In this document: positions 1 through 64,000 of the stretch, piece after piece
How the letters are laid out: each line of letters starts with the position of its first letter
Numbering within the stretch: the stretch's first letter is position 1
Source of the DNA: Escherichia phage vB_EcoS_I14
Length of the DNA: 64,000 bases
Sequence record: PP892525.1
Strand: one strand, 5' to 3'
Made by a program: the position numbers and the translations under genes
The notes under the pieces: generated by a model
The model's input: the letters and a program-made list of their open reading frames with translations, nothing else
The model's database searches: none
What the model was told of the DNA's origin: nothing

Positions 1-34
1 ACCGTAAGACATAACGTTACTAAATTTTAGTGTC

Positions 35-1012
35 TTAATTGTAATCTTTGACATATTTCGCAGCTCTAGCCAAGATTCTATCAATGTCGCCTTGAGACAG
101 CTTCTCGACTTCACGGAAGTAAAGTTCAAGTTCACCTAACATATCAAGATCAACAAGATTTAACTTAGCGTCTTTAGTAACTCGATGGTTAATCTTCTTA
201 TCTAATAAATCAGAGTCTTTGATAGACTTTAATTGAACAACGTCACCAGTAACTTCATAGACTACACGATCATAATCACTAGGTTCCATCTCTTCACCGG
301 CTCCGATTGTTTTACGAATCAGTTGTGGTAAATCACCTAGTTCAATCCATTCTACTTTTAATGTGTCGGTATCGACGATAAAGCAACCATTTGTACCTTT
401 TGTGCGTTCTCTATGGAACGATGTAGTTAATGGAGACCCTGGGTAGAGAAGTCTAGTAGATCCGATAGTCTGGCTATTAGTATAAGAATGTAAATCTCCA
501 GCAATTACAGTATCATAACAGTTGTACTTAGTTAGATCAATTTCTGGTTTTACATGTGGAGGGATTTCACCACGAACATGCGTGAAACATAGTTTTGATT
601 CAGACGGTTTCCACTTAGACTTATGGATCTCATCATACGGAACAATATCAAATTCAGGGGAACGATATGGTTTGGTAATTACTTCCCACTTTCCACTAGT
701 TACTTTATTAATAACCCCCGCATAATGATACAGACATGAAATGGTTTTAGTTAACATTTCATGATTTCCAGTAAAGATTTTGCCTGGATGGTCGAGTCTT
801 GACATGAACTGTTCAAGCAGTTCTATTTCTTCTGACGACGGGTCGGCAACATCAAGTATATCACCACCAGCAATATGAAGATCACAGTTATGATTATGGA
901 ATATATCATTTAACCGTTCTCCTAGCATCAGGAAGCGACGCTTCTGCCATTCCTTTGGAACTTTATCTTGTCCTAGTTTGATATGATGATCAGCACTAAA
1001 TAATATTCTCAT
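35..1012 (-). CDS. SbcD/Mre11-like metallophosphoesterase nuclease (T5 D12-like)
   Basis: 325 aa; N-terminal DHH, GD and GNHE calcineurin-like motifs; sits downstream of the D10-like helicase and D11-like ORF as in T5. Confidence 0.8.
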   Translation of the reverse strand: MRILFSADHHIKLGQDKVPKEWQKRRFLMLGERLNDIFHNHNCDLHIAGGDILDVADPSSEEIELLEQFMSRLDHPGKIFTGNHEMLTKTISCLYHYAGVINKVTSGKWEVITKPYRSPEFDIVPYDEIHKSKWKPSESKLCFTHVRGEIPPHVKPEIDLTKYNCYDTVIAGDLHSYTNSQTIGSTRLLYPGSPLTTSFHRERTKGTNGCFIVDTDTLKVEWIELGDLPQLIRKTIGAGEEMEPSDYDRVVYEVTGDVVQLKSIKDSDLLDKKINHRVTKDAKLNLVDLDMLGELELYFREVEKLSQGDIDRILARAAKYVKDYN

Positions 1013-1017
1013 TGGTT

Positions 1018-1041
1018 AAAAAGAAAGGGGCCGAAGCCCCT
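1018..1041 (-). terminator. intrinsic terminator-like hairpin between D11-like and SbcD-like genes
   Basis: GGGGC-CGAA-GCCCC hairpin followed by a U-run on the minus strand; palindromic; no promoter after it, so likely partial. Confidence 0.55.
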
Positions 1042-1048
1042 CTATTTA

Positions 1049-1822
1049 TTAGTCGTCCAGATCGCTTGCAGCTTCTGTGTCAATACCTTTCTGGGAGCCT
1101 GCATTGCTATTACCAGATTTGGCATCATCATCTTTATTCTCGCGACCCTCCATGAAGGCTAGAATTGCTTCTCTCTGCTCTTCATAAGTAGGAACCGGAT
1201 AGGTTTGTTCCAGAGAAGGAACTTTTTCGAACTTAATGATGTCGCCATCTTCATCACACATAGCTTCACCGATCAGATCGACATCCGCAGCATATTGCTT
1301 AGATTCCGCACTGTTAGGATCTTGCAGCTTAATCTGGAACTGCATAGCAGCAATCTGCTGTACATCATACTCAGTATCGAAACCTTTACCTTTTTTCTCG
1401 ATAGAAATATCAATATCAAACGGAGTTGCCAGGCTCAGCTGCTTCATGATAGACTGGATGCCTTTCAGAATAGTGGCCTTAACTTCCATTACTTTCAGTT
1501 TGTTATCAGAACGGTCAATAACAAAAGCGATATAGTTTTTCTTCGGTTTCAGCGGAACACGATTACCATCTTTATCCAGCTCTTTCTCGAAGAAGCCCAT
1601 CTCATGAACTGGATCAGCTTTACCACGAACAAAACTCTCTTTGTCACGGTTAAAACGGAGACATTCGAAAGGAGCTACGTTACCCTCTTTATTAGTCAGC
1701 CAATAGACATAACGTGGAAGAACACCAGAAACGATACGAACACGAGTGATACCGTTGTTGAACTTCAGGAATTCGATTTTATCGTTAGAACCGCCAGTAG
1801 TTTCGCCCCAAGACTTAGCCAT
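1049..1822 (-). CDS. hypothetical protein with acidic C-terminal tail (T5 D11 position)
   Basis: 257 aa ORF ending in DTEAASDLDD; function not assignable from sequence. Confidence 0.55.
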   Translation of the reverse strand: MAKSWGETTGGSNDKIEFLKFNNGITRVRIVSGVLPRYVYWLTNKEGNVAPFECLRFNRDKESFVRGKADPVHEMGFFEKELDKDGNRVPLKPKKNYIAFVIDRSDNKLKVMEVKATILKGIQSIMKQLSLATPFDIDISIEKKGKGFDTEYDVQQIAAMQFQIKLQDPNSAESKQYAADVDLIGEAMCDEDGDIIKFEKVPSLEQTYPVPTYEEQREAILAFMEGRENKDDDAKSGNSNAGSQKGIDTEAASDLDD

Positions 1823-2099
1823 ATTTTATTTCCTCTTTAAAGATTAATTTTGATTTGTTAATTGCGATTAGTGGGTTAGTGTCGATTACTAAACGTGGTA
1901 TCCATACTGGAACATATTGCATGTCCAAACTAGGATCGTTTGTAAACTTGTATTCGGCATAATTTCGTAGACTTAAAATTCCTAGATATTCTGCCAGTTG
2001 TCTAATAGACAACTTATTTGGATTATCAACTATTGTTGATTCATTCAAAATGAATGAGGAACCGACCAATAATTGGTGAGCATCAGGCTCTGTAAGCAT
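1815..2099 (-). CDS. hypothetical protein
   Basis: 94 aa ORF downstream of promoter-like elements at 2207-2236. Confidence 0.35.
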   Translation of the reverse strand: MLTEPDAHQLLVGSSFILNESTIVDNPNKLSIRQLAEYLGILSLRNYAEYKFTNDPSLDMQYVPVWIPRLVIDTNPLIAINKSKLIFKEEIKYG

Positions 2100-2206
2100 T
2101 CTTTTGAAGAGCTTAATAATTAGGTCGGAATTTCCTCTAGCTAGTAAGTATAGCTTTTCATAATCGAAGAATTTAATTTTTGTTTTCTCCTCGAATTTAT
2201 GTATAT

Positions 2207-2236
2207 ATTATACTAGATTTCAAGAGAATTTAGCAA
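2207..2236 (-). promoter_or_regulatory. sigma70-type promoter (minus strand)
   Basis: Minus strand reads TTGCTA-18bp-TATAAT. Confidence 0.6.
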
Positions 2237-2307
2237 CTAAAATTTTTATTTTTCTGCTTCGGACTTTCTTATCAATCCGAAACTTTCTCTCTCAAATTTA
2301 TGTATAT

Positions 2308-2336
2308 ATTATACATCATTTATGAGCTGTTGCCAA
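2308..2336 (-). promoter_or_regulatory. sigma70-type promoter inside the 3' end of the D10-like helicase gene (minus strand)
   Basis: Minus strand reads TTGGCA-17bp-TATAAT. Confidence 0.55.
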
Positions 2337-3672
2337 ATGCAATTTTAGCTAATTGAACTGCTTTCTCCGGAGTCATGGTAATAGTTTTCCACCCGTTGTT
2401 ACGATATACTGACATACGTCCAGAAGCCTGTCTTAGTCCAGTGCCTCCTTTCATAATTAGATCTACAACAATAGGGTCGAGTTTACCTTCAACAATACGT
2501 TGAACACGACCTGCAAGCTGTTCAATGAGAGACTCATTATTAATAAGACTTCCCATTATTAAACAAGATAGCTCATTAAGGGAGATACCTTCAGAGAAGA
2601 TACTCTGAGCTGCTGCAAGTACACAAGGTCCACCTTTTGCTATATCTTCCTGGATTTTTAATCGGTCATCTAAGTGGGTTGCCCCTATAATTTCATATGT
2701 TGTAACACCACGCTGTGCAAGAGCTTCTAGTACTGTCTGGATTAACTCTGTTCTATCGCTTACAATGAGTACTTTATGCCCCATATTCACGTATAAATGT
2801 GCTAGATTTATAATAGTCTCTCGATATTCAGGATGATTATATACATCGTTAGCACGTAATGCCCATGGTACGTTTTGGTTCCCTGATAACTCAACAGGTA
2901 CGGAGTACCTATGGATTGTAGGTGCAACAGTATTATTAACCGGTGGGCTAAAGATCTTATATCCAAAGAAATCTTTGAACATAACTTGTAGACCATCTTT
3001 TCTTTTTAATGTACCAGATAGTCCAATCTTATAGCGAGCACATGATATTTCTAGGAAGTTAGTGAAAGTTGTAGCCACACAATGGTGAACTTCATCAACT
3101 ATAACAGTACCGAATACTTTAGAAAGATTATTCGCATGTTTATTCACTGTTTGAATATTACTGACCACAATTGGTGGATCAATATTGTATTTTCCAGAAC
3201 CTATGATACCTGGTTCAAACCCAAACCATCTACGAACTTCTGCCGCCCACATTTCACGAATAGATGTATTAGTACAAATTACCAAAGTTTTCTGGCCAAA
3301 TTTATATGCAAGTGCAAGGGCTAGGATAGTTTTACCAAATCCAGGCTTACCATTAATAATACAGGTATCATCGCACTCTTCATATATTGGGAGTTGGTCT
3401 TCTTCACGCAGCGTGAACTTAGGTTTTGGTATATCTACCGGAGCTAATGTACGTTTATCGACTAATTCGTATTTTACTCCTTTAGCATCTAGTAAATCCA
3501 GACGCGTGATAGGAATCCACTTAATCTCTTTGGCAACAACACCACTATTCTTATACATAATAGGGTATTTACTAGTCATTGTCTCTATGTGATAAGTGGT
3601 TTGCTTACTACAATAATCCCAAAGTTCATCATCGGGCTTGAAATAGGCTTTATTAGATATAACAACCTTCAT
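2320..3672 (-). CDS. SF2 DNA helicase (T5 D10-like)
   Basis: 450 aa; Walker A GKPGFGKT and DEVH box (IVDEVHH). Confidence 0.8.
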   Translation of the reverse strand: MKVVISNKAYFKPDDELWDYCSKQTTYHIETMTSKYPIMYKNSGVVAKEIKWIPITRLDLLDAKGVKYELVDKRTLAPVDIPKPKFTLREEDQLPIYEECDDTCIINGKPGFGKTILALALAYKFGQKTLVICTNTSIREMWAAEVRRWFGFEPGIIGSGKYNIDPPIVVSNIQTVNKHANNLSKVFGTVIVDEVHHCVATTFTNFLEISCARYKIGLSGTLKRKDGLQVMFKDFFGYKIFSPPVNNTVAPTIHRYSVPVELSGNQNVPWALRANDVYNHPEYRETIINLAHLYVNMGHKVLIVSDRTELIQTVLEALAQRGVTTYEIIGATHLDDRLKIQEDIAKGGPCVLAAAQSIFSEGISLNELSCLIMGSLINNESLIEQLAGRVQRIVEGKLDPIVVDLIMKGGTGLRQASGRMSVYRNNGWKTITMTPEKAVQLAKIAFGNSS

Positions 3673-4166
3673 AATTTTATTCTAAGTCTAGGAATTTCAG
3701 GCTCCTCTTGATGGACTTGGTAAATAACAGGGCTATTATTTACCAGAATATAGCTTATATAAGCTGGAACATAGGATAATACAAATGGATATGGAACTTT
3801 AGCTACATAGCATTGGTATTTTCCGTTATAAATTCTAGCTGAATGCAAAACTTTAGAGGTGACAACATCATAGAACGTAGTTTTCTTCCAGTTAATAAGA
3901 TTTCCATCAGAATCTATAAATTGGCTACGCTTTGACCCAACTAATTGAGACAACATTGATATTCTGCCTCTAATAGGGTAGAGCTTGTATGGTAATTCTT
4001 TCCGTTTCTCAAATAGAATAAGCCTACGTTGAGAAAACGTGCCAGGCAACTTCCTGTTATCTAGCACATATTTATTATATCTTGTTGTAATTACGGAATA
4101 ATCACCTTCTTGCTCAATTGATACAAACGCCCGTAAAGCATATACGGGCAATTTGAAATCAAGCAC
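3669..4166 (-). CDS. hypothetical protein
   Basis: 165 aa ORF, start overlaps polymerase stop. Confidence 0.5.
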   Translation of the reverse strand: MLDFKLPVYALRAFVSIEQEGDYSVITTRYNKYVLDNRKLPGTFSQRRLILFEKRKELPYKLYPIRGRISMLSQLVGSKRSQFIDSDGNLINWKKTTFYDVVTSKVLHSARIYNGKYQCYVAKVPYPFVLSYVPAYISYILVNNSPVIYQVHQEEPEIPRLRIKL

Positions 4167-6726
4167 CGAGAATCCTTCTCACGTTATCCAGATCTTTACA
4201 TACAGCAATAAACTTATCATCCTTGTATTTGCTGTGATCTGGATGCTCTTTATCCATTGCAGCTAGTTTCTTATACTCGAACTCTGCATCAAGTAATACA
4301 CCCTTGACATAACGAGTATATTCATCATCATCAATACAAGCGATTGATGGGTGCTGCTTCTTCATCTTACCACAAGAGTAGTCACGAGAACCTCCAGCTT
4401 CAGAATCAGAATCAATACCAATCGGACAACCAGGAATACTGATACCACGGTCTTTCTGAATATTACGAATCAGGATTTCATTGTATTGGTCGATCAAATC
4501 CTCACGAACAATAGCAACTACGGAGTCGTGAACCAGCATAACAATCTTCATCTCTTGTTCTAGGCCAAGAGAAATGATCTCATTATCTGCATCTACAGCA
4601 CCTAAAAGGAGGCTATCAGAAGAAGCAGACTGAATGATTGCGTTAAATCCAGAACGGATTTCTTCACCTTGAACACCACGGTCTTCGGAGTGGATATTAT
4701 GCAGACGACGTTTACGACCAAAGTGACTATAGATAAACCCATGATTCTTGATCTGATCATGGCACTTATCAATCCAACGCTTAAGCTGCGGGAACTGACC
4801 GAAGTATGTCTCAATGTACTCTTTAGCATCTGCAACCGTACACTCTACAAACGGTTCGCCTGTCTTAGCAGCCTGTTCCAGAAGAGCTTCGTTAACAGAA
4901 TGAGCTACTTTAGCCGGGCCGGAACCATACAGAATACCAAAGGTGATTGCTTTAGCTGCTTGACGCAGAGCTGGGAATAACTTTTTAACATCACGAGGTT
5001 CGCATTGAAGCTTAAATACCATGTGTGCGATGTTAGAGTGGAAGTCAGGGTATTTATCAGGCTCATTTCTCATGTTGATAAATACTTGTTGCATATTTCT
5101 ATCACCAGATAGAACAGCAGCATAATAAACTTCCGCAGTTGTTAAGTCCCATGCGATTACACGATACCCGGTAGGAGCTACTACACAACCCTTGATAATA
5201 GATTCATCACGAGGTAACTGTTGCAGGTTCAGTTTACCAGAAGAACTCAGACGACCAGAAGTGGTCATGTGTTCGTGGAAGCCAGTACGAATGCAACCAT
5301 CAGCATCAATACTCAGAAGAATCTTCTCAACATAAGTAGAGATCAGCTTAGTCAGCTTACGAATCTCTAGTAGAGTCTTAGCAATTGGATGCTGCGTAGA
5401 CAATTCGTTCAGAGCCTCTGCATCTGTAGAGTCTGCTCCAGTATCCGTCAATTTACCTGTTGGAGTTAACCCAACATAATCAAACAGAAGAACACGTAGC
5501 TGCTTAACAGAGTTTGGGTTAAACGCTTCGTTCTGGTCTTTCTCTAGCTGAACGACTTCTGGATAAGTATACAGCTTCTCACGAGCTTTATTCAGATTAT
5601 GAGTTAACTGGTACTGAGCTTCTTTTAAACGATCAATAGAAATAGGTACACCACGATCCTCAACACGCTGGAGAAATACACAACCAGGCATTAGAACATC
5701 ATAATACAGACTGCAAAGTTTTTCATTCTTCTCAATTTTTGGTAAGAAGAAGTTGTGCAAACGTATGGTGGCATCGGTATCTTTTGCAGCGTAAGGCCAC
5801 ATAATATCAAACGGAATTAAATCATAGGTGAAATCTTCTTTCTTGATTTTATGTGCTTTGCAGTAATCCTCCTTGAACTTATCTAGCTCAAAGTCATAGT
5901 CACCCATATCGGTATACTTCATTGCTAGAGATTTCAAGCCATGAGTACCACGACGCTCATCTAGAACATAATGCTGCAACATTGTATCATGGAGCCTGCG
6001 TTCTTTATGTGCTTTATCAAAAGTAAGTCCCAGATGGTACTTATAAAAGTGCATATCGAACTTCAAGTTGTGAAAAACAATAGTGTGGTTTTCACTATCC
6101 AGAATTTTCTGGAGATAATATACTGCAACCTCTGTGAGACAATCAGAATCGATATATACACCCTGATACTCTTGGTGAGACATAGAAACACCAAGCAGAT
6201 AACCATCTCGACAGTATAGTGCTGAGGTTTCGGAGTCGAATGCGACAGGTCCGATAACCATATTATACACCATCTTGATATATTCTTCCGCCTCGTCAGG
6301 GTCAGTAATAGGACGGTAATCACCAGCTTTTGCAATCTTCTCACGACCATTGATAATATCGTGGATATTCTCTACTGTTGCATCAAAAACTGGTTTCATT
6401 TCAGGCTTAAAGTGTAACTGGGCTGGGCTGATACTCGCAATCCAGTTAGCATATCCATTATACTCTACACGTTTACCAGTATAATCCCCAATGCCTTTCT
6501 TTCCTGCAAAGTATAGGAAAGGTTCAGCACCTACCAGTATAACAAAATCATAATCATTCGGGTCAAATGGGTTTTCTGGTGTTCCAATAGTAATATGCTT
6601 TTTAAGCAAACGACCAGATAACTTCTCGTTACACATATGGAATACATCAACTTCCTCGCCGTATAGCTGGAAATGTTTATCATAACGAGTGTTATTTAGA
6701 GCTTTATCAACTACTGCGATTTTCAA
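4159..6726 (-). CDS. DNA polymerase, family A, with 3'-5' exonuclease domain
   Basis: 855 aa; exo motif FDSETSALY; pol motifs DLTTAEVYYAAVLSGD, RQAAKAITFGILYGSG, LVHDSVV; apparent TTG start 7 nt after AGGAGA. Confidence 0.95.
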   Translation of the reverse strand: MKIAVVDKALNNTRYDKHFQLYGEEVDVFHMCNEKLSGRLLKKHITIGTPENPFDPNDYDFVILVGAEPFLYFAGKKGIGDYTGKRVEYNGYANWIASISPAQLHFKPEMKPVFDATVENIHDIINGREKIAKAGDYRPITDPDEAEEYIKMVYNMVIGPVAFDSETSALYCRDGYLLGVSMSHQEYQGVYIDSDCLTEVAVYYLQKILDSENHTIVFHNLKFDMHFYKYHLGLTFDKAHKERRLHDTMLQHYVLDERRGTHGLKSLAMKYTDMGDYDFELDKFKEDYCKAHKIKKEDFTYDLIPFDIMWPYAAKDTDATIRLHNFFLPKIEKNEKLCSLYYDVLMPGCVFLQRVEDRGVPISIDRLKEAQYQLTHNLNKAREKLYTYPEVVQLEKDQNEAFNPNSVKQLRVLLFDYVGLTPTGKLTDTGADSTDAEALNELSTQHPIAKTLLEIRKLTKLISTYVEKILLSIDADGCIRTGFHEHMTTSGRLSSSGKLNLQQLPRDESIIKGCVVAPTGYRVIAWDLTTAEVYYAAVLSGDRNMQQVFINMRNEPDKYPDFHSNIAHMVFKLQCEPRDVKKLFPALRQAAKAITFGILYGSGPAKVAHSVNEALLEQAAKTGEPFVECTVADAKEYIETYFGQFPQLKRWIDKCHDQIKNHGFIYSHFGRKRRLHNIHSEDRGVQGEEIRSGFNAIIQSASSDSLLLGAVDADNEIISLGLEQEMKIVMLVHDSVVAIVREDLIDQYNEILIRNIQKDRGISIPGCPIGIDSDSEAGGSRDYSCGKMKKQHPSIACIDDDEYTRYVKGVLLDAEFEYKKLAAMDKEHPDHSKYKDDKFIAVCKDLDNVRRILGA

Positions 6727-6787
6727 ATTTAATCTCCTCTTGGTAAGTAAGTATAACTTCAGTGTTTCTTCTCTAACTTACCAATAT

Positions 6788-6816
6788 ATTATATCAAAAT
6801 ATTGGGATAATAGCAA
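6788..6816 (-). promoter_or_regulatory. sigma70-type promoter upstream of DNA polymerase (minus strand)
   Basis: Minus strand reads TTGCTA-17bp-TATAAT. Confidence 0.65.
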
Positions 6817-6819
6817 ATA

Positions 6820-7149
6820 CTATTTATAGGTGTGTAGTAATTTACGCATTTCATTGCGCTGCTTTTCTAGCACTCGAAATTCTTCATCTATACACAGAAA
6901 AGCATCTAGCACTTTCATAGATTGCTCAGTATTTTCTACAACAGCCCAATCATATGTTAGGTACACCTCTTGACCTGTATCTTTTACTTTAAAGTAAATA
7001 TAAGATGCAGGCAATTTAGGATCACCAAATAAATGGAAATTCTTTCGTTTATTAATGGACTCCAGTGTTGTAAACCGCTCTAGTTTAACCTCTTTGTGTG
7101 TTATACTATCGTACACCGGAACATCCGCATAAATATATACATATTCCAT
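6820..7149 (-). CDS. hypothetical protein
   Basis: 109 aa ORF between primase and polymerase. Confidence 0.5.
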   Translation of the reverse strand: MEYVYIYADVPVYDSITHKEVKLERFTTLESINKRKNFHLFGDPKLPASYIYFKVKDTGQEVYLTYDWAVVENTEQSMKVLDAFLCIDEEFRVLEKQRNEMRKLLHTYK

Positions 7150-7175
7150 AGTAGCTCCTCAGTTATTTAGGACTA

Positions 7176-8066
7176 TTATACCAAATCTTTAAGCGACTCA
7201 GCAACTAAAATTTCAATACGTTTTGCTAACATATCAATTTCATCTTTGTTTAAATCACCCGGATCTTTGCCTTCTGGCAGAAGAAAGTTAGCAACTACAG
7301 GTGTTAAACGCGTTTTTGTACGAATTAGCTTGGCCAACGCTTGTGCAGCTTTGTTACCAGAAGCATCATTATCTAGTAAGATAACAACAACTTTTACACC
7401 AGCAATAATATAAGGACTGAACTTATCTGCAATGTTATCCGAAGTAAACTGATGTGTACCAAAGCAGCAAGAAGCATAGTCTATACCATTATCCTCTAGG
7501 TTAAGCATATCAAAGATACCTTCAACTAGAATAAGAACTGGAGTATTATATCGTACAGGGAAAATCGGTGGTGAAACTTGTTTTGGTTTTACTAAGTATT
7601 TAGGAGGGGCAGAACTGTTTATAGAACGACCCAAAAATAGGATATTGCGTCCAACAGCATCTGTGATTGGGAATACAATTCTGCCTTCCCAGTCTGCTTG
7701 GTGTTGGAAAGCAAAATATTTCTTCAAGGTTTTAGAACTTATACCTCGGAAATCACCTTCGAAAAGGTAAGCAGATTCAGGAATTGCAAGATTTGTAGAT
7801 CCATTCCTAATCTCTGAAATCTTTTTACGTACCTGCGATAGTCTTGGAGACTGTCGGTACTGAGTCTCGTTAAAATAATGGTAAATGCTCGGTATACCTT
7901 TACCGAAGCCACAACTCAAGCAGTGCATAATACCTGTTTCAGGATCAATACGCAAACTTGGGTGTTTATCGTCATGATCTGGATTGAGACAACAGATGAG
8001 GATGTCCCCACCTGTGTCTTTATATTCAATGCCTTTCAGATCAAGTAGTTCTGTTATTCTACTCAT
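7176..8066 (-). CDS. DNA primase (zinc finger + Toprim)
   Basis: 296 aa; CHC2-like zinc motif CLNPDHDDKHPS...HCLSCGFG; Toprim-like VVVILLDNDASGNKAA. Confidence 0.8.
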   Translation of the reverse strand: MSRITELLDLKGIEYKDTGGDILICCLNPDHDDKHPSLRIDPETGIMHCLSCGFGKGIPSIYHYFNETQYRQSPRLSQVRKKISEIRNGSTNLAIPESAYLFEGDFRGISSKTLKKYFAFQHQADWEGRIVFPITDAVGRNILFLGRSINSSAPPKYLVKPKQVSPPIFPVRYNTPVLILVEGIFDMLNLEDNGIDYASCCFGTHQFTSDNIADKFSPYIIAGVKVVVILLDNDASGNKAAQALAKLIRTKTRLTPVVANFLLPEGKDPGDLNKDEIDMLAKRIEILVAESLKDLV

Positions 8067-9535
8067 ATATCGCTGGCCTGTTCACCTGTTGAATTTTCAG
8101 TTTTGTCTTTCTTAGCACGTTTAGGTTGAGCCGGCTTATCCTTCTCAATAGGGATAACGAACTCAGCTTCCATTTGAGATATATCTTCCATTGCTAGGTT
8201 GGTAGTGTTATCCATTCGCAGAGTTTCCCAATTCATTTTAGGCATAAACTTCACGCTATCAGAAGAACGAGTCTTAACGAAGTCAAACATAATAGCACCT
8301 TGACCATTATCAGCTTTAGCAGCATTAAGATTAGCAGCCATGTCTGCGGAATCAAGAATCCCCTTTGACATACGTGTTCTACCATCTTGATCGATCTGGT
8401 AGGGAGCTACGCCAGCCACGTTATGTTTCTGGCAGATGGATTTGAAAGACGAGCTAACAACCATCTGTTCCTTCCAGTCATACATATCAATGGTTTTAGA
8501 ATCTGGAAGTCGGGTTTGGTTAATATAGTCCAGTAAAGCTACTGTAACTTTATCACCATATCTAGCAACTAATTTATTTAATTCTACGTCAACTGTTGTA
8601 ATGGACAGTTCAGGGTCATAAACGATAATCATAGGAGTATGTAGTTCATACCCTTCTATTAGCTTACTCTCCATATCGTAGAAATCACTCATCTTAGCCA
8701 TTGTATACTGTTTAACGAAGTTATCGAAAAGCTCTTCACCCCCGTTGAACATTCTAGCTCTAGTTCTGGCTAATCTCAATAGAGCTGCACCTTCTAGAGT
8801 ATTATTACGCATTGCTAGTGCTGATACCCCGGCTAACATGGCTAGATTACGTCTAAATACTTCATGTTCTTTCATCTCAATTGAGAAGTATGGAGCAATA
8901 TCTCCATTCAAATATTGCTGAACCTGTATGTTTGAACAGATAATGGATTTACCAGTACCACGCCAACCACCAAGCAGTAACGTTTCTGTGCGAGCTAAAC
9001 CAATTTGAGCGTCGAACTCATTACAAATACCAAGAGCGATTAAGTTCAGTTTGGTATCTTCTTCTCTCTGGAAAATACGCATGTTATCTGCGTTGAATAC
9101 TTTTCCAGTATTCGTTACTTTCTCTTCTAATTTTAAGTGAAGGGAGGCAACTCGGTTGAGAATTTCTCCCTGATCCAGCATTGTTAAATCTTGAAGCACG
9201 TCTGTTTCTAGAAGCTTCAGGAATAAATCCTGTGTATATTCAGCCTCTAGGACTTCAAGTGCCTGTTCCATGCTCACTTCTGGAATTTGAGTGTTAGCTA
9301 AGACGACTAGAGCTTGAGAAAGGCGGGCGTTCCTATTAGCTTCAAGCATAAGTGCGTCAATGGACGGCATTGTGTTATATTTTTTATAATAATTCTGGAC
9401 GGCTTGGTAAATTGAGGAGAAAGCGTCATTAAAATGATCTTTATGCAGTTTTGAGAATGTTTCCAATGCTATTTGCTTCTGTTCGGAAGCTAGAAGCATC
9501 TTTAACACTACAGCTTGCACGTTAAACAAGGTCAT
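8063..9535 (-). CDS. DnaB-like replicative helicase (RecA-fold ATPase)
   Basis: P-loop GGWRGTGKS; start chosen at ATG 9535 preceded by AAGGAG; the track ORF extends to 9586. Confidence 0.7.
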   Translation of the reverse strand: MTLFNVQAVVLKMLLASEQKQIALETFSKLHKDHFNDAFSSIYQAVQNYYKKYNTMPSIDALMLEANRNARLSQALVVLANTQIPEVSMEQALEVLEAEYTQDLFLKLLETDVLQDLTMLDQGEILNRVASLHLKLEEKVTNTGKVFNADNMRIFQREEDTKLNLIALGICNEFDAQIGLARTETLLLGGWRGTGKSIICSNIQVQQYLNGDIAPYFSIEMKEHEVFRRNLAMLAGVSALAMRNNTLEGAALLRLARTRARMFNGGEELFDNFVKQYTMAKMSDFYDMESKLIEGYELHTPMIIVYDPELSITTVDVELNKLVARYGDKVTVALLDYINQTRLPDSKTIDMYDWKEQMVVSSSFKSICQKHNVAGVAPYQIDQDGRTRMSKGILDSADMAANLNAAKADNGQGAIMFDFVKTRSSDSVKFMPKMNWETLRMDNTTNLAMEDISQMEAEFVIPIEKDKPAQPKRAKKDKTENSTGEQASDI

Positions 9536-9568
9536 TCTCCTTTGCACGCTTTCGTGCCTTCTAAATGC

Positions 9569-9598
9569 AAAAAGGGGAAGGAGCATAGCCCCCTCCCC
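9569..9598 (-). terminator. intrinsic terminator-like hairpin
   Basis: GC-rich hairpin followed by UUUUU on the minus strand, between the 255-aa gene and the helicase. Confidence 0.55.
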
Positions 9599-9617
9599 TT
9601 AGGTTTAATTTACCAGA

Positions 9618-10385
9618 TTATTCAGCAGCCGCAGCTTTTGCATCCAGTTTAGCACGCTTAGCGGCACCATCATAGTCCTTAGCAACCAGACCACGACGAG
9701 ACAGCATAGATTTAACACCGCGCTCAGACTTACCAGTTTTCTCAGCGATCTCAGCAACAGTCATGTTAACCAGATCCAGACCTTCTAACAAATCTTCACG
9801 AGTTTTAGCACTTGAAGTTTCCTGTACCGGCATAGCAGCGATACGACCTTCACGAAGCAGGCTCAGAGCTTTACCACGGATCTGCTTGATATTACGACCG
9901 AAGTGAGCAGCAATAGCTTCAATAGTAGCACCAGCAACAACCTGATTAACAAAATCAGTTTCTTCATCCGGAGTGAAGGAACGAACAGCGGCAGCTTTTT
10001 CAGTTGGTTTAACAGAAGCGGTCATTTCCAGACTCAGGATCTTACCCTGTACCTGCTTAGCACCGAACTGACCACCAGCTACAGCAGCAGCGATTTCAGC
10101 ATAGGTATACTGACCAGCATGAGCGTTCAGGAAATCAACCAGTTCAGCTTCCTGCTCGGGAGTCCACGGGGATTTCTGTACTTCGTTAGCTTTCTGTACT
10201 TCAAAACCTTCTTTACGCAGTTTAGAGCCAACAGAGCGAGCAGTAACATCTTTGCCAGTTTCAGCAGCCAGTTCAGCAGCGATAGCAGCTACTTGTTCTT
10301 GAGAGATTACAGCAACACCCAGAGCAGTGGCTTTTGCTTTCAGAGACTCGGTTACACCTTCTACGTTCCAGTTCAGTTTAGACAT
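9618..10385 (-). CDS. Ala-rich protein with four tandem HTH-like repeats, putative DNA-binding (possibly T5 D5-like)
   Basis: 255 aa; four repeats of the pattern (S/T)xxEIAxxxGxxxxxxxxKxxxLxxxG. Confidence 0.5.
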   Translation of the reverse strand: MSKLNWNVEGVTESLKAKATALGVAVISQEQVAAIAAELAAETGKDVTARSVGSKLRKEGFEVQKANEVQKSPWTPEQEAELVDFLNAHAGQYTYAEIAAAVAGGQFGAKQVQGKILSLEMTASVKPTEKAAAVRSFTPDEETDFVNQVVAGATIEAIAAHFGRNIKQIRGKALSLLREGRIAAMPVQETSSAKTREDLLEGLDLVNMTVAEIAEKTGKSERGVKSMLSRRGLVAKDYDGAAKRAKLDAKAAAAE

Positions 10386-11160
10386 TATTATTTTTCTCCA
10401 ATAGTTCTTTAATCGACAGGATTTCTATCCCATTCGTTTCGGCTTTCTTATAAGATGAGGAAGAACGTTTTGATTCATCCTCACAGATTAGGTATTTGAC
10501 GTCTTTAGTAACGGATTTCTTAACCGTATACCCTAGACTTTCTAAATAGTTTGTTGCATCCGTTCTATTTGCAAAATCTTGCAAAGATCCGGTAATACAT
10601 ACCGCGATTCCATTTGGCTGGGCAACTAATTCATCTGTAATGATGATATTAGCTTTAGTGCCCCTAATACCAGTTGAAAATTTCCACGGTAGTTCGATAA
10701 CATCTTTGCCTTGTGGGGAATTTAGCCAGGCTTTATAATTTTCTCCAGCCTTGCCGTCAGCCTTCACATCGTGGAAGCTAGTGCAATTTTGGGATAATTT
10801 CTTTGCTGCAACCTCTCCAATTAGAGGGATTCCTAAAGAACCGAGAACTGAACCAAAGTCAATGTCTCCGCGAACTTTAGTATTTAATTCGCTAATTAAC
10901 TTAGCGGCAACCTTGCTACCCACGGCTCTAACCAAATCTTCTTCGGTTAGGTAAAATAGTTCTGAAATCTTCGTCAGCTCCAGCTTCTCAATAGTTTTTG
11001 GGCCAAAGCCCTTTAACTTCATTTTTGTACAGAAGTTCTCAATTAACTTACTTGATTGTGCTGGACAGTTGGACTTATTACGACAGAATAATTGTCCGTT
11101 GACAAGATCTAGCTTAGAACCACAAGAGGGACATTGTGTTGGAATTTCGATTTTCATCAA
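10378..11160 (-). CDS. NAD-dependent DNA ligase, C-terminal part (Zn finger, HhH, BRCT)
   Basis: 260 aa; zinc finger CPSCGSKLD...CRNKSNC; BRCT-like C-terminus; own promoter and ATG. Confidence 0.8.
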   Translation of the reverse strand: MMKIEIPTQCPSCGSKLDLVNGQLFCRNKSNCPAQSSKLIENFCTKMKLKGFGPKTIEKLELTKISELFYLTEEDLVRAVGSKVAAKLISELNTKVRGDIDFGSVLGSLGIPLIGEVAAKKLSQNCTSFHDVKADGKAGENYKAWLNSPQGKDVIELPWKFSTGIRGTKANIIITDELVAQPNGIAVCITGSLQDFANRTDATNYLESLGYTVKKSVTKDVKYLICEDESKRSSSSYKKAETNGIEILSIKELLEKNNNV

Positions 11161-11187
11161 ATTTCTTCCTTATCAATTTATATAAAT

Positions 11188-11216
11188 ATTATAGCAAGTA
11201 TTTAAGCATTTAGCAA
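11188..11216 (-). promoter_or_regulatory. sigma70-type promoter upstream of the ligase C-terminal ORF (minus strand)
   Basis: Minus strand reads TTGCTA-17bp-TATAAT, then TATAAATTGATAAGGAAG and ATG at 11160. Confidence 0.7.
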
Positions 11217-11359
11217 CTACAATTTTAACTAACTTTGCTTACCCTCGCCATAACTTTCTATCCCTCAACTGAATGATAATAGTATATACCTAAGCGGCGA
11301 AAATGTCAATAACCACTTTATAATTCCGATATGGTAGATGGGTAGCAAAGGGTTATGTA

Positions 11360-12331
11360 TTAATCGTATACTCGCTCTACTATGCACGGGATTACACCAC
11401 CAGCACGAATCACTCGAATCTGGCAACCGATCTCTAGATCAAGAGAGTTAATATAATCAACGTTATTAAGAGTCGCTTTAACAATTGTAGCGTCATCAAT
11501 AATTACCGGTTCGAAATAACCAACTGGAGTTACTTTACCAGAAGCCCCTACCTGCCATTCAACTTTAGTAAGAGTTGTAATCTCGCCTTCTTCATCCTCT
11601 TTAATAGCGAATGCCCCACGAGGGAATTTATTAGTCCAGCCTTCACGGAAGAATTTGTTGTTGTCATTAATACGAACAACTTTACCGTCCGTCGGAATCC
11701 ATTTAAAGAAGGAACGCACATTAACAACTGTTAAGAAATCTTCATTCTCTAGCCAGAGCATATCTTTTAAATATGATTCTGTAATACCTACAGATTCAGC
11801 AGAACACTGGATACCGTATGCAACAAAGATTAAACCACCTTCCCCGATACGTTGTACGAAATCATCGCTATCTTTGAGGTTAATAGCGCCAGAGGCAAAG
11901 TTACGTTTATTTTCTACTTCTTTTGTAATTAGAACTTCACCAGTAATTTGAGTAGGTACTTTTTGGGAAATCTTTTTAGGGATGTTCAGCAATCTTACGT
12001 TGCTTGTGACATCATTCCCTAGAATGCCATTACCGCGAGTTAGTGCTTGAACAAATTCGCCATTAATATATAACAGAGAAATCGCACAACCATCTAACTT
12101 ATCAGTTTCTACCTGACCTAATGGGTTAAACGGAGGTTTATCCCCACGATTATAATAAACTTTCTGTAAAGAATACATACGATACAGATGTGGAATATCT
12201 CCCTTAGGCCCAATCTCTTCCTCTAGTGGGAATCTTTTAATCAGACGATCATATTCTTCGTCAGAGATTAAAGACATTCCCTGGTAATACGCTTCTTGGC
12301 AACGTTTAATAAAGTCTTTTACATTAGTCAT
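11360..12331 (-). CDS. NAD-dependent DNA ligase, N-terminal part (adenylation + OB domains)
   Basis: 323 aa; KxDG adenylation motif TDKLDGCAIS; OB-like C-terminus. Confidence 0.85.
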   Translation of the reverse strand: MTNVKDFIKRCQEAYYQGMSLISDEEYDRLIKRFPLEEEIGPKGDIPHLYRMYSLQKVYYNRGDKPPFNPLGQVETDKLDGCAISLLYINGEFVQALTRGNGILGNDVTSNVRLLNIPKKISQKVPTQITGEVLITKEVENKRNFASGAINLKDSDDFVQRIGEGGLIFVAYGIQCSAESVGITESYLKDMLWLENEDFLTVVNVRSFFKWIPTDGKVVRINDNNKFFREGWTNKFPRGAFAIKEDEEGEITTLTKVEWQVGASGKVTPVGYFEPVIIDDATIVKATLNNVDYINSLDLEIGCQIRVIRAGGVIPCIVERVYD

Positions 12332-12362
12332 TTATTTGTATCTCTCATTAATTTATATAAAT

Positions 12363-12391
12363 ATTATATAACAAAACTGAGTTGAAAGCAA
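12363..12391 (-). promoter_or_regulatory. sigma70-type promoter upstream of the ligase N-terminal ORF (minus strand)
   Basis: Minus strand reads TTGCTT-17bp-TATAAT, then TATAAATTAATGAGAG. Confidence 0.7.
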
Positions 12392-12401
12392 ATACATTTA
12401 T

Positions 12402-12435
12402 AAAGAAAAAGCCAAGAACTAGGCATTCTTGGCTT
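12402..12435 (-). terminator. intrinsic terminator
   Basis: Hairpin GCCAAGAA...TTCTTGGC followed by a U-run on the minus strand, just upstream of promoter 12363-12391. Confidence 0.6.
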
Positions 12436-12727
12436 TGAGTTCTTCAGCTCGTTTCTGTACTTCATGTAAAACCTCAGATTCGCTAAGAATCTGGGTAAAC
12501 GCATAGAAAAGCTGTGATGTTGTTTCTAGGGTGTAAGGAAAAGAGAAGCCAGATTTCGTTGGAAACCATTCATCATTAATATCAAGAAGCCAGTAACGAA
12601 TACCCATGTATAGATTCCCACGAAATTCAGATACTGTTAATCTTACTTGTTCTCCCTCCTTCTCCCAGAGTATGATGGACTGGTCATCAACGTGTCCTTC
12701 ATAGTTTTGATTTACCTGTTCGCTCAT
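12419..12727 (-). CDS. hypothetical protein
   Basis: 102 aa ORF with upstream promoter and downstream hairpin. Confidence 0.5.
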   Translation of the reverse strand: MSEQVNQNYEGHVDDQSIILWEKEGEQVRLTVSEFRGNLYMGIRYWLLDINDEWFPTKSGFSFPYTLETTSQLFYAFTQILSESEVLHEVQKRAEELKAKNA

Positions 12728-12745
12728 TTACATATCCCAAATACA

Positions 12746-12767
12746 CAAAAAGCCCCATATAGGGGCT
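12746..12767 (-). terminator. intrinsic terminator-like hairpin
   Basis: AGCCCC-ATAT-AGGGGCT hairpin followed by UUUUU on the minus strand. Confidence 0.55.
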
Positions 12768-12777
12768 AATTGGTTTC

Positions 12778-13074
12778 TTATCGGCCTACTGGAGAAGCAC
12801 GATCTAACTCTGATTGGAGGCTAGTCACACGACGGACTTTCTCGACAGGAATAAAACGGAAGCTATCATTAGTACGAGAGAAGACAAGGATCTCATCATC
12901 TTTCGCTTTACGAATACGTTCACGTTTAATACGCTCAGCCAGATATTTATCTTGGGCTGGATCAAATTCCATCGTACCCTGAAGGTACGTGGTTCCTTTC
13001 TGACGAAGTTTCTCGTAATGAAGATAAAACTCACCAAATTTTTCACATTGTGCGATAATTTCAGCTTTGGTCAT
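12778..13074 (-). CDS. hypothetical protein
   Basis: 98 aa ORF. Confidence 0.5.
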   Translation of the reverse strand: MTKAEIIAQCEKFGEFYLHYEKLRQKGTTYLQGTMEFDPAQDKYLAERIKRERIRKAKDDEILVFSRTNDSFRFIPVEKVRRVTSLQSELDRASPVGR

Positions 13075-13110
13075 AACTGTGTTCCTTTTGTTGGTGGATT
13101 TATCTAAAAA

Positions 13111-13521
13111 TTACTTAGTGATAGCTCGGATTGCTTCTGCCAGATGAGCAGCCGCTTTACCGGTCAGTTTGTCGATAATTGCATCATCCAGAAAATCTGG
13201 TGCTAGGCCAGCATCAGAGAATGCTGAACGAAGGTCGGCATGAGCTTGGGCTTTGGAAGTACGAGAACCACCAGAAGCTTTTTCTCCAGTAGATGCGCTA
13301 GATTTAGAAGCAGAGCCAGCAGCTTTCTTGATATACAAACCTGCTTTAGTCAGCTTCATACGAAAACCGTTCGGAGTTACACCATTTTCCTGGGCAATTT
13401 CGCTAACAATTTCCATGCTAACACCTGGACGTTCATCCTCTGGGAATTGCTCCATACGAGCAACGTATTCGGAAGACATTTTTTCGAACAGTTCATCAGT
13501 CCACTGAGTTGGAGTAGTCAT
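13111..13521 (-). CDS. hypothetical protein with HTH-like repeat related to 9618-10385
   Basis: 136 aa; motif EIAQENGVTPNGFRMKLTKAGL resembles the repeats in the 255-aa protein. Confidence 0.5.
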   Translation of the reverse strand: MTTPTQWTDELFEKMSSEYVARMEQFPEDERPGVSMEIVSEIAQENGVTPNGFRMKLTKAGLYIKKAAGSASKSSASTGEKASGGSRTSKAQAHADLRSAFSDAGLAPDFLDDAIIDKLTGKAAAHLAEAIRAITK

Positions 13522-13578
13522 ATTTTATATTTCCTTAATTAAGAATTAAACAGAATAGTTCTTTCAAACTATGAGAAT

Positions 13579-13607
13579 ATTATATCAAGAATTATAGGAT
13601 TAAGCAA
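13579..13607 (-). promoter_or_regulatory. sigma70-type promoter (minus strand)
   Basis: Minus strand reads TTGCTT-17bp-TATAAT. Confidence 0.65.
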
Positions 13608-13627
13608 CTGAAATTTTTCTGTAATTG

Positions 13628-13915
13628 CTACACATCTAGCTCAACGATCTCCCAATCATCCGCCAGAGCTTCTTCTAGGGTTAGGGAGGAGGTTTTCCAT
13701 GTTGCGTCTTTTATATCGAACTTGGTATACCCATCTTCATTGGGCCACCAGGTAAACTCGACAATATCATTATTATCAACATCTACTTTTATAATAGTAG
13801 AGTAATAAGTACGAGAGTCCCAATTACCCCAGCTATCCCGCTGGAGATATTTTACATCTCCATCTTTGAGCAAATCTGTTAGCTTACTCACGGCGTTTTC
13901 CTTTTTCTTTATCAA
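13628..13915 (-). CDS. hypothetical protein
   Basis: 95 aa ORF. Confidence 0.5.
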   Translation of the reverse strand: MIKKKENAVSKLTDLLKDGDVKYLQRDSWGNWDSRTYYSTIIKVDVDNNDIVEFTWWPNEDGYTKFDIKDATWKTSSLTLEEALADDWEIVELDV

Positions 13916-14588
13916 GCTTCAGGGCGGCCTTAACAGCTTCGTTAATCAACGTAATAATTTCTTCACGAGTCCACTTGTACCCTAGAGATTTTACGTCAAC
14001 CCCTAGTTTTTCCAGATGTTTAACAGAAGCCAGCTCGTAATTCATATAATGAACGTTCTGTTGTTTGCCTTCCGATAGAAGCCATACACGGTAACAACCA
14101 ACAGGATTATCCATTGCTTTTTTGATTTCACCGATACACTGGTATCCAGGAACCCAAACAAGCTCACCAACTGCAAATTCTTCTGCTACAGCATCATCAG
14201 GAATAATCGGAGGATTCAATGGATCTACAATATCGTTCAAACGAAGTAGAGCACCATAGCGTTCCAGAACAGATTTAACCATTGCTACAGAGCGGTAATT
14301 ACGATCGGCAATTTCTTCAAAAGAATCACCAGATAAATACTGCTCAATAACGTTAGCTAACTCGATGCCTTCAATAAGTGTGCCACGTTTCTTTTTCTTC
14401 ATTTCGGCAACTTGAATTTGGCGATCTTGCCACTCTTCAATCATCCTTTCCATAGTTGGATTGGATGATACGCCGAGCATTTCACATGCTGCTTTCTTAG
14501 TACCACCGTTCTCCAGATGCTCTATAACCTTTTTAAAGACTTCATCAGGGATTTCATGGATATGTTTCTTTCTACGAGAACCAGCCAT
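13884..14588 (-). CDS. hypothetical protein, possible HTH DNA-binding
   Basis: 234 aa; basic N-terminus and HTH-like segment TKKAACEMLGVSSNPTMERM. Confidence 0.5.
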   Translation of the reverse strand: MAGSRRKKHIHEIPDEVFKKVIEHLENGGTKKAACEMLGVSSNPTMERMIEEWQDRQIQVAEMKKKKRGTLIEGIELANVIEQYLSGDSFEEIADRNYRSVAMVKSVLERYGALLRLNDIVDPLNPPIIPDDAVAEEFAVGELVWVPGYQCIGEIKKAMDNPVGCYRVWLLSEGKQQNVHYMNYELASVKHLEKLGVDVKSLGYKWTREEIITLINEAVKAALKLDKEKGKRRE

Positions 14589-14619
14589 ATTTAAACTCCT
14601 CTCTCAAATTTATAAATCT

Positions 14620-14649
14620 ATTATACAGAAATTTTTTGCACTATGCAAA
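14620..14649 (-). promoter_or_regulatory. sigma70-type early promoter resembling T5 P-N25 (minus strand)
   Basis: Minus strand reads AAAAATTTATTTGCAT...TCTGTATAATAGATTTATAAATTTGAGAGAGGAG, recalled from memory as near-identical to P-N25. Confidence 0.7.
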
Positions 14650-14656
14650 TAAATTT

Positions 14657-14899
14657 TTACGATTCCTTGAGCAAAGAAGCAAGTTCAGCATAGACTTTAT
14701 CTAACTCAAAGCCGATGCGAAGAGACACGTTAGTTTTCCGTTGTTTAAGTAACCACTCGGATATGTTAGGGATGCCAGCTAATCTATGTGGTACCACCCT
14801 ACATAGCTTTTCCGAAGTGTCGTAAACAGGAACTTTACGTTCTTTTACTGGGAACTTCCTTGTTTCCCATTTTTTATTCTTCACTGTCATTTCTAGCAC
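14657..14899 (-). CDS. hypothetical protein
   Basis: 80 aa ORF overlapping the stop of the upstream helicase gene. Confidence 0.4.
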   Translation of the reverse strand: MLEMTVKNKKWETRKFPVKERKVPVYDTSEKLCRVVPHRLAGIPNISEWLLKQRKTNVSLRIGFELDKVYAELASLLKES

Positions 14900-17663
14900 C
14901 TAGCTCTGCCATTGCTTCATCATGCATATGTTTCTCCTCATCAGTCATAAACTTATACGGGATTGGCATACATTCGATTTTACAATAGGTTCTGTACCAG
15001 TCTACAATATTCTCCGTGTTCATATCCTTACCAATACCCATCATACCAAGATACATTCTGGCATATTTTGGGTTAGCACTCTGACCTGTTTTAAGGAAGA
15101 AATCTTTCTTCTTACCTTTCAGAGCTTCTATGAATGGTTTGATAGTGACATTTGAGCACTTCTTAATATCTTCCCAGAACATCTCGTGCATTTTATGGAA
15201 GAATGCCGCTCGATCATTCGGTTTATCCTTGATATACTGCTCAACATGCTCAACTGTTACATCTTTAATAGACTCAAGATGATAATAGCGAACAAGAAGT
15301 AGTTTAGCTTCATACGCATCTGCATGACGTGGAGCACAATAATCAGGAGTTGAATACAAAATAGCTTTGATTCGCTCTTCCGTATATTCTTTTCCTGCAC
15401 CTTCGATAGTTCCCCAGCTTTCACTGAAAATATCAATAGTTGCACCCTGATCAAGCAAGTAATAACGTAAAGTACTAGTATAGTTCCTAGATTCCAGCTC
15501 CCTACGACGTGCGTATAATTGCTGTGCTAACTCCAGCCAACCTTCATCAATGTTATACTGTTCAGAACCTGCGGAGAATCCACTCGTAGATTTATCAATA
15601 AAATAATAAATGTTCTGGGCACCACGGTCGCGCCTGATTGCTTGGAAACGCATGTTTGGCGCTTGGTTGCTAGTTCTAGTAATAACGAATACGTTATCAA
15701 AATAGTTGAAGTCAACACCACTCGTTACGGATGGACTACATAATAAGCAATCAATTTGTTGGTCAATTAACTCATTAGTTGTGTAATCCAGAATACGTCG
15801 AATATCTACATCAGACGTAGAGTTTGAGTGGATTTCCTTAACTAACGCACCCGTATTACGACGCAACGCCATGCCCTTCTCATTCAGTTCATCCGGCCCA
15901 CAGTCAGATACTAGGATAGATTTCTCCCCCATCTCTAGAGATGTCTGAAGCGCAACCCAAATACTGGATTCATCAGGGAACTCATAAGCATGAGCTTTTG
16001 ACAGCATTTTTCGGTGATGATTATAAAATGCAACCGGTTTATCAAACTCAATCAAGGAACCATATGCTTCAATTGTTTCTGCACTAATATCACCATCAGA
16101 TAATATAATGATTTTTGCAGTTGCAAGAATATCCCGAAGAACCTGAATGCATTCACGACGTTGTTTAACAACCGGGGCGAATAGTAGGTCATTCATTACA
16201 GCATCACATTCATCGATAAAGATTGCATCAATTTGACCAATAAAACTCTTGAACTTATGCAAAGAGTGAATAGTTGTGGACATACGGTCAATAGCACCAC
16301 GCTTAAAATTAAGCATATCTACAGACTTATCATATTGTCCTGCACTAAATTTCTTAGCATTTGAAGACACCAGTGCTCTAGTATTGGTAATTGCTAAGAA
16401 ATTACCTTTAATAACTCCCGAATCTAACCAACGCACAACCGCCGTGGTTTTACCTGTACCTAGACTTGCTTTTACAAAAGTCATATAACCTTCTGGTGGC
16501 ACAGTATTTAATTTCAAGAAGTTATCAGTTTCTAGGGAGTTAGTTTCTAGCTTTTTAAGTGGAATACCTTTTAAAACATCAGGTATATCGCGTTTAGAAT
16601 TATTAACAAACGCTTTCAGAGCCTGTTTACGACCGTTATTAAAGTAATCTTGAATATTACGACTATTATCTTTAGTTGCAATATATTCTGATAAGGCTGG
16701 GCGGATTTCTTTTTCTAGCCATGCAAAATCAACACCATCCTCTAAAGCCCTGTGATAGAGTTTAGGAATAATACGTAGATACACTCCATCCTCAGCTTCT
16801 TCTAGTTCGCTGATAGTTTCTTCTACTTTATCAGAGGCAGCTTTTTTACCCTTAATTTGGTCGAGTAAAGAGTAAAACTCCTCCTTAAACTCACCTCTAG
16901 TTGTTTCATAGTCAACCAGATTATTTGGTAAATTTACTTTAGAACCTTTAACAAATACCAGACGTGAAGCACCCTCCGCCTTAAACGGATCTACTATACC
17001 ATCGGTAAATAACGGATCTGCAAAATAATGGAGCTGTACGGAAGAGTAATAAGCTAAGTCGGCAATATCAAAGCCATACTTTTGTCTACTACTTTCGTTG
17101 ATAGATGTAAATAAGAATTTGATTTGACCCTGAGTTACTTTAACATTAGATTCTAGTATTAAGTGCATTCGGATACCTGGTTTTAGCCCAGCCGAAGATG
17201 ATGCATGAGCGATAAACCCTGCATCAAGAGGAAACATATCCTCACTAATACTATTTAACATTCTAATAATATGTCGAGCCATACCAACAAGATCAAACTT
17301 GTTACAACCACCTGTATCTACAATACCATCCACGTCCATTGCAATTATATGACTTGGGTTAGATACATTAAAGTTGCCCTTCTTACGTCGCACATTATTT
17401 TTAGGTGCAAGACATCGACCTCGTACCGCAACGATATGAGGGTCAGACGTTAAACGCCTCATAAGAGGGAGCATTTCTACTAGGGTTTGAGGATCAACTT
17501 CATCAATTACATCAAACTTGAAGGGCATTGAAGCTGGTTTACCTTCAGGATGCTTTGAGGAAAATCTTTTAGCAAAAAGATAGTCTTCTGCTTTAACTTC
17601 TCGCCAAATGCCTGTGGCTAAGTCGCGATGAAATCCTGCATGACCTTGTAGGATTGAGAACAC
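14874..17663 (-). CDS. large replication protein with P-loop helicase domain (origin-binding/initiator helicase-like)
   Basis: Walker A KASLGTGKTT and Walker B IFIDECD; proposed GTG start at 17663 after ACAGGAG; the track ORF runs to 17741. Confidence 0.7.
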   Translation of the reverse strand: MFSILQGHAGFHRDLATGIWREVKAEDYLFAKRFSSKHPEGKPASMPFKFDVIDEVDPQTLVEMLPLMRRLTSDPHIVAVRGRCLAPKNNVRRKKGNFNVSNPSHIIAMDVDGIVDTGGCNKFDLVGMARHIIRMLNSISEDMFPLDAGFIAHASSSAGLKPGIRMHLILESNVKVTQGQIKFLFTSINESSRQKYGFDIADLAYYSSVQLHYFADPLFTDGIVDPFKAEGASRLVFVKGSKVNLPNNLVDYETTRGEFKEEFYSLLDQIKGKKAASDKVEETISELEEAEDGVYLRIIPKLYHRALEDGVDFAWLEKEIRPALSEYIATKDNSRNIQDYFNNGRKQALKAFVNNSKRDIPDVLKGIPLKKLETNSLETDNFLKLNTVPPEGYMTFVKASLGTGKTTAVVRWLDSGVIKGNFLAITNTRALVSSNAKKFSAGQYDKSVDMLNFKRGAIDRMSTTIHSLHKFKSFIGQIDAIFIDECDAVMNDLLFAPVVKQRRECIQVLRDILATAKIIILSDGDISAETIEAYGSLIEFDKPVAFYNHHRKMLSKAHAYEFPDESSIWVALQTSLEMGEKSILVSDCGPDELNEKGMALRRNTGALVKEIHSNSTSDVDIRRILDYTTNELIDQQIDCLLCSPSVTSGVDFNYFDNVFVITRTSNQAPNMRFQAIRRDRGAQNIYYFIDKSTSGFSAGSEQYNIDEGWLELAQQLYARRRELESRNYTSTLRYYLLDQGATIDIFSESWGTIEGAGKEYTEERIKAILYSTPDYCAPRHADAYEAKLLLVRYYHLESIKDVTVEHVEQYIKDKPNDRAAFFHKMHEMFWEDIKKCSNVTIKPFIEALKGKKKDFFLKTGQSANPKYARMYLGMMGIGKDMNTENIVDWYRTYCKIECMPIPYKFMTDEEKHMHDEAMAELGARNDSEE

Positions 17664-18162
17664 AACAATACTCCTGTGTTGGAAATGAAATAAGTTTTCT
17701 TTAGGACTATTCAGAAAGAATAGAACAACTGTTACTGTCAATTTCTCAACAAATTAATTGCAAATACTGAAGTGGGGTGGCAACTTCCACTTTCACGCTA
17801 CACTGCCGCTTCACTATACCGCACAAATCCTTGAGGATGGCCGCTAAGCCAGATTTGCTCACCTAATGCTTCATGTACTAGCTCATACTAGATGTAGTAT
17901 ACCTTACGTCATCACTTCTCAGAGTTTTTCACTCTTCCCGTCTCACTTCACAACCACCTCACACTAGGTTGCTTCGAGGCCTTACCAGGGTTCCTACGGG
18001 ATGTAGATCGCTAAGTATTCTATTAATTATTTGTTTAAAAACTAACACGTAACAGTTAAAACAACCCTTAATGGGGCAGCCTAACTGTTCCGTATCGCGG
18101 ATTGTAAACAAGAAAAATTAGCAAAATCAATTTTTACTAATGTCTCTCAATTCAATATAAAT

Positions 18163-18191
18163 ATTATATCAAGATTTTGGGCATCCTGCAA
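18163..18191 (-). promoter_or_regulatory. sigma70-type promoter preceding a long ORF-free leader (minus strand)
   Basis: Minus strand reads TTGCAG-17bp-TATAAT; about 500 nt without ORFs before the helicase start. Confidence 0.55.
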
Positions 18192-18282
18192 GTAAAATTT
18201 TCCGGACGGTGCTATCATTGGTCTTGAGTACGGATAAAACCGAGCCAAAATGACTCGGTAATCAGAGTTCAGCTAGTAAAAA

Positions 18283-18675
18283 TCATTCATCATTTAGGCC
18301 TGGAACATAGATCCCAACACGGTTTAATTGTTCTTTAGCTTCTTTGAGAATATCTGGAGTGTACTCCCAAATATCATCTTCCACCTGTAAAAGATGGGGC
18401 GAACAACCGTCATCCGGCACACGACATATGGCCAAACCACGTGGATGGAACAAAGAGAAATTTAGGGCAACAATTAAACCCATAGCAGACAATTCATTCC
18501 AATCCAATTCCCATTCCCCCGCGTAGCCGGATAGGAAAACACCAACACAGGGATCATCTATTTGCTGCTCCGGAAAAGTGAGGGAGGCTTGTCTTACCCC
18601 CAACCAACGTTGTAGCAGCTTCTCCGCACGTTTCACCAAACTAGGGTCAATCTGACGCCAATATACTTGTTCCAT
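18283..18675 (-). CDS. hypothetical protein, tandem paralog A
   Basis: 130 aa; shares MGLxxALN(F/Y)xLF and VPGL motifs with the adjacent ORF. Confidence 0.5.
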   Translation of the reverse strand: MEQVYWRQIDPSLVKRAEKLLQRWLGVRQASLTFPEQQIDDPCVGVFLSGYAGEWELDWNELSAMGLIVALNFSLFHPRGLAICRVPDDGCSPHLLQVEDDIWEYTPDILKEAKEQLNRVGIYVPGLNDE

Positions 18676-18684
18676 TCTGCCTCC

Positions 18685-19113
18685 TTAAGCAGTTAAACCT
18701 GGGATCATATACCCGAAACGGCGAAGTTTTTGAATCCCCTCATTTACTTCTTCCGGTGAGTAAGACCAACCATAACGTTCATTAATCTGAAAACCAGGAG
18801 ATTCACTAGTTTTATAGTTAACAACGAGGCGGTGCTTAGCAGGCATAAACAGCTTATAATTTAACGCAAAAACTAAGCCCATTTCGTCTAACTCTTTCCA
18901 GCCCACAATCTCTTCAAGACCATCCTCTACCTGAACAATTAAACCAATACAGGGAGCCTCATCAATATCATCTTTAAAAGCAAAGGAGATTTCGTTATTC
19001 TCACACCATATTTTCAAAGAGTTAATAGCCTCATTATACAGGCTAGCTGGGAGGGTACGCCAAAAGTTAACCAAAATTGGGTTAGCCTCTTTAGAGAAGA
19101 CATTATTAAACAT
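18685..19113 (-). CDS. hypothetical protein, tandem paralog B
   Basis: 142 aa; paralogous to 18283-18675. Confidence 0.5.
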   Translation of the reverse strand: MFNNVFSKEANPILVNFWRTLPASLYNEAINSLKIWCENNEISFAFKDDIDEAPCIGLIVQVEDGLEEIVGWKELDEMGLVFALNYKLFMPAKHRLVVNYKTSESPGFQINERYGWSYSPEEVNEGIQKLRRFGYMIPGLTA

Positions 19114-19115
19114 AT

Positions 19116-19622
19116 TTACACCTTAAATTGTTGTAGGGCTTTACACATTTCAAGATCTGGACTAAATTCTAACATATAGCTAACAGCTTTTAAATCTTGA
19201 AGATTTATTCCAGTCCTACCGTTGACTATAACCGTTGGATACTGATACATCATAGCACCCGCATCATCAAGCACACACCAATGTTTGAGCTTATGCTTTT
19301 CAACGAAGCGAAGAACAGAATTGCCCCTAGATAATCCACCCCCAGTAAAATCCGTTGTACCAAGAAAACGATCGATAAGGCCTAATCCGGTCATAATCTG
19401 AACGTTCTCCATCTCATTTCTGACAGAGAACCAAGATGATACTCCAACAATCATTATCGGAGAAGGACGAATAAAGTCCTGAAAAGCCTTGAGAAGCGGT
19501 TTGAAAACCCAGTCACTTCCAAAGAAAATCTTTTCATTATCAGGTGCATGATGGTGGGAGATGCTCGAATTGAGCACCCCATCAATATCTAGAAAAATAA
19601 TTGGAGTATTACTTATTTCCAT
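19116..19622 (-). CDS. HAD-superfamily phosphatase-like protein (possible nucleotidase)
   Basis: 168 aa; HAD motif I IIFLDIDGVLN near the N-terminus and later VLDD. Confidence 0.6.
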   Translation of the reverse strand: MEISNTPIIFLDIDGVLNSSISHHHAPDNEKIFFGSDWVFKPLLKAFQDFIRPSPIMIVGVSSWFSVRNEMENVQIMTGLGLIDRFLGTTDFTGGGLSRGNSVLRFVEKHKLKHWCVLDDAGAMMYQYPTVIVNGRTGINLQDLKAVSYMLEFSPDLEMCKALQQFKV

Positions 19623-19818
19623 TTTTGTTCCTTTCTAAGAACGTATCATACTCAACCGTATCAACATATATAACACCATAGTCATCGGATTTATAGTCCA
19701 TTTCCCACAGCTCACAGCGATAGCACCAACTACCATCTGCCCATACAAATATATCATCGGGATGTGTATAAACAGATTTAACTATGGACATATCTGTTTC
19801 CCTTGCTTCTCGACACAT
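19609..19818 (-). CDS. hypothetical small protein
   Basis: 69 aa ORF; true start may be the internal Met. Confidence 0.35.
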   Translation of the reverse strand: MCREARETDMSIVKSVYTHPDDIFVWADGSWCYRCELWEMDYKSDDYGVIYVDTVEYDTFLERNKNGNK

Positions 19819-20614
19819 AAGGTCTACCCTCTAAATGAGCTTCTACACGAGCAATAAAATCAGGGTCACTAAAAGCATCTACCGCACCTTTACTCCAGTA
19901 AGGGATACCGCGTTCTTCCAACTGGTACATCTCACTACGAGTCATACCTTGATAGCCCGGTTCTGCTGCGAGGGCACTATCATAGTAGTTAACAACCATA
20001 AGTTTCGCAGCAGTCAAATTAAGAACAGGAAATAATTCCCAGTAGAAGTTAATTACTTGGTTAGAGCAACCAACCACAATGATCATATCTTGACTGGTAA
20101 TACCATCAAAAACATTATACATTTCTGCGTATGCAGGAGCATGTTCTCCAAAGAAGATTACATTAGGTTTAACCCATTTATAATCATCTGGATCAATAGA
20201 ATTATACCCTACATCAATAATCCGTTTATTGCTACTATTGTAGCTATCAGCTACAACAACCTCTTTTAAATATCCGTGAATGTGCAGAATGTCACTATGT
20301 GGAACGCCAGCACGCTCAATAAGGTCATCAACGTTGGTAGTCAAGTTTACTACTTGACCTGGATATTGTTTATACCATTCACCAATACGCAAATGTGCAA
20401 GATTGGGTTCAACAGTTTTTAGCTCTTCACGACGTTTGTTGTAAAACATATGGGTTTTATGGTAAAAATTACCACGAAAGGCATGAATATTACATACTTC
20501 TTCTAGATCATAATCATCCCACAATGCTTTACCACTAGCAGTATCAGTACGAAAAGCTCGTACACCACTTTCAACACTCAAACCTGCACCGCTAATAATA
20601 ATTACCCTACGCAT
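19778..20614 (-). CDS. SIR2-family (sirtuin-like) NAD-binding protein lacking the zinc ribbon
   Basis: 278 aa; sirtuin motifs GAGLSVESGVRAFR, TTNVDDLIERAG, HIHGY, PNVIFFGE, VVGCSN; no CxxC pairs. Confidence 0.65.
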   Translation of the reverse strand: MRRVIIISGAGLSVESGVRAFRTDTASGKALWDDYDLEEVCNIHAFRGNFYHKTHMFYNKRREELKTVEPNLAHLRIGEWYKQYPGQVVNLTTNVDDLIERAGVPHSDILHIHGYLKEVVVADSYNSSNKRIIDVGYNSIDPDDYKWVKPNVIFFGEHAPAYAEMYNVFDGITSQDMIIVVGCSNQVINFYWELFPVLNLTAAKLMVVNYYDSALAAEPGYQGMTRSEMYQLEERGIPYWSKGAVDAFSDPDFIARVEAHLEGRPYVSRSKGNRYVHS

Positions 20615-20828
20615 TTTTCACCTGTTCTCTGAAGTTTTGCCCAATACTGTCTAATAGCTCAGCTAATTCTTTATTGCCTTTCTCCATTAAGGTATTAGCA
20701 ATAACTTCTAGCATAGTAGCACAGGATTCAACACCATCCTTATAGCCAGTTTCCCAGTGCTGCATTAATGCGTTTTCCAAAGCGGAGTTTAAACCCTTAT
20801 CTGGCAGCATCGGCTTCGAGAATGCCAT
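20607..20828 (-). CDS. hypothetical protein
   Basis: 73 aa ORF. Confidence 0.4.
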   Translation of the reverse strand: MAFSKPMLPDKGLNSALENALMQHWETGYKDGVESCATMLEVIANTLMEKGNKELAELLDSIGQNFREQVKNA

Positions 20829-21000
20829 AAAGTTTCTCCTCTAGTTCCATAACACGATTTTCATAAGAGGCACGCAACTTTTCAATTGCTAGCGCACGCA
20901 CTGTAACCTCATTAGAATTAATAGCTAATTGGGCCAGATCTTCTGTTTCCATACGTCCGTTGTAAATTAAGCGATATTTAAGATGTTTTACGTTTTTCAT
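20797..21000 (-). CDS. hypothetical protein
   Basis: 67 aa ORF. Confidence 0.4.
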   Translation of the reverse strand: MKNVKHLKYRLIYNGRMETEDLAQLAINSNEVTVRALAIEKLRASYENRVMELEEKLYGILEADAAR

Positions 21001-21009
21001 TCTTGTTCC

Positions 21010-21291
21010 TTAGTTCTGTACTGTAAATTCATTCTTATCACAGTGAGCATAATAATACCCGTACATACGATAAATTTTCACAGCCTTAGTAGACCCCTTC
21101 GATTCTTCATAATCGATCCAGAGCCACTTGTCTTTACCTACATAGTGTACCCGAAACTTCTTAACCTTCTTATCATTCCATGTTGCAACAACACGACGAT
21201 AATCAAATCCACCCAACCAATCTAGAGCCTTACGTTCTTCACTAGGCTCTCCAAGATGGGAGACATCTACTTTAGGAAGCAACTCGCTCAT
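21010..21291 (-). CDS. hypothetical protein
   Basis: 93 aa ORF downstream of promoter 21320-21348. Confidence 0.45.
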   Translation of the reverse strand: MSELLPKVDVSHLGEPSEERKALDWLGGFDYRRVVATWNDKKVKKFRVHYVGKDKWLWIDYEESKGSTKAVKIYRMYGYYYAHCDKNEFTVQN

Positions 21292-21319
21292 AGCTTTCTC
21301 CTATCAAATTTATAAATCT

Positions 21320-21348
21320 ATTATATATAAATTTTTGGCTGAAAGCAA
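21320..21348 (-). promoter_or_regulatory. sigma70-type early promoter resembling T5 P-N25 (minus strand)
   Basis: Minus strand reads TTTATTTGCTTTCAG...TATAATAGATTTATAAATTTGATAGGAG. Confidence 0.7.
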
Positions 21349-21390
21349 ATAAAATAAAAGCCAGGTCGACTAGCAACCCGGCTGATTAGC

Positions 21391-23265
21391 TTATTTAGCT
21401 CGAATATCCTGATGTTTCACCCTGCCCATAACCTCATGCTGTTTGCCTGGGTTAAATGGACGAGCACCTGGATTTCCAAGATACCCACAAACTCGACGAG
21501 TTACTTCAAGAGTTTCAGGGTCATGATTACCACAGATAGGGCACTTAAACCCATCTTCGGATGCTATTGTTTCACCTAAGAATCCACATTTACCACAAGA
21601 ATCCACTGGAGTATTAATACCGAAGTAATGAACCTTACTAGCAGCATAATTAATAACCCATTCCAGTGCATCTGGGAATCGTTTCATATCCGGTAGTTCT
21701 ACATAGGAAATACACCCACCAGAAGCAATCGGAGTAAAGTTAGATTCATAATCAAATTTGACGTTAGGAGCAACTTTACGTTCCACATCAAGGTGGTGCG
21801 AGTTAGTGTAGTATCCTTTAGACAGAATATCTTCATGCTCTGGGAAATATTCACGGTCTAGACGACAAAAACGATCACATAGGGATTCTGATGGTGTAGC
21901 ATACAGGCTATAACCTAACTTAGTTTCTTCCTTCTTCTGATCGACTCTATCCCGCATGTACTGCAATACACGCTGAACAAACTTGATGCAGGTCTCGGAC
22001 ATTGTGTCTACATCTTTGCCAAACATGAACTGTAGCATTTCATGGCAACCAATATACCCTAGAGATACAGAAGCACGGTTATAGAAATGATCGAATACAT
22101 ATTCATCAGGCTCCAAGCGTAAACCAAAGGCTCCTGACATATAGAGGATAGGTGCAGCTTTAGCTTGGATGTATTTTAAGCGATCAACTCTCCACTCCAA
22201 TGCTTTTAACGCTGTATCCACACGTAGCTCAAGCAAATCAAAGAATAGATCAATATTTCCTTCAGCTTCGATAGCAATTCTAGGCAAGTTTACAGAAACA
22301 ACACCTAAGTTATTACGACCGGCAGTTTCACCATCTTCTGTAGCAGCTAAGAATGAACGACAGCCCATAGAAACTTTATAGTCTCCAGTAACTTCCACAA
22401 CCTTATCATAGCTGATATAATCTGGATACATACGTTCAGCAGTACATTTCATAGCTAACTTCTTGATGTCATAATTAACATCCCCTGGTTTCATATTTAC
22501 GCCATCACGAAGTACAAATACCAGTTTCGGGAAGATAGCTGTACGTTTATTGATACCTAAACCATCCATGCGTACTTTGAGTATTGCTTTCTGTACTAGA
22601 CGTGCTTCCCAAGAAGTTCCCAGACCAAAGCCAAAGGTAATAAATGGACTCTGACCATTAGAGTTGAACATGGTATTGATTTCATATTCTAGACCCTGAC
22701 AGGCATCATAAACTTCTTTTTCAGTCATCTCCGTAGCCATTACTGATGCTTTGGCCTCATCCTTAGTCCAACGTTTTGCAAACGCATGATTTTTGTCATA
22801 GGATTTACGAACATAAGGAGCTAATACTTCATCAAGGCGATCCACGGAAGTACCACCATACTGATGGGAACTAACCTGTGTGATAATCTGAGCTGTAATA
22901 GCCGCCGCAGTAGTGATAGAGTTTGGAGTGCTAATTTCAGCATTACCAACCTTCATACCATTCTTCAACATATCTTCCAGAGCTACCAGACAACAGTTAG
23001 TCATGCCTAATGCAGCATAATCAGCATCATGGAAATGAATATCCCCAATCATATGAGCATTTCGAATCTGAATTGGCATTTCTTCTAGAATCAGATACTT
23101 ACTCAATTCACCTGCAAGCATATCCCTTTGTGTAGGGAAACGTTCTGAGGGTTTATTGGCATTATTAAACAGCAGTTCTTCATCTGCTGACCCTTCGATA
23201 ATCTCTTTGCAGTTTCTAATTAACGCCTGCATTCCTTTATACTTTAGTTCTTCATTGCGATTCAT
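21391..23265 (-). CDS. nrdD: anaerobic ribonucleoside-triphosphate reductase (class III)
   Basis: 624 aa; C-terminal glycyl-radical motif RVCGYLG; zinc ribbon CGKCG...CPICG. Confidence 0.95.
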   Translation of the reverse strand: MNRNEELKYKGMQALIRNCKEIIEGSADEELLFNNANKPSERFPTQRDMLAGELSKYLILEEMPIQIRNAHMIGDIHFHDADYAALGMTNCCLVALEDMLKNGMKVGNAEISTPNSITTAAAITAQIITQVSSHQYGGTSVDRLDEVLAPYVRKSYDKNHAFAKRWTKDEAKASVMATEMTEKEVYDACQGLEYEINTMFNSNGQSPFITFGFGLGTSWEARLVQKAILKVRMDGLGINKRTAIFPKLVFVLRDGVNMKPGDVNYDIKKLAMKCTAERMYPDYISYDKVVEVTGDYKVSMGCRSFLAATEDGETAGRNNLGVVSVNLPRIAIEAEGNIDLFFDLLELRVDTALKALEWRVDRLKYIQAKAAPILYMSGAFGLRLEPDEYVFDHFYNRASVSLGYIGCHEMLQFMFGKDVDTMSETCIKFVQRVLQYMRDRVDQKKEETKLGYSLYATPSESLCDRFCRLDREYFPEHEDILSKGYYTNSHHLDVERKVAPNVKFDYESNFTPIASGGCISYVELPDMKRFPDALEWVINYAASKVHYFGINTPVDSCGKCGFLGETIASEDGFKCPICGNHDPETLEVTRRVCGYLGNPGARPFNPGKQHEVMGRVKHQDIRAK

Positions 23266-23294
23266 TATACCCTCCTTCTCTAACTAAGACTACT

Positions 23295-23323
23295 ATTATA
23301 ACTCATTCGAAGGCGGATGTCAA
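23295..23323 (-). promoter_or_regulatory. consensus sigma70 promoter upstream of nrdD (minus strand)
   Basis: Minus strand reads TTGACA-17bp-TATAAT (perfect consensus hexamers). Confidence 0.7.
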
Positions 23324-23374
23324 CAATATTTTACTATAAAGTTCTATAACATGATCTGAGTCAAAAAATTTTAT

Positions 23375-23403
23375 TTGCCAACCTCTACTAAAAATAGTAT
23401 AAT
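23375..23403 (+). promoter_or_regulatory. sigma70-type promoter (distal, divergent region)
   Basis: TTGCCA-17bp-TATAAT with A/T-rich upstream. Confidence 0.6.
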
Positions 23404-23515
23404 CACGCACCCGTGTACGCGATATAAAATGATTATCTAGTACCATACATCTCCCAATAAAAGCAAGCAAATTTTTTATTTAAATGCAATATCATAGGCT
23501 TATTTAAAATTGTAG

Positions 23516-23544
23516 TTGCTTTCTCCCGTATATATTGGTATAAT
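23516..23544 (+). promoter_or_regulatory. sigma70-type early promoter upstream of phoH
   Basis: TTGCTT-17bp-TATAAT with AAAATT upstream tract. Confidence 0.7.
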
Positions 23545-23617
23545 ATATTTGTAAGTTGATAAACAAGATCTTTTTGTTGATCCTCTGTTAGCGAAGTACA
23601 CTATAGGAGTGTTATTT

Positions 23618-24370
23618 ATGGGAAAAGCACGTCAAAAAAGAGAGAACCGCAATGGTTCAAGAAAGCGTGGCAACAAGTACGAGAGTAACGTAATTCAAGC
23701 AGATTTCTCTGGTGATTACGCCAATCCAGTTGCTAAATCCCTAGTTGGTAAAAACCGTGAGCAAAAATCATATATCAATATGATCAAGAACAACACAGTG
23801 ACTGTGGGTATCGGTGAACCAGGTACTGGTAAAACCTTTATCCCGTCCGTTCTTGCAGCTCAGGAACTCGTAGACATTCACTCAGATATTGAGCAAGTGA
23901 TCCTCGTGCGTCCGAACGAACCTCTAGGTAAATCTCTTGGTATGCTCCCAGGTGATCTAGCAGAAAAGCTAGAGCCTTGGTTGGAACCAATAGCCGATGG
24001 CATGAAATGGGCAATCGGTGATCACGCCTATAAAGGATATGTCGAACGTCAGAAAATCAAATTCCTGGCTATCGAACATGCCCGTGGCCGAACTTTCAAC
24101 AACTCCTATGTAATTGTCGATGAAGCTCAGAATATTTCCGTTGAGGCAATGATTTGTCTTCTAACTCGTGTAGGGCAAGACTGCCGTTTAATTATCTGCG
24201 GAGATATAGCTCAGAAAGACATTAAAGGTGACTCAGGTCTAGCACTCCTTATGGAAGTCTATGAGAAATACGAAAATGCCCCATTCTCAATGATCGAATT
24301 GATTGATAACGTTCGTTCTGTTGAGTCTAAAGCATTCTATGACATCTTTAAAGACATGGGGAAGGTGTAA
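23618..24370 (+). CDS. phoH: PhoH-like ATPase
   Basis: Walker A GEPGTGKTF; HARGRT; DEAQN; ATG 23618 after AGGAG. Confidence 0.85.
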   Translation: MGKARQKRENRNGSRKRGNKYESNVIQADFSGDYANPVAKSLVGKNREQKSYINMIKNNTVTVGIGEPGTGKTFIPSVLAAQELVDIHSDIEQVILVRPNEPLGKSLGMLPGDLAEKLEPWLEPIADGMKWAIGDHAYKGYVERQKIKFLAIEHARGRTFNNSYVIVDEAQNISVEAMICLLTRVGQDCRLIICGDIAQKDIKGDSGLALLMEVYEKYENAPFSMIELIDNVRSVESKAFYDIFKDMGKV

Positions 24371-24371
24371 T

Positions 24372-24593
24372 ATGGGAAACGTCGTTCATCTGAGCCGTAA
24401 AACTAAAATACATCGTACTTCACTGAGTGCTGCTAATATAATTACACGTAAGGAAGGGGAAGAAAGTCCTAAGACAACCCTAGCGTGGAAAATTGTAACC
24501 TCAAATCCAAATAAACCATTCAATTATAATGAGCTGAGCACCTCCATAGATATTCTATTAAAAGAAGTGGCTAGAGCTAAAATAATTGAATAA
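24372..24593 (+). CDS. hypothetical protein
   Basis: 73 aa from ATG 24372; the track ORF starts at 24303 in overlap with phoH. Confidence 0.4.
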   Translation: MGNVVHLSRKTKIHRTSLSAANIITRKEGEESPKTTLAWKIVTSNPNKPFNYNELSTSIDILLKEVARAKIIE

Positions 24594-24735
24594 ACTAAAA
24601 AGCTAGACTGGTAATATACAGGGCCTGGGTATGAAAATACTCGGGCCTTTTCTATCAGAAAATTTTATTTGCCTAATGACCGATAATAAAGTAGAATATT
24701 CCTTAAATCCTGATAACTATAAAAAGGAAAGCCAA

Positions 24736-27066
24736 ATGAGCCATCGCATTGAAAAAGTAATTAAACGTGACGGTACTGTAGAAGACTTTGCTCCTGAAAA
24801 AATCAATGGTTGGGCAGAGTATGGGTGCAAAACAGTTGATGTAAGTTGGTCAGCCATTACTATGGCTGCTCAAAAAACTCTGCCTAAAGGGGTTGTAGAT
24901 TCCGACACTCTGATGGATGCATTAATTAAAGCTGCTGAAAGTCTTATTAAAGATAATCCAGCATATGATGTGCCAGCAAAGGAATTACGTCTTGCGCAAA
25001 TGCGTAAACGCCTTTATGACTCTTTCGAACCACCTTCTCTACGCTTCTTCCATGACCATATGGTTAGCGTAGGTGCATGGGAAGACATGAGTGCATGGAT
25101 TACCGATGAGCAATTTGAAGCTCTGAATCAGGTTATCGACCATGACCGTGACCGTCTTTTTACTAGTGGTGGGCTGAAGCAGTTCTTTGATAAGTATTCC
25201 CGTCGTAACATAGCCACTGGTGAAATTTACGAAACCCCGCAGTTTGCCTACATGGGTATGGCAATGGCGATGCTTTCTCAACCTAACTGGACAATTCTAG
25301 ATGCAATCGACCTCTACAACGCAATGTCACTCCACAAAATCAACGTTCCTACGCCGCCACTGGTTGGTCTGCGCTCTAGTGACCGTGGATTTGCTAGTTG
25401 CTGCCTCGTGGATTCCACTGACACGTTGGATTCAATCGACACCGCCGAGCACATCGTCTTCAAAATGGTCGCAGCCAGAGCGGGAATCGGGTATCATCTT
25501 GAAAGCCGATCAATTGCTGATCCGGTGCGAAATGGGGCATTCCCGCATTCCGGAAAACTGCCATATTATCGACACATTGACCGCTCAGTAAAGGCCAATA
25601 CTCAGCAAACTCGTGGTGGTTCTGCTACAGTGTCTTATCCGTACTTCGACCCTGAAATCATTCAATTGATGCAGGTTAAGCAACAACGTGCTACAGATGA
25701 GAATAAAATTGATAAGATGGATTATTCTCTAAGCTTTAACAATCTTTTGTTAAAACGTTATCTTAAAAACGAAGATATTACGCTAATGTCATACTTCTAT
25801 GCTCCAGAAGTTCATGAAGCGTTTTATAGTGATGACGAGGCTAAATTTGAAGAAATCTACGTGGCAGCGGAGAAACGTGTGGCATCTCTTACAAAGATCG
25901 ACCACGAAGGAAAAACAGTTCCAGCAGCTCCTAAAGTCTCTGCAAAAGAAATCCTAGATACTTGGCTACGTATCCGAATGGAAACAGGACGTATGTATGC
26001 TCATCACATTGGGGAATCTAATCGTCACGGTAACTTCCTTGATCCGATCCGTATGACAAACCTTTGTGTTGAAATTACTCAGCCTACACGCCCGTTCCAT
26101 CACATTACAGAGCTGTACAAGACAAAAGAGCAGCTTAATCAGATGAAGCCGGAGGATATTGGTGAAGTATCCCTGTGTAACTTAGGTGGTGTTGTACTTG
26201 GACGCATGGAATCTCTGGCTGAGTGGGAAAAAACTTGCTACATCCTTCTGAAGTTTGTTGATACAATTATTGAAATTCAGGATTACCCGTTCCCAACTAT
26301 GGAATATACGGCTAAGAAACGTCGTAATGTTGGTATTGGCCTGATGAACGCAGCAGGTGCAATGGCAGCAGAAGGTCTGGCTTACGAAGGTATTGAAGCT
26401 CGTAACTGGATCCACCGTGAGGCTGAAAAACTGTCTTACTTCCTGCATAAAGCCTCTGTACGCCTGGCTAAGGAACAGGGTGCATGTGAGTGGTTTGATC
26501 GTACTAAACCATCTAAAGGAATTCTGGTAATCGACACGTACAAGAAAACTGTTGATGAGTTGGTATCCGTAGGTCTAGAAATGGACTGGGAGTCTCTGCG
26601 TGCAGATATTCTGAAATACGGTATGCGTAACTCTGTTCTGACTGCTCAGATGCCAGGAGAAAGTTCTTCTGTTCTGTTAGGTGTTACTAACTCTATTGAA
26701 CCGCCTCGTAAGATTGTATCTATCAAGGGTAGTGCAGTGAATAAAGTAATTGCAATTGCCCCGGGTGCAACCGATTGGGAAACGTTAATGAGCTATAAAC
26801 TGGCTTATGATGTAGATCGTATAGAGTGGATCAAATGGGTAGCAACTATGCAGAAATTCTTCAGTCAGTCTATCAGTACGAATATGTACTATGACTACAC
26901 CAAGTTTGAGAATGAAATCATTCCTGGCCCAGTAGTAGTTCGTGATTTCATGACTGCTGTTAAATACGGGTGGAAAACTTGGTATTATGCTAACTTCAAC
27001 ACCGCAAATGGTGGTGGTGCTGGAGAAGAAGCAGCCGGTTGTGCATCAGGCGGTTGTACTATTTAA
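24736..27066 (+). CDS. nrdA: ribonucleotide reductase class Ia large subunit
   Basis: ATP-cone N-terminus then RNR catalytic core; start at ATG 24736 after AGGAAA; the track ORF starts at 24631. Confidence 0.95.
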   Translation: MSHRIEKVIKRDGTVEDFAPEKINGWAEYGCKTVDVSWSAITMAAQKTLPKGVVDSDTLMDALIKAAESLIKDNPAYDVPAKELRLAQMRKRLYDSFEPPSLRFFHDHMVSVGAWEDMSAWITDEQFEALNQVIDHDRDRLFTSGGLKQFFDKYSRRNIATGEIYETPQFAYMGMAMAMLSQPNWTILDAIDLYNAMSLHKINVPTPPLVGLRSSDRGFASCCLVDSTDTLDSIDTAEHIVFKMVAARAGIGYHLESRSIADPVRNGAFPHSGKLPYYRHIDRSVKANTQQTRGGSATVSYPYFDPEIIQLMQVKQQRATDENKIDKMDYSLSFNNLLLKRYLKNEDITLMSYFYAPEVHEAFYSDDEAKFEEIYVAAEKRVASLTKIDHEGKTVPAAPKVSAKEILDTWLRIRMETGRMYAHHIGESNRHGNFLDPIRMTNLCVEITQPTRPFHHITELYKTKEQLNQMKPEDIGEVSLCNLGGVVLGRMESLAEWEKTCYILLKFVDTIIEIQDYPFPTMEYTAKKRRNVGIGLMNAAGAMAAEGLAYEGIEARNWIHREAEKLSYFLHKASVRLAKEQGACEWFDRTKPSKGILVIDTYKKTVDELVSVGLEMDWESLRADILKYGMRNSVLTAQMPGESSSVLLGVTNSIEPPRKIVSIKGSAVNKVIAIAPGATDWETLMSYKLAYDVDRIEWIKWVATMQKFFSQSISTNMYYDYTKFENEIIPGPVVVRDFMTAVKYGWKTWYYANFNTANGGGAGEEAAGCASGGCTI

Positions 27067-27074
27067 TAAAAACA

Positions 27075-27100
27075 AGGGGATCTTCGGGTCTCCTTTTTCT
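27075..27100 (+). terminator. terminator-like hairpin after nrdA
   Basis: Imperfect GGGGA...TCTCC hairpin followed by TTTTTCTTT. Confidence 0.45.
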
Positions 27101-27112
27101 TTGAAATTTTAC

Positions 27113-27141
27113 TTGCTAATCGCTACCAGATTTGCTATAAT
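27113..27141 (+). promoter_or_regulatory. sigma70-type early promoter upstream of nrdB
   Basis: TTGCTA-17bp-TATAAT. Confidence 0.7.
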
Positions 27142-27172
27142 ATTCCTGAAATAGTGAGAAAGAGGAAAATCA

Positions 27173-28318
27173 ATGACTACTTTACTAAACCTGAACTGGG
27201 ATCATACTAACGCTGACCTTTTCCTGGGAGATTCTCTCGGTATCGCAGATTATGTACGTGTAGCACATCCAGAACTAGAACGTCTGGCACTACTGCAACG
27301 CTCTCAATTTTGGACTGAAACTGAAATCAGTCTGGAAGCAGATAAGAAACAATGGCCTAATCTCCCACGTGAAATTCAGGAAATTACACTCCTGAACTTA
27401 GCATGGCAAACCCAAACCGACTCCTTTATCAGTCGTGCCCCTGAAGCAGCTATTATGCCGCTTGTAAGTCGTCCAGAATTGGAAGGTATGCTCAAGCAGT
27501 GGAGCTACTTCGAAGATCTGCATAGTCGTGCTTATAGTAATATTATTCGTAATGTGCTGACTGATCCAGCAGAATTTATTGATTCTGTAACCAAAAATCA
27601 AGAAGCATTCGCACGAATCGCTGATTCTGTTGAGCTATTTGATGAGCTATATCAGTTAGGCCAGTATTTCATCGCAGTACGCGATCATCGTGGTGACAAT
27701 ACATATCCAGAAACTGAGTTCCCTGAAGTTAAACGTGAAACTCAGGCTAAACTATTAGACGCTTACTTTGCGATCTATGGTCTGGAAGCAATGCAGTTTT
27801 ACGCATCCTTTGCATGTACTTTTGCATTAGCAGAGAATGATATTCTGCAAGGTATTGCTAAAAATCTGCAATTAATCGCTAAAGATGAAGCTCTGCACAC
27901 TCAGATGTCCAAAGCAATCATCCAGATTATGTTCCAGCAGTTTGACAAAGATCTGGTGGATGAAGCAGTGGCTAAAGCACCAGCACAGCTCCTGAAAACT
28001 CTGAAAACTGAAATTGAATGGGGTCATTTCATTTTCAAAGGTCGTAGTCTGATTGGCTTGAATGCAGAACTTCTAGAAGAATATCTGTACTTTGTGGGGC
28101 GTAATGCATTTATGCACATCGGTGTAGAATGGCCTAGTCATTTACCAGTAATCACCAAGAACCCCATTCCGTGGATCATGAACTGGCTGGATACCACTTC
28201 TTTACAGCCTGCTCCACAAGAAATCCAGATTGGTGCAGCATATCGTGTAGGTCAAGTCACCGAAACCTCTACTGATACTCTGAAAGATCTGGGTAATGAA
28301 TTTGGAGATTTCTTATGA
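27173..28318 (+). CDS. nrdB: ribonucleotide reductase class Ia small subunit
   Basis: 381 aa ferritin-like ORF directly after nrdA with its own promoter. Confidence 0.9.
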   Translation: MTTLLNLNWDHTNADLFLGDSLGIADYVRVAHPELERLALLQRSQFWTETEISLEADKKQWPNLPREIQEITLLNLAWQTQTDSFISRAPEAAIMPLVSRPELEGMLKQWSYFEDLHSRAYSNIIRNVLTDPAEFIDSVTKNQEAFARIADSVELFDELYQLGQYFIAVRDHRGDNTYPETEFPEVKRETQAKLLDAYFAIYGLEAMQFYASFACTFALAENDILQGIAKNLQLIAKDEALHTQMSKAIIQIMFQQFDKDLVDEAVAKAPAQLLKTLKTEIEWGHFIFKGRSLIGLNAELLEEYLYFVGRNAFMHIGVEWPSHLPVITKNPIPWIMNWLDTTSLQPAPQEIQIGAAYRVGQVTETSTDTLKDLGNEFGDFL

Positions 28319-28848
28319 TTACAGCAATGTATGCAGTTGGGCCGAATGGGGAGTTCGGCCTCCACGGTAAACTTCCGTGGGGTTCCTTCAAAGAAGAACT
28401 AGATGCTTTCTATTCTCAACTGGACGTGTTGAATCCAGATAACATCATCATTGGTGCTGGTACTTATTTAGCTCTTCCATACGCCGTTAGGGAACGTATG
28501 ATTGGAGCTTCTGATCTATTTATTCGTGCTGATCGTCCACTGCCAGACGATATTACACATGGTATTTACACCCCAATTTCTAAGATTGGGGATACATTGC
28601 CTACGTTCTTAAAAGATCAACAGACAGTGGTTTTAGGTGGCGCAACATTACTGTACGAAATGTATATTCACGGTCATATTGAAAGTGCTTTCGTATCCAC
28701 AATCTTTAGTGATCAAAAACTAGAGGCAGATGTACATCTGGATAATACGATTCTAGATTACAACTATGAATCTACTCGTTTAGTTTACGCAACTGGCGCA
28801 AACAGTGATAACAGCCTGCGATTTGTACAGGAATTGGTTACTTATTAA
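28315..28848 (+). CDS. dihydrofolate reductase
   Basis: 177 aa; DHFR-like N-terminus; between nrdB and thyA. Confidence 0.7.
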   Translation: MITAMYAVGPNGEFGLHGKLPWGSFKEELDAFYSQLDVLNPDNIIIGAGTYLALPYAVRERMIGASDLFIRADRPLPDDITHGIYTPISKIGDTLPTFLKDQQTVVLGGATLLYEMYIHGHIESAFVSTIFSDQKLEADVHLDNTILDYNYESTRLVYATGANSDNSLRFVQELVTY

Positions 28849-29687
28849 TGCAACAATATTTAAAAATTCTAACAGATGTAATTTTACTGGGTGAACCACG
28901 TAACGATCGTACAGGAACAGGCACAGTTTCAATTTTCGATTCCTATGCTAAGTTCGACCTACGTGAAGGATTCCCTGCCGTAACTACTAAACGTCTAGCT
29001 TGGAAATCGGTAGTTGGGGAACTCTTATGGTTCCTATCTGGATCTACAAATCTCCATGATCTGCGTGTATTCACGTTTGGGCGTGACCAAGGACAGTGGA
29101 CTATCTGGACCCCAAATTATGAAGACCAAGCTATAAGCATGGGTTATGACAATGGTAATCTAGGACCAGTATACGGTAAACAATGGCGCAACTTTGGCGG
29201 ACGAGATCAGATTTTAGAACTCATTGAGGGACTCAATAATAATCCACATAGTCGTAGACACCTAGTATCTGCATGGAACGTTGCTGAACTGGATAAGATG
29301 GCACTACCACCATGTCATTATGGTTTTCAGTGTTACGTAAGTAATGATGGATACCTAGATCTTAAATGGACACAACGTTCTGTAGACTGTTTTCTAGGCC
29401 TACCTTTCAATATTGCTAGTTATGCTTTATTAACACATATACTAGCAAAACTGACTGGACTAAAACCTCGTTATCTCATCTTTAGTGGTGGAGATACACA
29501 TATTTACAGTGATCATATAGAGCAAGTAGAGGAGCAAATGAAACGTAAACCACGTCCTCTGCCAACTCTAGTAATGCCAGAATTTGTAGATCTCTATGAT
29601 TTATTAGAGAATAATACTGCGGCTTGGTCCTTCCAGCTTGAAGGATATGATCCGCATCCAGCTCTTAAAGCTAAAATGTCTTCTTAA
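28848..29687 (+). CDS. thyA: thymidylate synthase
   Basis: 279 aa; catalytic LPPCHYGFQCYV motif. Confidence 0.95.
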   Translation: MQQYLKILTDVILLGEPRNDRTGTGTVSIFDSYAKFDLREGFPAVTTKRLAWKSVVGELLWFLSGSTNLHDLRVFTFGRDQGQWTIWTPNYEDQAISMGYDNGNLGPVYGKQWRNFGGRDQILELIEGLNNNPHSRRHLVSAWNVAELDKMALPPCHYGFQCYVSNDGYLDLKWTQRSVDCFLGLPFNIASYALLTHILAKLTGLKPRYLIFSGGDTHIYSDHIEQVEEQMKRKPRPLPTLVMPEFVDLYDLLENNTAAWSFQLEGYDPHPALKAKMSS

Positions 29688-29692
29688 TTTAA

Positions 29693-29717
29693 ATAGCCCT
29701 TCGGGGCTATTATATTT
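29693..29717 (+). terminator. intrinsic terminator after thyA
   Basis: ATAGCCC-TTCG-GGGCTAT hairpin followed by a T-rich tract. Confidence 0.7.
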
Positions 29718-29726
29718 AAATTTCAT

Positions 29727-29755
29727 TTGCTTATTTAGTGAAATTTAAATATAAT
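29727..29755 (+). promoter_or_regulatory. sigma70-type early promoter
   Basis: TTGCTT-17bp-TATAAT, then ATAAATTGGAGG box. Confidence 0.7.
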
Positions 29756-29780
29756 ATATTTTATAAATTGGAGGTATATA

Positions 29781-30062
29781 ATGATTTCAGCCAAAGAAGC
29801 TCAAGAACTTGCAGGATTAACAGAAGTACCCGCATTTCTAAAGTTTATAGAAGAAAAGATTGTAGAAGCTGCTAAGTCTGGAAATACAGAAGTAATTATT
29901 CGAGATAATCCTTACGCTAGGTGGCTATATAATCCTAGAGAAATGCCAGGAGCCGCTAAATCGGTACTAAAAACCTTATCGGATAAGGGGTATCATCTCT
30001 CACAATACTACCGAGAAGCCGCCTTTGTAGACATGGGTCTTAAAATTAGTTGGGAGGTATAA
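29781..30062 (+). CDS. hypothetical protein
   Basis: 93 aa ORF with promoter and RBS. Confidence 0.5.
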   Translation: MISAKEAQELAGLTEVPAFLKFIEEKIVEAAKSGNTEVIIRDNPYARWLYNPREMPGAAKSVLKTLSDKGYHLSQYYREAAFVDMGLKISWEV

Positions 30063-30538
30063 TGTCGGTTTTCCACATTTACACAGATGGTGCTTGTAAG
30101 TCTAACCCAGGTCCGGGTGCTTGGGGTTTTATTGTCTATGATGGTAACGACGATCGTTTAGGTTCTAAATCTGGTTATAATCCTAAAACCACAAATAATG
30201 AGATGGAACTCACAGCTATCGTAGAAGCCCTACGTTGGTCTGTTAAAAAAGATAATAGACCAATTGCTATCTATACTGACTCTGCTTATTGCAAAAATGG
30301 CATGGAAAGTTGGATGTTTTCTTGGCAAAGGAAAGGCTGGAAGAAAGCAGATGGTGAAGTCCCTCTTAATCTAGAACTTTGGCAGGAAGCATTTAAATTA
30401 ACACAGCAGTATATCAACTTTCATAATACTAACCCTACCTTTATTAAGGTTAAAGGACATTCTGGTATTAGTGGTAATGAAGCTGTAGATGCATTGTGTA
30501 ACACAGTTATTACTGAAGCTGAAATGGCTGAGATGTGA
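30062..30538 (+). CDS. rnhA: ribonuclease H
   Basis: YTDGA, NEMEL, YTDS and GHSG...NE.VD motifs; ATG 30062. Confidence 0.85.
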   Translation: MSVFHIYTDGACKSNPGPGAWGFIVYDGNDDRLGSKSGYNPKTTNNEMELTAIVEALRWSVKKDNRPIAIYTDSAYCKNGMESWMFSWQRKGWKKADGEVPLNLELWQEAFKLTQQYINFHNTNPTFIKVKGHSGISGNEAVDALCNTVITEAEMAEM

Positions 30539-30558
30539 TAAATAAATTAAAAATTTTC

Positions 30559-30587
30559 TTGCTTAAAGCCCTCTAATTTAGTATAAT
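30559..30587 (+). promoter_or_regulatory. sigma70-type early promoter
   Basis: TTGCTT-17bp-TATAAT. Confidence 0.7.
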
Positions 30588-30614
30588 ATTCTTATTGAAA
30601 GTGAGGAGGGCTTT

Positions 30615-30893
30615 ATGCGAATTTATAACTCAAATTCACTAGGATTTAAACCATTGAGAAAACGTGCACAATCACCTCGTCAAATAAGAAAGGCTAATAT
30701 TGGTGAGCCAGAAACACGTCTTCCACCTCCTCCAGAGCAACGTTTAGTTTATCTGGATGAAGAATTAGCTGAACGCGAAAGAAAAGCTCAGGAAGAGATT
30801 GAGCGTAAGAAAATGTGTACTGCTCCGGCGTATAATAAAGGAGCGTATCAATATGTCTCAGATGCTGAACAAGCTAAGATGGTTGGTAGATAA
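30615..30893 (+). CDS. hypothetical protein
   Basis: 92 aa ORF. Confidence 0.5.
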   Translation: MRIYNSNSLGFKPLRKRAQSPRQIRKANIGEPETRLPPPPEQRLVYLDEELAERERKAQEEIERKKMCTAPAYNKGAYQYVSDAEQAKMVGR

Positions 30894-30911
30894 TTTTTAA
30901 AAAAAATTCAT

Positions 30912-30940
30912 TTGCTAAACGCTTCAAATTCTCGTATAAT
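30912..30940 (+). promoter_or_regulatory. sigma70-type early promoter
   Basis: TTGCTA-17bp-TATAAT, then CATAAATTGATAAAC. Confidence 0.7.
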
Positions 30941-30978
30941 ATACTTCATAAATTGATAAACAAAAAGGAAAATAAATA

Positions 30979-31494
30979 ATGGCTAAGCAGAAAAACGCAA
31001 AAACTCAAGCAGCTCCGGCAGTTAAAACTTTCCCACAGACCGAGGCTAATCGCAAAGCTCGTCTGGAACGCCACCTGCGTAAGCATCCTACCGATGCTCA
31101 GGCTGCGCAAGCACTGAATAGTCCGGCTCCGATTCGTCAGAAGCCTAAAGCTAAAAATGCCACCCGTAAATCCTACAAAATGGTTATGTATGTAGAAAAT
31201 TACGGCCACAAATCTGTCTCAGTTTCCCTGAGCTTTAACGCTGGGGCTGAATTGTTCTCTCGTAATGGTATGTCCATGAAAGACTATGAGAAAGCAGTTA
31301 ACCAGAAGCGTAAACCAACAGCAGATGTATTACGTGATACTCGTGGACAGTTTGGTTCTGTTAAGCCAAATATCTTTGGCGTAGAGTATAGTAAAGATAA
31401 TGTTCGTGCTCTGTGTTACGGTGTAGGCATTAAGTTCACTGGTGATTCTGCTCGTAAATCTGCTAAACCAGCTCGCAAGCGTAAAGCGAAGTAA
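30979..31494 (+). CDS. hypothetical basic protein
   Basis: 171 aa, Lys/Arg-rich. Confidence 0.5.
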   Translation: MAKQKNAKTQAAPAVKTFPQTEANRKARLERHLRKHPTDAQAAQALNSPAPIRQKPKAKNATRKSYKMVMYVENYGHKSVSVSLSFNAGAELFSRNGMSMKDYEKAVNQKRKPTADVLRDTRGQFGSVKPNIFGVEYSKDNVRALCYGVGIKFTGDSARKSAKPARKRKAK

Positions 31495-31558
31495 TAGATA
31501 AATAGGGGCAGAAGCCCCTACAATCTACTAATTCTCTAACTAATCAAGGATATTTTTT

Positions 31559-31774
31559 ATGTTCTCTAAGAAACCACGTTCTGTTACTGAAATCGTTGCT
31601 TCCTTTACCACTATCACTGATGAGCTTCAAGCTCGTATTGAGGCTGATCAAAAAATTGCTGCGGATATTCAGAAACAGCAGGAAGAACTCGCTTTAAAGT
31701 TGGCTGAAACCAACAAGAGTGAAAAATCTGCCCAAACTATTATGGAAAATATCTTTAAACTGCTGGGCAAGTGA
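31559..31774 (+). CDS. hypothetical protein
   Basis: 71 aa ORF flanked by hairpins. Confidence 0.45.
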   Translation: MFSKKPRSVTEIVASFTTITDELQARIEADQKIAADIQKQQEELALKLAETNKSEKSAQTIMENIFKLLGK

Positions 31775-31783
31775 TTTAAATCA

Positions 31784-31808
31784 GGGGGCGAAAGCCCCTC
31801 TTATTTGG
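31784..31808 (+). terminator. intrinsic terminator
   Basis: AGGGGC-GAAA-GCCCCT hairpin followed by CTTATTT. Confidence 0.6.
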
Positions 31809-31815
31809 AGAAACT

Positions 31816-32052
31816 ATGCGTAATTTTGTAGCAAAGAATGATTTTAACCGTGCTAGCACTCATAAGTCCGCTAGAGATTATACACGACTTTCTAGTCATG
31901 AGGTAATGGATACCTGTTATGAAGAGCTGGAAGGTAGCTGGAATGAATGGCCCGGCCTCTCTATGGAAGAGAACTGGGATGTCAGTGAGGATATGCTTCC
32001 TGGTTTTAAAGACCCCAAGAAGTGGGAGTCTATTAAAGAGACAGCTCTTTAA
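31816..32052 (+). CDS. hypothetical protein
   Basis: 78 aa ORF. Confidence 0.4.
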   Translation: MRNFVAKNDFNRASTHKSARDYTRLSSHEVMDTCYEELEGSWNEWPGLSMEENWDVSEDMLPGFKDPKKWESIKETAL

Positions 32053-32080
32053 TAGTTTTCTACACAATAAAGGATAAGTT

Positions 32081-32782
32081 ATGAAAGTAAAACCATTTGG
32101 TATGCTAGATATTGAATCTCTAGGAACTCCAGGAGATTGTGGTACTACTCATATCGCAATGCCTTCTTTCGCTTTTGTGGCTATGCATGGAATTGATAAA
32201 GACCCTGATCTAGTATTTGTTACCTTAGATGTACAAGATCAACTTAATTCTGGTGCCAAAGTTACAGCATCTACTCTAGCATTCTGGATGGATCAGGCTA
32301 AACATAGCCCGTCTGCTATCCACATTATGGAAGCTATGAATGAGCGTAATCCAAAACTGATTGCCTTCCAAAATGGTAAACATCATTGCACTAATAAACT
32401 TGGCTCTAACCATGCTGCCTTCTCTATGGCTCAAAATATTATGGAGTTGGCTCTAGGTGAAAATGCTTTGTACTATGGCAATGGCCCAGAGTTTGATATG
32501 ACTATCTACTCTGCAAACACTTTCCATGCTGGAACCAATGAAGAAATAGTTCCGTGGAAATTCTGGAACTTGGGTAATGTTAGATCTCTTCGTAATCTCT
32601 GGATGCAAACTGGCTATAGTTATAAAGCTCTAGAAACCGAAGGTATTAGCTGGGCAATAGCTAAAATGGAGAAGATGGACACCATTCGTTATGGGATCTA
32701 TCCGGTTAAGCACGACCCAGCATTCGATGCCCTAGTTGAGAGCTATTGTGTTGCAGCTATGATCGAAAAAATGAAAATTTGA
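32081..32782 (+). CDS. DEDDh-type 3'-5' exonuclease (DnaQ/RNase T-like)
   Basis: 233 aa; Exo I MLDIESLG, Exo II YGNGPEFDM, Exo III HDPAFDA. Confidence 0.6.
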   Translation: MKVKPFGMLDIESLGTPGDCGTTHIAMPSFAFVAMHGIDKDPDLVFVTLDVQDQLNSGAKVTASTLAFWMDQAKHSPSAIHIMEAMNERNPKLIAFQNGKHHCTNKLGSNHAAFSMAQNIMELALGENALYYGNGPEFDMTIYSANTFHAGTNEEIVPWKFWNLGNVRSLRNLWMQTGYSYKALETEGISWAIAKMEKMDTIRYGIYPVKHDPAFDALVESYCVAAMIEKMKI

Positions 32783-32783
32783 T

Positions 32784-32812
32784 TTGCTTCCGGCTCCAAA
32801 ATTCTGTATAAT
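32784..32812 (+). promoter_or_regulatory. sigma70-type early promoter
   Basis: TTGCTT-17bp-TATAAT; -35 region overlaps the 3' end of CDS 32081-32782. Confidence 0.7.
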
Positions 32813-32852
32813 ATATTCATAAATTTGAGAAAACAATAAAAGGAAAACAAAT

Positions 32853-33035
32853 ATGCCAGTATCTAAAAATGTTCGTAAAAATGGTAAGAAAGCTACTCGT
32901 AATCTGGGTATCCGTCGTATGGCTGAACGTCAATCAGGTATCCAGAAAATCTTTGATCTGCTAAATCGTGCTAATCCTAAAATTGATAACAGTAACGATA
33001 CTGTTCTGCGCACCCTGCTGGCAATTGGTCTGTAA
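32853..33035 (+). CDS. hypothetical small basic protein
   Basis: 60 aa ORF. Confidence 0.4.
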   Translation: MPVSKNVRKNGKKATRNLGIRRMAERQSGIQKIFDLLNRANPKIDNSNDTVLRTLLAIGL

Positions 33036-33088
33036 TAGACCAAATTTAAACAAATTCAAATCTCAAACTTCATATAAGGAAGCAAATA

Positions 33089-33727
33089 ATGACTACTCGT
33101 ATCTCTAAAACTCGCGCTCTGGCAACTATCAAATCTCTGGAAGCTAAAATCCGTAAAGCTACTGAACAACAGCTTCTGATCGCTGTTGGTGAAGGTAAGG
33201 ATAAAAACCAGGTTGTAGTTGGCGCTGCAATCGAAGTAGATGCCCTGTCTACTCGTATTAAAACTGATTTCCAATCTCTGCTGGATATGATGTCTCAGCG
33301 TGATCGTATTAAATCTGCTCTGATTAAGAGCAATGCAGAAACAATCGTTGAGATTGGTTCTCGTAAGATGACTGTTGCGGAAGCAATTGAAGCTAAGCGT
33401 TCTATGGAGCTTAAAGCTCAGCTGCTGGCTAACATGCGTAAGCAGTTCCATGCCGCTACGGTTAAGTTTAATACGCAGAAAGCACAGTTTGATGCTAAAT
33501 ATGAGCGTTTGCAGGATAGCATGGCTACCCGCGATAAGAAAACTTCCGAAGATGAAGTTAAAATGCAGCTCAATCTGCTGGAACTCAAGAATACTCCATT
33601 CTTGATTGATCCGCTGGAACTGGAGAAGCTGATTAAGCAGCATGACGAGGAATACCAGGACTTTGCAACAAATGTTGACTTTGTTCTATCCGAGTCTAAC
33701 GCCTCTACCTTCATTGAAGTAGAGTAA
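33089..33727 (+). CDS. hypothetical protein, predicted coiled coil
   Basis: 212 aa ORF. Confidence 0.5.
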   Translation: MTTRISKTRALATIKSLEAKIRKATEQQLLIAVGEGKDKNQVVVGAAIEVDALSTRIKTDFQSLLDMMSQRDRIKSALIKSNAETIVEIGSRKMTVAEAIEAKRSMELKAQLLANMRKQFHAATVKFNTQKAQFDAKYERLQDSMATRDKKTSEDEVKMQLNLLELKNTPFLIDPLELEKLIKQHDEEYQDFATNVDFVLSESNASTFIEVE

Positions 33728-34110
33728 TAATTTAAAAGCTAGTAAATCGGTAGACGAAAGCCCAAGCATCTTACCTCGCAGCAGCGGTTGAAATACGAGG
33801 TTAAATAAGACCGCTGACCATACTATAAAGTATAATCTATTGGAGATTATGTTTATTACACCAGCCTTTTAAGCTGACACGTAAGAACAAAGCGTCGTTG
33901 ATATTACCGACACAACTTCAAAGATCAACATTTAAGTATGAAAGCTGAAAAGTTTAAAGAACTCAAACTTCTAAACTTCTAAAGCTAAAAGATGCAAAGT
34001 ATTCGTTGATGATTCAAACCCTAGATCAAAGGTACATGGCTCATAAGATATGGCCTGTGGCGCCTCTAGGCTGTTTATCGGTTTACTAGTTTCACAATTT
34101 AAAAATGTAT

Positions 34111-34139
34111 TTGCTAATTTACTAAGTTATCTGTATAAT
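34111..34139 (+). promoter_or_regulatory. sigma70-type early promoter
   Basis: TTGCTA-17bp-TATAAT, then TTAAATTGATGAAACGAGG. Confidence 0.7.
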
Positions 34140-34169
34140 ATATTTTTAAATTGATGAAACGAGGCTATT

Positions 34170-34487
34170 ATGACTTTTCATATTTTGATTGATGATGTGC
34201 GTAATCTTCACGGAATGGACATTATCATTCGAACCCCAGAAGCCGCTGTAGAGTTTCTGAATAAAACTGATACCACCGGCCATTTCGTTTATATGGATAA
34301 TGACTTGGCTGTAGATGGTATGGAAGGTTATCAAATTCTTCGTTTACTCTTAGAATTTGGGCAGAGACCAAAGAAAGTGGTACTAGTAACCTCGAACCCA
34401 GTAGCTAAGCAAAATATGCGTAATGATTTGCTTGACTTAGGGTATAAAGAAAATCCCAATCGTGTTGAATATGATTGGCAGGAGTAA
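34170..34487 (+). CDS. receiver (REC/CheY-like) domain protein, stand-alone
   Basis: 105 aa; ILIDD, FVYMDNDL, VVLVTSN and PVAK fit the DD-D-T-K receiver pattern. Confidence 0.45.
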   Translation: MTFHILIDDVRNLHGMDIIIRTPEAAVEFLNKTDTTGHFVYMDNDLAVDGMEGYQILRLLLEFGQRPKKVVLVTSNPVAKQNMRNDLLDLGYKENPNRVEYDWQE

Positions 34488-34492
34488 AAAGA

Positions 34493-34942
34493 ATGAAGGC
34501 AGCTTTGCTTTTAGTAGCTGCCCTTACCTTCAGCTTTAGTAGTCAGGCATCGCACGATGCAAAAGAAATAGATTGCATTGCTAAAAATATCTATTTCGAG
34601 AGTCGTGGTGAGGGCATAAAGGGAATGACGGCAATTGCACATGTTACTAAAAACCGTGTAAACTCCGGTAAATTCCCAGATTCCTACTGTAAAGTAGTAT
34701 ATCAGTCTAACCAGTTCTCTTGGGTATCTAAGAGACCAAAAGTTGATAAAACTGATGAGGCTTGGCAAACCGCTAAGAATTTAGCTAGAGTGATATACTA
34801 CGTTGATTTACCACAAGATCCTACACATGGAGCACTATACTTCCATAGTGGTAAAGATAAACCTTACTGGACAAAGAAATTTAAGAAAACAACTAAGATT
34901 AAGGGACATACGTTTTATAAACCTGTTGTCACTAAAACTTAA
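34493..34942 (+). CDS. secreted cell-wall hydrolase (SleB/Hydrolase_2-like)
   Basis: Signal peptide MKAALLLVAALTFSFSSQA; motifs IYFESRGE, AIAHVTKNRV, CKVVYQSNQFSW; the track ORF starts at 34475. Confidence 0.65.
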   Translation: MKAALLLVAALTFSFSSQASHDAKEIDCIAKNIYFESRGEGIKGMTAIAHVTKNRVNSGKFPDSYCKVVYQSNQFSWVSKRPKVDKTDEAWQTAKNLARVIYYVDLPQDPTHGALYFHSGKDKPYWTKKFKKTTKIKGHTFYKPVVTKT

Positions 34943-34950
34943 AAATTTAC

Positions 34951-34979
34951 TTGCTTAAATACTTAAATTTCTGTATAAT
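34951..34979 (+). promoter_or_regulatory. sigma70-type early promoter
   Basis: TTGCTT-17bp-TATAAT, then CATAAATTAATGAGAGG. Confidence 0.7.
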
Positions 34980-35010
34980 ACTTCCATAAATTAATGAGAG
35001 GAAGCGAAAT

Positions 35011-35181
35011 ATGAAATCAGTTGTAATTATTGGTGTTAACACTCGCGGTATTCGTACTACGAAAACTGTTAAAACTTCTAACGTTGCTGAGATCACTACG
35101 AACCCTAAAAAGTTTGATTTCGCCAAAGTCTCAGCAGTTATGACAGAACAATCTTTTAACCAAGCATTGGGGATGAAATAA
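35011..35181 (+). CDS. hypothetical small protein
   Basis: 56 codons from ATG 35011; not in the ORF track. Confidence 0.35.
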   Translation: MKSVVIIGVNTRGIRTTKTVKTSNVAEITTNPKKFDFAKVSAVMTEQSFNQALGMK

Positions 35182-35615
35182 TGGGTACGAATATGATTCG
35201 TGTGCTGCGAGAATTAATTGAAAAAGCTCGCAAACACGGTGATACTGTGTCAGTCAAGCACCTTAGTACGATTTTAGGTGACTTACAACGAATTGATAAA
35301 GATTGCGTATCTAGACTAGAGTTTACTAACTGGATTAAATCACAGTTCAAAGCAATTGAGAGTACAATGACTTCTGCTGCAAAAGCAAATATCGAGTATA
35401 CTCCAGATGCTGAATATCTCGACTTGTTAGCAGGTCTAGAGTATGAATATGCTCTAGAGCAGTTAACTGAAGTTCAGATTCGTGAGTATTTTGCAGAACT
35501 GGTTAAATTAAACCCAGGTATTACCAAAGCTCTATTAATGAAAACTATTAAGGCAGAATTTCCTGGACGTTATGACGGTAAAACAACTGCTTTGATTGCT
35601 AGTGAATTTTTCTAA
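35181..35615 (+). CDS. hypothetical protein
   Basis: 144 aa ORF. Confidence 0.5.
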   Translation: MGTNMIRVLRELIEKARKHGDTVSVKHLSTILGDLQRIDKDCVSRLEFTNWIKSQFKAIESTMTSAAKANIEYTPDAEYLDLLAGLEYEYALEQLTEVQIREYFAELVKLNPGITKALLMKTIKAEFPGRYDGKTTALIASEFF

Positions 35616-35623
35616 AAATTCAC

Positions 35624-35652
35624 TTGCTAAATGCTTATAAATTCTGTATAAT
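35624..35652 (+). promoter_or_regulatory. sigma70-type promoter at the start of the tRNA/ncRNA region
   Basis: TTGCTA-17bp-TATAAT; no ORF follows for about 750 bp. Confidence 0.7.
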
Positions 35653-35718
35653 ATATTCATAAATTAGAGAGTAATTTCTATCTAATTTATAAATAGTGGG
35701 GTGTGGAAATCACTTATG

Positions 35719-35790
35719 TAGTAACACTGCCGTCCTAGTATAATTGGTATTATCAAGCCGTAACTGGTGGAAGATGTAGGTTCGAATCCT
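35719..35790 (+). tRNA. tRNA-like element, anticodon arm not foldable
   Basis: T-arm GTAGG-TTCGAAT-CCTAC and acceptor GCCGTCC/GGTCGGT with one mismatch; no convincing D or anticodon stem; no CCA. Confidence 0.3.
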
Positions 35791-36293
35791 ACGGTCGGTA
35801 AGAACTGGATAACTGATGCTTTTAACGTAAAAGCTTCCGAGGTTAGTTGCGCACTGCCTAAACCACGCGGTAGTTGGTTCCAGACTAACCAACCAGTCTG
35901 CTGAATAGTTTTATTACGATTTAACTATGTCCAGGCTAAAGAAGAACTTTAGAAGGTATTTCTAGGATAGTGAAGTTCTTTCTCCATATCGGAGTAGTTT
36001 TTCAAGCTATCCACAAAGTGGGAAATGCTGACATGAGAGATGTCACTAATGGTGCACAATAGCACAGGTAATTCGCGATAACTCCTGTTGAGTAGCAGCA
36101 AAAGGCGGGAAGTCATGACCCCAAGCCTAACCGAGTCCTCAATATACCGCAGGACATAACCACTAAGTCACCCTGACTTAAACTGGAAAATAATAGACGT
36201 TACTGTATTTTGTCTTGAAATACTTAATGAGTGAGACTTATGATTCTCCCGGTATCGTCTGTATTTTTAAGAGTTTTTACGAGAGTTCTTAAA

Positions 36294-36368
36294 AATACTT
36301 AAACGGGGTGTAGTCTAATGGAGAGGCAGGAGTCTTCTAAATTCCTTTATGCAGGTTCGAATCCTGTC
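36294..36368 (+). tRNA. tRNA-Arg(TCT), tentative
   Basis: Acceptor CGGGGTG/CACCTCG; anticodon stem GGAGT/ATTCC, loop CTTCTAA; T-arm GCAGG-TTCGAAT-CCTGT; CCA encoded; short D-arm. Confidence 0.55.
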
Positions 36369-36412
36369 ACCTCGGCCAATTTTATTAACTGTAACTAAAA
36401 CAAAGGAAACAT

Positions 36413-37360
36413 ATGTTTAATACTAAAAATATGAAAGAATTGACTTCTGAGCAGAAAGTAATTCGTACTATTAAACGTTGGGGTATTGGTGCTATAGTTG
36501 GTTTAGCAGGTTTAATCCTAGCTTTTAATTCGTATACCATTGTTTCTGATGGTACGGTTAAAACCCAAACATTCCTGGGTAAAGTAGACCCTAATCCAGT
36601 ATTACCTGGTTTCCATCTTGTAAACCCGTTTGCATCTTTCGATACTTTTAGTACAAAAGATATTGCTGTAAAATTAGATAAACTTCAGGTTCCTAGCCAG
36701 GATAAGTTTAAATCCACTGTTGACCTGACTGTTATGTTGCAGTTTGATGGTTCTAAGGCACCAATTAACCGTATTAACGCAGGTACTCAGGATCAAGCGT
36801 TAGACAAGTATGTAACTGAAAAATTACTGTCTACTATTCGTGAGTTTGGTAAGTCTGTACCTAAAGCACAAGATTTGTTTGATGCTAAAATTCAGGCTCA
36901 ATTGCAAACCGCAATTCAACAAGAAGTTGAAGAGTATGCACGCCCATATGGTTACACAGTTAAGCAGGTATTCCTTCAGGATATTACTCTACCACCAGTA
37001 ATCATGGAACAGGTACAGAATACCAAAGTTCGTGAAGAGCAAGTTAATGCTGCGAAAGCTGAATTGGCTCGTGTTGAACAGGAAGCACAGCAAAAAGTTA
37101 AACAAGCAGAAGCAGATCGTGAAGCTCGCAACAACCAAGCTATTGCTAATGAACGTGACGCAGATGCTAAACTGTACGCAGCTAAGAAAGAAGCTGAAGC
37201 TAACGCCGCACTGCAACGTACCATTACTCCTGAGATGATTCGTTGGAAACAACTGGAAGTTGAGATGATTCGTGCTCAGAAATATCAAGGTGGTGTACCG
37301 CAGACTGTGGTTGGCACTGGCTATGATGGCCAAATGATTATGGATATGCGTAATAAATAA
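36413..37360 (+). CDS. SPFH/band-7 (prohibitin/HflKC-like) membrane protein
   Basis: 315 aa; N-terminal TM segment, SPFH-like core, Ala/Glu/Gln-rich coiled coil. Confidence 0.7.
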   Translation: MFNTKNMKELTSEQKVIRTIKRWGIGAIVGLAGLILAFNSYTIVSDGTVKTQTFLGKVDPNPVLPGFHLVNPFASFDTFSTKDIAVKLDKLQVPSQDKFKSTVDLTVMLQFDGSKAPINRINAGTQDQALDKYVTEKLLSTIREFGKSVPKAQDLFDAKIQAQLQTAIQQEVEEYARPYGYTVKQVFLQDITLPPVIMEQVQNTKVREEQVNAAKAELARVEQEAQQKVKQAEADREARNNQAIANERDADAKLYAAKKEAEANAALQRTITPEMIRWKQLEVEMIRAQKYQGGVPQTVVGTGYDGQMIMDMRNK

Positions 37361-37383
37361 TACCCGCACGTAACATCTGAAGT

Positions 37384-37419
37384 GAGCCCTGCGTTCCCTG
37401 GAGAGCGCAGGGCTTTTCT
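37384..37419 (+). terminator. intrinsic terminator after the SPFH gene
   Basis: GAGCCCTGCG...CGCAGGGCT hairpin followed by TTTT. Confidence 0.7.
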
Positions 37420-37456
37420 ATATAATGTATTTGTAAATCTAACTAGGAGATCAAAT

Positions 37457-37975
37457 ATGAATGTTGATGAGCTAATACAGCACCTCTTATCTAGGGGATT
37501 TGATACAGATAAATATCATTGCTGGTTAAGTCCGGAAGGATGGCTAACAGTCCCGTTGTATGACTTCTCTGGGATGTTGAGAGGCTATCAGACTTATAAT
37601 CCTTCTGCTCCCAAAAGGCAGGGTAAGTGCCCATTTGAAGCTAAATATTTTACCCATTCTACTACACAGTGTGTATGGGGGCTAGAAACTCTCAATGGAG
37701 ATGAAAAAGTAGTATTGATTGCTGAATCTGTATTTAAGGCAGTTGCGTTACATAACGCTGGTTATCCCGCCCTAGCAATGTTGGGTTCTTCTCCGGGAAA
37801 AGCATTATTAAAGCAACTGAAATTACTACCTTTTAAATTGATAGCTATTGGTGACAATGATCCCGATGGTGAAAAATTTGCTAGAAAATTAAACGGCTTT
37901 GTTTCTCCCGTAGATGTGGATGAGATGTCTACCGAAAACTTGAAAAATTTTCTTGCTATGAAGCTAAATTTCTAA
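37457..37975 (+). CDS. hypothetical protein with Toprim-like motifs
   Basis: ATG 37457 after AGGAGA; VVLIAESVF and IAIGDNDPDGEKFA; the track ORF starts at 37382 inside the terminator. Confidence 0.45.
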   Translation: MNVDELIQHLLSRGFDTDKYHCWLSPEGWLTVPLYDFSGMLRGYQTYNPSAPKRQGKCPFEAKYFTHSTTQCVWGLETLNGDEKVVLIAESVFKAVALHNAGYPALAMLGSSPGKALLKQLKLLPFKLIAIGDNDPDGEKFARKLNGFVSPVDVDEMSTENLKNFLAMKLNF

Positions 37976-37981
37976 TATAAT
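37953..37981 (+). promoter_or_regulatory. sigma70-type promoter upstream of tRNA-Ser
   Basis: TTGCTA-17bp-TATAAT; -35 lies in the 3' end of CDS 37457-37975. Confidence 0.65.
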
Positions 37982-37994
37982 ATATCTTATAAAT

Positions 37995-38085
37995 TCGGAA
38001 GAATAGCATAACGGTATTGCAGCAGATTGCTAATCTGTCGGTTTGAAATATAGCCTTGTGGGTTCGATTCCCACTTCTTCCGCCA
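37995..38085 (+). tRNA. tRNA-Ser(GCT), type II
   Basis: Acceptor GGAAGAA/TTCTTCC; anticodon loop TTGCTAA; long variable arm; T-loop GTTCGATTC; CCA encoded. Confidence 0.7.
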
Positions 38086-38091
38086 GATTTT

Positions 38092-38169
38092 GGTTCTCAA
38101 GCTCATATGGTATGAGCACCCGGCTCATAACCGGAAGGTACGTAGGTTCGAATCCTCGGGGAGCCACCA
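38092..38169 (+). tRNA. tRNA with CAT anticodon (Met or Ile2), tentative
   Basis: Acceptor GGTTCTC/GGGAGCC; D-stem GCTC/GAGC; anticodon loop CTCATAA; T-stem has two mismatches; CCA encoded. Confidence 0.5.
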
Positions 38170-38385
38170 ATTAAATAGAGGTCACAAATGGATCTATATA
38201 TATAGTTTATGTTGTGTTTATCCAAGATAGAGAATACCCGGATGAATATAAAAAAGGATATAGGTTAGCCAGAGCTACTTCTGAAGCCCAAGCTATGGAT
38301 AAAGTGGCAGATTATATGATTACAGTAGAAAACGTACACTATATCGACTACCTTGAAGCCTCAAAAGTAATTGACTAAACTACAT

Positions 38386-38462
38386 GGGGGTGTAATCGAA
38401 TTGGCATAGGTACTGGACTTAAAATTCAGGTTTTGTGGGTTCGAATCCCACCACCCCTACCA
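38386..38462 (+). tRNA. tRNA, anticodon tentatively TAA (Leu)
   Basis: Acceptor GGGGGTG/CACCCCT; T-arm GTGGG-TTCGAAT-CCCAC; CCA encoded; D-arm unclear. Confidence 0.5.
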
Positions 38463-38477
38463 AATTAAGGAAATAAG

Positions 38478-38645
38478 ATGTATAGACATCCACCTCCGCC
38501 AACACGTCGTTCTAGAGAAGTTATCCTCATGGAATTAACTAAAAACTTCAAGGCAACTCTTGAAGATAGAGATCTAGGCACGGATGAAGACATTGATTTT
38601 ATTTGTAGACTACTAAAGATGAAACTGGAGAAACAACATGGCTAA
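38478..38645 (+). CDS. hypothetical small protein
   Basis: 55 codons from ATG 38478; not in the ORF track. Confidence 0.3.
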   Translation: MYRHPPPPTRRSREVILMELTKNFKATLEDRDLGTDEDIDFICRLLKMKLEKQHG

Positions 38646-38844
38646 TCCTGAAATTACCGCACAACGTTTCATGCTTAAAGGCATGATTGCTGAAGCAGGT
38701 ATGACTCAAGAGGTTGCAGACTTTCATAAGCAAATTCTTGATATTATAACTCTAGCTAAAGAGACTGGAGAAAAAGAGCACGCAGCAGCAATTATGGCTA
38801 TATCTCTTATTAGTCTAGACTTGGCTGAAGAATCTGGAGTTTAG
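38638..38844 (+). CDS. hypothetical protein
   Basis: 68 aa ORF. Confidence 0.4.
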   Translation: MANPEITAQRFMLKGMIAEAGMTQEVADFHKQILDIITLAKETGEKEHAAAIMAISLISLDLAEESGV

Positions 38845-38874
38845 CTCCTCCAAACAGAATTTTTAAAAATGTAC

Positions 38875-38904
38875 TTGCCTTTTGCTTTAAATTTCTGATA
38901 TAAT
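38875..38904 (+). promoter_or_regulatory. sigma70-type early promoter
   Basis: TTGCCT-18bp-TATAAT, then TATAAATTGATGAAGGAG. Confidence 0.65.
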
Positions 38905-38934
38905 AGTTATATAAATTGATGAAGGAGTTAACGA

Positions 38935-39210
38935 ATGCAAAATCGTGTTGTAGCAGCTGGTATTGAAAGTGCAATCTGTAAATCCTGGGAAGGCTGGGAA
39001 GGTGAGATTGAATGGCTTTATTTCTACGATGTAGAACTTCTTCCAGAAGTTAAAGCTAAATGTGTTGAAGCTGGCATGGCTCCAGATGCAAAAGCTGATA
39101 TTGATATTTCAATGTCTGAACTTAAAGGTCGTGTAATTACTGTTGGTGATGAGGGCGAAGAAGTTTTCGAACTTCCGTTCTCCTTAACTGTCACTCCTAA
39201 GTTCGACTAA
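38935..39210 (+). CDS. hypothetical protein
   Basis: 91 aa ORF. Confidence 0.5.
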   Translation: MQNRVVAAGIESAICKSWEGWEGEIEWLYFYDVELLPEVKAKCVEAGMAPDAKADIDISMSELKGRVITVGDEGEEVFELPFSLTVTPKFD

Positions 39211-39246
39211 CTAATACAGCACTGAGCAAGTTCTTTAAAATTTGAC

Positions 39247-39275
39247 TTGCTCAGTGCCTTAAAACTTGGTATAAT
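39247..39275 (+). promoter_or_regulatory. sigma70-type promoter upstream of tRNA-Tyr, overlapped by a 12-bp inverted repeat
   Basis: TTGCTC-17bp-TATAAT; perfect inverted repeat GCACTGAGCAAG/CTTGCTCAGTGC (39220-39257) spans the -35. Confidence 0.6.
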
Positions 39276-39338
39276 AGTTATCTAATTTGGAAACATATTT
39301 AAAAGTGTTTAAACTAATATTTGAATACTTTTAAATAT

Positions 39339-39426
39339 GGGCGTTTATTCCGTAAGTGGTAGCGGAGGGGATTGTAAATCCCTGGTCATTGCGACTCGAG
39401 TGGTTCGACTCCATTAACGCCCACCA
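39339..39426 (+). tRNA. tRNA-Tyr(GTA), type II
   Basis: Acceptor GGGCGTT/AACGCCC; anticodon stem GGGGA/TCCCT, loop TTGTAAA; long variable arm; CCA encoded. Confidence 0.7.
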
Positions 39427-39443
39427 AATTAAAGGTAAAGGAT

Positions 39444-39935
39444 ATGTATATTGATAGGATAATTCAAGAAGCTGCAAATAGGGGTATTATACAGTTAGGT
39501 TCACCCGCTGATATAAACAAAGATCTAATATTAGAGAGCCTCACATTTGGTACAGCTAACTTTGGTCGCGATAGTAATCGTCGGTATAGTTTGAAGTTAT
39601 CTGCTCTATCTTTTATCAAGTATAACAAAAGTATTGGAGAAAAATCCAGCTGTGGTTTTATTTATGCAATAACTAACCCAGCTTGGGATAACTATGTAAA
39701 AATTGGTATGTCTTCTGATCCTAAAACAAGATTAGGAAATTACCAGACTTACTCTCCTTTACGTGATTATAAGTTAATACATTGGTCATTTTGGTTTAAT
39801 GCTAGAGAAGCTGAGAAAATGCTTCATAATAGCTTTCCCGAACGGCTTAATGAATGGGTAGTATTAGATAGAAGTGTAGATGAAATACTTTCTGAGTTTA
39901 ATAATCTATCCAATAAACAATTTAAGTCCTGTTAG
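39444..39935 (+). CDS. T5orf172/GIY-YIG-like domain protein (homing-endonuclease-like)
   Basis: 163 aa; motif GFIYAITNPAWDNYVKIGMSSDPKTRLGNYQT; lies between tRNA genes. Confidence 0.55.
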   Translation: MYIDRIIQEAANRGIIQLGSPADINKDLILESLTFGTANFGRDSNRRYSLKLSALSFIKYNKSIGEKSSCGFIYAITNPAWDNYVKIGMSSDPKTRLGNYQTYSPLRDYKLIHWSFWFNAREAEKMLHNSFPERLNEWVVLDRSVDEILSEFNNLSNKQFKSC

Positions 39936-40002
39936 ACAAACTGGTAAAGTCACTACCCTTTCAAGGTAGGGTTTGTGGGTTCGATCCCCGCACAGGACGC
40001 CA
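39926..40002 (+). tRNA. tRNA-Glu(TTC)
   Basis: Acceptor GTCCTGT/ACAGGAC; anticodon stem CTACC/GGTAG, loop CTTTCAA; CCA encoded; 5' end overlaps the stop of CDS 39444-39935. Confidence 0.65.
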
Positions 40003-40010
40003 ATTTCTGC

Positions 40011-40087
40011 ATTCCTAGAGTGTTACTGGACAGCATGTCGGTCTCCAAAACCGTACGGTCTAGGTTCGAGTCCTAGTAGGTTTGCCA
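40011..40087 (+). tRNA. tRNA-Trp(CCA), tentative
   Basis: Anticodon loop CTCCAAA; T-arm CTAGG-TTCGAGT-CCTAG; CCA encoded; acceptor has two U-U mismatches. Confidence 0.45.
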
Positions 40088-40093
40088 AAATTT

Positions 40094-40168
40094 GCACCTT
40101 TAGCTGAGATGGATTAGCGCTTGCCTGAAGAGCTTGAGAGGTTCGTTCGATACGAACAGGGTGCACCA
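40094..40168 (+). tRNA. tRNA-Phe(GAA), tentative
   Basis: Acceptor GCACCTT/AGGGTGC; D-stem GCTG/TAGC; anticodon loop CTGAAGA with weak stem; T-arm GTTCG-TTCGATA-CGAAC; CCA encoded. Confidence 0.55.
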
Positions 40169-40185
40169 AATTGAAGGAGCTGCTG

Positions 40186-40458
40186 ATGCATCCTGAAAAC
40201 TTCTTTATTTACTGCGCTGATAAGTCGCTAAAACGTAGAATTAACAAAGTCTATCATTATCGTGCTAGTCAACAGCCTTATGTATATGCTTTTGACGGTG
40301 ATCACATTCCACTAGAACAATTATCTTGTGATTACATGATATTGAAGAACTTTGACGAGACGAAGATCTCAAGCGTTCACAATCGACAGAATCCATTAAC
40401 GTGGAAATATAAGAAGAAAAAGAAAGGAATCAAATTCTTAAAAAATGTAGTTGCTTAG
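40186..40458 (+). CDS. hypothetical protein
   Basis: ATG 40186 after AAGGAG; the track ORF begins at TTG 40171. Confidence 0.4.
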   Translation: MHPENFFIYCADKSLKRRINKVYHYRASQQPYVYAFDGDHIPLEQLSCDYMILKNFDETKISSVHNRQNPLTWKYKKKKKGIKFLKNVVA

Positions 40459-40479
40459 TTTCCAAAAGTTCTGTATAAT
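40451..40479 (+). promoter_or_regulatory. sigma70-type early promoter
   Basis: TTGCTT-17bp-TATAAT. Confidence 0.7.
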
Positions 40480-40508
40480 AATTACATAAATTGAACTGGA
40501 GAAGCAAC

Positions 40509-40733
40509 ATGACAGAACAAGAATTGAATGAACGTAAGCTGGTAATGCTTCGCTTACTAAATATTTTCTCTGGTATGGACGGTGGAATTGACTTTGTTCA
40601 TCTACGTTCTTTCGTAGAAGAAGCCGAAGGCGAATCTATCACTAAAATCCTTAAACACATGGGATTACTTTTAGATGCTGCTAATGTGGCTACTGAATAT
40701 AAACTAGAAGATCTACCGGAGCGTGTTAAATGA
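40509..40733 (+). CDS. hypothetical protein
   Basis: ATG 40509 after GGAGAAG, downstream of promoter 40451-40479. Confidence 0.45.
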   Translation: MTEQELNERKLVMLRLLNIFSGMDGGIDFVHLRSFVEEAEGESITKILKHMGLLLDAANVATEYKLEDLPERVK

Positions 40734-40921
40734 AACGATTAGTTAGATTTAAGTGTTGTGGTTCTGAACATATTTTCACACATCTTCGTGAATTTAAAAT
40801 GTGTGATTGTGGTAAATCAGGCTATGACTCAGGAGATGGGTTCTACGCCCGTACTCTAGGGAACTTCAATGATCTAGAATTTGAAGATCTCGAAAAGCAA
40901 GATAAATCGACCGTTGGCTGA
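40730..40921 (+). CDS. hypothetical Cys-rich small protein
   Basis: 63 aa; CCGSEH...CDCG; 3' end overlaps tRNA-Cys. Confidence 0.4.
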   Translation: MKRLVRFKCCGSEHIFTHLREFKMCDCGKSGYDSGDGFYARTLGNFNDLEFEDLEKQDKSTVG

Positions 40922-40983
40922 ATGGCTTAGGCGAAGGATTGCAAATCCTTTTTATGTGAGTTCAAATCTCATGCGGTCGTCCA
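40908..40983 (+). tRNA. tRNA-Cys(GCA)
   Basis: Acceptor CGACCGT/GCGGTCG; anticodon stem AAGGA/TCCTT, loop TTGCAAA; T-loop TTCAAAT; CCA encoded; overlaps the 3' end of CDS 40730-40921. Confidence 0.7.
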
Positions 40984-40990
40984 AATTTTA

Positions 40991-41073
40991 GGGTCGTTAG
41001 CCAAGCGGTTTGGCGGCGGATTGTTAATCCGTGTCGAAAGACAACGTAGGTTCGAATCCTACACGGCCCGCCA
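40991..41073 (+). tRNA. tRNA-Asn(GTT) with extended variable region, tentative
   Basis: Acceptor GGGTCGT/ACGGCCC; D-stem GCCA/TGGC; anticodon stem GCGGA/TCCGT, loop TTGTTAA; CCA encoded. Confidence 0.6.
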
Positions 41074-41175
41074 AATTCTGTGTAGAGTTAAGTAAACCGG
41101 TAGCCAACCAGCTATCATTGCTGACATCGAATTCAGCCACAGATACCATTTTCATTAATAACTGAGGAAACAAGC

Positions 41176-41361
41176 ATGTCCAAGAATGTAATTGCACAGT
41201 TAGAAGTTCATCGTGATAACACAGCTAATAACATTAAGTGCCGACAAAAAGATATTGAAGCTCGAAAGGCTGATCTTTTAATGAGTATTCGAGAGCTTAA
41301 TGTACGAAAAGAGTTTCTTAAAGAACTTAATGCAGCTATTGAAAAACTCAAAGCTGAGTAA
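41176..41361 (+). CDS. hypothetical protein
   Basis: 61 aa ORF. Confidence 0.4.
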   Translation: MSKNVIAQLEVHRDNTANNIKCRQKDIEARKADLLMSIRELNVRKEFLKELNAAIEKLKAE

Positions 41362-41370
41362 ATGAATTAT

Positions 41371-41447
41371 GCGACCGGGGCTGGCTTGGTAATGGTACTC
41401 CCCTGTCACGGGAGGGAATGTGGGTTCAAATCCCATCGGTCGCGCCA
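41371..41447 (+). tRNA. tRNA-Asp(GTC)
   Basis: Perfect acceptor GCGACCG/CGGTCGC; anticodon stem CTCCC/GGGAG, loop CTGTCAC; T-loop TTCAAAT; CCA encoded. Confidence 0.75.
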
Positions 41448-41473
41448 AACTAAACTAGCACGAGAAATATGAT

Positions 41474-41821
41474 ATGGTTAATGCTAAAGAAGAATTGTTA
41501 CTTGCCCTAAAGAATACTAATTCTGAAGTTAAGTGTATTAAGATAGAATTCGGTTATTATGGGGACAAAGAAGTTTGGGTATTACCCATAGGTTATACAG
41601 AAAAAGATATTGAAGATTTTCTAAATAATCTAGACTTTAAATATGATTCTGGTTTCGGTGGACAATTGCTTTATGGTAACGTATGGTTTACTGATGGAAC
41701 TTGGTTAGAACGTGGTGAATACGACGGTTCTGAATGGTGGGAATATAAGGCTACACCAGCAATCCCAGAAGAATGCCGAACAATTAATGGTGAAGTAGAT
41801 CGTACTTTACTATTAAATTAA
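41474..41821 (+). CDS. hypothetical protein
   Basis: 115 aa ORF. Confidence 0.5.
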   Translation: MVNAKEELLLALKNTNSEVKCIKIEFGYYGDKEVWVLPIGYTEKDIEDFLNNLDFKYDSGFGGQLLYGNVWFTDGTWLERGEYDGSEWWEYKATPAIPEECRTINGEVDRTLLLN

Positions 41822-42213
41822 CAAAATTTCAGTGCAGAACACGGAGCTAGCAATTCGGAAGTGCTGACTCATGATAAGCTGCCTATGTACTTGCGAAGCG
41901 GTCGTGTCCAAGACTCGGACTCTTGCACTGAAAACAATCAAACATTCTAGCGTGGTTGATGGGGAAACCAGCTTGGCTAGGGCAGAAGCTCGTTCGATTC
42001 GAGTGAAAGAATGGTTCTCGTAAGTCCGCACAAGTGATAGCAGGTTCGAGTCCTGTCTAGAATGACACTATAAAGTTTACTTATTATGTAGGTTCCGATA
42101 GATCGGCGGGTCTATTCTGGCATTTAAGAGAAGTCTCGCAAACTTTTTTGTCAGCCGTGGGGTTGGTAGCCTCCAGGTGGCCTACACAATAAGTAAATTT
42201 ATTAAAAATTCAT

Positions 42214-42242
42214 TTGCTATTCTGCTTTATTATCTGTATAAT
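42214..42242 (+). promoter_or_regulatory. sigma70-type early promoter
   Basis: TTGCTA-17bp-TATAAT, then TATAAAGTGAAGAGAAGG. Confidence 0.7.
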
Positions 42243-42274
42243 ATATTTTATAAAGTGAAGAGAAGGAAAGCAAA

Positions 42275-42433
42275 ATGAAACACAAGATAGCTCAAGTCTT
42301 TATGGCATTATGGTGTATGCCAATAGCTATAACAGCATTTAATCTAGATACTTTTACTATAGAAGAAAAATATATCGGATTAGTTAGCGGCTTTAGTATG
42401 CTGGGCTTATCTTTGCTGTGGTTAAAGAAATAA
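42275..42433 (+). CDS. hypothetical small membrane protein
   Basis: 52 codons after promoter 42214-42242; hydrophobic; not in the ORF track. Confidence 0.35.
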   Translation: MKHKIAQVFMALWCMPIAITAFNLDTFTIEEKYIGLVSGFSMLGLSLLWLKK

Positions 42434-42437
42434 TATT

Positions 42438-42515
42438 CTCCGTGTAGCTCAGTTTGGCCAGAGCGTTTCGTCTGGAGCGATAGGGTCGGGGGTTCAAATC
42501 CTCCCACGGAGACCA
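42438..42515 (+). tRNA. tRNA-Pro(TGG), tentative
   Basis: Acceptor CTCCGTG/CACGGAG; D-stem GCTC/GAGC; anticodon loop TCTGGAG; T-arm GGGGG-TTCAAAT-CCTCC; CCA encoded. Confidence 0.55.
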
Positions 42516-42521
42516 AATAAT

Positions 42522-42599
42522 TGCGGGTTAGATCTCTGGTAGAGATCGCTAGTCTCATAAGCTAGAAAGAGGTAGGTTCGATTCCTGCACCCGCTTCCA
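42522..42599 (+). tRNA. tRNA with CAT anticodon and unpaired 1-72 (initiator-like Met), tentative
   Basis: Acceptor TGCGGGT/ACCCGCT with U-U at position 1-72; D-stem GATC/GATC; anticodon stem CTAGT/GCTAG, loop CTCATAA; CCA encoded. Confidence 0.55.
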
Positions 42600-42619
42600 T
42601 TTTAATAGAGGATTTCGAA

Positions 42620-42787
42620 ATGAAAGTATTTCGATTAGTAGTAAGTGACAAACGCTTAGGTAAGAATACATCAAAATCCTTACTTGCTCATTATGGTAGA
42701 AATTGGGATGAAGTAATGGCAGAGTTTAGTACTAATCACCCTTACTTGAAAGTTCACTCTATTAAAGAAGTATACAATGGTTACTAA
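42620..42787 (+). CDS. hypothetical small protein
   Basis: 55 codons between tRNA genes; not in the ORF track. Confidence 0.3.
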   Translation: MKVFRLVVSDKRLGKNTSKSLLAHYGRNWDEVMAEFSTNHPYLKVHSIKEVYNGY

Positions 42788-42788
42788 T

Positions 42789-42867
42789 AGATCGCTAGCT
42801 CAATAGGTTTAGTAGCATCCGACTTTTAATCGGAAGGTTCTGGGTTCGAGTCCCAGGCGATCTACCA
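42789..42867 (+). tRNA. tRNA-Lys(TTT)
   Basis: Perfect acceptor AGATCGC/GCGATCT; anticodon stem TCCGA/TCGGA, loop CTTTTAA; T-arm CTGGG-TTCGAGT-CCCAG; CCA encoded. Confidence 0.75.
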
Positions 42868-42871
42868 AATT

Positions 42872-42945
42872 GCTCGGTTAGTTTAATGGGAGAACCCCGT
42901 CTTTACACGGCGGTTGCGATAGTTCGATTCTATCACCGAGTACCA
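42872..42945 (+). tRNA. tRNA-Val(TAC)
   Basis: Acceptor GCTCGGT/ACCGAGT; anticodon stem CCGTC/GGCGG, loop TTTACAC; T-arm GATAG-TTCGATT-CTATC; CCA encoded. Confidence 0.7.
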
Positions 42946-42964
42946 ATTAACTCAAAATAAGGAA

Positions 42965-43324
42965 TTGCAAATGCAATTATCAAGCAAGGTTCAAGGCTAT
43001 TTCGGTCATGTAACAATGGAGTTCGCTATCTCTAAAGGTTGGGACTTCGAACAAGATTTAGCTGAGTTCTACAAAGATATTGATCTGAACGTACCATATA
43101 TGGGACTTTCTACTGGTCAGGAGATCACAGAAGCCGATGTATTCAAGGCAAGTCAAGGTGAGGTAACACCTAGTTTTGCCGAGTTCTGGTTAGGCATTAC
43201 GTTAAAAGAAGATGCACCAGATAGTGGTGTACTAATGTCTAGTTTGCACTCTGGAAGTTCCGATTACCTTTTCATTAGCGATGTTAAGGAAATACAAGAA
43301 GTCTGCAAAAATGTACTTGCTTGA
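42965..43324 (+). CDS. hypothetical protein
   Basis: 119 aa ORF. Confidence 0.5.
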   Translation: MQMQLSSKVQGYFGHVTMEFAISKGWDFEQDLAEFYKDIDLNVPYMGLSTGQEITEADVFKASQGEVTPSFAEFWLGITLKEDAPDSGVLMSSLHSGSSDYLFISDVKEIQEVCKNVLA

Positions 43325-43345
43325 TGCTTAATTTCTTGTTATAAT
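43317..43345 (+). promoter_or_regulatory. sigma70-type promoter preceding an ORF-free segment and tRNA-Ala
   Basis: TTGCTT-17bp-TATAAT; -35 overlaps the end of CDS 42965-43324. Confidence 0.7.
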
Positions 43346-43583
43346 ATTTATATAAATTGATGAGGATTTCTCCTCATCATAGTTCACTAAGGTATTAGCT
43401 CGACCTAGGACTGGCTGCCAAAAAGCACGATCCCTACGATTCGGGAGAAGTTCTAGATTAGTCCACTAGATTCAGCGGCAACTGAATAGTGTATTGGGTT
43501 TGCGAGATGACGCGGTTCCTTCCGCTCGAAGCGAAGGTGCTGTAGTTACGCCGAGCTAATAGCCTTAGTAAACTAAAGAATTT

Positions 43584-43657
43584 GGGGATATAGTTTAATG
43601 GTAGAACATCTGCTTTGCACGCAGAAGACGAGGGTTCAACTCCCTCTTTCTCCACCA
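43584..43657 (+). tRNA. tRNA-Ala(TGC)
   Basis: Acceptor GGGGATA/TTTCTCC with G3-U70; anticodon stem TCTGC/GCAGA, loop TTTGCAC; T-arm GAGGG-TTCAACT-CCCTC; CCA encoded. Confidence 0.7.
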
Positions 43658-43663
43658 AAATTC

Positions 43664-43748
43664 GGGGCTATGCTGGAACTGGTAGACAATACGGCCTTAG
43701 ATTCCGTAGCTTAAATGCGTGGGAGTTCGAGTCTCCCTAGCCCCACCA
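43664..43748 (+). tRNA. tRNA-Leu(TAG), type II
   Basis: Perfect acceptor GGGGCTA/TAGCCCC; anticodon loop CTTAGAT; long variable arm; T-loop GTTCGAGTC; CCA encoded. Confidence 0.7.
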
Positions 43749-43764
43749 ACTTATAGGGTAATGT

Positions 43765-44349
43765 ATGCAGTTTGTACCAATAAAAGATGCACCAGGGTAT
43801 TTAGTAAATGAAACAGGGGATGTGTTATCTACATTTACTAATAAAATTTTATCAAGATATATAGTTGATGGATACCCTGCTGTAAAATTACAGATAAATG
43901 GTAAGCAAACTTCGGTACTTATACACCGAATTATTTCTCATGTATTTGGGGACTTATATAATCTATTTGACCCTGAATTAGAAGTAGATCACAAGGATAG
44001 AGATAGGCTGAATCTATCTAAAGATAATCTTCAAGTTTTATCAAAAATAGAACATCAGAAGAAAACTAATAAAGATAATGGATGGTCTGATAGTAGAGTA
44101 CCTTGCCCCTTATGTGGAAATCTAATGCTTCAGAGATCAGTAACATGTACAAATTGTAAGCCAAAACCTACAGGAAAGTTAATAAAACCAGAGTTGTCCT
44201 TAGAAGACATAACTGAAAAGGTTTTATTAATGGGGTGGGTTAAGGCAGCTAAAGATCTAGAAGTATCAGAGTCCACTTTACGTAGACGATATACTAAACT
44301 AACCGGATTAAGCCCAAAAGTATTAACAGAACAACGGAAAAGCAAATAG
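43765..44349 (+). CDS. HNH homing endonuclease
   Basis: 194 aa; HNH motif VDHKDRDRLNLSKDNLQVL; C-terminal HTH-like tail; within tRNA cluster. Confidence 0.75.
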   Translation: MQFVPIKDAPGYLVNETGDVLSTFTNKILSRYIVDGYPAVKLQINGKQTSVLIHRIISHVFGDLYNLFDPELEVDHKDRDRLNLSKDNLQVLSKIEHQKKTNKDNGWSDSRVPCPLCGNLMLQRSVTCTNCKPKPTGKLIKPELSLEDITEKVLLMGWVKAAKDLEVSESTLRRRYTKLTGLSPKVLTEQRKSK

Positions 44350-44429
44350 ACTGGTGACTAAACCCGATTGGAAATCGGTTGAGTGGTAGCAATACCGCCT
44401 TATGGGTTCAACTCCCATCTTTTCCGCCA
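44336..44429 (+). tRNA. tRNA-Ser(GGA), type II
   Basis: Perfect acceptor GGAAAAG/CTTTTCC; anticodon loop TTGGAAA; long variable arm; CCA encoded; 5' end overlaps the stop of the HNH gene. Confidence 0.65.
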
Positions 44430-44441
44430 AACAATTTATAT

Positions 44442-44536
44442 GGTAGGTCAATCCAACGGCTGGCGCTGGACTCCGACTTGAAATCGGTTGATCGTAGTGA
44501 TACGGTGTAAGGGTTCGATCCCCTTACCTACCTCCA
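44442..44536 (+). tRNA. tRNA-Ser(TGA), type II
   Basis: Perfect acceptor GGTAGGT/ACCTACC; anticodon loop CTTGAAA; T-arm AAGGG-TTCGATC-CCCTT; CCA encoded; unusually long (95 nt). Confidence 0.6.
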
Positions 44537-44902
44537 AATCTTGAAGTATGCCGGAATCGGTAGACGGGGCTGCCTAAAAGGTTTATAGGGAACATCCACT
44601 CCCTGCAACATACCTCATAAAGCGGCTGAGATAAATGGTCTATCTCGTGAAGGTTCAAGTCCTTCTGCTTCTTGATACATCTATGGCTCAAAGTGTAACG
44701 GTGCTATTTGATGCTCTTGGTAAGACTTCCCCGACATGCGTTCGGGAGTAAGCTGCTAAGGCTAGGGTAGAAGAGTTTCTGAGAGCCGCCACAATTGAAA
44801 ATTCGTACTCGTCTTGAGCTGCGTGCAATAGGAGATAACTTGATTAGTATTCTAGAACATGCTAATTGAGGAAGGTTTCGCTAACCCTGCGAGTTTTCAA
44901 TT

Positions 44903-44979
44903 GTGGCTATATCATAATTGGTTAATGATCCTGATTGTGAATCAGGCCTATGTGGATTCGAATTCCACTAGCCACCCCA
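44903..44979 (+). tRNA. tRNA-His(GTG)
   Basis: Perfect acceptor GTGGCTA/TAGCCAC; anticodon stem CCTGA/TCAGG, loop TTGTGAA; T-arm GTGGA-TTCGAAT-TCCAC; CCA encoded. Confidence 0.75.
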
Positions 44980-45003
44980 AATTAACTTAAATAGGAAATA
45001 AAT

Positions 45004-45198
45004 ATGGCTGATTTCTGCAAACAATGCTCCATTGATATGTGGGGCAGAGATACTGGTGATCTTTCTGGTTTGATTACAGAAGCTGAAGTTAAAGAAGGCT
45101 ACGGTGCTGTTGTGGTTTGCGAAGGATGCGGAGTTATTCGAGTAGATCATGAAGGCAAACGTTTGGAAGAATCTGAGCCAACAACGATTTTTCCGTAG
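45004..45198 (+). CDS. hypothetical zinc-ribbon-like small protein
   Basis: 64 aa; CKQC...CEGCG. Confidence 0.45.
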   Translation: MADFCKQCSIDMWGRDTGDLSGLITEAEVKEGYGAVVVCEGCGVIRVDHEGKRLEESEPTTIFP

Positions 45199-45214
45199 AA
45201 TAAGATGAAATTAT

Positions 45215-45290
45215 TGGGATGTAGATCAATTGGCAGATCGTCGGTTTCTGACATCGAAGGTTCCACGTTCGATCCGTGGCATCCCAGCCA
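45215..45290 (+). tRNA. tRNA-Gln(CTG)
   Basis: Acceptor TGGGATG/CATCCCA (U1-A72); D-stem GATC/GATC; anticodon loop TTCTGAC; T-arm CCACG-TTCGATC-CGTGG; CCA encoded. Confidence 0.75.
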
Positions 45291-45296
45291 AACAAT

Positions 45297-45371
45297 TGGA
45301 AAGTAGTGTAATGGTTAGCACTGGAGATTTTGAATCTCTTAGTTAGGGTTCGAATCCCTACTTTCCTGCCA
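45297..45371 (+). tRNA. tRNA-Gln(TTG), tentative
   Basis: Acceptor TGGAAAG/CTTTCCT with 1-72 mismatch; anticodon stem GGAGA/TCTCT, loop TTTTGAA; T-arm TAGGG-TTCGAAT-CCCTA; CCA encoded. Confidence 0.6.
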
Positions 45372-45377
45372 ATTTAC

Positions 45378-45452
45378 GCGTGATTAGTTCAGTGGCTAGA
45401 ATAACTGGCTTCCAACCAGTAGACACGAGTTCGACTCTCGTATCCCGCACCA
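45378..45452 (+). tRNA. tRNA-Gly(TCC)
   Basis: Acceptor GCGTGAT/ATCCCGC (one mismatch); anticodon stem ACTGG/CCAGT, loop CTTCCAA; T-arm ACGAG-TTCGACT-CTCGT; CCA encoded. Confidence 0.65.
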
Positions 45453-45469
45453 ATTTTTAAGGAAACGTT

Positions 45470-45691
45470 ATGCACGTTTTTGAATTTCGTAATAAAAGTA
45501 CCGATAAACGAGTTATTGTTATTGGAGAAACATACCGAGCATACGAACAAACTGACGGCTCTGTTATCTTGAATGACGAGAAAGGAGGTTTTAGCTTTTA
45601 TCCCAAAGAAACTTACGAAGAATTTCGTACAAAGTTTCTTCTACCAGACTGGCTAGAAGTAGCGCAGCAACGAGAACCCGAAGATGGCTGA
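45470..45691 (+). CDS. hypothetical protein
   Basis: 73 aa ORF. Confidence 0.45.
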   Translation: MHVFEFRNKSTDKRVIVIGETYRAYEQTDGSVILNDEKGGFSFYPKETYEEFRTKFLLPDWLEVAQQREPEDG

Positions 45692-45848
45692 TAACCTAAA
45701 AGTCAAGATCGATAAACAAAAGAAACGTGTAGAAGTAGAGATTGGTGAAGAACGTGTAGCCTTCACCTTTGAATTTCTACAACAAATGGCAATGACAGTT
45801 ATGACTGATAAGTCTCCTGTTATTGAAAAAGAAATCCCGTTAAAATAA
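45684..45848 (+). CDS. hypothetical small protein
   Basis: 54 codons; ATGGCTGA overlap with upstream stop; not in the ORF track. Confidence 0.3.
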   Translation: MADNLKVKIDKQKKRVEVEIGEERVAFTFEFLQQMAMTVMTDKSPVIEKEIPLK

Positions 45849-45856
45849 CGGGATCT

Positions 45857-45943
45857 GCTGGGTTGGCAGAATGGTTGAATGCACCTGATTTGTAATCAGG
45901 AGGAGTAATCCCGTTGCAGGTTCGAATCCTGTGCCCAGCACCA
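45857..45943 (+). tRNA. tRNA with TGT anticodon (Thr) and long variable region, tentative
   Basis: Acceptor GCTGGGT/GCCCAGC; anticodon stem CCTGA/TCAGG, loop TTTGTAA; T-arm GCAGG-TTCGAAT-CCTGT; CCA encoded; 87 nt. Confidence 0.55.
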
Positions 45944-45957
45944 ACTTAAGGACTAGT

Positions 45958-46125
45958 ATGTTTAAACTGTTAGTAGTTATCTGGTATAGTCAATCAAATA
46001 GAGCGAATACCTCCCACGTTATAGACTTTAATACTAAAAATGAAGCTGAAAAAGCATACGCTAATTTAATAGAACGTAATAAAGAATCTCGTAGTATAGT
46101 TTATGAAGTGACTAAACTTTATTAA
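45958..46125 (+). CDS. hypothetical small protein
   Basis: ATG 45958 after AAGGA; the track ORF starts at 45931 inside a tRNA. Confidence 0.35.
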   Translation: MFKLLVVIWYSQSNRANTSHVIDFNTKNEAEKAYANLIERNKESRSIVYEVTKLY

Positions 46126-46133
46126 AAATTCAT

Positions 46134-46162
46134 TTGCCTTCTCTCTTATTTCTTGTTATAAT
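46134..46162 (+). promoter_or_regulatory. sigma70-type early promoter
   Basis: TTGCCT-17bp-TATAAT, then TATAAATTAATGAGAGGG. Confidence 0.7.
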
Positions 46163-46192
46163 ATTTATATAAATTAATGAGAGGGAAACCAA

Positions 46193-46486
46193 ATGAAACG
46201 TTATATTTCTGTTATGTTCCAAACTGGTGGTCAACGCTATACATATGAATTTCCATCTTCTTGGAAAATCAAAGAAGGTGATCAAGTAGTTGTACTAACA
46301 CCTCGTGATGGGTACAAGGTAGTAACGGTTAAGCAAGTCTTCCCAAAAGATTATACGCCATCTAAGTCTATTAATTATAAAATGATTCATGGTGTAGTTC
46401 GTCAAGTACCACGAGCGGAAGTCGAAATCAAAGTAGATAAAGATGGTAAACTTAAATATACCTCTTGCTTAGAAGAGTTGCTATAA
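46193..46486 (+). CDS. hypothetical protein
   Basis: 97 aa ORF after promoter 46134-46162. Confidence 0.5.
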   Translation: MKRYISVMFQTGGQRYTYEFPSSWKIKEGDQVVVLTPRDGYKVVTVKQVFPKDYTPSKSINYKMIHGVVRQVPRAEVEIKVDKDGKLKYTSCLEELL

Positions 46487-46692
46487 TGAGGATTACTTTT
46501 ACAGAAAAGATCATGAGTAATGGTGTTATGATCATTACTGCATGGGATGGTAATCAGTGGTGTAGTGTCTCAGGTATTAAGCCTGAAGAACAAACACTAG
46601 ATAATATCTCAAAGATTAAGCGAAGAATGACAGAACGTGCACGACTTCCAGGTGCACCTAGAAATGGCAAACGTTCTGCTGCAAAATGTTAA
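46486..46692 (+). CDS. hypothetical protein
   Basis: ATG 46486; the track ORF starts at TTG 46465. Confidence 0.4.
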   Translation: MRITFTEKIMSNGVMIITAWDGNQWCSVSGIKPEEQTLDNISKIKRRMTERARLPGAPRNGKRSAAKC

Positions 46693-46693
46693 T

Positions 46694-46770
46694 GCTTCGG
46701 TAGCTTAGCGATCTAAAGCACTCGGCTGATAACCGAGAGATCGGGGGTTTAAATCCCTCCCGGAGTACCA
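46694..46770 (+). tRNA. tRNA-Ile(GAT)
   Basis: Acceptor GCTTCGG/CCGGAGT; D-stem GCTT/AAGC; anticodon stem CTCGG/CCGAG, loop CTGATAA; CCA encoded. Confidence 0.7.
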
Positions 46771-46866
46771 AATTTAGGAATTAAGACTATGCGTCCAGGA
46801 AAGTTTAAAAAAGCTAATTGGTCTAAAGAGTATAAAGAATACTTACTTAGTCTAGTAAAACATAAT

Positions 46867-46942
46867 AGTTAGTTGGCAGAGTGGTTATGCACCTCCTTCA
46901 TACGGAGCGACTACAGTGGTTCAAATCCACTACTAACTACCA
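46867..46942 (+). tRNA. tRNA with CAT anticodon (Met or Ile2), tentative
   Basis: Perfect acceptor AGTTAGT/ACTAACT; anticodon loop TTCATAC; T-arm AGTGG-TTCAAAT-CCACT; CCA encoded. Confidence 0.6.
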
Positions 46943-46979
46943 TTAAAAGAGCTAGAGATAGCTAACTTTAGGAGCAGCT

Positions 46980-47174
46980 ATGTTAACAATTAAAATAATG
47001 TCAGCCAAGAATGGGGAACAGATTCATACAGGCAAAAGTGTAAGCTTTAATCCTAGAAATAAAAGACTGGCTATAGTTGGAGTAGACCAAGCCATCTTTT
47101 TAAAAGAAGATGAAGTAGCATATGTCATGAACCAAACTGGTAAGACAGTTTCCGTATACTATGGAAAAGTATAA
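46980..47174 (+). CDS. hypothetical protein
   Basis: 64 aa ORF. Confidence 0.4.
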   Translation: MLTIKIMSAKNGEQIHTGKSVSFNPRNKRLAIVGVDQAIFLKEDEVAYVMNQTGKTVSVYYGKV

Positions 47175-47216
47175 AGAATAAATAGCTGAGCCAAATTCTA
47201 ACATCGGGGAGATCTA

Positions 47217-47585
47217 ATGAAAGCATATCAAAACCTTAAATCTGGCGTAATTAATATTGTTCATAATAATCAGATCATTCAGCTATACTCCGACAACGGT
47301 GAACTTAAACAGAAAGTTCTAGTTGAAGATCTAGAAGGTATCACACCACAATTCGATCCTGAAGCCTTCCGTGAAGTTAAGGTGGAAGTCGCCCCTCAAA
47401 TCGAAGGTGGTCAGCACCTAAATGTCAATGTGTTAAGCCGTGATCAGCTTTTGGATGCGCAGAAACACCCTGAAAAATATCCTCAGTTGACCATCCGTGT
47501 CTCTGGCTACGCTGTTCGATTTAATGCACTGACTCGTGAACAACAGAACGACGTTATTAGTCGTACATTTACTCAGGCGATGTAA
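47217..47585 (+). CDS. hypothetical protein
   Basis: 122 aa ORF. Confidence 0.5.
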
Positions 47586-47666
47586 TGGGGTTTGGATACG
47601 ATTTCTCCCAGCTACGCAAGGTAGTCGAGCAAACTCCGTTTATCTCCCAAGTTTTAGGAGAAATGT

Positions 47667-47972
47667 GTGGATCGAGCATTAAGACGTCATCACAGGCAAC
47701 GTGTAAAGAACAACCGCAAGAAGTACTGGACAGTCTTTCCACATGAAGAAAGCCCTAAGCGGTTAGGTATTATCACTACTACTCCTTGCATCTGTTCTTG
47801 TTGGATGTGTGGGAACCCTCGCAAGTACTATAAGAATAGTAAAGCAGGCATGAAAACCTCGGAGATCAGGAAAATGGAAGCGATGATTGCGGGCATCACC
47901 TATACTGGTGGTATTTCAAATGATGAATTTGATGGCTTTGTGTCGTTCGAAGATGAACGCCCCGATCTGTAA
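47667..47972 (+). CDS. hypothetical basic Cys-containing protein
   Basis: 101 aa ORF followed by a terminator hairpin. Confidence 0.45.
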   Translation: MDRALRRHHRQRVKNNRKKYWTVFPHEESPKRLGIITTTPCICSCWMCGNPRKYYKNSKAGMKTSEIRKMEAMIAGITYTGGISNDEFDGFVSFEDERPDL

Positions 47973-47980
47973 TTAATAAC

Positions 47981-48018
47981 AAACCCCAGCTATTGAATAA
48001 GTAGTCTGGGGTTTTTCT
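47981..48018 (+). terminator. intrinsic terminator
   Basis: AAACCCCAG...CTGGGGTTT hairpin followed by TTTT. Confidence 0.6.
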
Positions 48019-48093
48019 GTATAAAGGTACATAATATATGTATAATAAAATTCATCCACATTAGGTTAATTTAAAAGACTTAATGGAGGTAAT

Positions 48094-48441
48094 ATGAGCC
48101 GTACTTATCGTAAACAATCTGGTGATCAGTGGTGGAAGTCTAAAGAACACTTCTCTCAAGAATATTCTTTCTTCAAAGAAAATGGCTACTGGATTCGTGT
48201 TATTTATCCCAAATCCTGGGACGACATCAAAAAAGAAATGAAGGAAGCAACCATTCGTAATGAGAAAAAGGATGGTTATAACTGGAATTCCATTAGTAAG
48301 AATGTTAAGTGGCACTCTAATAAAATGGTTCGTCAAGGGAATCGTCAAGAACTTCACCGCGTGATGAAAGATCCAGAAAATTACGACTATAATCGCGATC
48401 ATGACATGCGTAAGCGTGGGTTATGGTGGTGCTATGACTAA
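48094..48441 (+). CDS. hypothetical protein
   Basis: 115 aa Trp-rich ORF. Confidence 0.5.
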   Translation: MSRTYRKQSGDQWWKSKEHFSQEYSFFKENGYWIRVIYPKSWDDIKKEMKEATIRNEKKDGYNWNSISKNVKWHSNKMVRQGNRQELHRVMKDPENYDYNRDHDMRKRGLWWCYD

Positions 48442-48458
48442 ATTCTGAAATAATTCAT

Positions 48459-48487
48459 TTGCTAAACCTCTCTTTTCTTGCTATAAT
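48459..48487 (+). promoter_or_regulatory. sigma70-type early promoter
   Basis: TTGCTA-17bp-TATAAT, then TATAAATTGATGAGAGAGG. Confidence 0.7.
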
Positions 48488-48517
48488 ATGTTTATAAATT
48501 GATGAGAGAGGTTTGAA

Positions 48518-48799
48518 ATGAAAACTCGTCTAGACTGTGCTGTTCATGTTCTTGAGCATGATGTTGCTGGAACCTGTATGTCTTACCACGAAGCAGGTCG
48601 TTTAATTAAAGAACGTGTGGCAGATGTGTGTGGATTGAAGATTACTGCTGAGGAAGCTGATGATCTTTTAGGTCAAGCACTGGAGAAAACTGAAATGTTC
48701 CTCTGCGATTCTTGTTCTTGGTGGGGTGAAGCTCACGAACGTTCTTTCAACGATTATGATGTATGTCGTGATTGTAGTGGGGAGGATGAAGATGAATAA
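48518..48799 (+). CDS. hypothetical Cys-rich acidic protein
   Basis: 93 aa ORF after promoter 48459-48487. Confidence 0.5.
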   Translation: MKTRLDCAVHVLEHDVAGTCMSYHEAGRLIKERVADVCGLKITAEEADDLLGQALEKTEMFLCDSCSWWGEAHERSFNDYDVCRDCSGEDEDE

Positions 48800-49091
48800 G
48801 TTTATTATTGCACTGATGATCTCCGCAGTTAGTTTCGGTTCTCTGGCGTCTACCAAAGTTTCTATGAAAAATGGTAATGTTAAAGTTCAACAGAACGGCA
48901 TTATTACCGAGTATGGTAAAGTTCGTGATGTTAAGGAACGTAATGGTAAAGTAGAAATATATACTAATAAAAACTTCTCTACTCCAGCCGTTACTATTAG
49001 CAAACGCGGTGAAATAACCACTCAACGTACTAATAGCTCCAGTTCTTTTACTTGTCGTTATGATTGCGACTTTGAAGGTGAAGATGAATAA
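48792..49091 (+). CDS. hypothetical secreted protein
   Basis: Signal-peptide-like MNKFIIALMISAVSFGSLAS from ATG 48792; the track ORF starts at 48726. Confidence 0.5.
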   Translation: MNKFIIALMISAVSFGSLASTKVSMKNGNVKVQQNGIITEYGKVRDVKERNGKVEIYTNKNFSTPAVTISKRGEITTQRTNSSSSFTCRYDCDFEGEDE

Positions 49092-49479
49092 TTTAGACCC
49101 TAGAATTAAATTTGCAATTACAGAAATCCAAGATCAAATTGATGAGGACTTCACCGTTTGGTCAAGGTCTGGTAATGGAGAATATTGCCAGCTTTATAGC
49201 ATGAAAATGGGTATCTCAATTGAGCTTAATATCAACTCTGAAGGTAGAGTAGAAGCCCAACCCATGTTCAGTGTTCCAGGCTTCTCTGGATTTGTTGCAG
49301 GTATAAAATTGTGTCTACCAAATAACCATCTTCATCGAGTTATTTGTCAGCTAGAGACTATTAAGCATTTCTTGCCAGAAGATAACATTAATGACTACTA
49401 CCACGAAGTTGTAGCAGCTCATATGATGAAAGAATCTAAACGTCGGAGAGAAGAACGTGAAAAGACTAAACATCAATAG
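49084..49479 (+). CDS. hypothetical protein
   Basis: ATG 49084 in the same GAAGATGAATAA junction as the previous gene; the track ORF starts at 49060. Confidence 0.45.
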   Translation: MNNLDPRIKFAITEIQDQIDEDFTVWSRSGNGEYCQLYSMKMGISIELNINSEGRVEAQPMFSVPGFSGFVAGIKLCLPNNHLHRVICQLETIKHFLPEDNINDYYHEVVAAHMMKESKRRREEREKTKHQ

Positions 49480-49753
49480 CACGGTGCAGATTCCAGCAAC
49501 TAAGGATGTTTTAACATTCCTACGAAGTGAAAACGCTCAGTTTTGGCATGATCATGTTGTAAAGAACGGTAGTACTCCAGATGTAGTTGCCTTTGCCAAA
49601 AAACGTATCGAGGAGTATAAAGATCCAGAGATTAAAGATGGTACGATAACTATGCAGTTATGGGTAGCCATGCAAACCTTTGGCCCCACAATGCGTTTAG
49701 GAAATATCCCATTATTTACAAATATTTTAATTAATGAAAAGGATCTGAAATGA
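49457..49753 (+). CDS. hypothetical protein
   Basis: 98 aa ORF. Confidence 0.45.
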   Translation: MKRLNINSTVQIPATKDVLTFLRSENAQFWHDHVVKNGSTPDVVAFAKKRIEEYKDPEIKDGTITMQLWVAMQTFGPTMRLGNIPLFTNILINEKDLK

Positions 49754-50034
49754 TTATCTCTCCATTTGCTCTTTGGTTCGTCATTGGATCTATAGTAGCT
49801 ATTTACAGCTTGGTTGATGATCTGTATATTTCTAAGAATAAAGATGTAATATTATACGTTATACATAAAACTCGACCGTTAGATCTGCCTCCTCTTGATG
49901 ATAAAACATTACTCAGATGTGCTAGATCTATGATATTTATTGTAGATATTCTTCTAGGCCCAACATCTGTGTTTTTCTTTTATAGAAAGACTCGTAATAT
50001 GAAAAAATTTAAAGCTGAAATGCAGAATACCTAA
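49750..50034 (+). CDS. hypothetical membrane protein
   Basis: 94 aa with hydrophobic segments. Confidence 0.45.
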   Translation: MIISPFALWFVIGSIVAIYSLVDDLYISKNKDVILYVIHKTRPLDLPPLDDKTLLRCARSMIFIVDILLGPTSVFFFYRKTRNMKKFKAEMQNT

Positions 50035-50143
50035 AGAACTCGCGTAGGACCGAGTTGCGTCACCTGCAACTGTTACGGATAAGGGAGTCGTGCCCCTTAG
50101 TGCGGTAAGTGGTGAGGTGGCTGCTAGCCCTAACTGGAGATAA

Positions 50144-50489
50144 TATGACTACATTACTAATTCTTGTTACAACTTGGTTTTTAATCGGTGCTGGATATGC
50201 GATAGCTATTATTAGACATCTGGACGAATATTCTGCTGAATGGTTTGTTAAGTATCTACGTATTGATGATCAAGAACAGAAGTTTAAAGATGAAAAGCAG
50301 AAAAAAGCAGTAAATAATATGACAGCCAAAGAATGCTTGTTCTACATGCGTATTGTAGGGTTCTTTGGACTATTAGTTGCTGGCCCAATTGGTTCTACCA
50401 TTGCCCCATATAAAGAAACAGTTGCTGACATCAAATTGTGGAGAAATGCAGGGGTACTACGCAAAGCTAGAGAAACTAATATTACATAA
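50144..50489 (+). CDS. hypothetical membrane protein
   Basis: ATG 50144 after GGAGATAAT; the track ORF starts at 50109. Confidence 0.45.
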
Positions 50490-50533
50490 GATTGATACTA
50501 AATCAACTTACTAGCAAAAGCAAATAATGACAA

Positions 50534-50570
50534 AGCCCAGCCTGCACTTTTGCGACTGGGCTATTTTTAT
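50534..50570 (+). terminator. terminator-like hairpin
   Basis: AGCCCAG...CTGGGCT stem with a long loop, followed by ATTTTTAT. Confidence 0.5.
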
Positions 50571-50583
50571 AATAAAATTTTAG

Positions 50584-50612
50584 TTGCTTAGATGCCCAAA
50601 TTTTTGTATAAT
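50584..50612 (+). promoter_or_regulatory. sigma70-type early promoter
   Basis: TTGCTT-17bp-TATAAT. Confidence 0.7.
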
Positions 50613-50643
50613 ATGTTTATAGATTGAGGCAAGAGGATTAAAT

Positions 50644-51342
50644 ATGAGGATCATTTCTAAATTCGCCGATGTATATGATTTGCAGAACAGTTTATTTGAT
50701 GCAGATCGTGTTTGGGAGCGTAAAACTGAAGAGCTACTGGTTAAAGTAACCGATGATGCAGAAAAGAACATTGTGCATACTCGCCAGGTATTTCGTGATG
50801 GCTCACTATCCTTTCGTGGTGATTTCGAATATTTTGTAAACCCACTATTTGTTGCAGGTGAAGTTTACTGGTTGCACGAGCTGTACTGCTGGCATCCAGC
50901 ATTTAGCTTCAAAACGTTTAATCTCGACACTATGTTCGATAAAATGGAAGAGATGGGATTACATGCTCGCTCTTACTTAATGGATAAGAGTCGCGGAGAT
51001 GTTCGTGAAACAATGCGTGATTTGCTCGCTGAAGCAAAACCTAAAGCAGAACGTATCTTATCCGAACTGCGTGTACCGATTGCATATGTGAAAGGTATTA
51101 AGAAGAACGATAACGATGATGTTCGTAACTTCGTGATTCAGACTAATATTCGTTTCCATCAGTCAGGTATTCCGTGGCAGGAAATTGAAAGTAACTTATA
51201 CCGTTTACACCAAGTTCTCGAACAGTATATCTTCGGTGTACTAGGAACTGGTGAGCCTGATATGATTAAAGTATCAGATAAAGACAGGTTAGCAGCGCAT
51301 GGATTTGATACAAAAACTTCTTTCAGGAATATGGCACGGTAA
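50644..51342 (+). CDS. hypothetical protein
   Basis: 232 aa ORF after promoter 50584-50612. Confidence 0.5.
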   Translation: MRIISKFADVYDLQNSLFDADRVWERKTEELLVKVTDDAEKNIVHTRQVFRDGSLSFRGDFEYFVNPLFVAGEVYWLHELYCWHPAFSFKTFNLDTMFDKMEEMGLHARSYLMDKSRGDVRETMRDLLAEAKPKAERILSELRVPIAYVKGIKKNDNDDVRNFVIQTNIRFHQSGIPWQEIESNLYRLHQVLEQYIFGVLGTGEPDMIKVSDKDRLAAHGFDTKTSFRNMAR

Positions 51343-51748
51343 GTGGTATATCCTGGGAGCAGGTCTAGCGATAGGCATCGGGTTCGGTGCGTATCACTTA
51401 GTAAATAAAGTGGAGACTTTAGCGGGAGATCTTGCGGTAGCTACTAAAAAGATTTCCTCTCTAGAGACTTCCCTTAATAAGGTGAAAGCTGAAAGTGAAC
51501 TTCGTGAGACTAGAATGAATCAGTATTTCACAGTGAATAATATTTCGCAAGCAGATCTAGACAAAAAGATTAAGCAGTTAGATAAAGCTCTTAGTCGACA
51601 AGATATTATAGCTGCAAAGCCTGGATTGGTAACATTAATTGCTAAAAAGCAGAGTAAAGAGTTCGAGGAAAGATTAGCGTGTTTAACTGGAAACTTGGAA
51701 TACTGCTCGCAGCCGCAATCACAATCACAGGCTGTGCAGAAGAAATAA
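51299..51748 (+). CDS. membrane-anchored coiled-coil protein (candidate i-spanin-like)
   Basis: 149 aa; N-terminal TM WYILGAGLAIGIGFGAYHLV then coiled coil; 3' end overlaps the lipoprotein ORF. Confidence 0.4.
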   Translation: MDLIQKLLSGIWHGKWYILGAGLAIGIGFGAYHLVNKVETLAGDLAVATKKISSLETSLNKVKAESELRETRMNQYFTVNNISQADLDKKIKQLDKALSRQDIIAAKPGLVTLIAKKQSKEFEERLACLTGNLEYCSQPQSQSQAVQKK

Positions 51749-52032
51749 AACCAGAGCCATCTCATGAGTTAAAGCAAGCTCATGTAGACTGGCCTAAAGG
51801 ACTTCAACCTTGTAGCTTTGACTTTAAGTTTGAAAAGAAATTAGCTACAAATGGAGAAGATGGCGTAGTAGTTGTTGTACCATACAAAGATTGGAATGCA
51901 AAAGCAAAATGTGAGGAAGCAGTTTACTCTTACATTTCACGACTGACTGGTATGGTTTGCTTCTATCGCCAAGATTTACAAGAAAAACGTTGCTTAGTTT
52001 ACTATCCACCAATTAACAATAGGAAAGATTAA
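51679..52032 (+). CDS. lipoprotein (candidate o-spanin-like)
   Basis: 117 aa; signal peptide with lipobox ITGC; start embedded in the 3' end of 51299-51748. Confidence 0.45.
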   Translation: MFNWKLGILLAAAITITGCAEEIKPEPSHELKQAHVDWPKGLQPCSFDFKFEKKLATNGEDGVVVVVPYKDWNAKAKCEEAVYSYISRLTGMVCFYRQDLQEKRCLVYYPPINNRKD

Positions 52033-52784
52033 TGTCAGTATTAGTCGGTTTACATGGTGAAGCTGGTTCGGGAAAAGATACCGTTGCAAAATTAATTATC
52101 GATTGGTGTAATGACACGTATCCAACATGTTTATCACGTCGTTATAGTTTTGCTAAGCCCGTTTATGAACTTGCATCCGTAATCCTCGGTGTAACTCCGG
52201 AGTTTCTAGGAGAGCGCAGGGGAAAAGAGATTGACCAATGGTTTACTGTCACACAATCTCAATTGGAGCGAGCCAGAGATGTGTGGTTTAAGTACGGTAT
52301 CGATAAGTTTGAAGACTTCTCGTACATTTGGCCTATTTTTGAGGAAAAGTATCTTAATCCTCAACAACTTATCTCAGAGAATAAAGAAGACGGACTTTAT
52401 AGTTTATTTATTTCTCCGAGAAAAATGTTACAGCTCGTAGGGACAGAGCTAGGAAGGCAGCTGGTGCATGAACGCATTTGGCTCATAATTCTGGAGCAAT
52501 CCATCGCTAAAGACGACCCAGATGTCGCCGTAATAACAGATGTTAGATTCCCCAATGAAGGAGAGTTACTCAGAGAAACAAACCATTTAGATATGGATTC
52601 TTTGATAGTAAATGTAGTACCCGCTGAGCAGAAGTTCACTATTAAATCAGATCATCCATCTGAAAGTGGTATTCCTGCAAAATATATTACGCACGAATTA
52701 GTTAATAAATTCGATGGTATCAATAACCTTAAACTAGAAGTTTATAACTTCTGTGACTTAGAGCTAGAACCACTAGTTGGATAA
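52032..52784 (+). CDS. dnk: deoxynucleoside monophosphate kinase
   Basis: 250 aa; P-loop GEAGSGKDT; size matches T5 dNMP kinase. Confidence 0.75.
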   Translation: MSVLVGLHGEAGSGKDTVAKLIIDWCNDTYPTCLSRRYSFAKPVYELASVILGVTPEFLGERRGKEIDQWFTVTQSQLERARDVWFKYGIDKFEDFSYIWPIFEEKYLNPQQLISENKEDGLYSLFISPRKMLQLVGTELGRQLVHERIWLIILEQSIAKDDPDVAVITDVRFPNEGELLRETNHLDMDSLIVNVVPAEQKFTIKSDHPSESGIPAKYITHELVNKFDGINNLKLEVYNFCDLELEPLVG

Positions 52785-52796
52785 TCAAGGATCGCT

Positions 52797-53396
52797 ATGA
52801 CTAATAAAAAAGAAGAAAAGACTAACCTGTTTCACTCCATTCGCCAATCTAATGAGTATACCTTTTTCTTTGATGAAGAATTAGGTCCACCTGATGAATA
52901 CCGTGATTTATCAATGGTACTTATGCAGGCAAATGAGGACGACGAAATTAATCTGATGATTAATGGCCCGGGTGGTTATGTTGATACTGCTGCACAGTTA
53001 TCTAACTTAATTGCTAATTGCCGTGGAACAGTTATAGGACATCTGGTTGGTCCTAGTGCTTCTGCTTACTGCACAATTTTTCTATCCTGTCATGGATGGG
53101 TAGTACACCCACATGCTACGCTAATGGGCCACACGTTCTCTGGTGGGTTCTGTGAGAAAGGTCAGGAAATCAAGAAAGCCTATGAATCTTACAACAAGTT
53201 TGTAGAAGATATGATGCTAGATGTCTACTATCCCTTTTTCTCAATAGATGAAATCGACGAGATGGTAAAAGACAACAAAAATATCTATCTAGATAGCAAG
53301 GAAATCCATAAGCGTATTGAAATCTTGGCGAAATATCGATCTGAGCAATATAATAAAGCCCAGTTACCTCAATCCGAGGAGCACAACGAAGAGTAA
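52797..53396 (+). CDS. ClpP-like serine peptidase family protein
   Basis: 199 aa; INGPGGYVDTAAQL resembles the ClpP INSPGG motif; candidate Ser in GPSASAY. Confidence 0.5.
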   Translation: MTNKKEEKTNLFHSIRQSNEYTFFFDEELGPPDEYRDLSMVLMQANEDDEINLMINGPGGYVDTAAQLSNLIANCRGTVIGHLVGPSASAYCTIFLSCHGWVVHPHATLMGHTFSGGFCEKGQEIKKAYESYNKFVEDMMLDVYYPFFSIDEIDEMVKDNKNIYLDSKEIHKRIEILAKYRSEQYNKAQLPQSEEHNEE

Positions 53397-53405
53397 GTAA
53401 TTTTA

Positions 53406-53437
53406 AGCCAGGGTTTAACGACCCTGGCTTTTCTTTT
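53406..53437 (+). terminator. intrinsic terminator after the ClpP-like gene
   Basis: AGCCAGGG-TTTAACGA-CCCTGGCT hairpin followed by TTTTCTTTT. Confidence 0.75.
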
Positions 53438-53499
53438 ATCTAAAATTCTTCTTGACAACGACAAAATTTTGTGCTCCAAAGAAAATCTTTAAAAACACA

Positions 53500-53528
53500 T
53501 TGTAATTTTCCTCCAAAATTAGTATAAT
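53500..53528 (+). promoter_or_regulatory. sigma70-type promoter upstream of holin
   Basis: TTGTAA-17bp-TATAAT; a TTGACA hexamer also lies at 53452-53457. Confidence 0.55.
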
Positions 53529-53552
53529 GGTACTGGTTAGAGGAGGTTACAA

Positions 53553-54209
53553 TTGGAAAAGTTCTTACAATTATTAACGGTACTGCTCCAAGAAGCGAAA
53601 GATCCAGCATCGCTTCTTAAACGTCTGCTAACTATCTTAGTTGCTGTCATTATTTTCTTATTTGTTAGTAATACTAGCGAGGTGATGTCATTCTTAAAGA
53701 CTTTCTCCACGTCTGCGGTTCTACAGGATGTTCAAACTCAAAGGATAGATAACTTTCCTAATGTAGCTAGAGAAAAGAGCATGGTACTCTTTTCTCAAAC
53801 GGGTGCGGATGCTGTTTTTGTAGTCAAGTATAAACCCGATGCCATTAATGATTATTCTAACATTATTGCATGGGAAAGCAATGCGCAATTAGATAGGGCT
53901 GACTTGGCCGATAAAGCAGTAAATAAAACGTCTGAGCTATACAGACGTCACTTAGAGGGCTTTAACTACGCATCGGATTTAAGTGTAAGAGTAAATAAAT
54001 ATACGGGGTTAAATATACCTGCGTTTAAGAACGTTACTTTTAATTACATATACACTTGTCCATATTTCAATCTAAACAATATCTATGCTGGATATATTGG
54101 TATTGCTTGGAAAGATAATCCTGTAGATGCAGCCGATTCTGAGAAATTTAAGGAATATTTAACAAAGCTCTGTTCTCCACAACAGAGATCTTTAGGTAGA
54201 TCAATATGA
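53553..54209 (+). CDS. holin-like membrane protein
   Basis: 218 aa; TM segment LLTILVAVIIFLFV; immediately upstream of endolysin; apparent TTG start after AGGAGG. Confidence 0.6.
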   Translation: MEKFLQLLTVLLQEAKDPASLLKRLLTILVAVIIFLFVSNTSEVMSFLKTFSTSAVLQDVQTQRIDNFPNVAREKSMVLFSQTGADAVFVVKYKPDAINDYSNIIAWESNAQLDRADLADKAVNKTSELYRRHLEGFNYASDLSVRVNKYTGLNIPAFKNVTFNYIYTCPYFNLNNIYAGYIGIAWKDNPVDAADSEKFKEYLTKLCSPQQRSLGRSI

Positions 54210-54619
54210 GTTTTAAATTTGGTAAAAATAGCGAAAAACAATTAGCTACCGTTAAGCCAGAGCTACAAAAAGTAGCTCGTAGAGCTTTAGAATTATCTCC
54301 ATATGATTTCACGATCGTACAGGGTATTCGTACAGTAGCACAAAGTGCCCAGAATATTGCTAATGGTACTTCATTTTTAAAAGATCCTAGTAAAAGCAAG
54401 CATATTACTGGGGATGCTCTTGATTTTGCTCCATACATTAATGGCAAGATTGATTGGAATGACTTAGAAGCATTTTGGGCAGTTAAAAAGGCTTTTGAAC
54501 AAGCAGGTAAAGAACTAGGCATTAAACTTCGTTTTGGTGCTGATTGGAATGCTTCGGGAGATTATCACGATGAAATAAAACGTGGTACCTATGATGGCGG
54601 TCATGTCGAACTAGTTTAA
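54206..54619 (+). CDS. endolysin, L-alanyl-D-glutamate peptidase type
   Basis: 137 aa, the size of T5 endolysin; His/Asp-rich C-terminus; followed by a strong terminator. Confidence 0.8.
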   Translation: MSFKFGKNSEKQLATVKPELQKVARRALELSPYDFTIVQGIRTVAQSAQNIANGTSFLKDPSKSKHITGDALDFAPYINGKIDWNDLEAFWAVKKAFEQAGKELGIKLRFGADWNASGDYHDEIKRGTYDGGHVELV

Positions 54620-54628
54620 TTAATAACT

Positions 54629-54653
54629 GAGGCGGGAATATTCCCGCCTTTTT
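54629..54653 (+). terminator. intrinsic terminator after endolysin
   Basis: GGCGGGA-ATAT-TCCCGCC hairpin followed by TTTTT. Confidence 0.8.
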
Positions 54654-54696
54654 AGGCAAAGGGGGCTTTAATAATTTTTGAAGATAGGAGAAAGCC

Positions 54697-55113
54697 ATGT
54701 TTGCAGAACTATTCACTATGATGCTGCTAGGTATCTGGAAAATAAGTCTAGTAGTATTCGTTTTAATGATAGTCTTTACTATCCTTGCATTAACTACCCG
54801 AAATAGCTTGTTAATAAAGGTTATTCACGGACTAGAGTATATAATTATGGGTTCATTCGGCGTTTGTAAATGCAATTGCCATAGAGATACGAAATATTGT
54901 TGGTTATGGATGGAACTAGAGAATCCTATATCCATAGCTTTGGCTGTTTCATTCGGCATGATTCTTATGGCCCTTACTCTAGCATTAATACCTTTGATGT
55001 TAGCTGGGGGAGTTACAGCGTATTTCACCCTTTTCTCCCCGATACTTATGTACTCAATTTACCCAATAACTATGTATCTAGTTAGGAAAAGATTTATACA
55101 CGCAGAAGATTAA
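54697..55113 (+). CDS. hypothetical multi-pass membrane protein
   Basis: 138 aa with several hydrophobic segments. Confidence 0.5.
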   Translation: MFAELFTMMLLGIWKISLVVFVLMIVFTILALTTRNSLLIKVIHGLEYIIMGSFGVCKCNCHRDTKYCWLWMELENPISIALAVSFGMILMALTLALIPLMLAGGVTAYFTLFSPILMYSIYPITMYLVRKRFIHAED

Positions 55114-55126
55114 GATAAAAAAGTAT

Positions 55127-55155
55127 TTGACTTTTAGCCCTAGTTATTATATAAT
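55127..55155 (+). promoter_or_regulatory. sigma70-type early promoter
   Basis: TTGACT-17bp-TATAAT, then CATAAATTAGTTAAGAGAGG. Confidence 0.7.
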
Positions 55156-55188
55156 ATATACATAAATTAGTTAAGAGAGGTATATATT

Positions 55189-55620
55189 ATGTCTGATCGT
55201 TTCTATACTCAAATGGCGGAACATTTTCGTATACCACATTACGAGCTAAACATTGCACTCCGTGATCATGACTCTCCTGAGTACAAAAAGCTCGAAAAGA
55301 AAGCGGAAAAATCTATTGATACAAAGGTAGGTGCATCTATGTCTAAGGGCAAAAAGTTAACTCGTCTTGATCTTAATAAAATTTTAACTGAACTTTTGGG
55401 TACTGATATTGAAGGTGCTAAATTACCACTTCTTGTACTAGAGACTATGATTAAAAAGGTCAAAAATAAAGAGTATAAAAAGGTAGAAGTCCCAGAAGGC
55501 AGATTAAAGGCTCCTTATCAGGAAGCATTAACCGAGTGTTTGGGTGTAAATCTTGATCTGAGCACCGCAACCGTAAAAACTATGAAAAACTTCTTAGAGG
55601 CCATTAATAACTATGAGTAA
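55189..55620 (+). CDS. hypothetical protein
   Basis: 143 aa ORF after promoter 55127-55155. Confidence 0.5.
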   Translation: MSDRFYTQMAEHFRIPHYELNIALRDHDSPEYKKLEKKAEKSIDTKVGASMSKGKKLTRLDLNKILTELLGTDIEGAKLPLLVLETMIKKVKNKEYKKVEVPEGRLKAPYQEALTECLGVNLDLSTATVKTMKNFLEAINNYE

Positions 55621-55903
55621 ATTAGTATATTTATTAAAAGGTTCCACTTGCAATCCTTGCAAACTTTTCGAGCCAGTGTTTGATAAAGTAGTCAGTGACT
55701 ATAATTTGGAAATCCATAAAGAGACTGATAATACAGAATTAATGCAGAAATTTGGTGTGCGCCAAGTTCCTGTAGTAGTTCTGGCGGATCGTTTACCTAA
55801 TGGTCGAGTAGAAGCTAATCATATTTTGATTGGACGTCAGCTTCGTAAAGAAACTATGCACGAAGCTATTAAAAATTTCCTGGAGGATAATCCAGAGGAC
55901 TAA
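55613..55903 (+). CDS. thioredoxin/glutaredoxin-like protein
   Basis: 96 aa; CNPC redox motif near the N-terminus. Confidence 0.6.
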   Translation: MSKLVYLLKGSTCNPCKLFEPVFDKVVSDYNLEIHKETDNTELMQKFGVRQVPVVVLADRLPNGRVEANHILIGRQLRKETMHEAIKNFLEDNPED

Positions 55904-55909
55904 TAAACA

Positions 55910-55940
55910 AAGCCTGATCTTAGCTGATCAGGCTTTTATT
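55910..55940 (+). terminator. intrinsic terminator after the thioredoxin-like gene
   Basis: AAGCCTGATC-TTAGC-TGATCAGGCTT hairpin followed by TTTATTTT. Confidence 0.75.
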
Positions 55941-55944
55941 TTAC

Positions 55945-55973
55945 TTGCTTTTTGCTAAAAATCTTGGTATAAT
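55945..55973 (+). promoter_or_regulatory. sigma70-type early promoter
   Basis: TTGCTT-17bp-TATAAT, then TATAAATTGATAGGAG. Confidence 0.7.
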
Positions 55974-56001
55974 ACTTATATAAATTGATAGGAGTATTAC
56001 G

Positions 56002-56379
56002 ATGAACTATGCATATCTAATTATTAATAACAATGTAGTTTGTGGTACTCGCGCCGTTGAGATGGGTATTACAGAAGAAAAGTATAAGTCACTCCCAGGA
56101 AAGGAACAACAATATTATGTTGAAGAAGCTGCTTGGGAATATGCTGATGTTTATCCCGAACAACGTGAAGATCGCGTTACTATTGTTGTTTCTTTGGGGC
56201 TGGTTGGCTGTGATACCGAAATTGATACAGACCTAGAGACTTTAGAAGAGTGGGAAGAATTAGACATTTCAGCTAAAAACTCTTTAATCCGTGAGGCTTT
56301 TTGGGAAGCAGTTGACTGCCATGTTGTCTTTGAACCTAACGATGAGGAAGCTGAGAAGCATACTAACCAATGGAGATAA
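56002..56379 (+). CDS. hypothetical acidic protein
   Basis: 125 aa ORF. Confidence 0.5.
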   Translation: MNYAYLIINNNVVCGTRAVEMGITEEKYKSLPGKEQQYYVEEAAWEYADVYPEQREDRVTIVVSLGLVGCDTEIDTDLETLEEWEELDISAKNSLIREAFWEAVDCHVVFEPNDEEAEKHTNQWR

Positions 56380-56383
56380 TTAA

Positions 56384-56629
56384 ATGTTAGCGGAACAAGC
56401 AAAACGTTTAGCCAGGATAAATAGAGCTGTACTCCTTAAGAGCAAGAAGAAAACGTATAAGTATGTTAAAAAGAGAATAGTTTCTTCCGTAGGTATTGGA
56501 GGTTCTTTTGTACAGTTTAATCGTGATGAAATTAGTTATGAAGCTATAAAAGCCCTCTATAAAGAGGGGTATACTCTCCAACTATCTAATGATTATGGCA
56601 CAACTATTTTAACTGTTATTTGGGAATAA
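56384..56629 (+). CDS. hypothetical protein
   Basis: 81 aa ORF. Confidence 0.45.
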   Translation: MLAEQAKRLARINRAVLLKSKKKTYKYVKKRIVSSVGIGGSFVQFNRDEISYEAIKALYKEGYTLQLSNDYGTTILTVIWE

Positions 56630-57495
56630 TTATGAAAAAAGAATTTAATGTACATAAAACTCTAGTAGTGCCGGATGATGCCAACTTGTTTTTCGTTGGT
56701 GATATTCATGGATGCAATGATTTGCTAGAAGATGCGTTGAAATTAGCTGGGTATAATAGCAAAAAAGATTGCGTAGTATGTGTTGGTGACTTAATTGACC
56801 GAGGCACACAAAACTTACAAGTTTTAGCCAAATTCTTGTATAATCCACGTTTTATCAGTGTCCGTGGTAATCATGACCAATTTATGATTGCAGGAGATTG
56901 GGCTAATTGGATGTATAATGGTGGTATGTGGGCTATGAATGAGCTGGATGCAGATACAATTAAAAATATTGCCGAAGATATGGCTGAAAAAATGCCAGTA
57001 TTCCTAACTGTCAGACATCGTGGTAATAAATTTGGTGTTGTTCACGGTGGTGTACCTTTTACGTACAAAGAATGTGGTAATGAGGTAGAAACCCCAGTAT
57101 GGAATAATCTTATTGCACAAGTAGAAGCAGCTAAAGAAGACCCGCATGACCATCCTGAATACCATATTGAGCCATATTTATGGGACCGAGATGTAATCCA
57201 AGAAATAGGCTTCCACTTGTCCAAAAAGGGTGAGGAACACCCATATTTCCAGCGTTATGCAGGATTTAAGGAAAAATACATGGTAGAAGTGCCAGAGGTT
57301 AAAGGGGTAGATTTCGTATTTCACGGACATACTGGGGTTCCTTACCCACTTCTTTATAAAAACCGTGTTTATCTTGATACTGGCGGTGTTTTCAACGGGC
57401 AGTTGACGGTTGCGCAAGTTAACGATGAAACAGGTAAAATCACCACATTTACCACAGACAAAAATAATAGCTGCGGTGTACAGAGGGTTCTTTAA
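56620..57495 (+). CDS. Ser/Thr protein phosphatase (PPP family)
   Basis: GDIHG, GDLIDRG and RGNHD motifs; start may be ATG 56632. Confidence 0.85.
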   Translation: MGIIMKKEFNVHKTLVVPDDANLFFVGDIHGCNDLLEDALKLAGYNSKKDCVVCVGDLIDRGTQNLQVLAKFLYNPRFISVRGNHDQFMIAGDWANWMYNGGMWAMNELDADTIKNIAEDMAEKMPVFLTVRHRGNKFGVVHGGVPFTYKECGNEVETPVWNNLIAQVEAAKEDPHDHPEYHIEPYLWDRDVIQEIGFHLSKKGEEHPYFQRYAGFKEKYMVEVPEVKGVDFVFHGHTGVPYPLLYKNRVYLDTGGVFNGQLTVAQVNDETGKITTFTTDKNNSCGVQRVL

Positions 57496-57794
57496 TGAAT
57501 GATAGCACAAAAGATACACAAGAACAGCTAGAATCAATGCATATTGATGCCCTTCGTTGGAGGGCATTAGTTAATGCTTTCGTCAAAGGAGATACCGGAG
57601 TAATATATTCTGGAATAGCAGTCAATTTTTGTTTTAATTCTCCTGCTGAAATAGAGATAGAAACAAGGCTTACTACCTACCTTAATGAGGTAGATCTTAA
57701 GGAAGGAGAGACTCCCGAGGAGTTTAAAACCAAAGTGTTAACCTCTTGGGCTAATAGTTTAATACGGAATAAGGAAAAGAATAATGAAAGTTAA
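57495..57794 (+). CDS. hypothetical protein
   Basis: 99 aa ORF. Confidence 0.45.
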   Translation: MNDSTKDTQEQLESMHIDALRWRALVNAFVKGDTGVIYSGIAVNFCFNSPAEIEIETRLTTYLNEVDLKEGETPEEFKTKVLTSWANSLIRNKEKNNES

Positions 57795-58374
57795 ATTCTG
57801 GTCAGACTTGCACCTAGACCACCCTGGAGCGTTACGTTTCCGTCCGTGGTTTAAGAACATGAAAGAGCACGATGAGTATATTCTAGATACTTTGTCCAAG
57901 CATATTGGTAAACGAACAAAACTTATTTTGCTAGGAGATATTGCAGTAGGTCGTGAAGGTCTAGCTAAATTAAAGTCGGTTATCCACAATGTTCCTAATC
58001 AACTGATTATGGGTAATCATGATGCGGAGCGTCAAGGACTGAGTATTAGGGACTTAGCGGAAGTTTATGATGATATTCAGGCTCTAGGTAAACAGACTGG
58101 AGGTGGCAAAAAGTTTTGGTTATCTCACTGCCCTTTGCACCCCAATGAACTTCGTGGCAAACTAAATATTCATGGACACGTACATACTACTTCTCTACGT
58201 GATCCACGTTATATCAATGTTTCATTTGAAATGAGTAAAACTCCAATTTCATTAGAGGATATTGTGTCTGGTAAGTTTACTAGTTACGATAGAATAGTTA
58301 ACTGTACTACCGGCGAGGTATTACAAATAGGGGAAGACGTAGCTGCTGTATTGCGTGGTGATATAAATGTATAA
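57784..58374 (+). CDS. calcineurin-like metallophosphoesterase
   Basis: 196 aa; SDLHLDH, LLGDIA, GNHD and GHVH motifs. Confidence 0.65.
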   Translation: MKVKFWSDLHLDHPGALRFRPWFKNMKEHDEYILDTLSKHIGKRTKLILLGDIAVGREGLAKLKSVIHNVPNQLIMGNHDAERQGLSIRDLAEVYDDIQALGKQTGGGKKFWLSHCPLHPNELRGKLNIHGHVHTTSLRDPRYINVSFEMSKTPISLEDIVSGKFTSYDRIVNCTTGEVLQIGEDVAAVLRGDINV

Positions 58375-58482
58375 GTATATAGCTGAGGCTATTATTAAAC
58401 GAATCATACAAGCGATAGCAATACTTATAATCATTTGTATTGCTATTGGCACAGGACTAGGCATTTTAATTAAAAGTTTTAT

Positions 58483-58511
58483 TTGCTAAAATGCTTAAGT
58501 TTCTGTATAAT
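58483..58511 (+). promoter_or_regulatory. sigma70-type early promoter
   Basis: TTGCTA-17bp-TATAAT, then TATAAATTGATGAGAAGG. Confidence 0.7.
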
Positions 58512-58541
58512 TACTTTATAAATTGATGAGAAGGAATCAAA

Positions 58542-58973
58542 ATGAACAAAGTTGATAAAGCTCTAGTTTTCGCAGCAGCAGATAAGTTTGAACAAGTTAA
58601 GGCAACTTTCCGAACCTTGTTCCAGTCTTACGTTCAGGATAAGTCTAATCCTATCTCTGAACGTTTGATGGTCTGGGAATGTCATGCTTGCAATGCCCTA
58701 TTAATTGCGGATTATCGTAGCGATATGGATAAAGATCTGTGCGAAATTCTTATCGCTGAGGAGGCAGAACGTTATCAGTTAATCTCTTTCCAAGATTTGG
58801 CGGAGCATATCATTCCTGATGATCTTTGGGATAAATACTACGGTGATCCTGAAGATGAGGGAATGACTCCAGAAGCCTGTATTGAGCTGATCTGCAAAGA
58901 TCATCCTGAAATTGCAGAGAAATTTGAAAAAGTTTTTGCTTCTGAGTTCTCCGGCGTTGTTAACGATTGGTAA
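58542..58973 (+). CDS. hypothetical protein
   Basis: 143 aa ORF. Confidence 0.5.
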   Translation: MNKVDKALVFAAADKFEQVKATFRTLFQSYVQDKSNPISERLMVWECHACNALLIADYRSDMDKDLCEILIAEEAERYQLISFQDLAEHIIPDDLWDKYYGDPEDEGMTPEACIELICKDHPEIAEKFEKVFASEFSGVVNDW

Positions 58974-58990
58974 GTAATTAAAAAATTCAG

Positions 58991-59019
58991 TTGCTTTAAG
59001 CCTTAAAATTCTGTATAAT
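58991..59019 (+). promoter_or_regulatory. sigma70-type early promoter
   Basis: TTGCTT-17bp-TATAAT, then TATAAATTAATGAGAGAGG. Confidence 0.7.
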
Positions 59020-59051
59020 AAGTTTATAAATTAATGAGAGAGGAAATTCTA

Positions 59052-59303
59052 ATGGAAAACATGACTAAAAATGAAATGGCTAACGTTCTGGCAATTCTCC
59101 TCGACATGCAGGGTTTTGAAGGCCAGCTCATGAAGATGTCTATTCCGGCAATGAAAAAGATGTATGATTCCCTGAATAAGAATGCTATGGCGTTCAACCT
59201 TGCAAAACAGGAAGCACGTTTTGCGAAAGAACATCAGGCAACTGCCGAACGTCGTGCAGCATCTTTTGAGCGTGAAGTTAAGCAACTGAAAGGTAAGAAA
59301 TAA
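59052..59303 (+). CDS. hypothetical protein
   Basis: ATG 59052 after GAGAGAGGA; the track start 59034 lies in the promoter-proximal box. Confidence 0.45.
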   Translation: MENMTKNEMANVLAILLDMQGFEGQLMKMSIPAMKKMYDSLNKNAMAFNLAKQEARFAKEHQATAERRAASFEREVKQLKGKK

Positions 59304-59464
59304 TGGAGAATAAACTAGCATTAGTAGCAATAATGGTAGTTTTCCAAGCGATATTTTTGGGACTTATCCACAATAAAGTTTCTAAACTAGAAAACTCAGC
59401 AAAAGAACTGAAAGTAGAAATGTGTAAATTAGTCCCGGATAACGAAAAATGTAGGGGTATTTAA
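59303..59464 (+). CDS. hypothetical small membrane protein
   Basis: 53 codons, hydrophobic N-terminus; not in the ORF track. Confidence 0.3.
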   Translation: MENKLALVAIMVVFQAIFLGLIHNKVSKLENSAKELKVEMCKLVPDNEKCRGI

Positions 59465-59745
59465 TGTTAATTGAAATTCTCATTGGATTGCTAGTGCTTA
59501 TGACACTAGTAGCTATAGGTGGGATTATTGGTATTGTAAGCATGCGAAAAAATATAGAGAGTATGCTTACTACTAATAGTGGACTTCACTGCCGCTTAAT
59601 AGAACAAGAACAAGATATTGAACTAGCACAGAGACGCTCAGATATTCTAAAAGAAAAACTAAACAATATTGAAACAATTGCTGGGAATACAAAACTACCT
59701 AATAAAGTAATGCGTGCTCAGATAATTACGGAGATTAAAAAATGA
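59464..59745 (+). CDS. hypothetical membrane protein
   Basis: 93 aa with N-terminal TM. Confidence 0.45.
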   Translation: MLIEILIGLLVLMTLVAIGGIIGIVSMRKNIESMLTTNSGLHCRLIEQEQDIELAQRRSDILKEKLNNIETIAGNTKLPNKVMRAQIITEIKK

Positions 59746-59987
59746 TGATGTTTATTCTAGCGTTTTATCTAATTGTGGTTGGTGTACTGGTTACTAAGTA
59801 TCACACATGGACACCAAAGAATGTAGCTAAGGTAGCTTTATTTGTTATTCCAGTCCCACTTATTATCTTTTCTATGCTAATGGTGATGTTAGTTGGTAAA
59901 GTAACAAAAACAGATATTAAACGAATTGCGGAGGAATTGCAACAGTCTTGCGATATGGTAGAGGATATTCTTAAAGATGAAGCTTAA
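59742..59987 (+). CDS. hypothetical membrane protein
   Basis: 81 aa with two hydrophobic segments. Confidence 0.45.
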   Translation: MMMFILAFYLIVVGVLVTKYHTWTPKNVAKVALFVIPVPLIIFSMLMVMLVGKVTKTDIKRIAEELQQSCDMVEDILKDEA

Positions 59988-60303
59988 TTTTAATGAATTA
60001 AATACCTTACATGAGATATTACAGTTTGTGAATAACAATATTAGTATTCCAGATGATACACTAGAAGTTCTCATGTTAATAGAGAAAAAGGTAGGAATTG
60101 AAATTGAGGACTCTTGGAAACCACTTTCTGTATTAACACCACTTAATATGAAAGTGATAGTTAAAAATATTGATACTGGTGAAGAGTGTGAAATGATTCG
60201 TAAAGAACTAGCTGATAGCTATTCACCAAAGTCTGTAGTAATGTACCATGATGATACCGCTAAGACTCTACAGACAGCTAATTACGTATGGCGTCTCCCA
60301 TGA
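59977..60303 (+). CDS. hypothetical protein
   Basis: 108 aa ORF. Confidence 0.45.
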   Translation: MKLNFNELNTLHEILQFVNNNISIPDDTLEVLMLIEKKVGIEIEDSWKPLSVLTPLNMKVIVKNIDTGEECEMIRKELADSYSPKSVVMYHDDTAKTLQTANYVWRLP

Positions 60304-60402
60304 TTGATTTAGTACCAATTACTGCGGGGCTAATAGCGCTATTAGTGCTTGCAGTTTTTATTATTGTGGAGCAGGCCAAAGTAATAAGGAGACTTAAAAA
60401 CA

Positions 60403-60603
60403 ATGATAAAACGTCTTGTTTATCAGGCACCAAAGATTGTAACTGAGTATTTTGTATTACTGCCTCAGATTGTATTTCTAACAGCATTATTTAATATACT
60501 TTTTCGACATCTAGGAATAACGGAAAATATCTTCTACACTTCTGAACTACTTCCTTTTATGTACGAAGGCATCATCGTGGCAATTAATGGAGTTCGTAAA
60601 TGA
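60403..60603 (+). CDS. hypothetical protein
   Basis: 66 aa ORF. Confidence 0.4.
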   Translation: MIKRLVYQAPKIVTEYFVLLPQIVFLTALFNILFRHLGITENIFYTSELLPFMYEGIIVAINGVRK

Positions 60604-61061
60604 CAGCACTACAACAACTACAGAATTACTGGTTTGATAACCAATTTAACGATCTCTTCATCCAGTTGTTTGTCGAAACGAACGGACGCTTCAACTACCG
60701 ATTCTTTAATAAGTTTCACGAAACAAAATTCTCTCATACAGAAATTAATGCAGCGATCCAAGACCTAACCGGTTCTAAAGTAATTCAGTATCGTGAAGTA
60801 GACTTTACACCTGATTGTTTTGGGTTTGAGCTGTTTAAGAAAGCGTATAAATTTGGTAAGTTTGAGGATGCTCGTCAATGGGTTCATGATTTCTGGTACA
60901 ACACTGATATTGTTCCTAGTCGTGTACTGATTCTTAACTGGATTGCTAAACAACATCCACCTAAAGCTCAATCGTCCTTCTTACCAACTGACACAGGAAA
61001 CCTTTACCATGACAGAAAAGAAAAATCCATTGCTGGAGCAGATGAAGGAATGGGAGAGTAA
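60600..61061 (+). CDS. hypothetical protein
   Basis: 153 aa ORF. Confidence 0.5.
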   Translation: MTALQQLQNYWFDNQFNDLFIQLFVETNGRFNYRFFNKFHETKFSHTEINAAIQDLTGSKVIQYREVDFTPDCFGFELFKKAYKFGKFEDARQWVHDFWYNTDIVPSRVLILNWIAKQHPPKAQSSFLPTDTGNLYHDRKEKSIAGADEGMGE

Positions 61062-61380
61062 TATTGAATCTGGTCTAGTAGACGGAGAAGATATTGTTAA
61101 CTCTATGCTAGAAGTAACAATAGATAATATTAACCCTATTTTGGCCAGTGAAACCTCAGATCTTATAGGACTTTCTAGTACTTTCGATTCTTTAGCTAAA
61201 TTAGCTTTAGATAATGAAGAGATAACCAAAGAAGATCTCGCCTCAGCTATGAATATGGCTATTAACGCTTACATTGGCAAACGTACCGATGAACTCGACA
61301 AACAAATCAAAAAGCGGGATACAACGTTAAATCTTATGGAAACGGCCACTATTTTAAGAAGTGGTAAACAACTTCATTAA
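61009..61380 (+). CDS. hypothetical protein
   Basis: Internal Met of track ORF 60943-61380; overlaps the upstream gene. Confidence 0.4.
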   Translation: MTEKKNPLLEQMKEWESNIESGLVDGEDIVNSMLEVTIDNINPILASETSDLIGLSSTFDSLAKLALDNEEITKEDLASAMNMAINAYIGKRTDELDKQIKKRDTTLNLMETATILRSGKQLH

Positions 61381-61387
61381 TTCTAGA

Positions 61388-61416
61388 GGCCAGGACTTAA
61401 TTGTTCTGGCCTTTTG
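61388..61416 (+). terminator. intrinsic terminator
   Basis: GGCCAG...CTGGCC hairpin followed by TTTT. Confidence 0.65.
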
Positions 61417-61434
61417 TGTTTCAAGGAACTTAGT

Positions 61435-61632
61435 ATGAAAACATTAGATAACTACCTAAAGGCTAGATATAGCCCTACGGAAGATCAATCTGCTGTAACC
61501 TGTGAAATAAGCAAAAATAAAACAGTACGATTAGCTCAAAAAGGTGGAGGAACATCCCCCAATATTATTTGGCTATCCGAAGAACAAGCAAAAGACTTAT
61601 ACTGTAAACTAAATAAGTTATTTAATAAGTAA
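61435..61632 (+). CDS. hypothetical protein
   Basis: ATG 61435; the track ORF starts at 61414. Confidence 0.4.
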   Translation: MKTLDNYLKARYSPTEDQSAVTCEISKNKTVRLAQKGGGTSPNIIWLSEEQAKDLYCKLNKLFNK

Positions 61633-61633
61633 C

Positions 61634-62080
61634 ATGCGTGATAAAATAAATGAATTATTAATCGAGGAAGCGAACAACTTCCCAATAAATAGGTTTACCA
61701 AATCAGATGGGTCTATTAATAGAACTAAGATTAAGCAGCTACATCCCGACTTTCAACAGGAAGCGCTAAACCTTATCTTTATCAAGAAAGCTGTTGCAGT
61801 TCATGGAGCTTTCTTTGGATATGAACGTGTAAATTATAAAACAATGCAACAGCAAGTCGAGATCTATTGTCCAGATCATGATGGTTATTACTGGCAAACT
61901 GCTAGATCTCATTTAGAAGGGCATGGTTGTAGACTGTGTGCACACAAGGTTGTGCAGCGTGTCACGGATTATGGAACTTATACCGTACCAGCATGTTATC
62001 ATAAATTTGTAGTTGACGATAATCATATAGTTTGGTATAATAAGTTTTCAAAGTTAAGAATGGAGATAAATAGTGAGTAG
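61634..62080 (+). CDS. hypothetical Cys/His-rich protein
   Basis: 148 aa; CPDHDGYYW...GHGCRLCAHK. Confidence 0.5.
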   Translation: MRDKINELLIEEANNFPINRFTKSDGSINRTKIKQLHPDFQQEALNLIFIKKAVAVHGAFFGYERVNYKTMQQQVEIYCPDHDGYYWQTARSHLEGHGCRLCAHKVVQRVTDYGTYTVPACYHKFVVDDNHIVWYNKFSKLRMEINSE

Positions 62081-62363
62081 CTATATTATATGGTCAAATC
62101 CATTAGCAGCACTTAGTAACAAACTATTTAAAACAACGTGGGGCTATAATGAAATAGACTTAAGCAGTCGCCCAATATCAAATACATGCTCTCTAGTCCC
62201 AGATCTGTATAAAGTAGTAATAAATAACGTAGAATATTTGGTTGACGAATTTGACAGAAAGTATATACTAGAGTGCGTTTATGATAACAACACATCAATG
62301 AATGAACTGATAGATCATGCCCAAATGTGTGATAAAAGCTGGATGTTAATATGGAAATCATAG
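62073..62363 (+). CDS. hypothetical protein
   Basis: 96 aa ORF. Confidence 0.45.
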   Translation: MSSYIIWSNPLAALSNKLFKTTWGYNEIDLSSRPISNTCSLVPDLYKVVINNVEYLVDEFDRKYILECVYDNNTSMNELIDHAQMCDKSWMLIWKS

Positions 62364-62584
62364 CAATTATTTTAGTAGTTATGTTATTCATCGTAGTACT
62401 TGTATCTTTTGCTATTATGCGTAGAGCTAGAGAACTAGCAGAAGATCTGGTAAAATTACGGGGTGAGTTGGCTGCTCTTAAGTTACAACGTGAAGCTCTC
62501 AAGCTATTCGTAGCTCAAGGTAGCGTAGAGCATACAGCAGAAGACTTCATCGTATATCTTAAACGTTACATGGGAATCAAATAA
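62351..62584 (+). CDS. hypothetical membrane protein
   Basis: 77 aa, N-terminal TM then coiled coil. Confidence 0.4.
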   Translation: MEIIAIILVVMLFIVVLVSFAIMRRARELAEDLVKLRGELAALKLQREALKLFVAQGSVEHTAEDFIVYLKRYMGIK

Positions 62585-62769
62585 TGGAAACTCTTTTTCT
62601 TTTAATGCTCGTAGGTTCTCTGTTACTAATACTAGCACTTCTACTAATCTGCAACATTCTTAATAATAAGAATTTAGAGTTAAAGTGTGAGAACCAAATC
62701 CTTAATCGTGAACTTAAACAATATAACCTAGCAGCCCATAAACTGTTAGACAAACTGGAGAATAAATAA
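62584..62769 (+). CDS. hypothetical membrane protein
   Basis: 61 aa, N-terminal TM. Confidence 0.4.
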   Translation: METLFLLMLVGSLLLILALLLICNILNNKNLELKCENQILNRELKQYNLAAHKLLDKLENK

Positions 62770-63389
62770 TGACATTTAATGCACAACAACCTATTCAAGT
62801 AGTACCAGACCATGAACTGAATACGTGGGATTATAGCTTTAAAGATTTAACTGCTACTGTACAATTCAAATCTATGAAGCTAACATTTGCACACAATGAC
62901 CTTAGAGCATGTAAAGATCTTGAGGGTAAGCTCGAAGATGCTCGTAAGATTTTTGGTAAGGCTCGCATCCCAGCTGATAATCTAATTAACGCATTAATCG
63001 ATGCATGGTATAAACTTGTGAAGACTGAGGTAAATCGGCCCAGTACTCCAGTGACTATTAGAGATCCGTGGCAGTTAGGGACAATCTCAATGCTGAATAA
63101 CTCCGATAAAAGATTAATGTCGGATATGCACAATGTTCCTTGTGGGGGTGTGGGAAGTAGTACGCAGTCATATAAGTTAGGAGAAGATTACGGCCCTTCT
63201 GTACAGTTGAAACATACTCAAGAAGCTTTTGAATCTGATATGCGAAGCGTAGCACCTGCGGATGCTGGAGTTTCTAGGAGTTCTGTTTGTACTATTCATT
63301 TTAATAATCCTAGTAAACATGGAAGCTTAGAAGATGCTATTATGGGGGCGCTGGGAGCCTCTATTAATGAAGATAAAAGAGGTAATTAA
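62769..63389 (+). CDS. hypothetical protein
   Basis: 206 aa ORF. Confidence 0.5.
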   Translation: MTFNAQQPIQVVPDHELNTWDYSFKDLTATVQFKSMKLTFAHNDLRACKDLEGKLEDARKIFGKARIPADNLINALIDAWYKLVKTEVNRPSTPVTIRDPWQLGTISMLNNSDKRLMSDMHNVPCGGVGSSTQSYKLGEDYGPSVQLKHTQEAFESDMRSVAPADAGVSRSSVCTIHFNNPSKHGSLEDAIMGALGASINEDKRGN

Positions 63390-63877
63390 TGAAAGAAGCA
63401 CTTAAGTTTGCTAATATACTATTTGAACCGACGGAGGACTCGTCGGTTTACTTTCTACAAATAACTGATGGTGCAAATGTACGACGTTATCTAACTGTAT
63501 TAACTTTTGAAGCTATTACGCTTATTGAAGCTATTAGAAAAGTCTCTTATGACTCAGAAGATGTCCAAACTATTGGATTCCTGAATTTCTTGAAGGAACA
63601 GAAATGTGCAGTGATTCCTATGAAAGAACATATTCCTGTTGATAGTACGGGAATACTAGAGTCTTTCCCACTTACTAAATATACTCAATTACATTTGAAA
63701 GAGTATACTATATGTCTGGGAGAGGAAGAGTTTGAGGTTCCTAATCCTAGAGTCTTATTTGACCTAATAAAGAGAACAGCCAAAAATAAATCTGATGCAA
63801 AAGATATTATTAATGGTATCTTGAAACGTGAAAGAAGATTAGCAGCAACAGCTAGTGGACAGGCGGATGATATATGA
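63389..63877 (+). CDS. hypothetical protein
   Basis: 162 aa ORF. Confidence 0.5.
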   Translation: MKEALKFANILFEPTEDSSVYFLQITDGANVRRYLTVLTFEAITLIEAIRKVSYDSEDVQTIGFLNFLKEQKCAVIPMKEHIPVDSTGILESFPLTKYTQLHLKEYTICLGEEEFEVPNPRVLFDLIKRTAKNKSDAKDIINGILKRERRLAATASGQADDI

Positions 63878-64000
63878 GTATTAAAAAGAATTTAGCAGAG
63901 ATTATTAAATTAGCTAGAGCTTGTAATGGAAAATGTGTTTCTCAGCTTAATGAACTAGAGGCACATGCAGTAGCATTTTGTGCAGAGTTTTATCCTGCAT
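63874..64000 (+). CDS. hypothetical protein, 3'-truncated by window end
   Basis: ATG 63874 overlapping the previous stop; ORF runs off the window. Confidence 0.35.
   Translation, partial: MSIKKNLAEIIKLARACNGKCVSQLNELEAHAVAFCAEFYPA

What the first reader, a model, noticed from the sequence alone, without database searches (positions are those of the whole stretch)
10378..12331. NAD-dependent DNA ligase encoded as two separately promoted ORFs
The adenylation/OB part (11360-12331, KxDG motif) and the Zn-finger/HhH/BRCT part (10378-11160) are separated by 199 bp that contains a full promoter (11188-11216), a GAGGAAG-like RBS and an ATG. The ligase therefore appears to be made as two polypeptides rather than through an intron or intein.
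Basis: partly seen in the sequence, partly recalled or inferred. Interest (0 to 1): 0.5.

Follow-up and report, generated by a model that had tools for sequence, protein, structure and literature searches.

The report
Phage T5 two-subunit DNA ligase

Summary

- **Identity.** The window is a T5-like phage (Tequintavirus). It is 98% identical to many records, and 100% identical to phage T5 across the spacer.
- **The two genes.** ligA (12331..11360, minus strand, 323 aa) carries domain Ia, the adenylation domain with KLDG, and the OB fold. ligB (11157..10378, 259 aa) carries the Cys4 zinc finger, HhH and BRCT. The break lies exactly in the variable OB-to-Zn linker and no residues are missing.
- **The spacer.** The ~200-nt spacer contains two conserved sigma-70 promoters, not one. 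GenBank annotates them for T5 as P-K28b and P-K28a. No terminator, intron or intein is present.
- **Prior knowledge.** GenBank has called the genes "ligase subunit A/B" since the 2005 T5 genome paper.
- **Protein-level evidence.** PDB 9HU3 and 9I5I (2026) show the orthologous Providencia phage PR1 "heterodimeric DNA ligase" on nicked DNA.
- The split is present in all 75 related loci examined, with spacers of 20 to 4568 nt. Of 21 long spacers, 16 carry a T5orf172-like endonuclease gene plus cargo genes. Compact fused relatives (555-586 aa) exist in the same gene neighbourhood.

The parts
12363..12391 (-). Putative early promoter of ligA (TTGCTT-17-TATAAT), followed by the shared block TATAATATTTATATAAATT at 12368..12350
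   Evidence: Read from the sequence. The block is an exact copy of the 19-nt promoter motif. T5 record AY692264 annotates a 'putative promoter' here. The -35 hexamer matches only 3 of 6 positions, so the consensus scan did not list it.
12408..12436 (-). Intrinsic terminator-like hairpin upstream of ligA, at the end of the PC4-like gene
   Evidence: 12-bp stem followed by a T run.
11360..12331 (-). ligA, ligase subunit A, 323 aa. Domain Ia about 12331..12194; adenylation (NTase) domain with KLDG at 12100..12089; OB fold about 11578..11369; stop TAA at 11362..11360.
   Evidence: Pfam PF01653, PF03120; E 6e-104 to PDB 9HU3 chain A; profile alignment to bacterial LigA structures; AF2 model, pLDDT 87; fold matches.
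11158..11359 (-). Intergenic spacer, 202 nt to the ATG start. It has no ORF conserved among relatives, no terminator, no Rfam match and no endonuclease relic.
11281..11309 (-). Promoter P-K28b (TTGACA-17-TATACT); predicted transcription start near 11274
   Evidence: 11 of 12 positions; GenBank 'promoter P-K 28b'; both hexamers conserved in 5 genera. The start position is inferred.
11188..11216 (-). Promoter P-K28a (TTGCTA-17-TGcTATAAT, extended -10); predicted transcription start near 11181.
   Evidence: 10 of 12 positions plus TG; GenBank 'promoter P-K 28a'. The start position is inferred.
11165..11171 (-). Ribosome binding site AAGGAAG of ligB, 7 nt before the ATG at 11157
   Evidence: Read from the sequence. 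The Lindwurm record annotates an RBS here.
10378..11157 (-). ligB, ligase subunit B, 259 aa from the ATG (260 aa from the TTG at 11160). Cys4 zinc finger 11133..11065; HhH about 11019..10768; BRCT about 10611..10396.
   Evidence: BRCT 33.3 bits; HHH_2 24.5 bits; E 6e-81 to PDB 9HU3 chain B 'DNA ligase subunit B'; E 9e-11 to E. coli LigA residues 402-529.
9618..10385 (-). D5 gene. Its ATG overlaps the ligB stop (ATGTCTAA), so it is probably translationally coupled to ligB and co-transcribed from P-K28a/b.
   Evidence: A homolog follows the fused ligase in L089. Coupling is inferred.
9572..9600 (-). Strong terminator-like hairpin that closes the ligA-ligB-D5 unit
   Evidence: 13-bp stem with 8 GC pairs, followed by a T run.

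Best explanation
This is the natural two-subunit NAD+-dependent DNA ligase of phage T5 and its relatives.

LigA (domain Ia, adenylation domain and OB fold) carries the chemistry. It takes AMP from NAD+ onto Lys78 and transfers it to the 5' phosphate at a nick. LigB (zinc finger, HhH and BRCT) supplies the DNA-binding half that single-chain LigA enzymes need for the steps after self-adenylation. The two proteins assemble non-covalently around nicked DNA and seal it, as in the PR1 phage heterodimer.

At the transcript level, ligA is read from its own early promoter. With no terminator after it, transcription continues into ligB and D5. The two tandem strong early promoters in the spacer (P-K28b, P-K28a) add extra transcripts for ligB and for the translationally coupled D5 gene. 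The unit ends at the terminator at 9600..9572.

What is shown here: gene anatomy, domain content, the break point, promoter conservation, and conservation of the split. What is shown elsewhere: the heterodimer on nicked DNA for the PR1 ortholog, going by its PDB entry titles. What is inferred: that the T5 proteins behave the same way, read-through from ligA, and excess expression of ligB and D5.
For: - Identity with T5. AY692264 is 100% identical over the spacer and names the genes ligA and ligB and the promoters P-K28a and P-K28b.
- Domain content.
- Catalytic residues are invariant in 19 homologs: K78, D80, G81, R99, E132, R143, D215 and K244, plus Y15 in domain Ia; Y27 and D28 in the domain Ia EYD motif are nearly invariant (90% or more).
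- Break point: it lies in the variable OB-Zn linker and no residues are missing, compared with fused relatives and bacterial LigA.
- Solved ortholog: PDB 9HU3/9I5I, 'PR1 phage heterodimeric DNA ligase in complex with 21-mer nicked DNA', with separate chains A and B. E-values are 6e-104 and 6e-81. The source is Providencia phage vB_PreS_PR1.
- Conservation of the split: 75 of 75 loci.
- Why LigB is needed: an artificial LigN fragment with the same domains as LigA self-adenylates but cannot ligate (PMC1684257).
- Literature: that paper cites the split T5 ligase as a discovery of Wang et al. 2005.
- Promoters and terminators.
Against: - No biochemical assay of the T5 proteins themselves was found in the searchable literature.
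- The paper behind 9HU3/9I5I is not held, so only the entry titles and chain names could be used.
- Promoter use, read-through and subunit stoichiometry are inferred from sequence only.
- The HhH match in LigB falls below Pfam's cut-off (24.5 against 27 bits), although the alignment to E. coli LigA residues 402-529 is significant.
Confidence: 0.93

Rival explanations
1. The two ORFs are joined into one polypeptide after transcription, by RNA splicing of an intron, ribosomal bypassing or protein trans-splicing.
For: The two halves together make a complete LigA with nothing missing. Phages do use introns and bypassing elsewhere; that is general knowledge, not something tested here.
Against: - Rfam finds no intron or other RNA family in the spacer, even at E = 10.
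- The spacer carries two conserved promoters.
- Spacer length ranges from 20 to 4568 nt among relatives and the spacer often holds independent genes.
- LigB has its own conserved RBS and start.
- No intein or split-intein sequence flanks the break.
- The PR1 ortholog was crystallised as two chains.
Confidence: 0.02
2. The ligase gene is broken and decaying: a pseudogene or relic in which one or both halves no longer function as a ligase.
For: A stop codon followed by a frame change in the middle of a normally single gene is what a disrupted gene looks like.
Against: - Both halves are kept intact in all 75 loci examined, across protein identities from 99% down to about 43% for LigA and about 31% for LigB.
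- Catalytic residues are invariant.
- LigB keeps its Cys4, HhH and BRCT elements.
- The ortholog binds nicked DNA as a heterodimer.
Confidence: 0.02
3. LigB has an additional role independent of LigA, for example as a BRCT/HhH DNA-binding scaffold acting with D5 or the replisome. That extra role would explain why it has its own tandem strong promoters and is coupled to D5 rather than to ligA.
For: - Two strong promoters lie between ligA and ligB, which implies more ligB than ligA mRNA.
- The ligB stop overlaps the D5 start.
- The ligB-D5 adjacency is kept even when ligA lies up to 4.6 kb away. This D5 adjacency was checked only in some loci.
Against: - LigB always co-occurs with LigA and lies downstream of it on the same strand.
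- In fused relatives the same domains are simply the C-terminus of the ligase, still followed by D5. The promoters may therefore serve D5 rather than a second LigB function.
- There is no direct evidence for any LigA-independent activity.
Confidence: 0.1

Closest known systems
Phage T5 LigA/LigB (GenBank AAU05253/AAU05254; Wang et al. 2005, Virology 332:45)
   Same: It is the same locus. The spacer and flanks are 100% identical over 321 nt, and gene order, promoters and annotation all match. [quoted passage not shown]
   Different: Nothing of substance. The window's ligase proteins differ from the T5 st0 record by a few residues (98.8% for LigA and 96.2% for LigB).
Providencia phage vB_PreS_PR1 heterodimeric DNA ligase (PDB 9HU3, 9I5I; released 2026)
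   Same: It is an ortholog with the same break point. Chain A is 339 aa and chain B 248 aa (E 6e-104 and 6e-81). Both spacer promoters are also conserved in PR1, which is locus L019.
   Different: About 54-55% protein identity. The PR1 spacer is 174 nt. The activity and structure were determined for PR1, not for T5.
Single-chain bacterial LigA (E. coli LigA on nicked DNA-adenylate, PDB 2OWO)
   Same: Same domain set in the same order: Ia, NTase, OB, Zn, HhH, BRCT. Same motif I lysine and the same cofactor-domain motif.
   Different: E. coli LigA is one chain of 671 aa. The phage enzyme is compact (323 + 259 aa) and is cut in the OB-Zn linker.
Compact fused ligases of related uncultured phages (for example P0152, 566 aa)
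   Same: 46% identical to LigA. The neighbourhood is the same: ligase, D5 homolog, DnaB, primase, PolA.
   Different: OB and Zn are joined by a 6-25-residue linker in a single ORF.
'Genes in pieces' made by free-standing homing endonucleases (Aeromonas phage Aeh1 nrdA split by mobE; T4 topoisomerase genes 39/60). Cited from memory.
   Same: An essential enzyme is split at a domain boundary into two adjacent genes that still work together. In 16 related loci an endonuclease-like gene sits in the break.
   Different: The T5 window itself has no endonuclease or relic of one in the spacer. No recent gain or loss of the endonuclease could be demonstrated.

Membership tests
NAD+-dependent DNA ligase (LigA family) | Nucleotidyltransferase domain with motif I KxDG and the other catalytic motifs | tested here: met
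   Pfam PF01653 at 83.7 bits. KLDG is at residues 78-81. K78, D80, G81, R99, E132, R143, D215 and K244 are invariant in 19 homologs. Profile alignment to 1V9P, 2OWO and others.
NAD+-dependent DNA ligase (LigA family) | N-terminal domain Ia with the aromatic/acidic motif that confers NAD+ use | tested here: met
   ISDEEYDRL at residues 22-30 aligns to the ISDAEYDRL-type motif of solved LigAs, although the domain-level score is weak. Y15 is invariant and Y27/D28 are nearly invariant. The AF2 model has the two N-terminal helices. Actual cofactor use was not tested.
NAD+-dependent DNA ligase (LigA family) | OB-fold domain following the NTase domain | tested here: met
   Pfam PF03120 at 78.4 bits, residues 252-321. 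E about 1e-26 to the OB domains of solved LigAs.
NAD+-dependent DNA ligase (LigA family) | Cys4 zinc finger, HhH domain and BRCT domain C-terminal to the OB fold | tested here: met
   All three are present, but on the second polypeptide. The four Cys residues align with those of fused and bacterial ligases. LigB residues 3-122 align to E. coli LigA 402-529 at E 9e-11. BRCT scores 33.3 bits; HHH_2 scores only 24.5 against a cut-off of 27.
NAD+-dependent DNA ligase (LigA family) | All domains on one polypeptide | tested here: not met
   There is a stop after the OB fold, a ~200-nt spacer, a new frame and a separate start. This is what defines the split subtype.
T5-type heterodimeric (split) NAD+ ligase LigA/LigB | Two adjacent co-oriented genes cut between the OB fold and the zinc finger | tested here: met
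   The same arrangement is found in 75 of 75 related loci.
T5-type heterodimeric (split) NAD+ ligase LigA/LigB | Orthology of both halves to the characterised pair | tested here: met
   E 6e-104 to 9HU3 chain A and E 6e-81 to 9HU3 chain B. The spacer region is 100% identical at DNA level to the T5 record that names ligA and ligB.
T5-type heterodimeric (split) NAD+ ligase LigA/LigB | Physical heterodimer on nicked DNA, and nick sealing that needs both subunits | not testable with these tools
   Known only from the PDB titles for the PR1 ortholog. Indirect support comes from the inactive LigN truncation lacking the C-terminal domains (PMC1684257).
Intron- or intein-interrupted gene | A self-splicing RNA fold in the spacer, or an in-frame intein with splice-junction residues | tested here: not met
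   Rfam finds nothing in the spacer at E up to 10. The spacer has stops in all relevant frames and the frame changes. No intein domains were found.
Gene split by a free-standing homing endonuclease ('genes in pieces') | An endonuclease gene located between the two halves | tested here: not met
   No match to the endonuclease profile anywhere in the window (best E 1.5). The feature is met in 16 of 21 related loci with long spacers: Pfam T5orf172 at 20.2 bits against a cut-off of 20, and phrog_681 'endonuclease' in 11 of 11 members, best E 1e-14.

The most novel reading that the evidence does not exclude
The OB-Zn linker of this phage ligase lineage was opened by a mobile endonuclease gene and has served as an insertion hotspot ever since.

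- In uncultured relatives, mostly from environmental metagenomes, the break still holds a T5orf172-like endonuclease, usually lying directly upstream of ligB.
- It also holds varied cargo: NADAR, a 2OG-Fe oxygenase, a thioredoxin-like protein, and radical-SAM and carbamoyltransferase genes.
- In T5 and its enterobacterial relatives the endonuclease would have been lost, and the site re-used for two strong early promoters that uncouple ligB-D5 expression from ligA.

Compact fused and split forms appear interleaved in a weakly resolved tree, which hints at more than one split or re-fusion event.
Probability: 0.35. Interest if true: 0.35.

Novelty: already known. Interest (0 to 1): 0.12.

Why it matters
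The locus adds nothing new for T5 itself. It is a textbook-grade example showing that a six-domain clamp-like enzyme can be cut at a flexible linker and still work as a heterodimer.

The split is universal in a large clade of T5-like phages. The spacer is highly plastic. An endonuclease gene recurs in the break, and fused relatives exist in the same gene neighbourhood. Together these suggest how the split arose. They also offer natural fused and split pairs for testing what a phage gains by expressing the two halves separately.

Tried and rejected
- **RNA families in the spacer.** An Rfam scan of 10000..12800 at E up to 10 found nothing in the spacer. The only hit, SpF51 at 12747..12778 (26.5 bits against a gathering score of 50), coincides with a terminator hairpin.
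- **Mini-ORF in the spacer.** MARVSKVS (ATG at 11250) has a GAGGGA upstream, but it is not conserved in IME260 or L016, so I rejected it.
- **Endonuclease relic.** An HMM of the spacer endonuclease family against six-frame translations of the whole window gave a best E of 1.5.
- **Recent endonuclease gain or loss.** The closest endonuclease-free relative of any endonuclease-bearing locus is only 65-68% identical in ligA DNA. Mobility could not be shown.
- **Small inserted ORFs.** The 64-aa ORF inserted after ligA in Salmonella phage 8sent65 and the 62-aa ORF upstream of ligA in KPP2018 show no similarity to each other and have no Pfam match.
- **Endonuclease profile against PDB.** Nothing significant.
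- **Literature.** No paper on T5 LigA/LigB biochemistry or on PDB 9HU3/9I5I was found. Gentz & Bujard 1985, the source of the K28 promoter names, is not held. The search for PK28a/b returned only unrelated papers.
- **Tree of LigA parts.** The neighbour-joining tree is star-like and too poorly resolved to count split or fusion events.
Full report
**What is there.** On the minus strand the window carries two adjacent ORFs.

- 12331..11360 encodes 323 aa. Pfam finds the NAD-dependent ligase adenylation domain (83.7 bits) and the ligase OB fold (78.4 bits).
- 11160..10378 encodes 260 aa from a TTG, or 259 aa from the ATG at 11157. Pfam finds a BRCT domain (33.3 bits) and a sub-threshold HhH match. 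A Cys4 motif, CPSCG...C...C, sits near the N-terminus.
- The motif I lysine lies in KLDG at residues 78-81.
- The first ORF ends in TAA at 11362..11360. The second ORF is in a different frame. The spacer is 199 nt to the TTG and 202 nt to the ATG.
- AAGGAAG lies 7 nt before the ATG, and the solved ortholog starts MKI, so the ATG is the likelier start.

**Where the window comes from.** The region is 98% identical to many Tequintavirus genomes. The spacer with its flanks is 100% identical over 321 nt to phage T5 strain st0, AY692264. [quoted passage not shown] Other records use the same names. [quoted passage not shown] 2005. PMC3632103 and PMC4319617 also mention the two subunits. The feature is thus already described.

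**The spacer.**
- A consensus scan finds two sigma-70 promoters in it. One is TTGACA-17-TATACT at 11309..11281, matching 11 of 12 positions.
- The number of promoter-like sites in the wider region is not above shuffled expectation (7 against 8.9). Other evidence shows these two are real.
  - They are the two best-scoring sites.
  - The T5 record annotates them as 'promoter P-K 28b' and 'P-K 28a'. From my own knowledge, those names come from the functional promoter cloning of Gentz and Bujard 1985, a paper that is not held.
  - Both hexamer pairs are conserved in five genera, down to 54% LigA identity, while the surrounding spacer sequence diverges.
- The block TATAATATTTATATAAATT, shared by P-K28a and the ligA upstream region, occurs 21 times in the window against 0.14 expected. 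This fits the ATATT discriminator reported for all known T5 early promoters (PMC7472727).
- No terminator-like hairpin follows ligA. Terminators lie upstream of ligA (12436..12408) and after D5 (9600..9572).
- The ligB stop overlaps the D5 start (ATGTCTAA).
- My reading is a ligA-ligB-D5 unit with two internal promoters that boost ligB and D5. This part is inference.

**Is it one protein or two?** All the evidence points to two.
- Rfam finds no intron or any other family in the spacer, even at E = 10.
- No intein is present, and the frame changes.
- In 75 related loci (annotated phage records plus 80 IMG/VR contigs), ligA is always followed by ligB on the same strand. There is always a stop after ligA and a separate start for ligB.
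- The spacer in those loci ranges from 20 to 4568 nt.
  - Vibrio phage Dax has three ORFs between the halves.
  - Salmonella phages 8sent65 and bastian have an extra 64-aa ORF directly after the ligA stop, with both promoters kept.
- The Protein Data Bank holds 9HU3 (released 2026-01-14) and 9I5I (2026-02-18), titled 'PR1 phage heterodimeric DNA ligase in complex with 21-mer nicked DNA'. Chain A is 339 aa and chain B, 'DNA ligase subunit B', is 248 aa. They match the window's proteins at E 6e-104 and 6e-81.
- The source is Providencia phage vB_PreS_PR1. This is my locus L019, which also keeps both spacer promoters.

**How it most likely works.**
- The break lies in the variable linker between the last OB strand (GGVIPCIVERV) and the first zinc-finger cysteine (IPTQCPSC). 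Fused relatives and bacterial LigA have 6-25 residues there, and nothing is missing in T5.
- Catalytic residues of LigA are invariant across 19 homologs. The AF2 model is confident (pLDDT 87) and matches the PR1 chain and bacterial LigA structures.
- A LigN fragment with the same domains as LigA self-adenylates but cannot ligate (PMC1684257). This explains why LigB is needed.
- I therefore take the enzyme to be a heterodimer that closes around the nick, with LigA doing the chemistry and LigB providing DNA binding. This is shown for PR1 by the entry titles and inferred for T5.

**Evolutionary context, the part I could not find in the literature.**
- The best 120 homologs of LigA, down to 47% identity, are all 307-337 aa apart from one 240-aa partial sequence (P0012). 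They are therefore split forms.
- An exhaustive representative search finds the first fused relatives at about E 1e-60. These are compact enzymes of 555-586 aa.
- One of them, P0152 (566 aa), sits in the T5 gene order: ligase, D5 homolog, DnaB, primase, PolA. Its D5 homolog is 37% identical to the window's D5, E 1e-49.
- A rough neighbour-joining tree puts all compact phage ligases apart from bacterial LigA. Fused forms are both basal and interspersed, but resolution is too poor to count events.
- Of 21 loci with long spacers, 16 carry a ~122-aa ORF. It matches Pfam T5orf172 (GIY-YIG clan) at the threshold, 20.2 bits against a cut-off of 20. It also matches phrog_681 'endonuclease' in 11 of 11 members.
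- Other cargo in the spacers includes NADAR, a 2OG-Fe oxygenase and DUF1281_C (Pfam matches). By eye from the translations, there are also thioredoxin-like, radical-SAM-like and carbamoyltransferase-like ORFs.
- This pattern resembles 'genes in pieces' created by free-standing homing endonucleases. However, the T5 window has no relic of such a gene, and I found no close presence/absence pair. The origin story remains a hypothesis.

**Verdict.** There are two promoters rather than one, and read-through from ligA is likely. The feature is already known from the annotation and genome paper (2005) and from the heterodimer structures of an ortholog (2026). Interest is low.

Noticed in passing
window, 21 sites (for example 2194, 2295, 11175, 12350, 43340, 46157, 55968): The 19-nt block TATAATATTTATATAAATT (a -10 hexamer plus an AT-rich downstream region) occurs 21 times at up to 3 mismatches, against 0.14 expected. 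Minus-strand copies lie in the first third of the window and plus-strand copies in the rest. It looks like a family of T5 early promoters that marks the transcription polarity switch.
   Followed up: partly
L029, L030, L033, L038, L041, L042, L047, L051, L055, L060, L062, L064, L069, L072, L085, L086 (between ligA and ligB): A conserved ~122-aa ORF recurs in the ligase break of uncultured relatives, mostly directly upstream of ligB. It matches Pfam T5orf172 at the threshold and phrog_681 'endonuclease' in 11 of 11 members. It may be a homing endonuclease.
   Followed up: partly
L018:6953-7609: A NADAR-domain protein (Pfam E 2e-31) is encoded in the spacer of an NAD-dependent ligase in one T5-like phage. 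The NAD/ADP-ribose connection may be more than coincidence.
   Followed up: no
L060, L064, L085 (spacers of 2.9-4.6 kb): These spacers hold multi-gene cargo. By eye from the translations it includes a radical-SAM-like protein, a ~445-505-aa carbamoyltransferase-like protein, a 2OG-oxygenase-like protein and a ~255-280-aa conserved ORF. These were not scanned against Pfam.
   Followed up: no
L004:1554-1748 (Salmonella phage 8sent65; also bastian): An extra 64-aa ORF with no family match is inserted immediately after the ligA stop. Both spacer promoters remain intact.
   Followed up: yes
L002:3625-3813 (Klebsiella phage KPP2018 and about 10 other records); corresponds to window about 12332-12420: A ~179-bp insertion polymorphism upstream of ligA carries a 62-aa ORF that overlaps the ligA start. 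It is unrelated to the 8sent65 ORF.
   Followed up: partly
window 10378-10385: The ligB stop and the D5 start overlap (ATGTCTAA), which suggests translational coupling of ligB and D5.
   Followed up: no
window 11226-11252: A mini-ORF encoding MARVSKVS, with GAGGGA upstream, lies between the two promoters. It is not conserved in IME260 or L016, so it is probably a chance ORF.
   Followed up: yes
window 12747-12778: A weak Rfam match to Streptococcus sRNA SpF51 (26.5 bits against a gathering score of 50) coincides with a palindromic hairpin (12751-12767, AGCCCCTATATGGGGCT) that is followed by a T run only on the minus strand. It is almost certainly just that terminator hairpin.
   Followed up: partly
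P0012; H90: Two database oddities. A 240-aa fragment 99% identical to T5 LigA is filed under Enterococcus faecalis, which is probably contamination. Klebsiella phage vB_KpnS_Uniso31 annotates its ligA as 'putative tail protein'.
   Followed up: no

What the first reader, a model, noticed from the sequence alone, without database searches (positions are those of the whole stretch)
17664..18162. About 500-nt untranslated leader upstream of the large replication helicase gene
On the minus strand a promoter (18163-18191) is followed by about 500 nt in which every reading frame is closed by frequent stops, before the proposed GTG start of the 929-aa helicase at 17663. A leader this long is atypical in a genome where most 5' UTRs are about 25 nt, so it may hold a regulatory RNA structure, an origin-associated element or a small RNA.
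Basis: seen in the sequence. Interest (0 to 1): 0.55.

Follow-up and report, generated by a model that had tools for sequence, protein, structure and literature searches.

The report
Large structured leader RNA in T5-like phages
The roughly 500-base gap in front of the replication helicase gene of this T5-like phage encodes no protein but a large, elaborately folded RNA whose shape is preserved across many phage genera while its sequence changes, and which is not in the RNA family catalogue.

Summary
An early promoter (18191-18163, minus strand; annotated as T5P32 in the T5 reference records) is followed by about 493 nt with no conserved reading frame. The GTG start at 17663 of the 929-aa T5 D2/T5.108 helicase is confirmed by comparison.

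The interval is a conserved structured RNA. It has a 5' hairpin (P1), a conserved hairpin (P2), and a 27-39 bp closing stem (P3). P3 encloses a ~240-nt core of two three-way junctions, with invariant CUUAGCGG and near-invariant GAGAAGUG. A small hairpin (P11) and the ribosome site follow.

Seven sequence-unalignable lineages keep the same helices:
- Curated helices: 98% of cells paired against 69% when shuffled, and 68 of 75 pairs show compensatory change.
- Within the window's own type: seven double compensatory changes.
- A covariance model trained on that type alone finds the other six.

Rfam 15 has no match, and the eight literature searches run found no description.

Function is inferred, not shown. 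The likeliest reading is a cis-acting leader processed at P3 by RNase III. Rival readings are an origin transcript or an excised stand-alone RNA. No iterons, skew signal or antisense promoter support an origin. Vibrio and Aeromonas relatives carry even longer leaders (0.6 to about 1.4 kb) at the same place.

The parts
18236..18259 (-). Hairpin terminator of the upstream DUF7415 gene (ACCGAGUCA-UUU-UGGCUCGGU followed by UUUU)
   Evidence: Sequence. Annotated as a rho-independent terminator at the orthologous place in T5 and Lindwurm. Not listed by the generic scan because the T-run is short.
18163..18191 (-). Early sigma-70 promoter: TTGCAG, 17 nt, TATAAT, with a TG extended -10. Expected start near 18156.
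   Evidence: The orthologue is annotated as promoter T5P32 in T5 and as a T5-consensus promoter in AKFV33. The -10 region is conserved in all genera.
18110..18148 (-). P1: 5'-terminal hairpin of 16 bp (GAGAGA.CAUUAGUAAAA / UUUUGCUAAU.UUUCUU)
   Evidence: Predicted independently in every lineage. 8 of 9 counted pairs show changes on both sides (helix 1). Coordinates.
18059..18106 (-). P2: irregular hairpin holding the conserved block GAUACGGAACAGUUAGGCUGCCCCAU (18096-18071), followed by UUUU
   Evidence: Near-invariant in types A-F; a different hairpin sequence in type G. The distance from GGCUGC to GCUUAGCGGC is 229-238 nt in all lineages.
18014..18058 (-). P3, 5' arm of the long closing stem
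   Evidence: 39 intermolecular bp with the 3' arm in the window; 27-39 bp in all seven lineages with unrelated sequences. All 9 counted pairs covary (helix 2). Within-type changes are wobble-compatible.
17726..17768 (-). P3, 3' arm of the long closing stem
   Evidence: inverted repeats I1 and I5.
17798..18006 (-). P4 helix (CUACAU 18006-18001 with GUGUAG 17803-17798), enclosing both three-way junctions
   Evidence: First found by RNAalifold on a structure-aware alignment. Variants: CUACA/UGUAG, CUGCG/CGCAG, CUGUG/CACAG, CCAUA/UAUGG, CUAGA/UCUAG, CUUUG/CAAAG. Two double compensatory changes within type A.
17921..18000 (-). Sub-domain I: three-way junction P5 (CCCGU/ACGGG), P5a, P5b (loop UAG..GAGGU), then hairpin P6 (AGAGU/ACUCU)
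   Evidence: The same topology is predicted independently for each lineage. Helices 4-7 covary. P5 and P6 show double changes within type A.
17913..17920 (-). Conserved single-stranded junction GAGAAGUG
   Evidence: Present in types A, C, E, F; AAGAAGUG in D; GAAUGGYG in B.
17797..17920 (-). Sub-domain II as modelled: junction, P7', P7, P7a, P8, P9 and the 3' strand of P4
   Evidence: A covariance model built from type A alone finds full-length matches in the six other types at 17-34 bits, against a background of at most 9.6 bits. On that alignment 95% of cells pair, against 63.5% when shuffled, and 30 of 32 pairs covary. It is the only copy in the window (105.8 bits).
17839..17850 (-). P9 hairpin GGCU-UAGC-GGCC with invariant CUUAGCGG
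   Evidence: Invariant in all enterobacterial lineages. The stem covaries: GACU/GGUC, AGCU/GGCU (helix 12). Two similar hairpins occur in the Aeromonas phage leader.
17770..17792 (-). P10 hairpin AAGUGG/CCACUU with loop AAGUUGCCACC
   Evidence: helix 13. U-A changes to G-C within type A in 5 of 18 sequences.
17707..17723 (-). P11 small hairpin CUAUUC-UUUCU-GAAUAG, directly 3' of P3
   Evidence: All 5 counted pairs covary between genera (helix 14).
17661..17675 (-). Ribosome-binding site AGGAG (17675-17671) and the GTG start (17663-17661) of the helicase
   Evidence: Annotated as a ribosome-binding site in Lindwurm and phiR2-01.
14874..17663 (-). D2 / T5.108 helicase gene (929 aa), the gene served by the leader
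   Evidence: Pfam Herpes_ori_bp at residues 394-533. NCBIfam CyRepA1 plasmid replication protein at 393-722, E 5e-35 but below its cut-off. Annotations; biochemistry in PMC3632103.

Best explanation
What it is (near certain): a new family of large structured RNA that makes up the 5' leader of the mRNA for the phage's replication helicase (T5 D2/T5.108). A strong early promoter starts the transcript. P1 caps the 5' end and P2 is a sequence-conserved hairpin. A 27-39 bp double-stranded stem (P3) then closes a ~240-nt core, built from two three-way junctions with invariant single-stranded and loop motifs (GAGAAGUG, CUUAGCGG). P11 and the ribosome site follow.

How it most likely works (inferred): no other promoter or terminator is detectable between the core and the gene, so every helicase transcript must pass through this structure, and it acts in cis. 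The long P3 duplex has the form of an RNase III substrate. Cleavage there would split the transcript in two. One product is a helicase mRNA whose new 5' end sits just upstream of the protective P11 hairpin. The other is a stem-closed core RNA. This would set the amount and timing of helicase synthesis. The conserved loops would be the contact points for a protein or for tertiary folding.

Shown here: the promoter and start codon, the absence of an ORF, the helices, their covariation, their strand specificity and their distribution. Inferred only: transcription through the whole leader, RNase III cleavage, the regulatory effect, and any binding partner.
For: Structure:
- Each lineage folded on its own gives the same topology.
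- The curated helix set (14 helices, 75 pairs, 11 representatives) has 98.2% of cells paired, against 68.9% in shuffles (0 of 500 as high) and 37-43% when partners are slid. 68 of 75 pairs change on both sides.
- An ordinary alignment of 18 distinct sequences of the window's own type has 25 variable pairs: 7 double compensatory, 13 one-sided but wobble-compatible, 5 disruptive.
- A covariance model trained on that type alone recovers the orthologous segment in the six other types at 17-34 bits, against a background of at most 9.6 bits. That alignment shows 95% of cells paired, against 63.5% shuffled.

Strand:
- There are 71 G-U cells against 1 A-C cell.
- The sense strand folds more stably, and with a more negative z-score, than the antisense strand in all seven lineages.

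Cis-linkage:
- The long leader sits before the same gene in every genus examined.
- No consensus promoter above chance, and no terminator, lies inside the leader.

P3: 27-39 bp, -24 to -38 kcal/mol, in all seven lineages.

Not coding.

Not a known family.
Against: - No transcript data were available, so the start site, read-through and any processing are unverified.
- The curated helix alignment was assembled by hand, which favours complementary segments. The independent folds, the within-type alignment and the single-type model reduce this bias but do not remove it.
- The core can be swapped between lineages without changing its flanks. The helicase ribosome site is not visibly sequestered in a conserved way: a predicted pairing of GCGAUAC with GUAUUGU is not conserved. 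No expression platform of the usual regulatory kind was therefore found.
- A 240-nt core with invariant loops is more than a processing site needs. This points to an additional function not captured here.
- P6 and P7' are weak or absent in types B and G.
Confidence: 0.55

Rival explanations
1. Origin-of-replication transcript. The early promoter makes a structured RNA that forms an R-loop or primer next to the initiator gene, as ColE1 RNA II or the T4 oriF/oriG transcripts do. The D2 helicase is then loaded there.
For: The downstream gene is the homologue of origin-binding helicases and of a plasmid replication protein. Wong et al. suggest D2 has a role in initiation (PMC3632103). Initiator genes often lie beside their origins (established knowledge of lambda, P4 and iteron plasmids). 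The leader length of ~500 nt matches RNA II. The core is purine-rich and the P3 arms are AT-rich. In T5 the gene starts at 59,545 of 121,750 bp, near the middle of the genome. From memory only, early electron microscopy placed a preferred origin near the middle; the paper could not be read.
Against: There are no iterons or repeated binding sites. The cumulative GC-skew minimum is at ~23.5 kb, where gene orientation switches, not at the leader. No antisense promoter is present. Selection is on intramolecular RNA pairing, including G-U pairs, which a hybrid-forming primer does not need over 330 nt. No origin has been mapped to sequence in T5.
Confidence: 0.17
2. Stand-alone non-coding RNA. The stem-closed core is cut out and accumulates as a stable ~300-nt RNA. 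It acts in trans, for example as a scaffold or partner of a phage protein, a sponge for a host RNA-binding protein or nuclease, or a decoy against a host defence. Its position in the helicase leader would then be only a convenient early, strong expression site.
For: A long-range stem around a folded RNA is how ribosomal RNAs are excised (established knowledge). The invariant loop motifs look like recognition sites. The core is exchanged as a module between distant lineages, and both types occur within one genus; such rapid turnover with retained fold is common in host-conflict elements. P1 and the P3 remnant would protect both ends.
Against: The linkage to one gene is kept from enterobacterial to Vibrio and Aeromonas phages, whose helicase N-termini are only ~32% identical, although gene order is conserved in this family generally. 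No second copy or free-standing copy was found in the window or in any locus held. No partner was identified.
Confidence: 0.22
3. DNA-level element. The long AT-rich inverted repeat and internal palindromes work as a cruciform, a recombination site or a single-strand initiation signal, rather than as RNA.
For: The P3 arms are a 30-40 bp inverted repeat. The interval is a hotspot for insertions: a homing endonuclease cassette and a 96-nt module. A displaced non-template DNA strand would have the same sequence as the RNA.
Against: There are 71 G-U cells against 1 A-C cell. One-sided changes in P3 keep wobble pairing on the sense strand only. The antisense strand folds worse in all lineages. A strong promoter and a 5' hairpin directly precede the element.
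Confidence: 0.04
4. Nothing functional: a spacer, a decayed gene or a recombination scar, or an overlooked small protein gene.
For: Some automated annotations place small ORFs here.
Against: The ORFs are not conserved in frame or sequence. Covariation and constant spacing of motifs across genera are not expected of decaying sequence.
Confidence: 0.02

Closest known systems
RNase III-processed phage leaders and early transcripts (lambda N leader, T7 early mRNA sites) and the pnp/rnc leaders of E. coli
   Same: A long double-stranded stem lies in an untranslated leader between a strong promoter and the gene, with a stable hairpin downstream of the expected cut.
   Different: Those sites are single irregular hairpins of about 50-100 nt. 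Here the stem closes a 240-nt multi-junction core with invariant motifs. Cleavage is not shown for T5.
Ribosomal RNA operon processing stems
   Same: Sequences far apart pair to form a long helix, so that cleavage releases the folded RNA lying between them.
   Different: The enclosed RNA is unrelated to rRNA and is ten times smaller. It sits in an mRNA leader.
ColE1 RNA II and the T4 oriF/oriG origin transcripts
   Same: A promoter-driven structured RNA of about 500 nt is tied to replication initiation, and its folding is conserved.
   Different: There is no antisense regulator, no mapped origin and no evidence for a hybrid. This RNA runs into a protein-coding gene.
Large 'ornate' RNAs associated with phages (GOLLD, ROOL) and other large RNAs of unknown function (OLE, HEARO)
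   Same: It is large, multi-junction, supported by covariation, phage-borne and of unknown function.
   Different: Rfam models of those families do not match. Those RNAs are free-standing genes, often near tRNAs. This one is a leader, fixed to one gene and confined to Demerecviridae.
Long structured 5' UTRs of enterobacterial regulators (for example the rpoS leader)
   Same: Several hundred untranslated, folded nucleotides precede a key regulator.
   Different: Those leaders act through small RNAs, Hfq and sequestration of the ribosome site. No such platform was found here.

Membership tests
Any Rfam 15 family (including GOLLD, ROOL, HEARO, OLE, 6S, RNase P, tmRNA, Y RNA, riboswitches, group I/II introns) | A match to the family's covariance model | tested here: not met
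   Only tRNAs reach gathering scores in the window. At E up to 10, the leader gives only chance snoRNA-like matches far below threshold. Six related loci give no match at E up to 1. ARAGORN finds no tRNA or tmRNA here.
RNase III processing site | A double-stranded RNA helix of about two turns (20 bp or more) | tested here: met
   P3 has 27-39 bp in all seven lineages.
RNase III processing site | Cleavage by RNase III in vivo or in vitro | not testable with these tools
   This needs RNA from wild-type and rnc hosts, or purified enzyme.
Riboswitch or other cis-regulatory leader | A conserved sensor domain upstream of the regulated gene | tested here: met
   A conserved structured domain is fixed upstream of one gene. 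It is not an aptamer of any known class.
Riboswitch or other cis-regulatory leader | An expression platform: an alternative terminator or sequestration of the ribosome site | tested here: inconclusive
   No terminator lies between the core and the gene. The predicted pairing of the 5' block with the ribosome-site region is not conserved. P2 followed by UUUU is only weakly terminator-like.
Iteron-type replication origin | Several direct repeats (initiator binding sites) next to an AT-rich region | tested here: not met
   Only three chance-level two-copy direct repeats were found. The AT-rich stretches are the two arms of P3.
Transcript-primed origin (ColE1 RNA II type) | A promoter several hundred bp upstream and a structured primer RNA | tested here: met
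   Promoter plus a ~493-nt structured RNA.
Transcript-primed origin (ColE1 RNA II type) | An antisense regulatory RNA, and a mapped start of DNA synthesis at the RNA's end | tested here: not met
   There is no promoter-like site on the opposite strand, and the skew minimum is elsewhere. Mapping the initiation site is not testable here.
Protein-coding gene or upstream extension of the helicase | An open frame conserved between relatives | tested here: not met
   Every lineage has 8-25 stops per frame, and the ORFs are not conserved. Indels break the TTG-initiated extension.

The most novel reading that the evidence does not exclude
The leaders in front of the initiator helicase gene throughout Demerecviridae are about 0.5 kb in T5-like phages, 0.6-1.1 kb in Vibrio phages and about 1.4 kb in an Aeromonas phage. 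Under this reading they are one fast-evolving, modular class of giant RNA that is itself part of the replication-initiation machinery, for example an RNA that recruits or gates the D2 helicase at the origin, or an excised RNA-protein particle. That would be an RNA component of phage replication start with no described counterpart.
Probability: 0.2. Interest if true: 0.85.

Novelty: new variant of a known kind. Interest (0 to 1): 0.72.

Why it matters
T5 is a classical model phage, and its relatives are among the most commonly isolated coliphages and Salmonella phages, many proposed for therapy and biocontrol. Even so, 0.4% of the genome, directly in front of the replication initiator gene, has been left blank in every annotation seen here.

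If the finding holds, it adds a new large structured RNA family. The family is of an uncommon size and has unusually clear covariation. It is present in more than 500 sequenced phages and is directly testable in an easy genetic system. It also gives a concrete handle on two open questions: how T5 controls and starts its very fast DNA replication, and what large structured RNAs do in phages. Finally, the fold is kept while sequence cassettes are swapped between genera, which makes it a natural data set for RNA structure evolution.

Tried and rejected
- Rfam, at gathering and permissive thresholds, on the window and six related loci: no family. ARAGORN: nothing in the leader.
- Plain MAFFT plus RNAalifold on whole leaders or sub-domains failed, because the lineages are not alignable by sequence. 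I replaced it with a structure-profile alignment, per-lineage folds, a curated helix table and covariance models.
- Iterons and direct repeats: none. GC skew: the minimum is elsewhere.
- Small ORF or alternative start: rejected.
- The metagenome pattern scan added only more type A and D copies plus chance hits (L092, L099-L102). The IMG/VR scans returned mainly the isolate genomes.
- Homology of the Vibrio phage leaders: not detected with the multi-type model. The Aeromonas leader shares only the P9-like hairpins.
- Dispersed copies of TTAGCGG in the window: 11 against 5.2 expected, none in a hairpin context. Rejected as a genome-wide motif.
- A long-range pairing between GCGAUAC in the 5' block and the ribosome-site region appears in the minimum-energy fold but is not conserved. 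Rejected.
- An internal promoter-like site (18130-18101) is at chance level.
- Structure prediction of the helicase N-terminal domain from a single sequence failed (pLDDT 36), so it was not used. Sequence searches of that domain found no family.
- Literature: eight full-text searches found no description of this RNA, and no T5 transcript map of the region. A large catalogue of candidate viral structured RNAs (PMC10690425) could contain it, but this could not be checked. Bourguignon et al. 1976, on T5 origins, is not held.

Full report
**Where we are.** The window is a T5-like phage of the family Demerecviridae. The 1.1 kb around the finding matches 523 phage records, mostly Salmonella, Escherichia and Klebsiella phages of the genera Tequintavirus and Epseptimavirus. 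The window also carries the typical block of 24 tRNA genes. The gene downstream of the finding (14874-17663, minus strand, 929 aa) is T5.108, the 'replication origin binding protein'. It is the same protein as the bipolar D2 helicase studied by Wong et al. (PMC3632103). It carries the Herpes_ori_bp helicase region and resembles a plasmid replication protein family, though below that family's cut-off. The upstream gene (18283-18675) is a DUF7415 protein, the T5.107 orthologue.

- The generic consensus scan omits it, because its -35 hexamer matches only three of six positions. The orthologous site is annotated as an early promoter (T5P32) in both T5 reference records and in AKFV33, which quotes the T5 promoter consensus TTGCTT-N17-18-TATAATA.
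- The promoter follows the hairpin terminator of the upstream gene.
- From the expected start near 18156 to the GTG at 17663 is about 493 nt.
- The GTG start is right. AGGAG precedes it by 7 nt. Codon-like conservation begins there. Relatives have frame-breaking indels just upstream. More distant genera have ATG at the same codon.
- Every sense frame is closed 8-25 times in every lineage, and the longest ORFs are not conserved in place, frame or sequence.
- Local gene spacing is -41 to +68 nt, against 619 nt here.

**The interval is conserved in an unusual way.** An alignment of ten phages shows:
- a nearly invariant 5' block of about 110 nt;
- an optional 96-nt insertion in some phages;
- a central ~290 nt that occurs in mutually unalignable versions of almost the same length;
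- a conserved 3' block, then the ribosome site.

Including further genera, I distinguish seven versions:

| Type | Representatives |
|---|---|
| A | the window, Lindwurm, DT57C |
| B | T5 itself, AKFV33, Epseptimavirus |
| C | phiR2-01 |
| D | Sugarlandvirus |
| E | Pectobacterium phage DU_PP_V |
| F | a My1-like phage |
| G | Providencia phages PR1 and PSTCR5 |

All share short motifs at fixed spacing. GGCUGC lies 229-238 nt upstream of GCUUAGCGGC in every one. The central part has a higher G+C and purine content than the genome, which is typical of structured RNA in an AT-rich genome.

**The structure.** Folding each version on its own gives the same architecture.

| Element | Window coordinates | Description |
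|---|---|---|
| P1 | 18148-18110 | 16-bp hairpin near the 5' end |
| P2 | 18106-18059 | irregular hairpin holding the conserved GAUACGGAACAGUUAGGCUGCCCCAU |
| P3 | 18058-18014 with 17768-17726 | very long closing stem: 39 bp here, 27-39 bp in all seven versions, unrelated sequences |
| P4 | 18006-18001 with 17803-17798 | helix enclosing the core |
| Sub-domain I | 18000-17921 | three-way junction P5/P5a/P5b, then hairpin P6 |
| Junction | 17920-17913 | conserved GAGAAGUG |
| Sub-domain II | 17911-17804 | three-way junction P7'/P7/P7a/P8, with P9 on top |
| P9 | 17850-17839 | hairpin GGCU-UAGC-GGCC carrying invariant CUUAGCGG |
| P10 | 17792-17770 | hairpin |
| P11 | 17723-17707 | small hairpin directly after P3 |
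| Ribosome site and start | 17675-17661 | AGGAG and GTG |

**Four lines of evidence that the structure is selected.**
1. I tabulated the core of 14 helices for eleven representatives. I checked that the strands occur in the right order in each real sequence. I then counted pairs on a gap-free concatenation. 98.2% of 775 cells are standard pairs, against 68.9% when the 3' partners are shuffled among sequences (0 of 500 shuffles as high) and 37-43% when partners are slid by 1-3 columns. 68 of 75 pairs show changes on both sides. Because I chose the strands, this table is biased towards pairing. The next three tests do not share that weakness.
2. In an ordinary alignment of 18 distinct natural sequences of the window's own type (96-99% identical), 25 base pairs vary. 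Seven are double compensatory changes (two in P4, one each in P5, P6, P7', P7 and P10). Thirteen are one-sided changes that keep a G-U or A-U pair. Five disrupt pairing.
3. A covariance model was built only from type A sequences of sub-domain II (124 nt). It finds one full-length match at the orthologous place in each of the other six types at 17-34 bits. The best background match scores 9.6 bits. On that alignment 95% of cells pair, against 63.5% shuffled, and 30 of 32 pairs covary. A model-fitted alignment leans towards its structure, as the tool warns.
4. Strand specificity. There are 71 G-U cells against one A-C cell. The sense strand folds more stably, and with a more negative z-score, than the antisense strand in all seven versions. 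The whole window leader has z = -2.9.

Together these show an RNA, or at least a sense-strand, structure under selection, rather than a DNA palindrome.

**It is not a catalogued family.** Rfam 15 gives no match for the window leader or for six related loci, even at permissive thresholds. The multi-type model finds a single copy in the 64-kb window (105.8 bits) and none elsewhere. The GenBank records inspected leave the interval blank or fill it with small hypothetical ORFs. Eight full-text literature searches found no description. A catalogue of about 10,000 candidate viral structured RNAs exists (PMC10690425) and might include part of it. I could not check that.

**Distribution.**
- The family as defined by the model covers Markadamsvirinae, Mccorquodalevirinae, Sugarlandvirus and Priunavirus.
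- In Vibrio phages the same gene is preceded by a promoter and 620-1,077 nt without a credible ORF. These leaders are strongly folded, but the model does not detect them.
- In Aeromonas phage AhSzq-1 about 1.4-1.6 kb upstream of the gene is ORF-poor and holds two hairpins with the P9 loop UUAGCG.
- A long structured leader in front of the initiator helicase is therefore a family-wide trait. Common descent of all of these leaders is not shown.

**What it does.** No promoter above chance and no terminator lie between the core and the gene, so helicase transcripts must run through the structure. This, together with the fixed linkage to one gene across deep divergence, favours a role in cis. P3 is a textbook-sized RNase III substrate (requirement of about two helical turns from established knowledge of the enzyme). 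P11 sits just 3' of P3, where a protective 5' hairpin would be useful after cleavage. P1 does the same for the primary transcript.

My best reading is a processed leader that sets helicase expression. The core may additionally be released as a stem-closed RNA. The steps from 'structure' to 'processing' to 'regulation' are inference.

Three observations argue that this reading is incomplete. The core is far more elaborate than a cleavage site needs. No conserved sequestration of the ribosome site was found. Cores are exchanged between lineages as modules: type A resembles the Pectobacterium phage type E more than the type B core of T5 in the same genus.

**Rival readings.**
- *Origin transcript.* This is attractive because of the neighbouring gene and the ColE1 RNA II-like size. 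However, there are no iterons, no skew signal and no antisense promoter. Selection acts on intramolecular pairing.
- *Trans-acting RNA* (decoy, sponge or RNA-protein particle). This fits the invariant loops and the modular exchange. It explains the strict linkage to one gene less well.
- *DNA-level element.* Disfavoured by the strand asymmetry.
- *Non-functional spacer or hidden ORF.* Essentially excluded.

**Verdict.** The element is a previously unannotated large structured RNA family in a classical model phage. Its function is open and readily testable.

Noticed in passing
L002 (DT57C) 1884-1979; also L005, L009, L050, L070. It would insert between window positions 18110 and 18109.: An optional 96-nt module sits between P1 and P2 and is flanked by a UUUUUCUU repeat. 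It folds into its own stem-closed structure. It is present in 51 of about 520 T5-like records, always once and only at this place, and it combines with core types A, B and C.
   Followed up: partly
L006 (SHSML-45) 216-668; L015 (AKFV33) 515-967; L008 (KKP_3831) 216-668. This corresponds to window ~18200-18235.: A 150-aa homing endonuclease gene is inserted between the upstream terminator and the leader promoter. The cassette brings its own promoter and a copy of the first part of P1, so the start of the leader doubles as a homing junction.
   Followed up: partly
L085 454-1530 (JSF12-like); L083 804-1473; L086 896-1518; L106 ~1072-1800: Vibrio phages of the same family have promoter-led, ORF-free, strongly folded leaders of 620-1,077 nt before the orthologous helicase gene. 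As in T5-like phages, a conserved 5' block is followed by a variable centre. The T5-family covariance model does not detect them.
   Followed up: partly
L105 (Aeromonas phage AhSzq-1) 1-1608: About 1.4-1.6 kb upstream of the helicase gene has no annotated gene and no sense ORF above 65 aa. It contains two hairpins with the P9 loop (AGGU-UUAGCG-GCCU at 443 and GGAAUCUCC-UUAGCG-GGAGAUUCC at 703-727).
   Followed up: partly
window 17770-18011, compared with L068 (T5), L013, L012: The core occurs as exchangeable cassettes. The window's type A is closest to that of a Pectobacterium phage from another subfamily. T5 itself, in the same genus as the window phage, carries type B, which is closer to the Yersinia and Klebsiella phage types. 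The flanks are near-identical, which implies recombination at the conserved blocks.
   Followed up: partly
window 18101-18130 (-): A promoter-like TTGATT-18-TACAAT lies inside the 3' arm of P1. It is at chance level for the region (1 found, 2.7 expected).
   Followed up: no
window 18059-18067 (-): P2 is followed directly by UUUU in types A, B, C, E and F, which gives a weak terminator-like or pause-like look about 100 nt into the transcript. A short P1-P2 RNA is conceivable.
   Followed up: no
window 16494-17663 (-), helicase residues 1-390: The N-terminal 390 residues match no Pfam, NCBIfam or PDB entry. The motifs IIAMDVDG and SSSAGLKPGIRMH resemble the catalytic motifs of archaeo-eukaryotic primases, but this is my reading only. 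A single-sequence AlphaFold model was too poor to test it (pLDDT 36).
   Followed up: partly
window 18283-18675 and 18685-19113 (-): Two adjacent paralogous DUF7415 genes lie upstream of the leader, preceded by a Sir2-like gene at 19778-20614.
   Followed up: no
window ~23000-24000: The cumulative GC skew turns here, at the switch from minus-strand to plus-strand genes. The 24-tRNA block lies at 35.7-46.9 kb.
   Followed up: no
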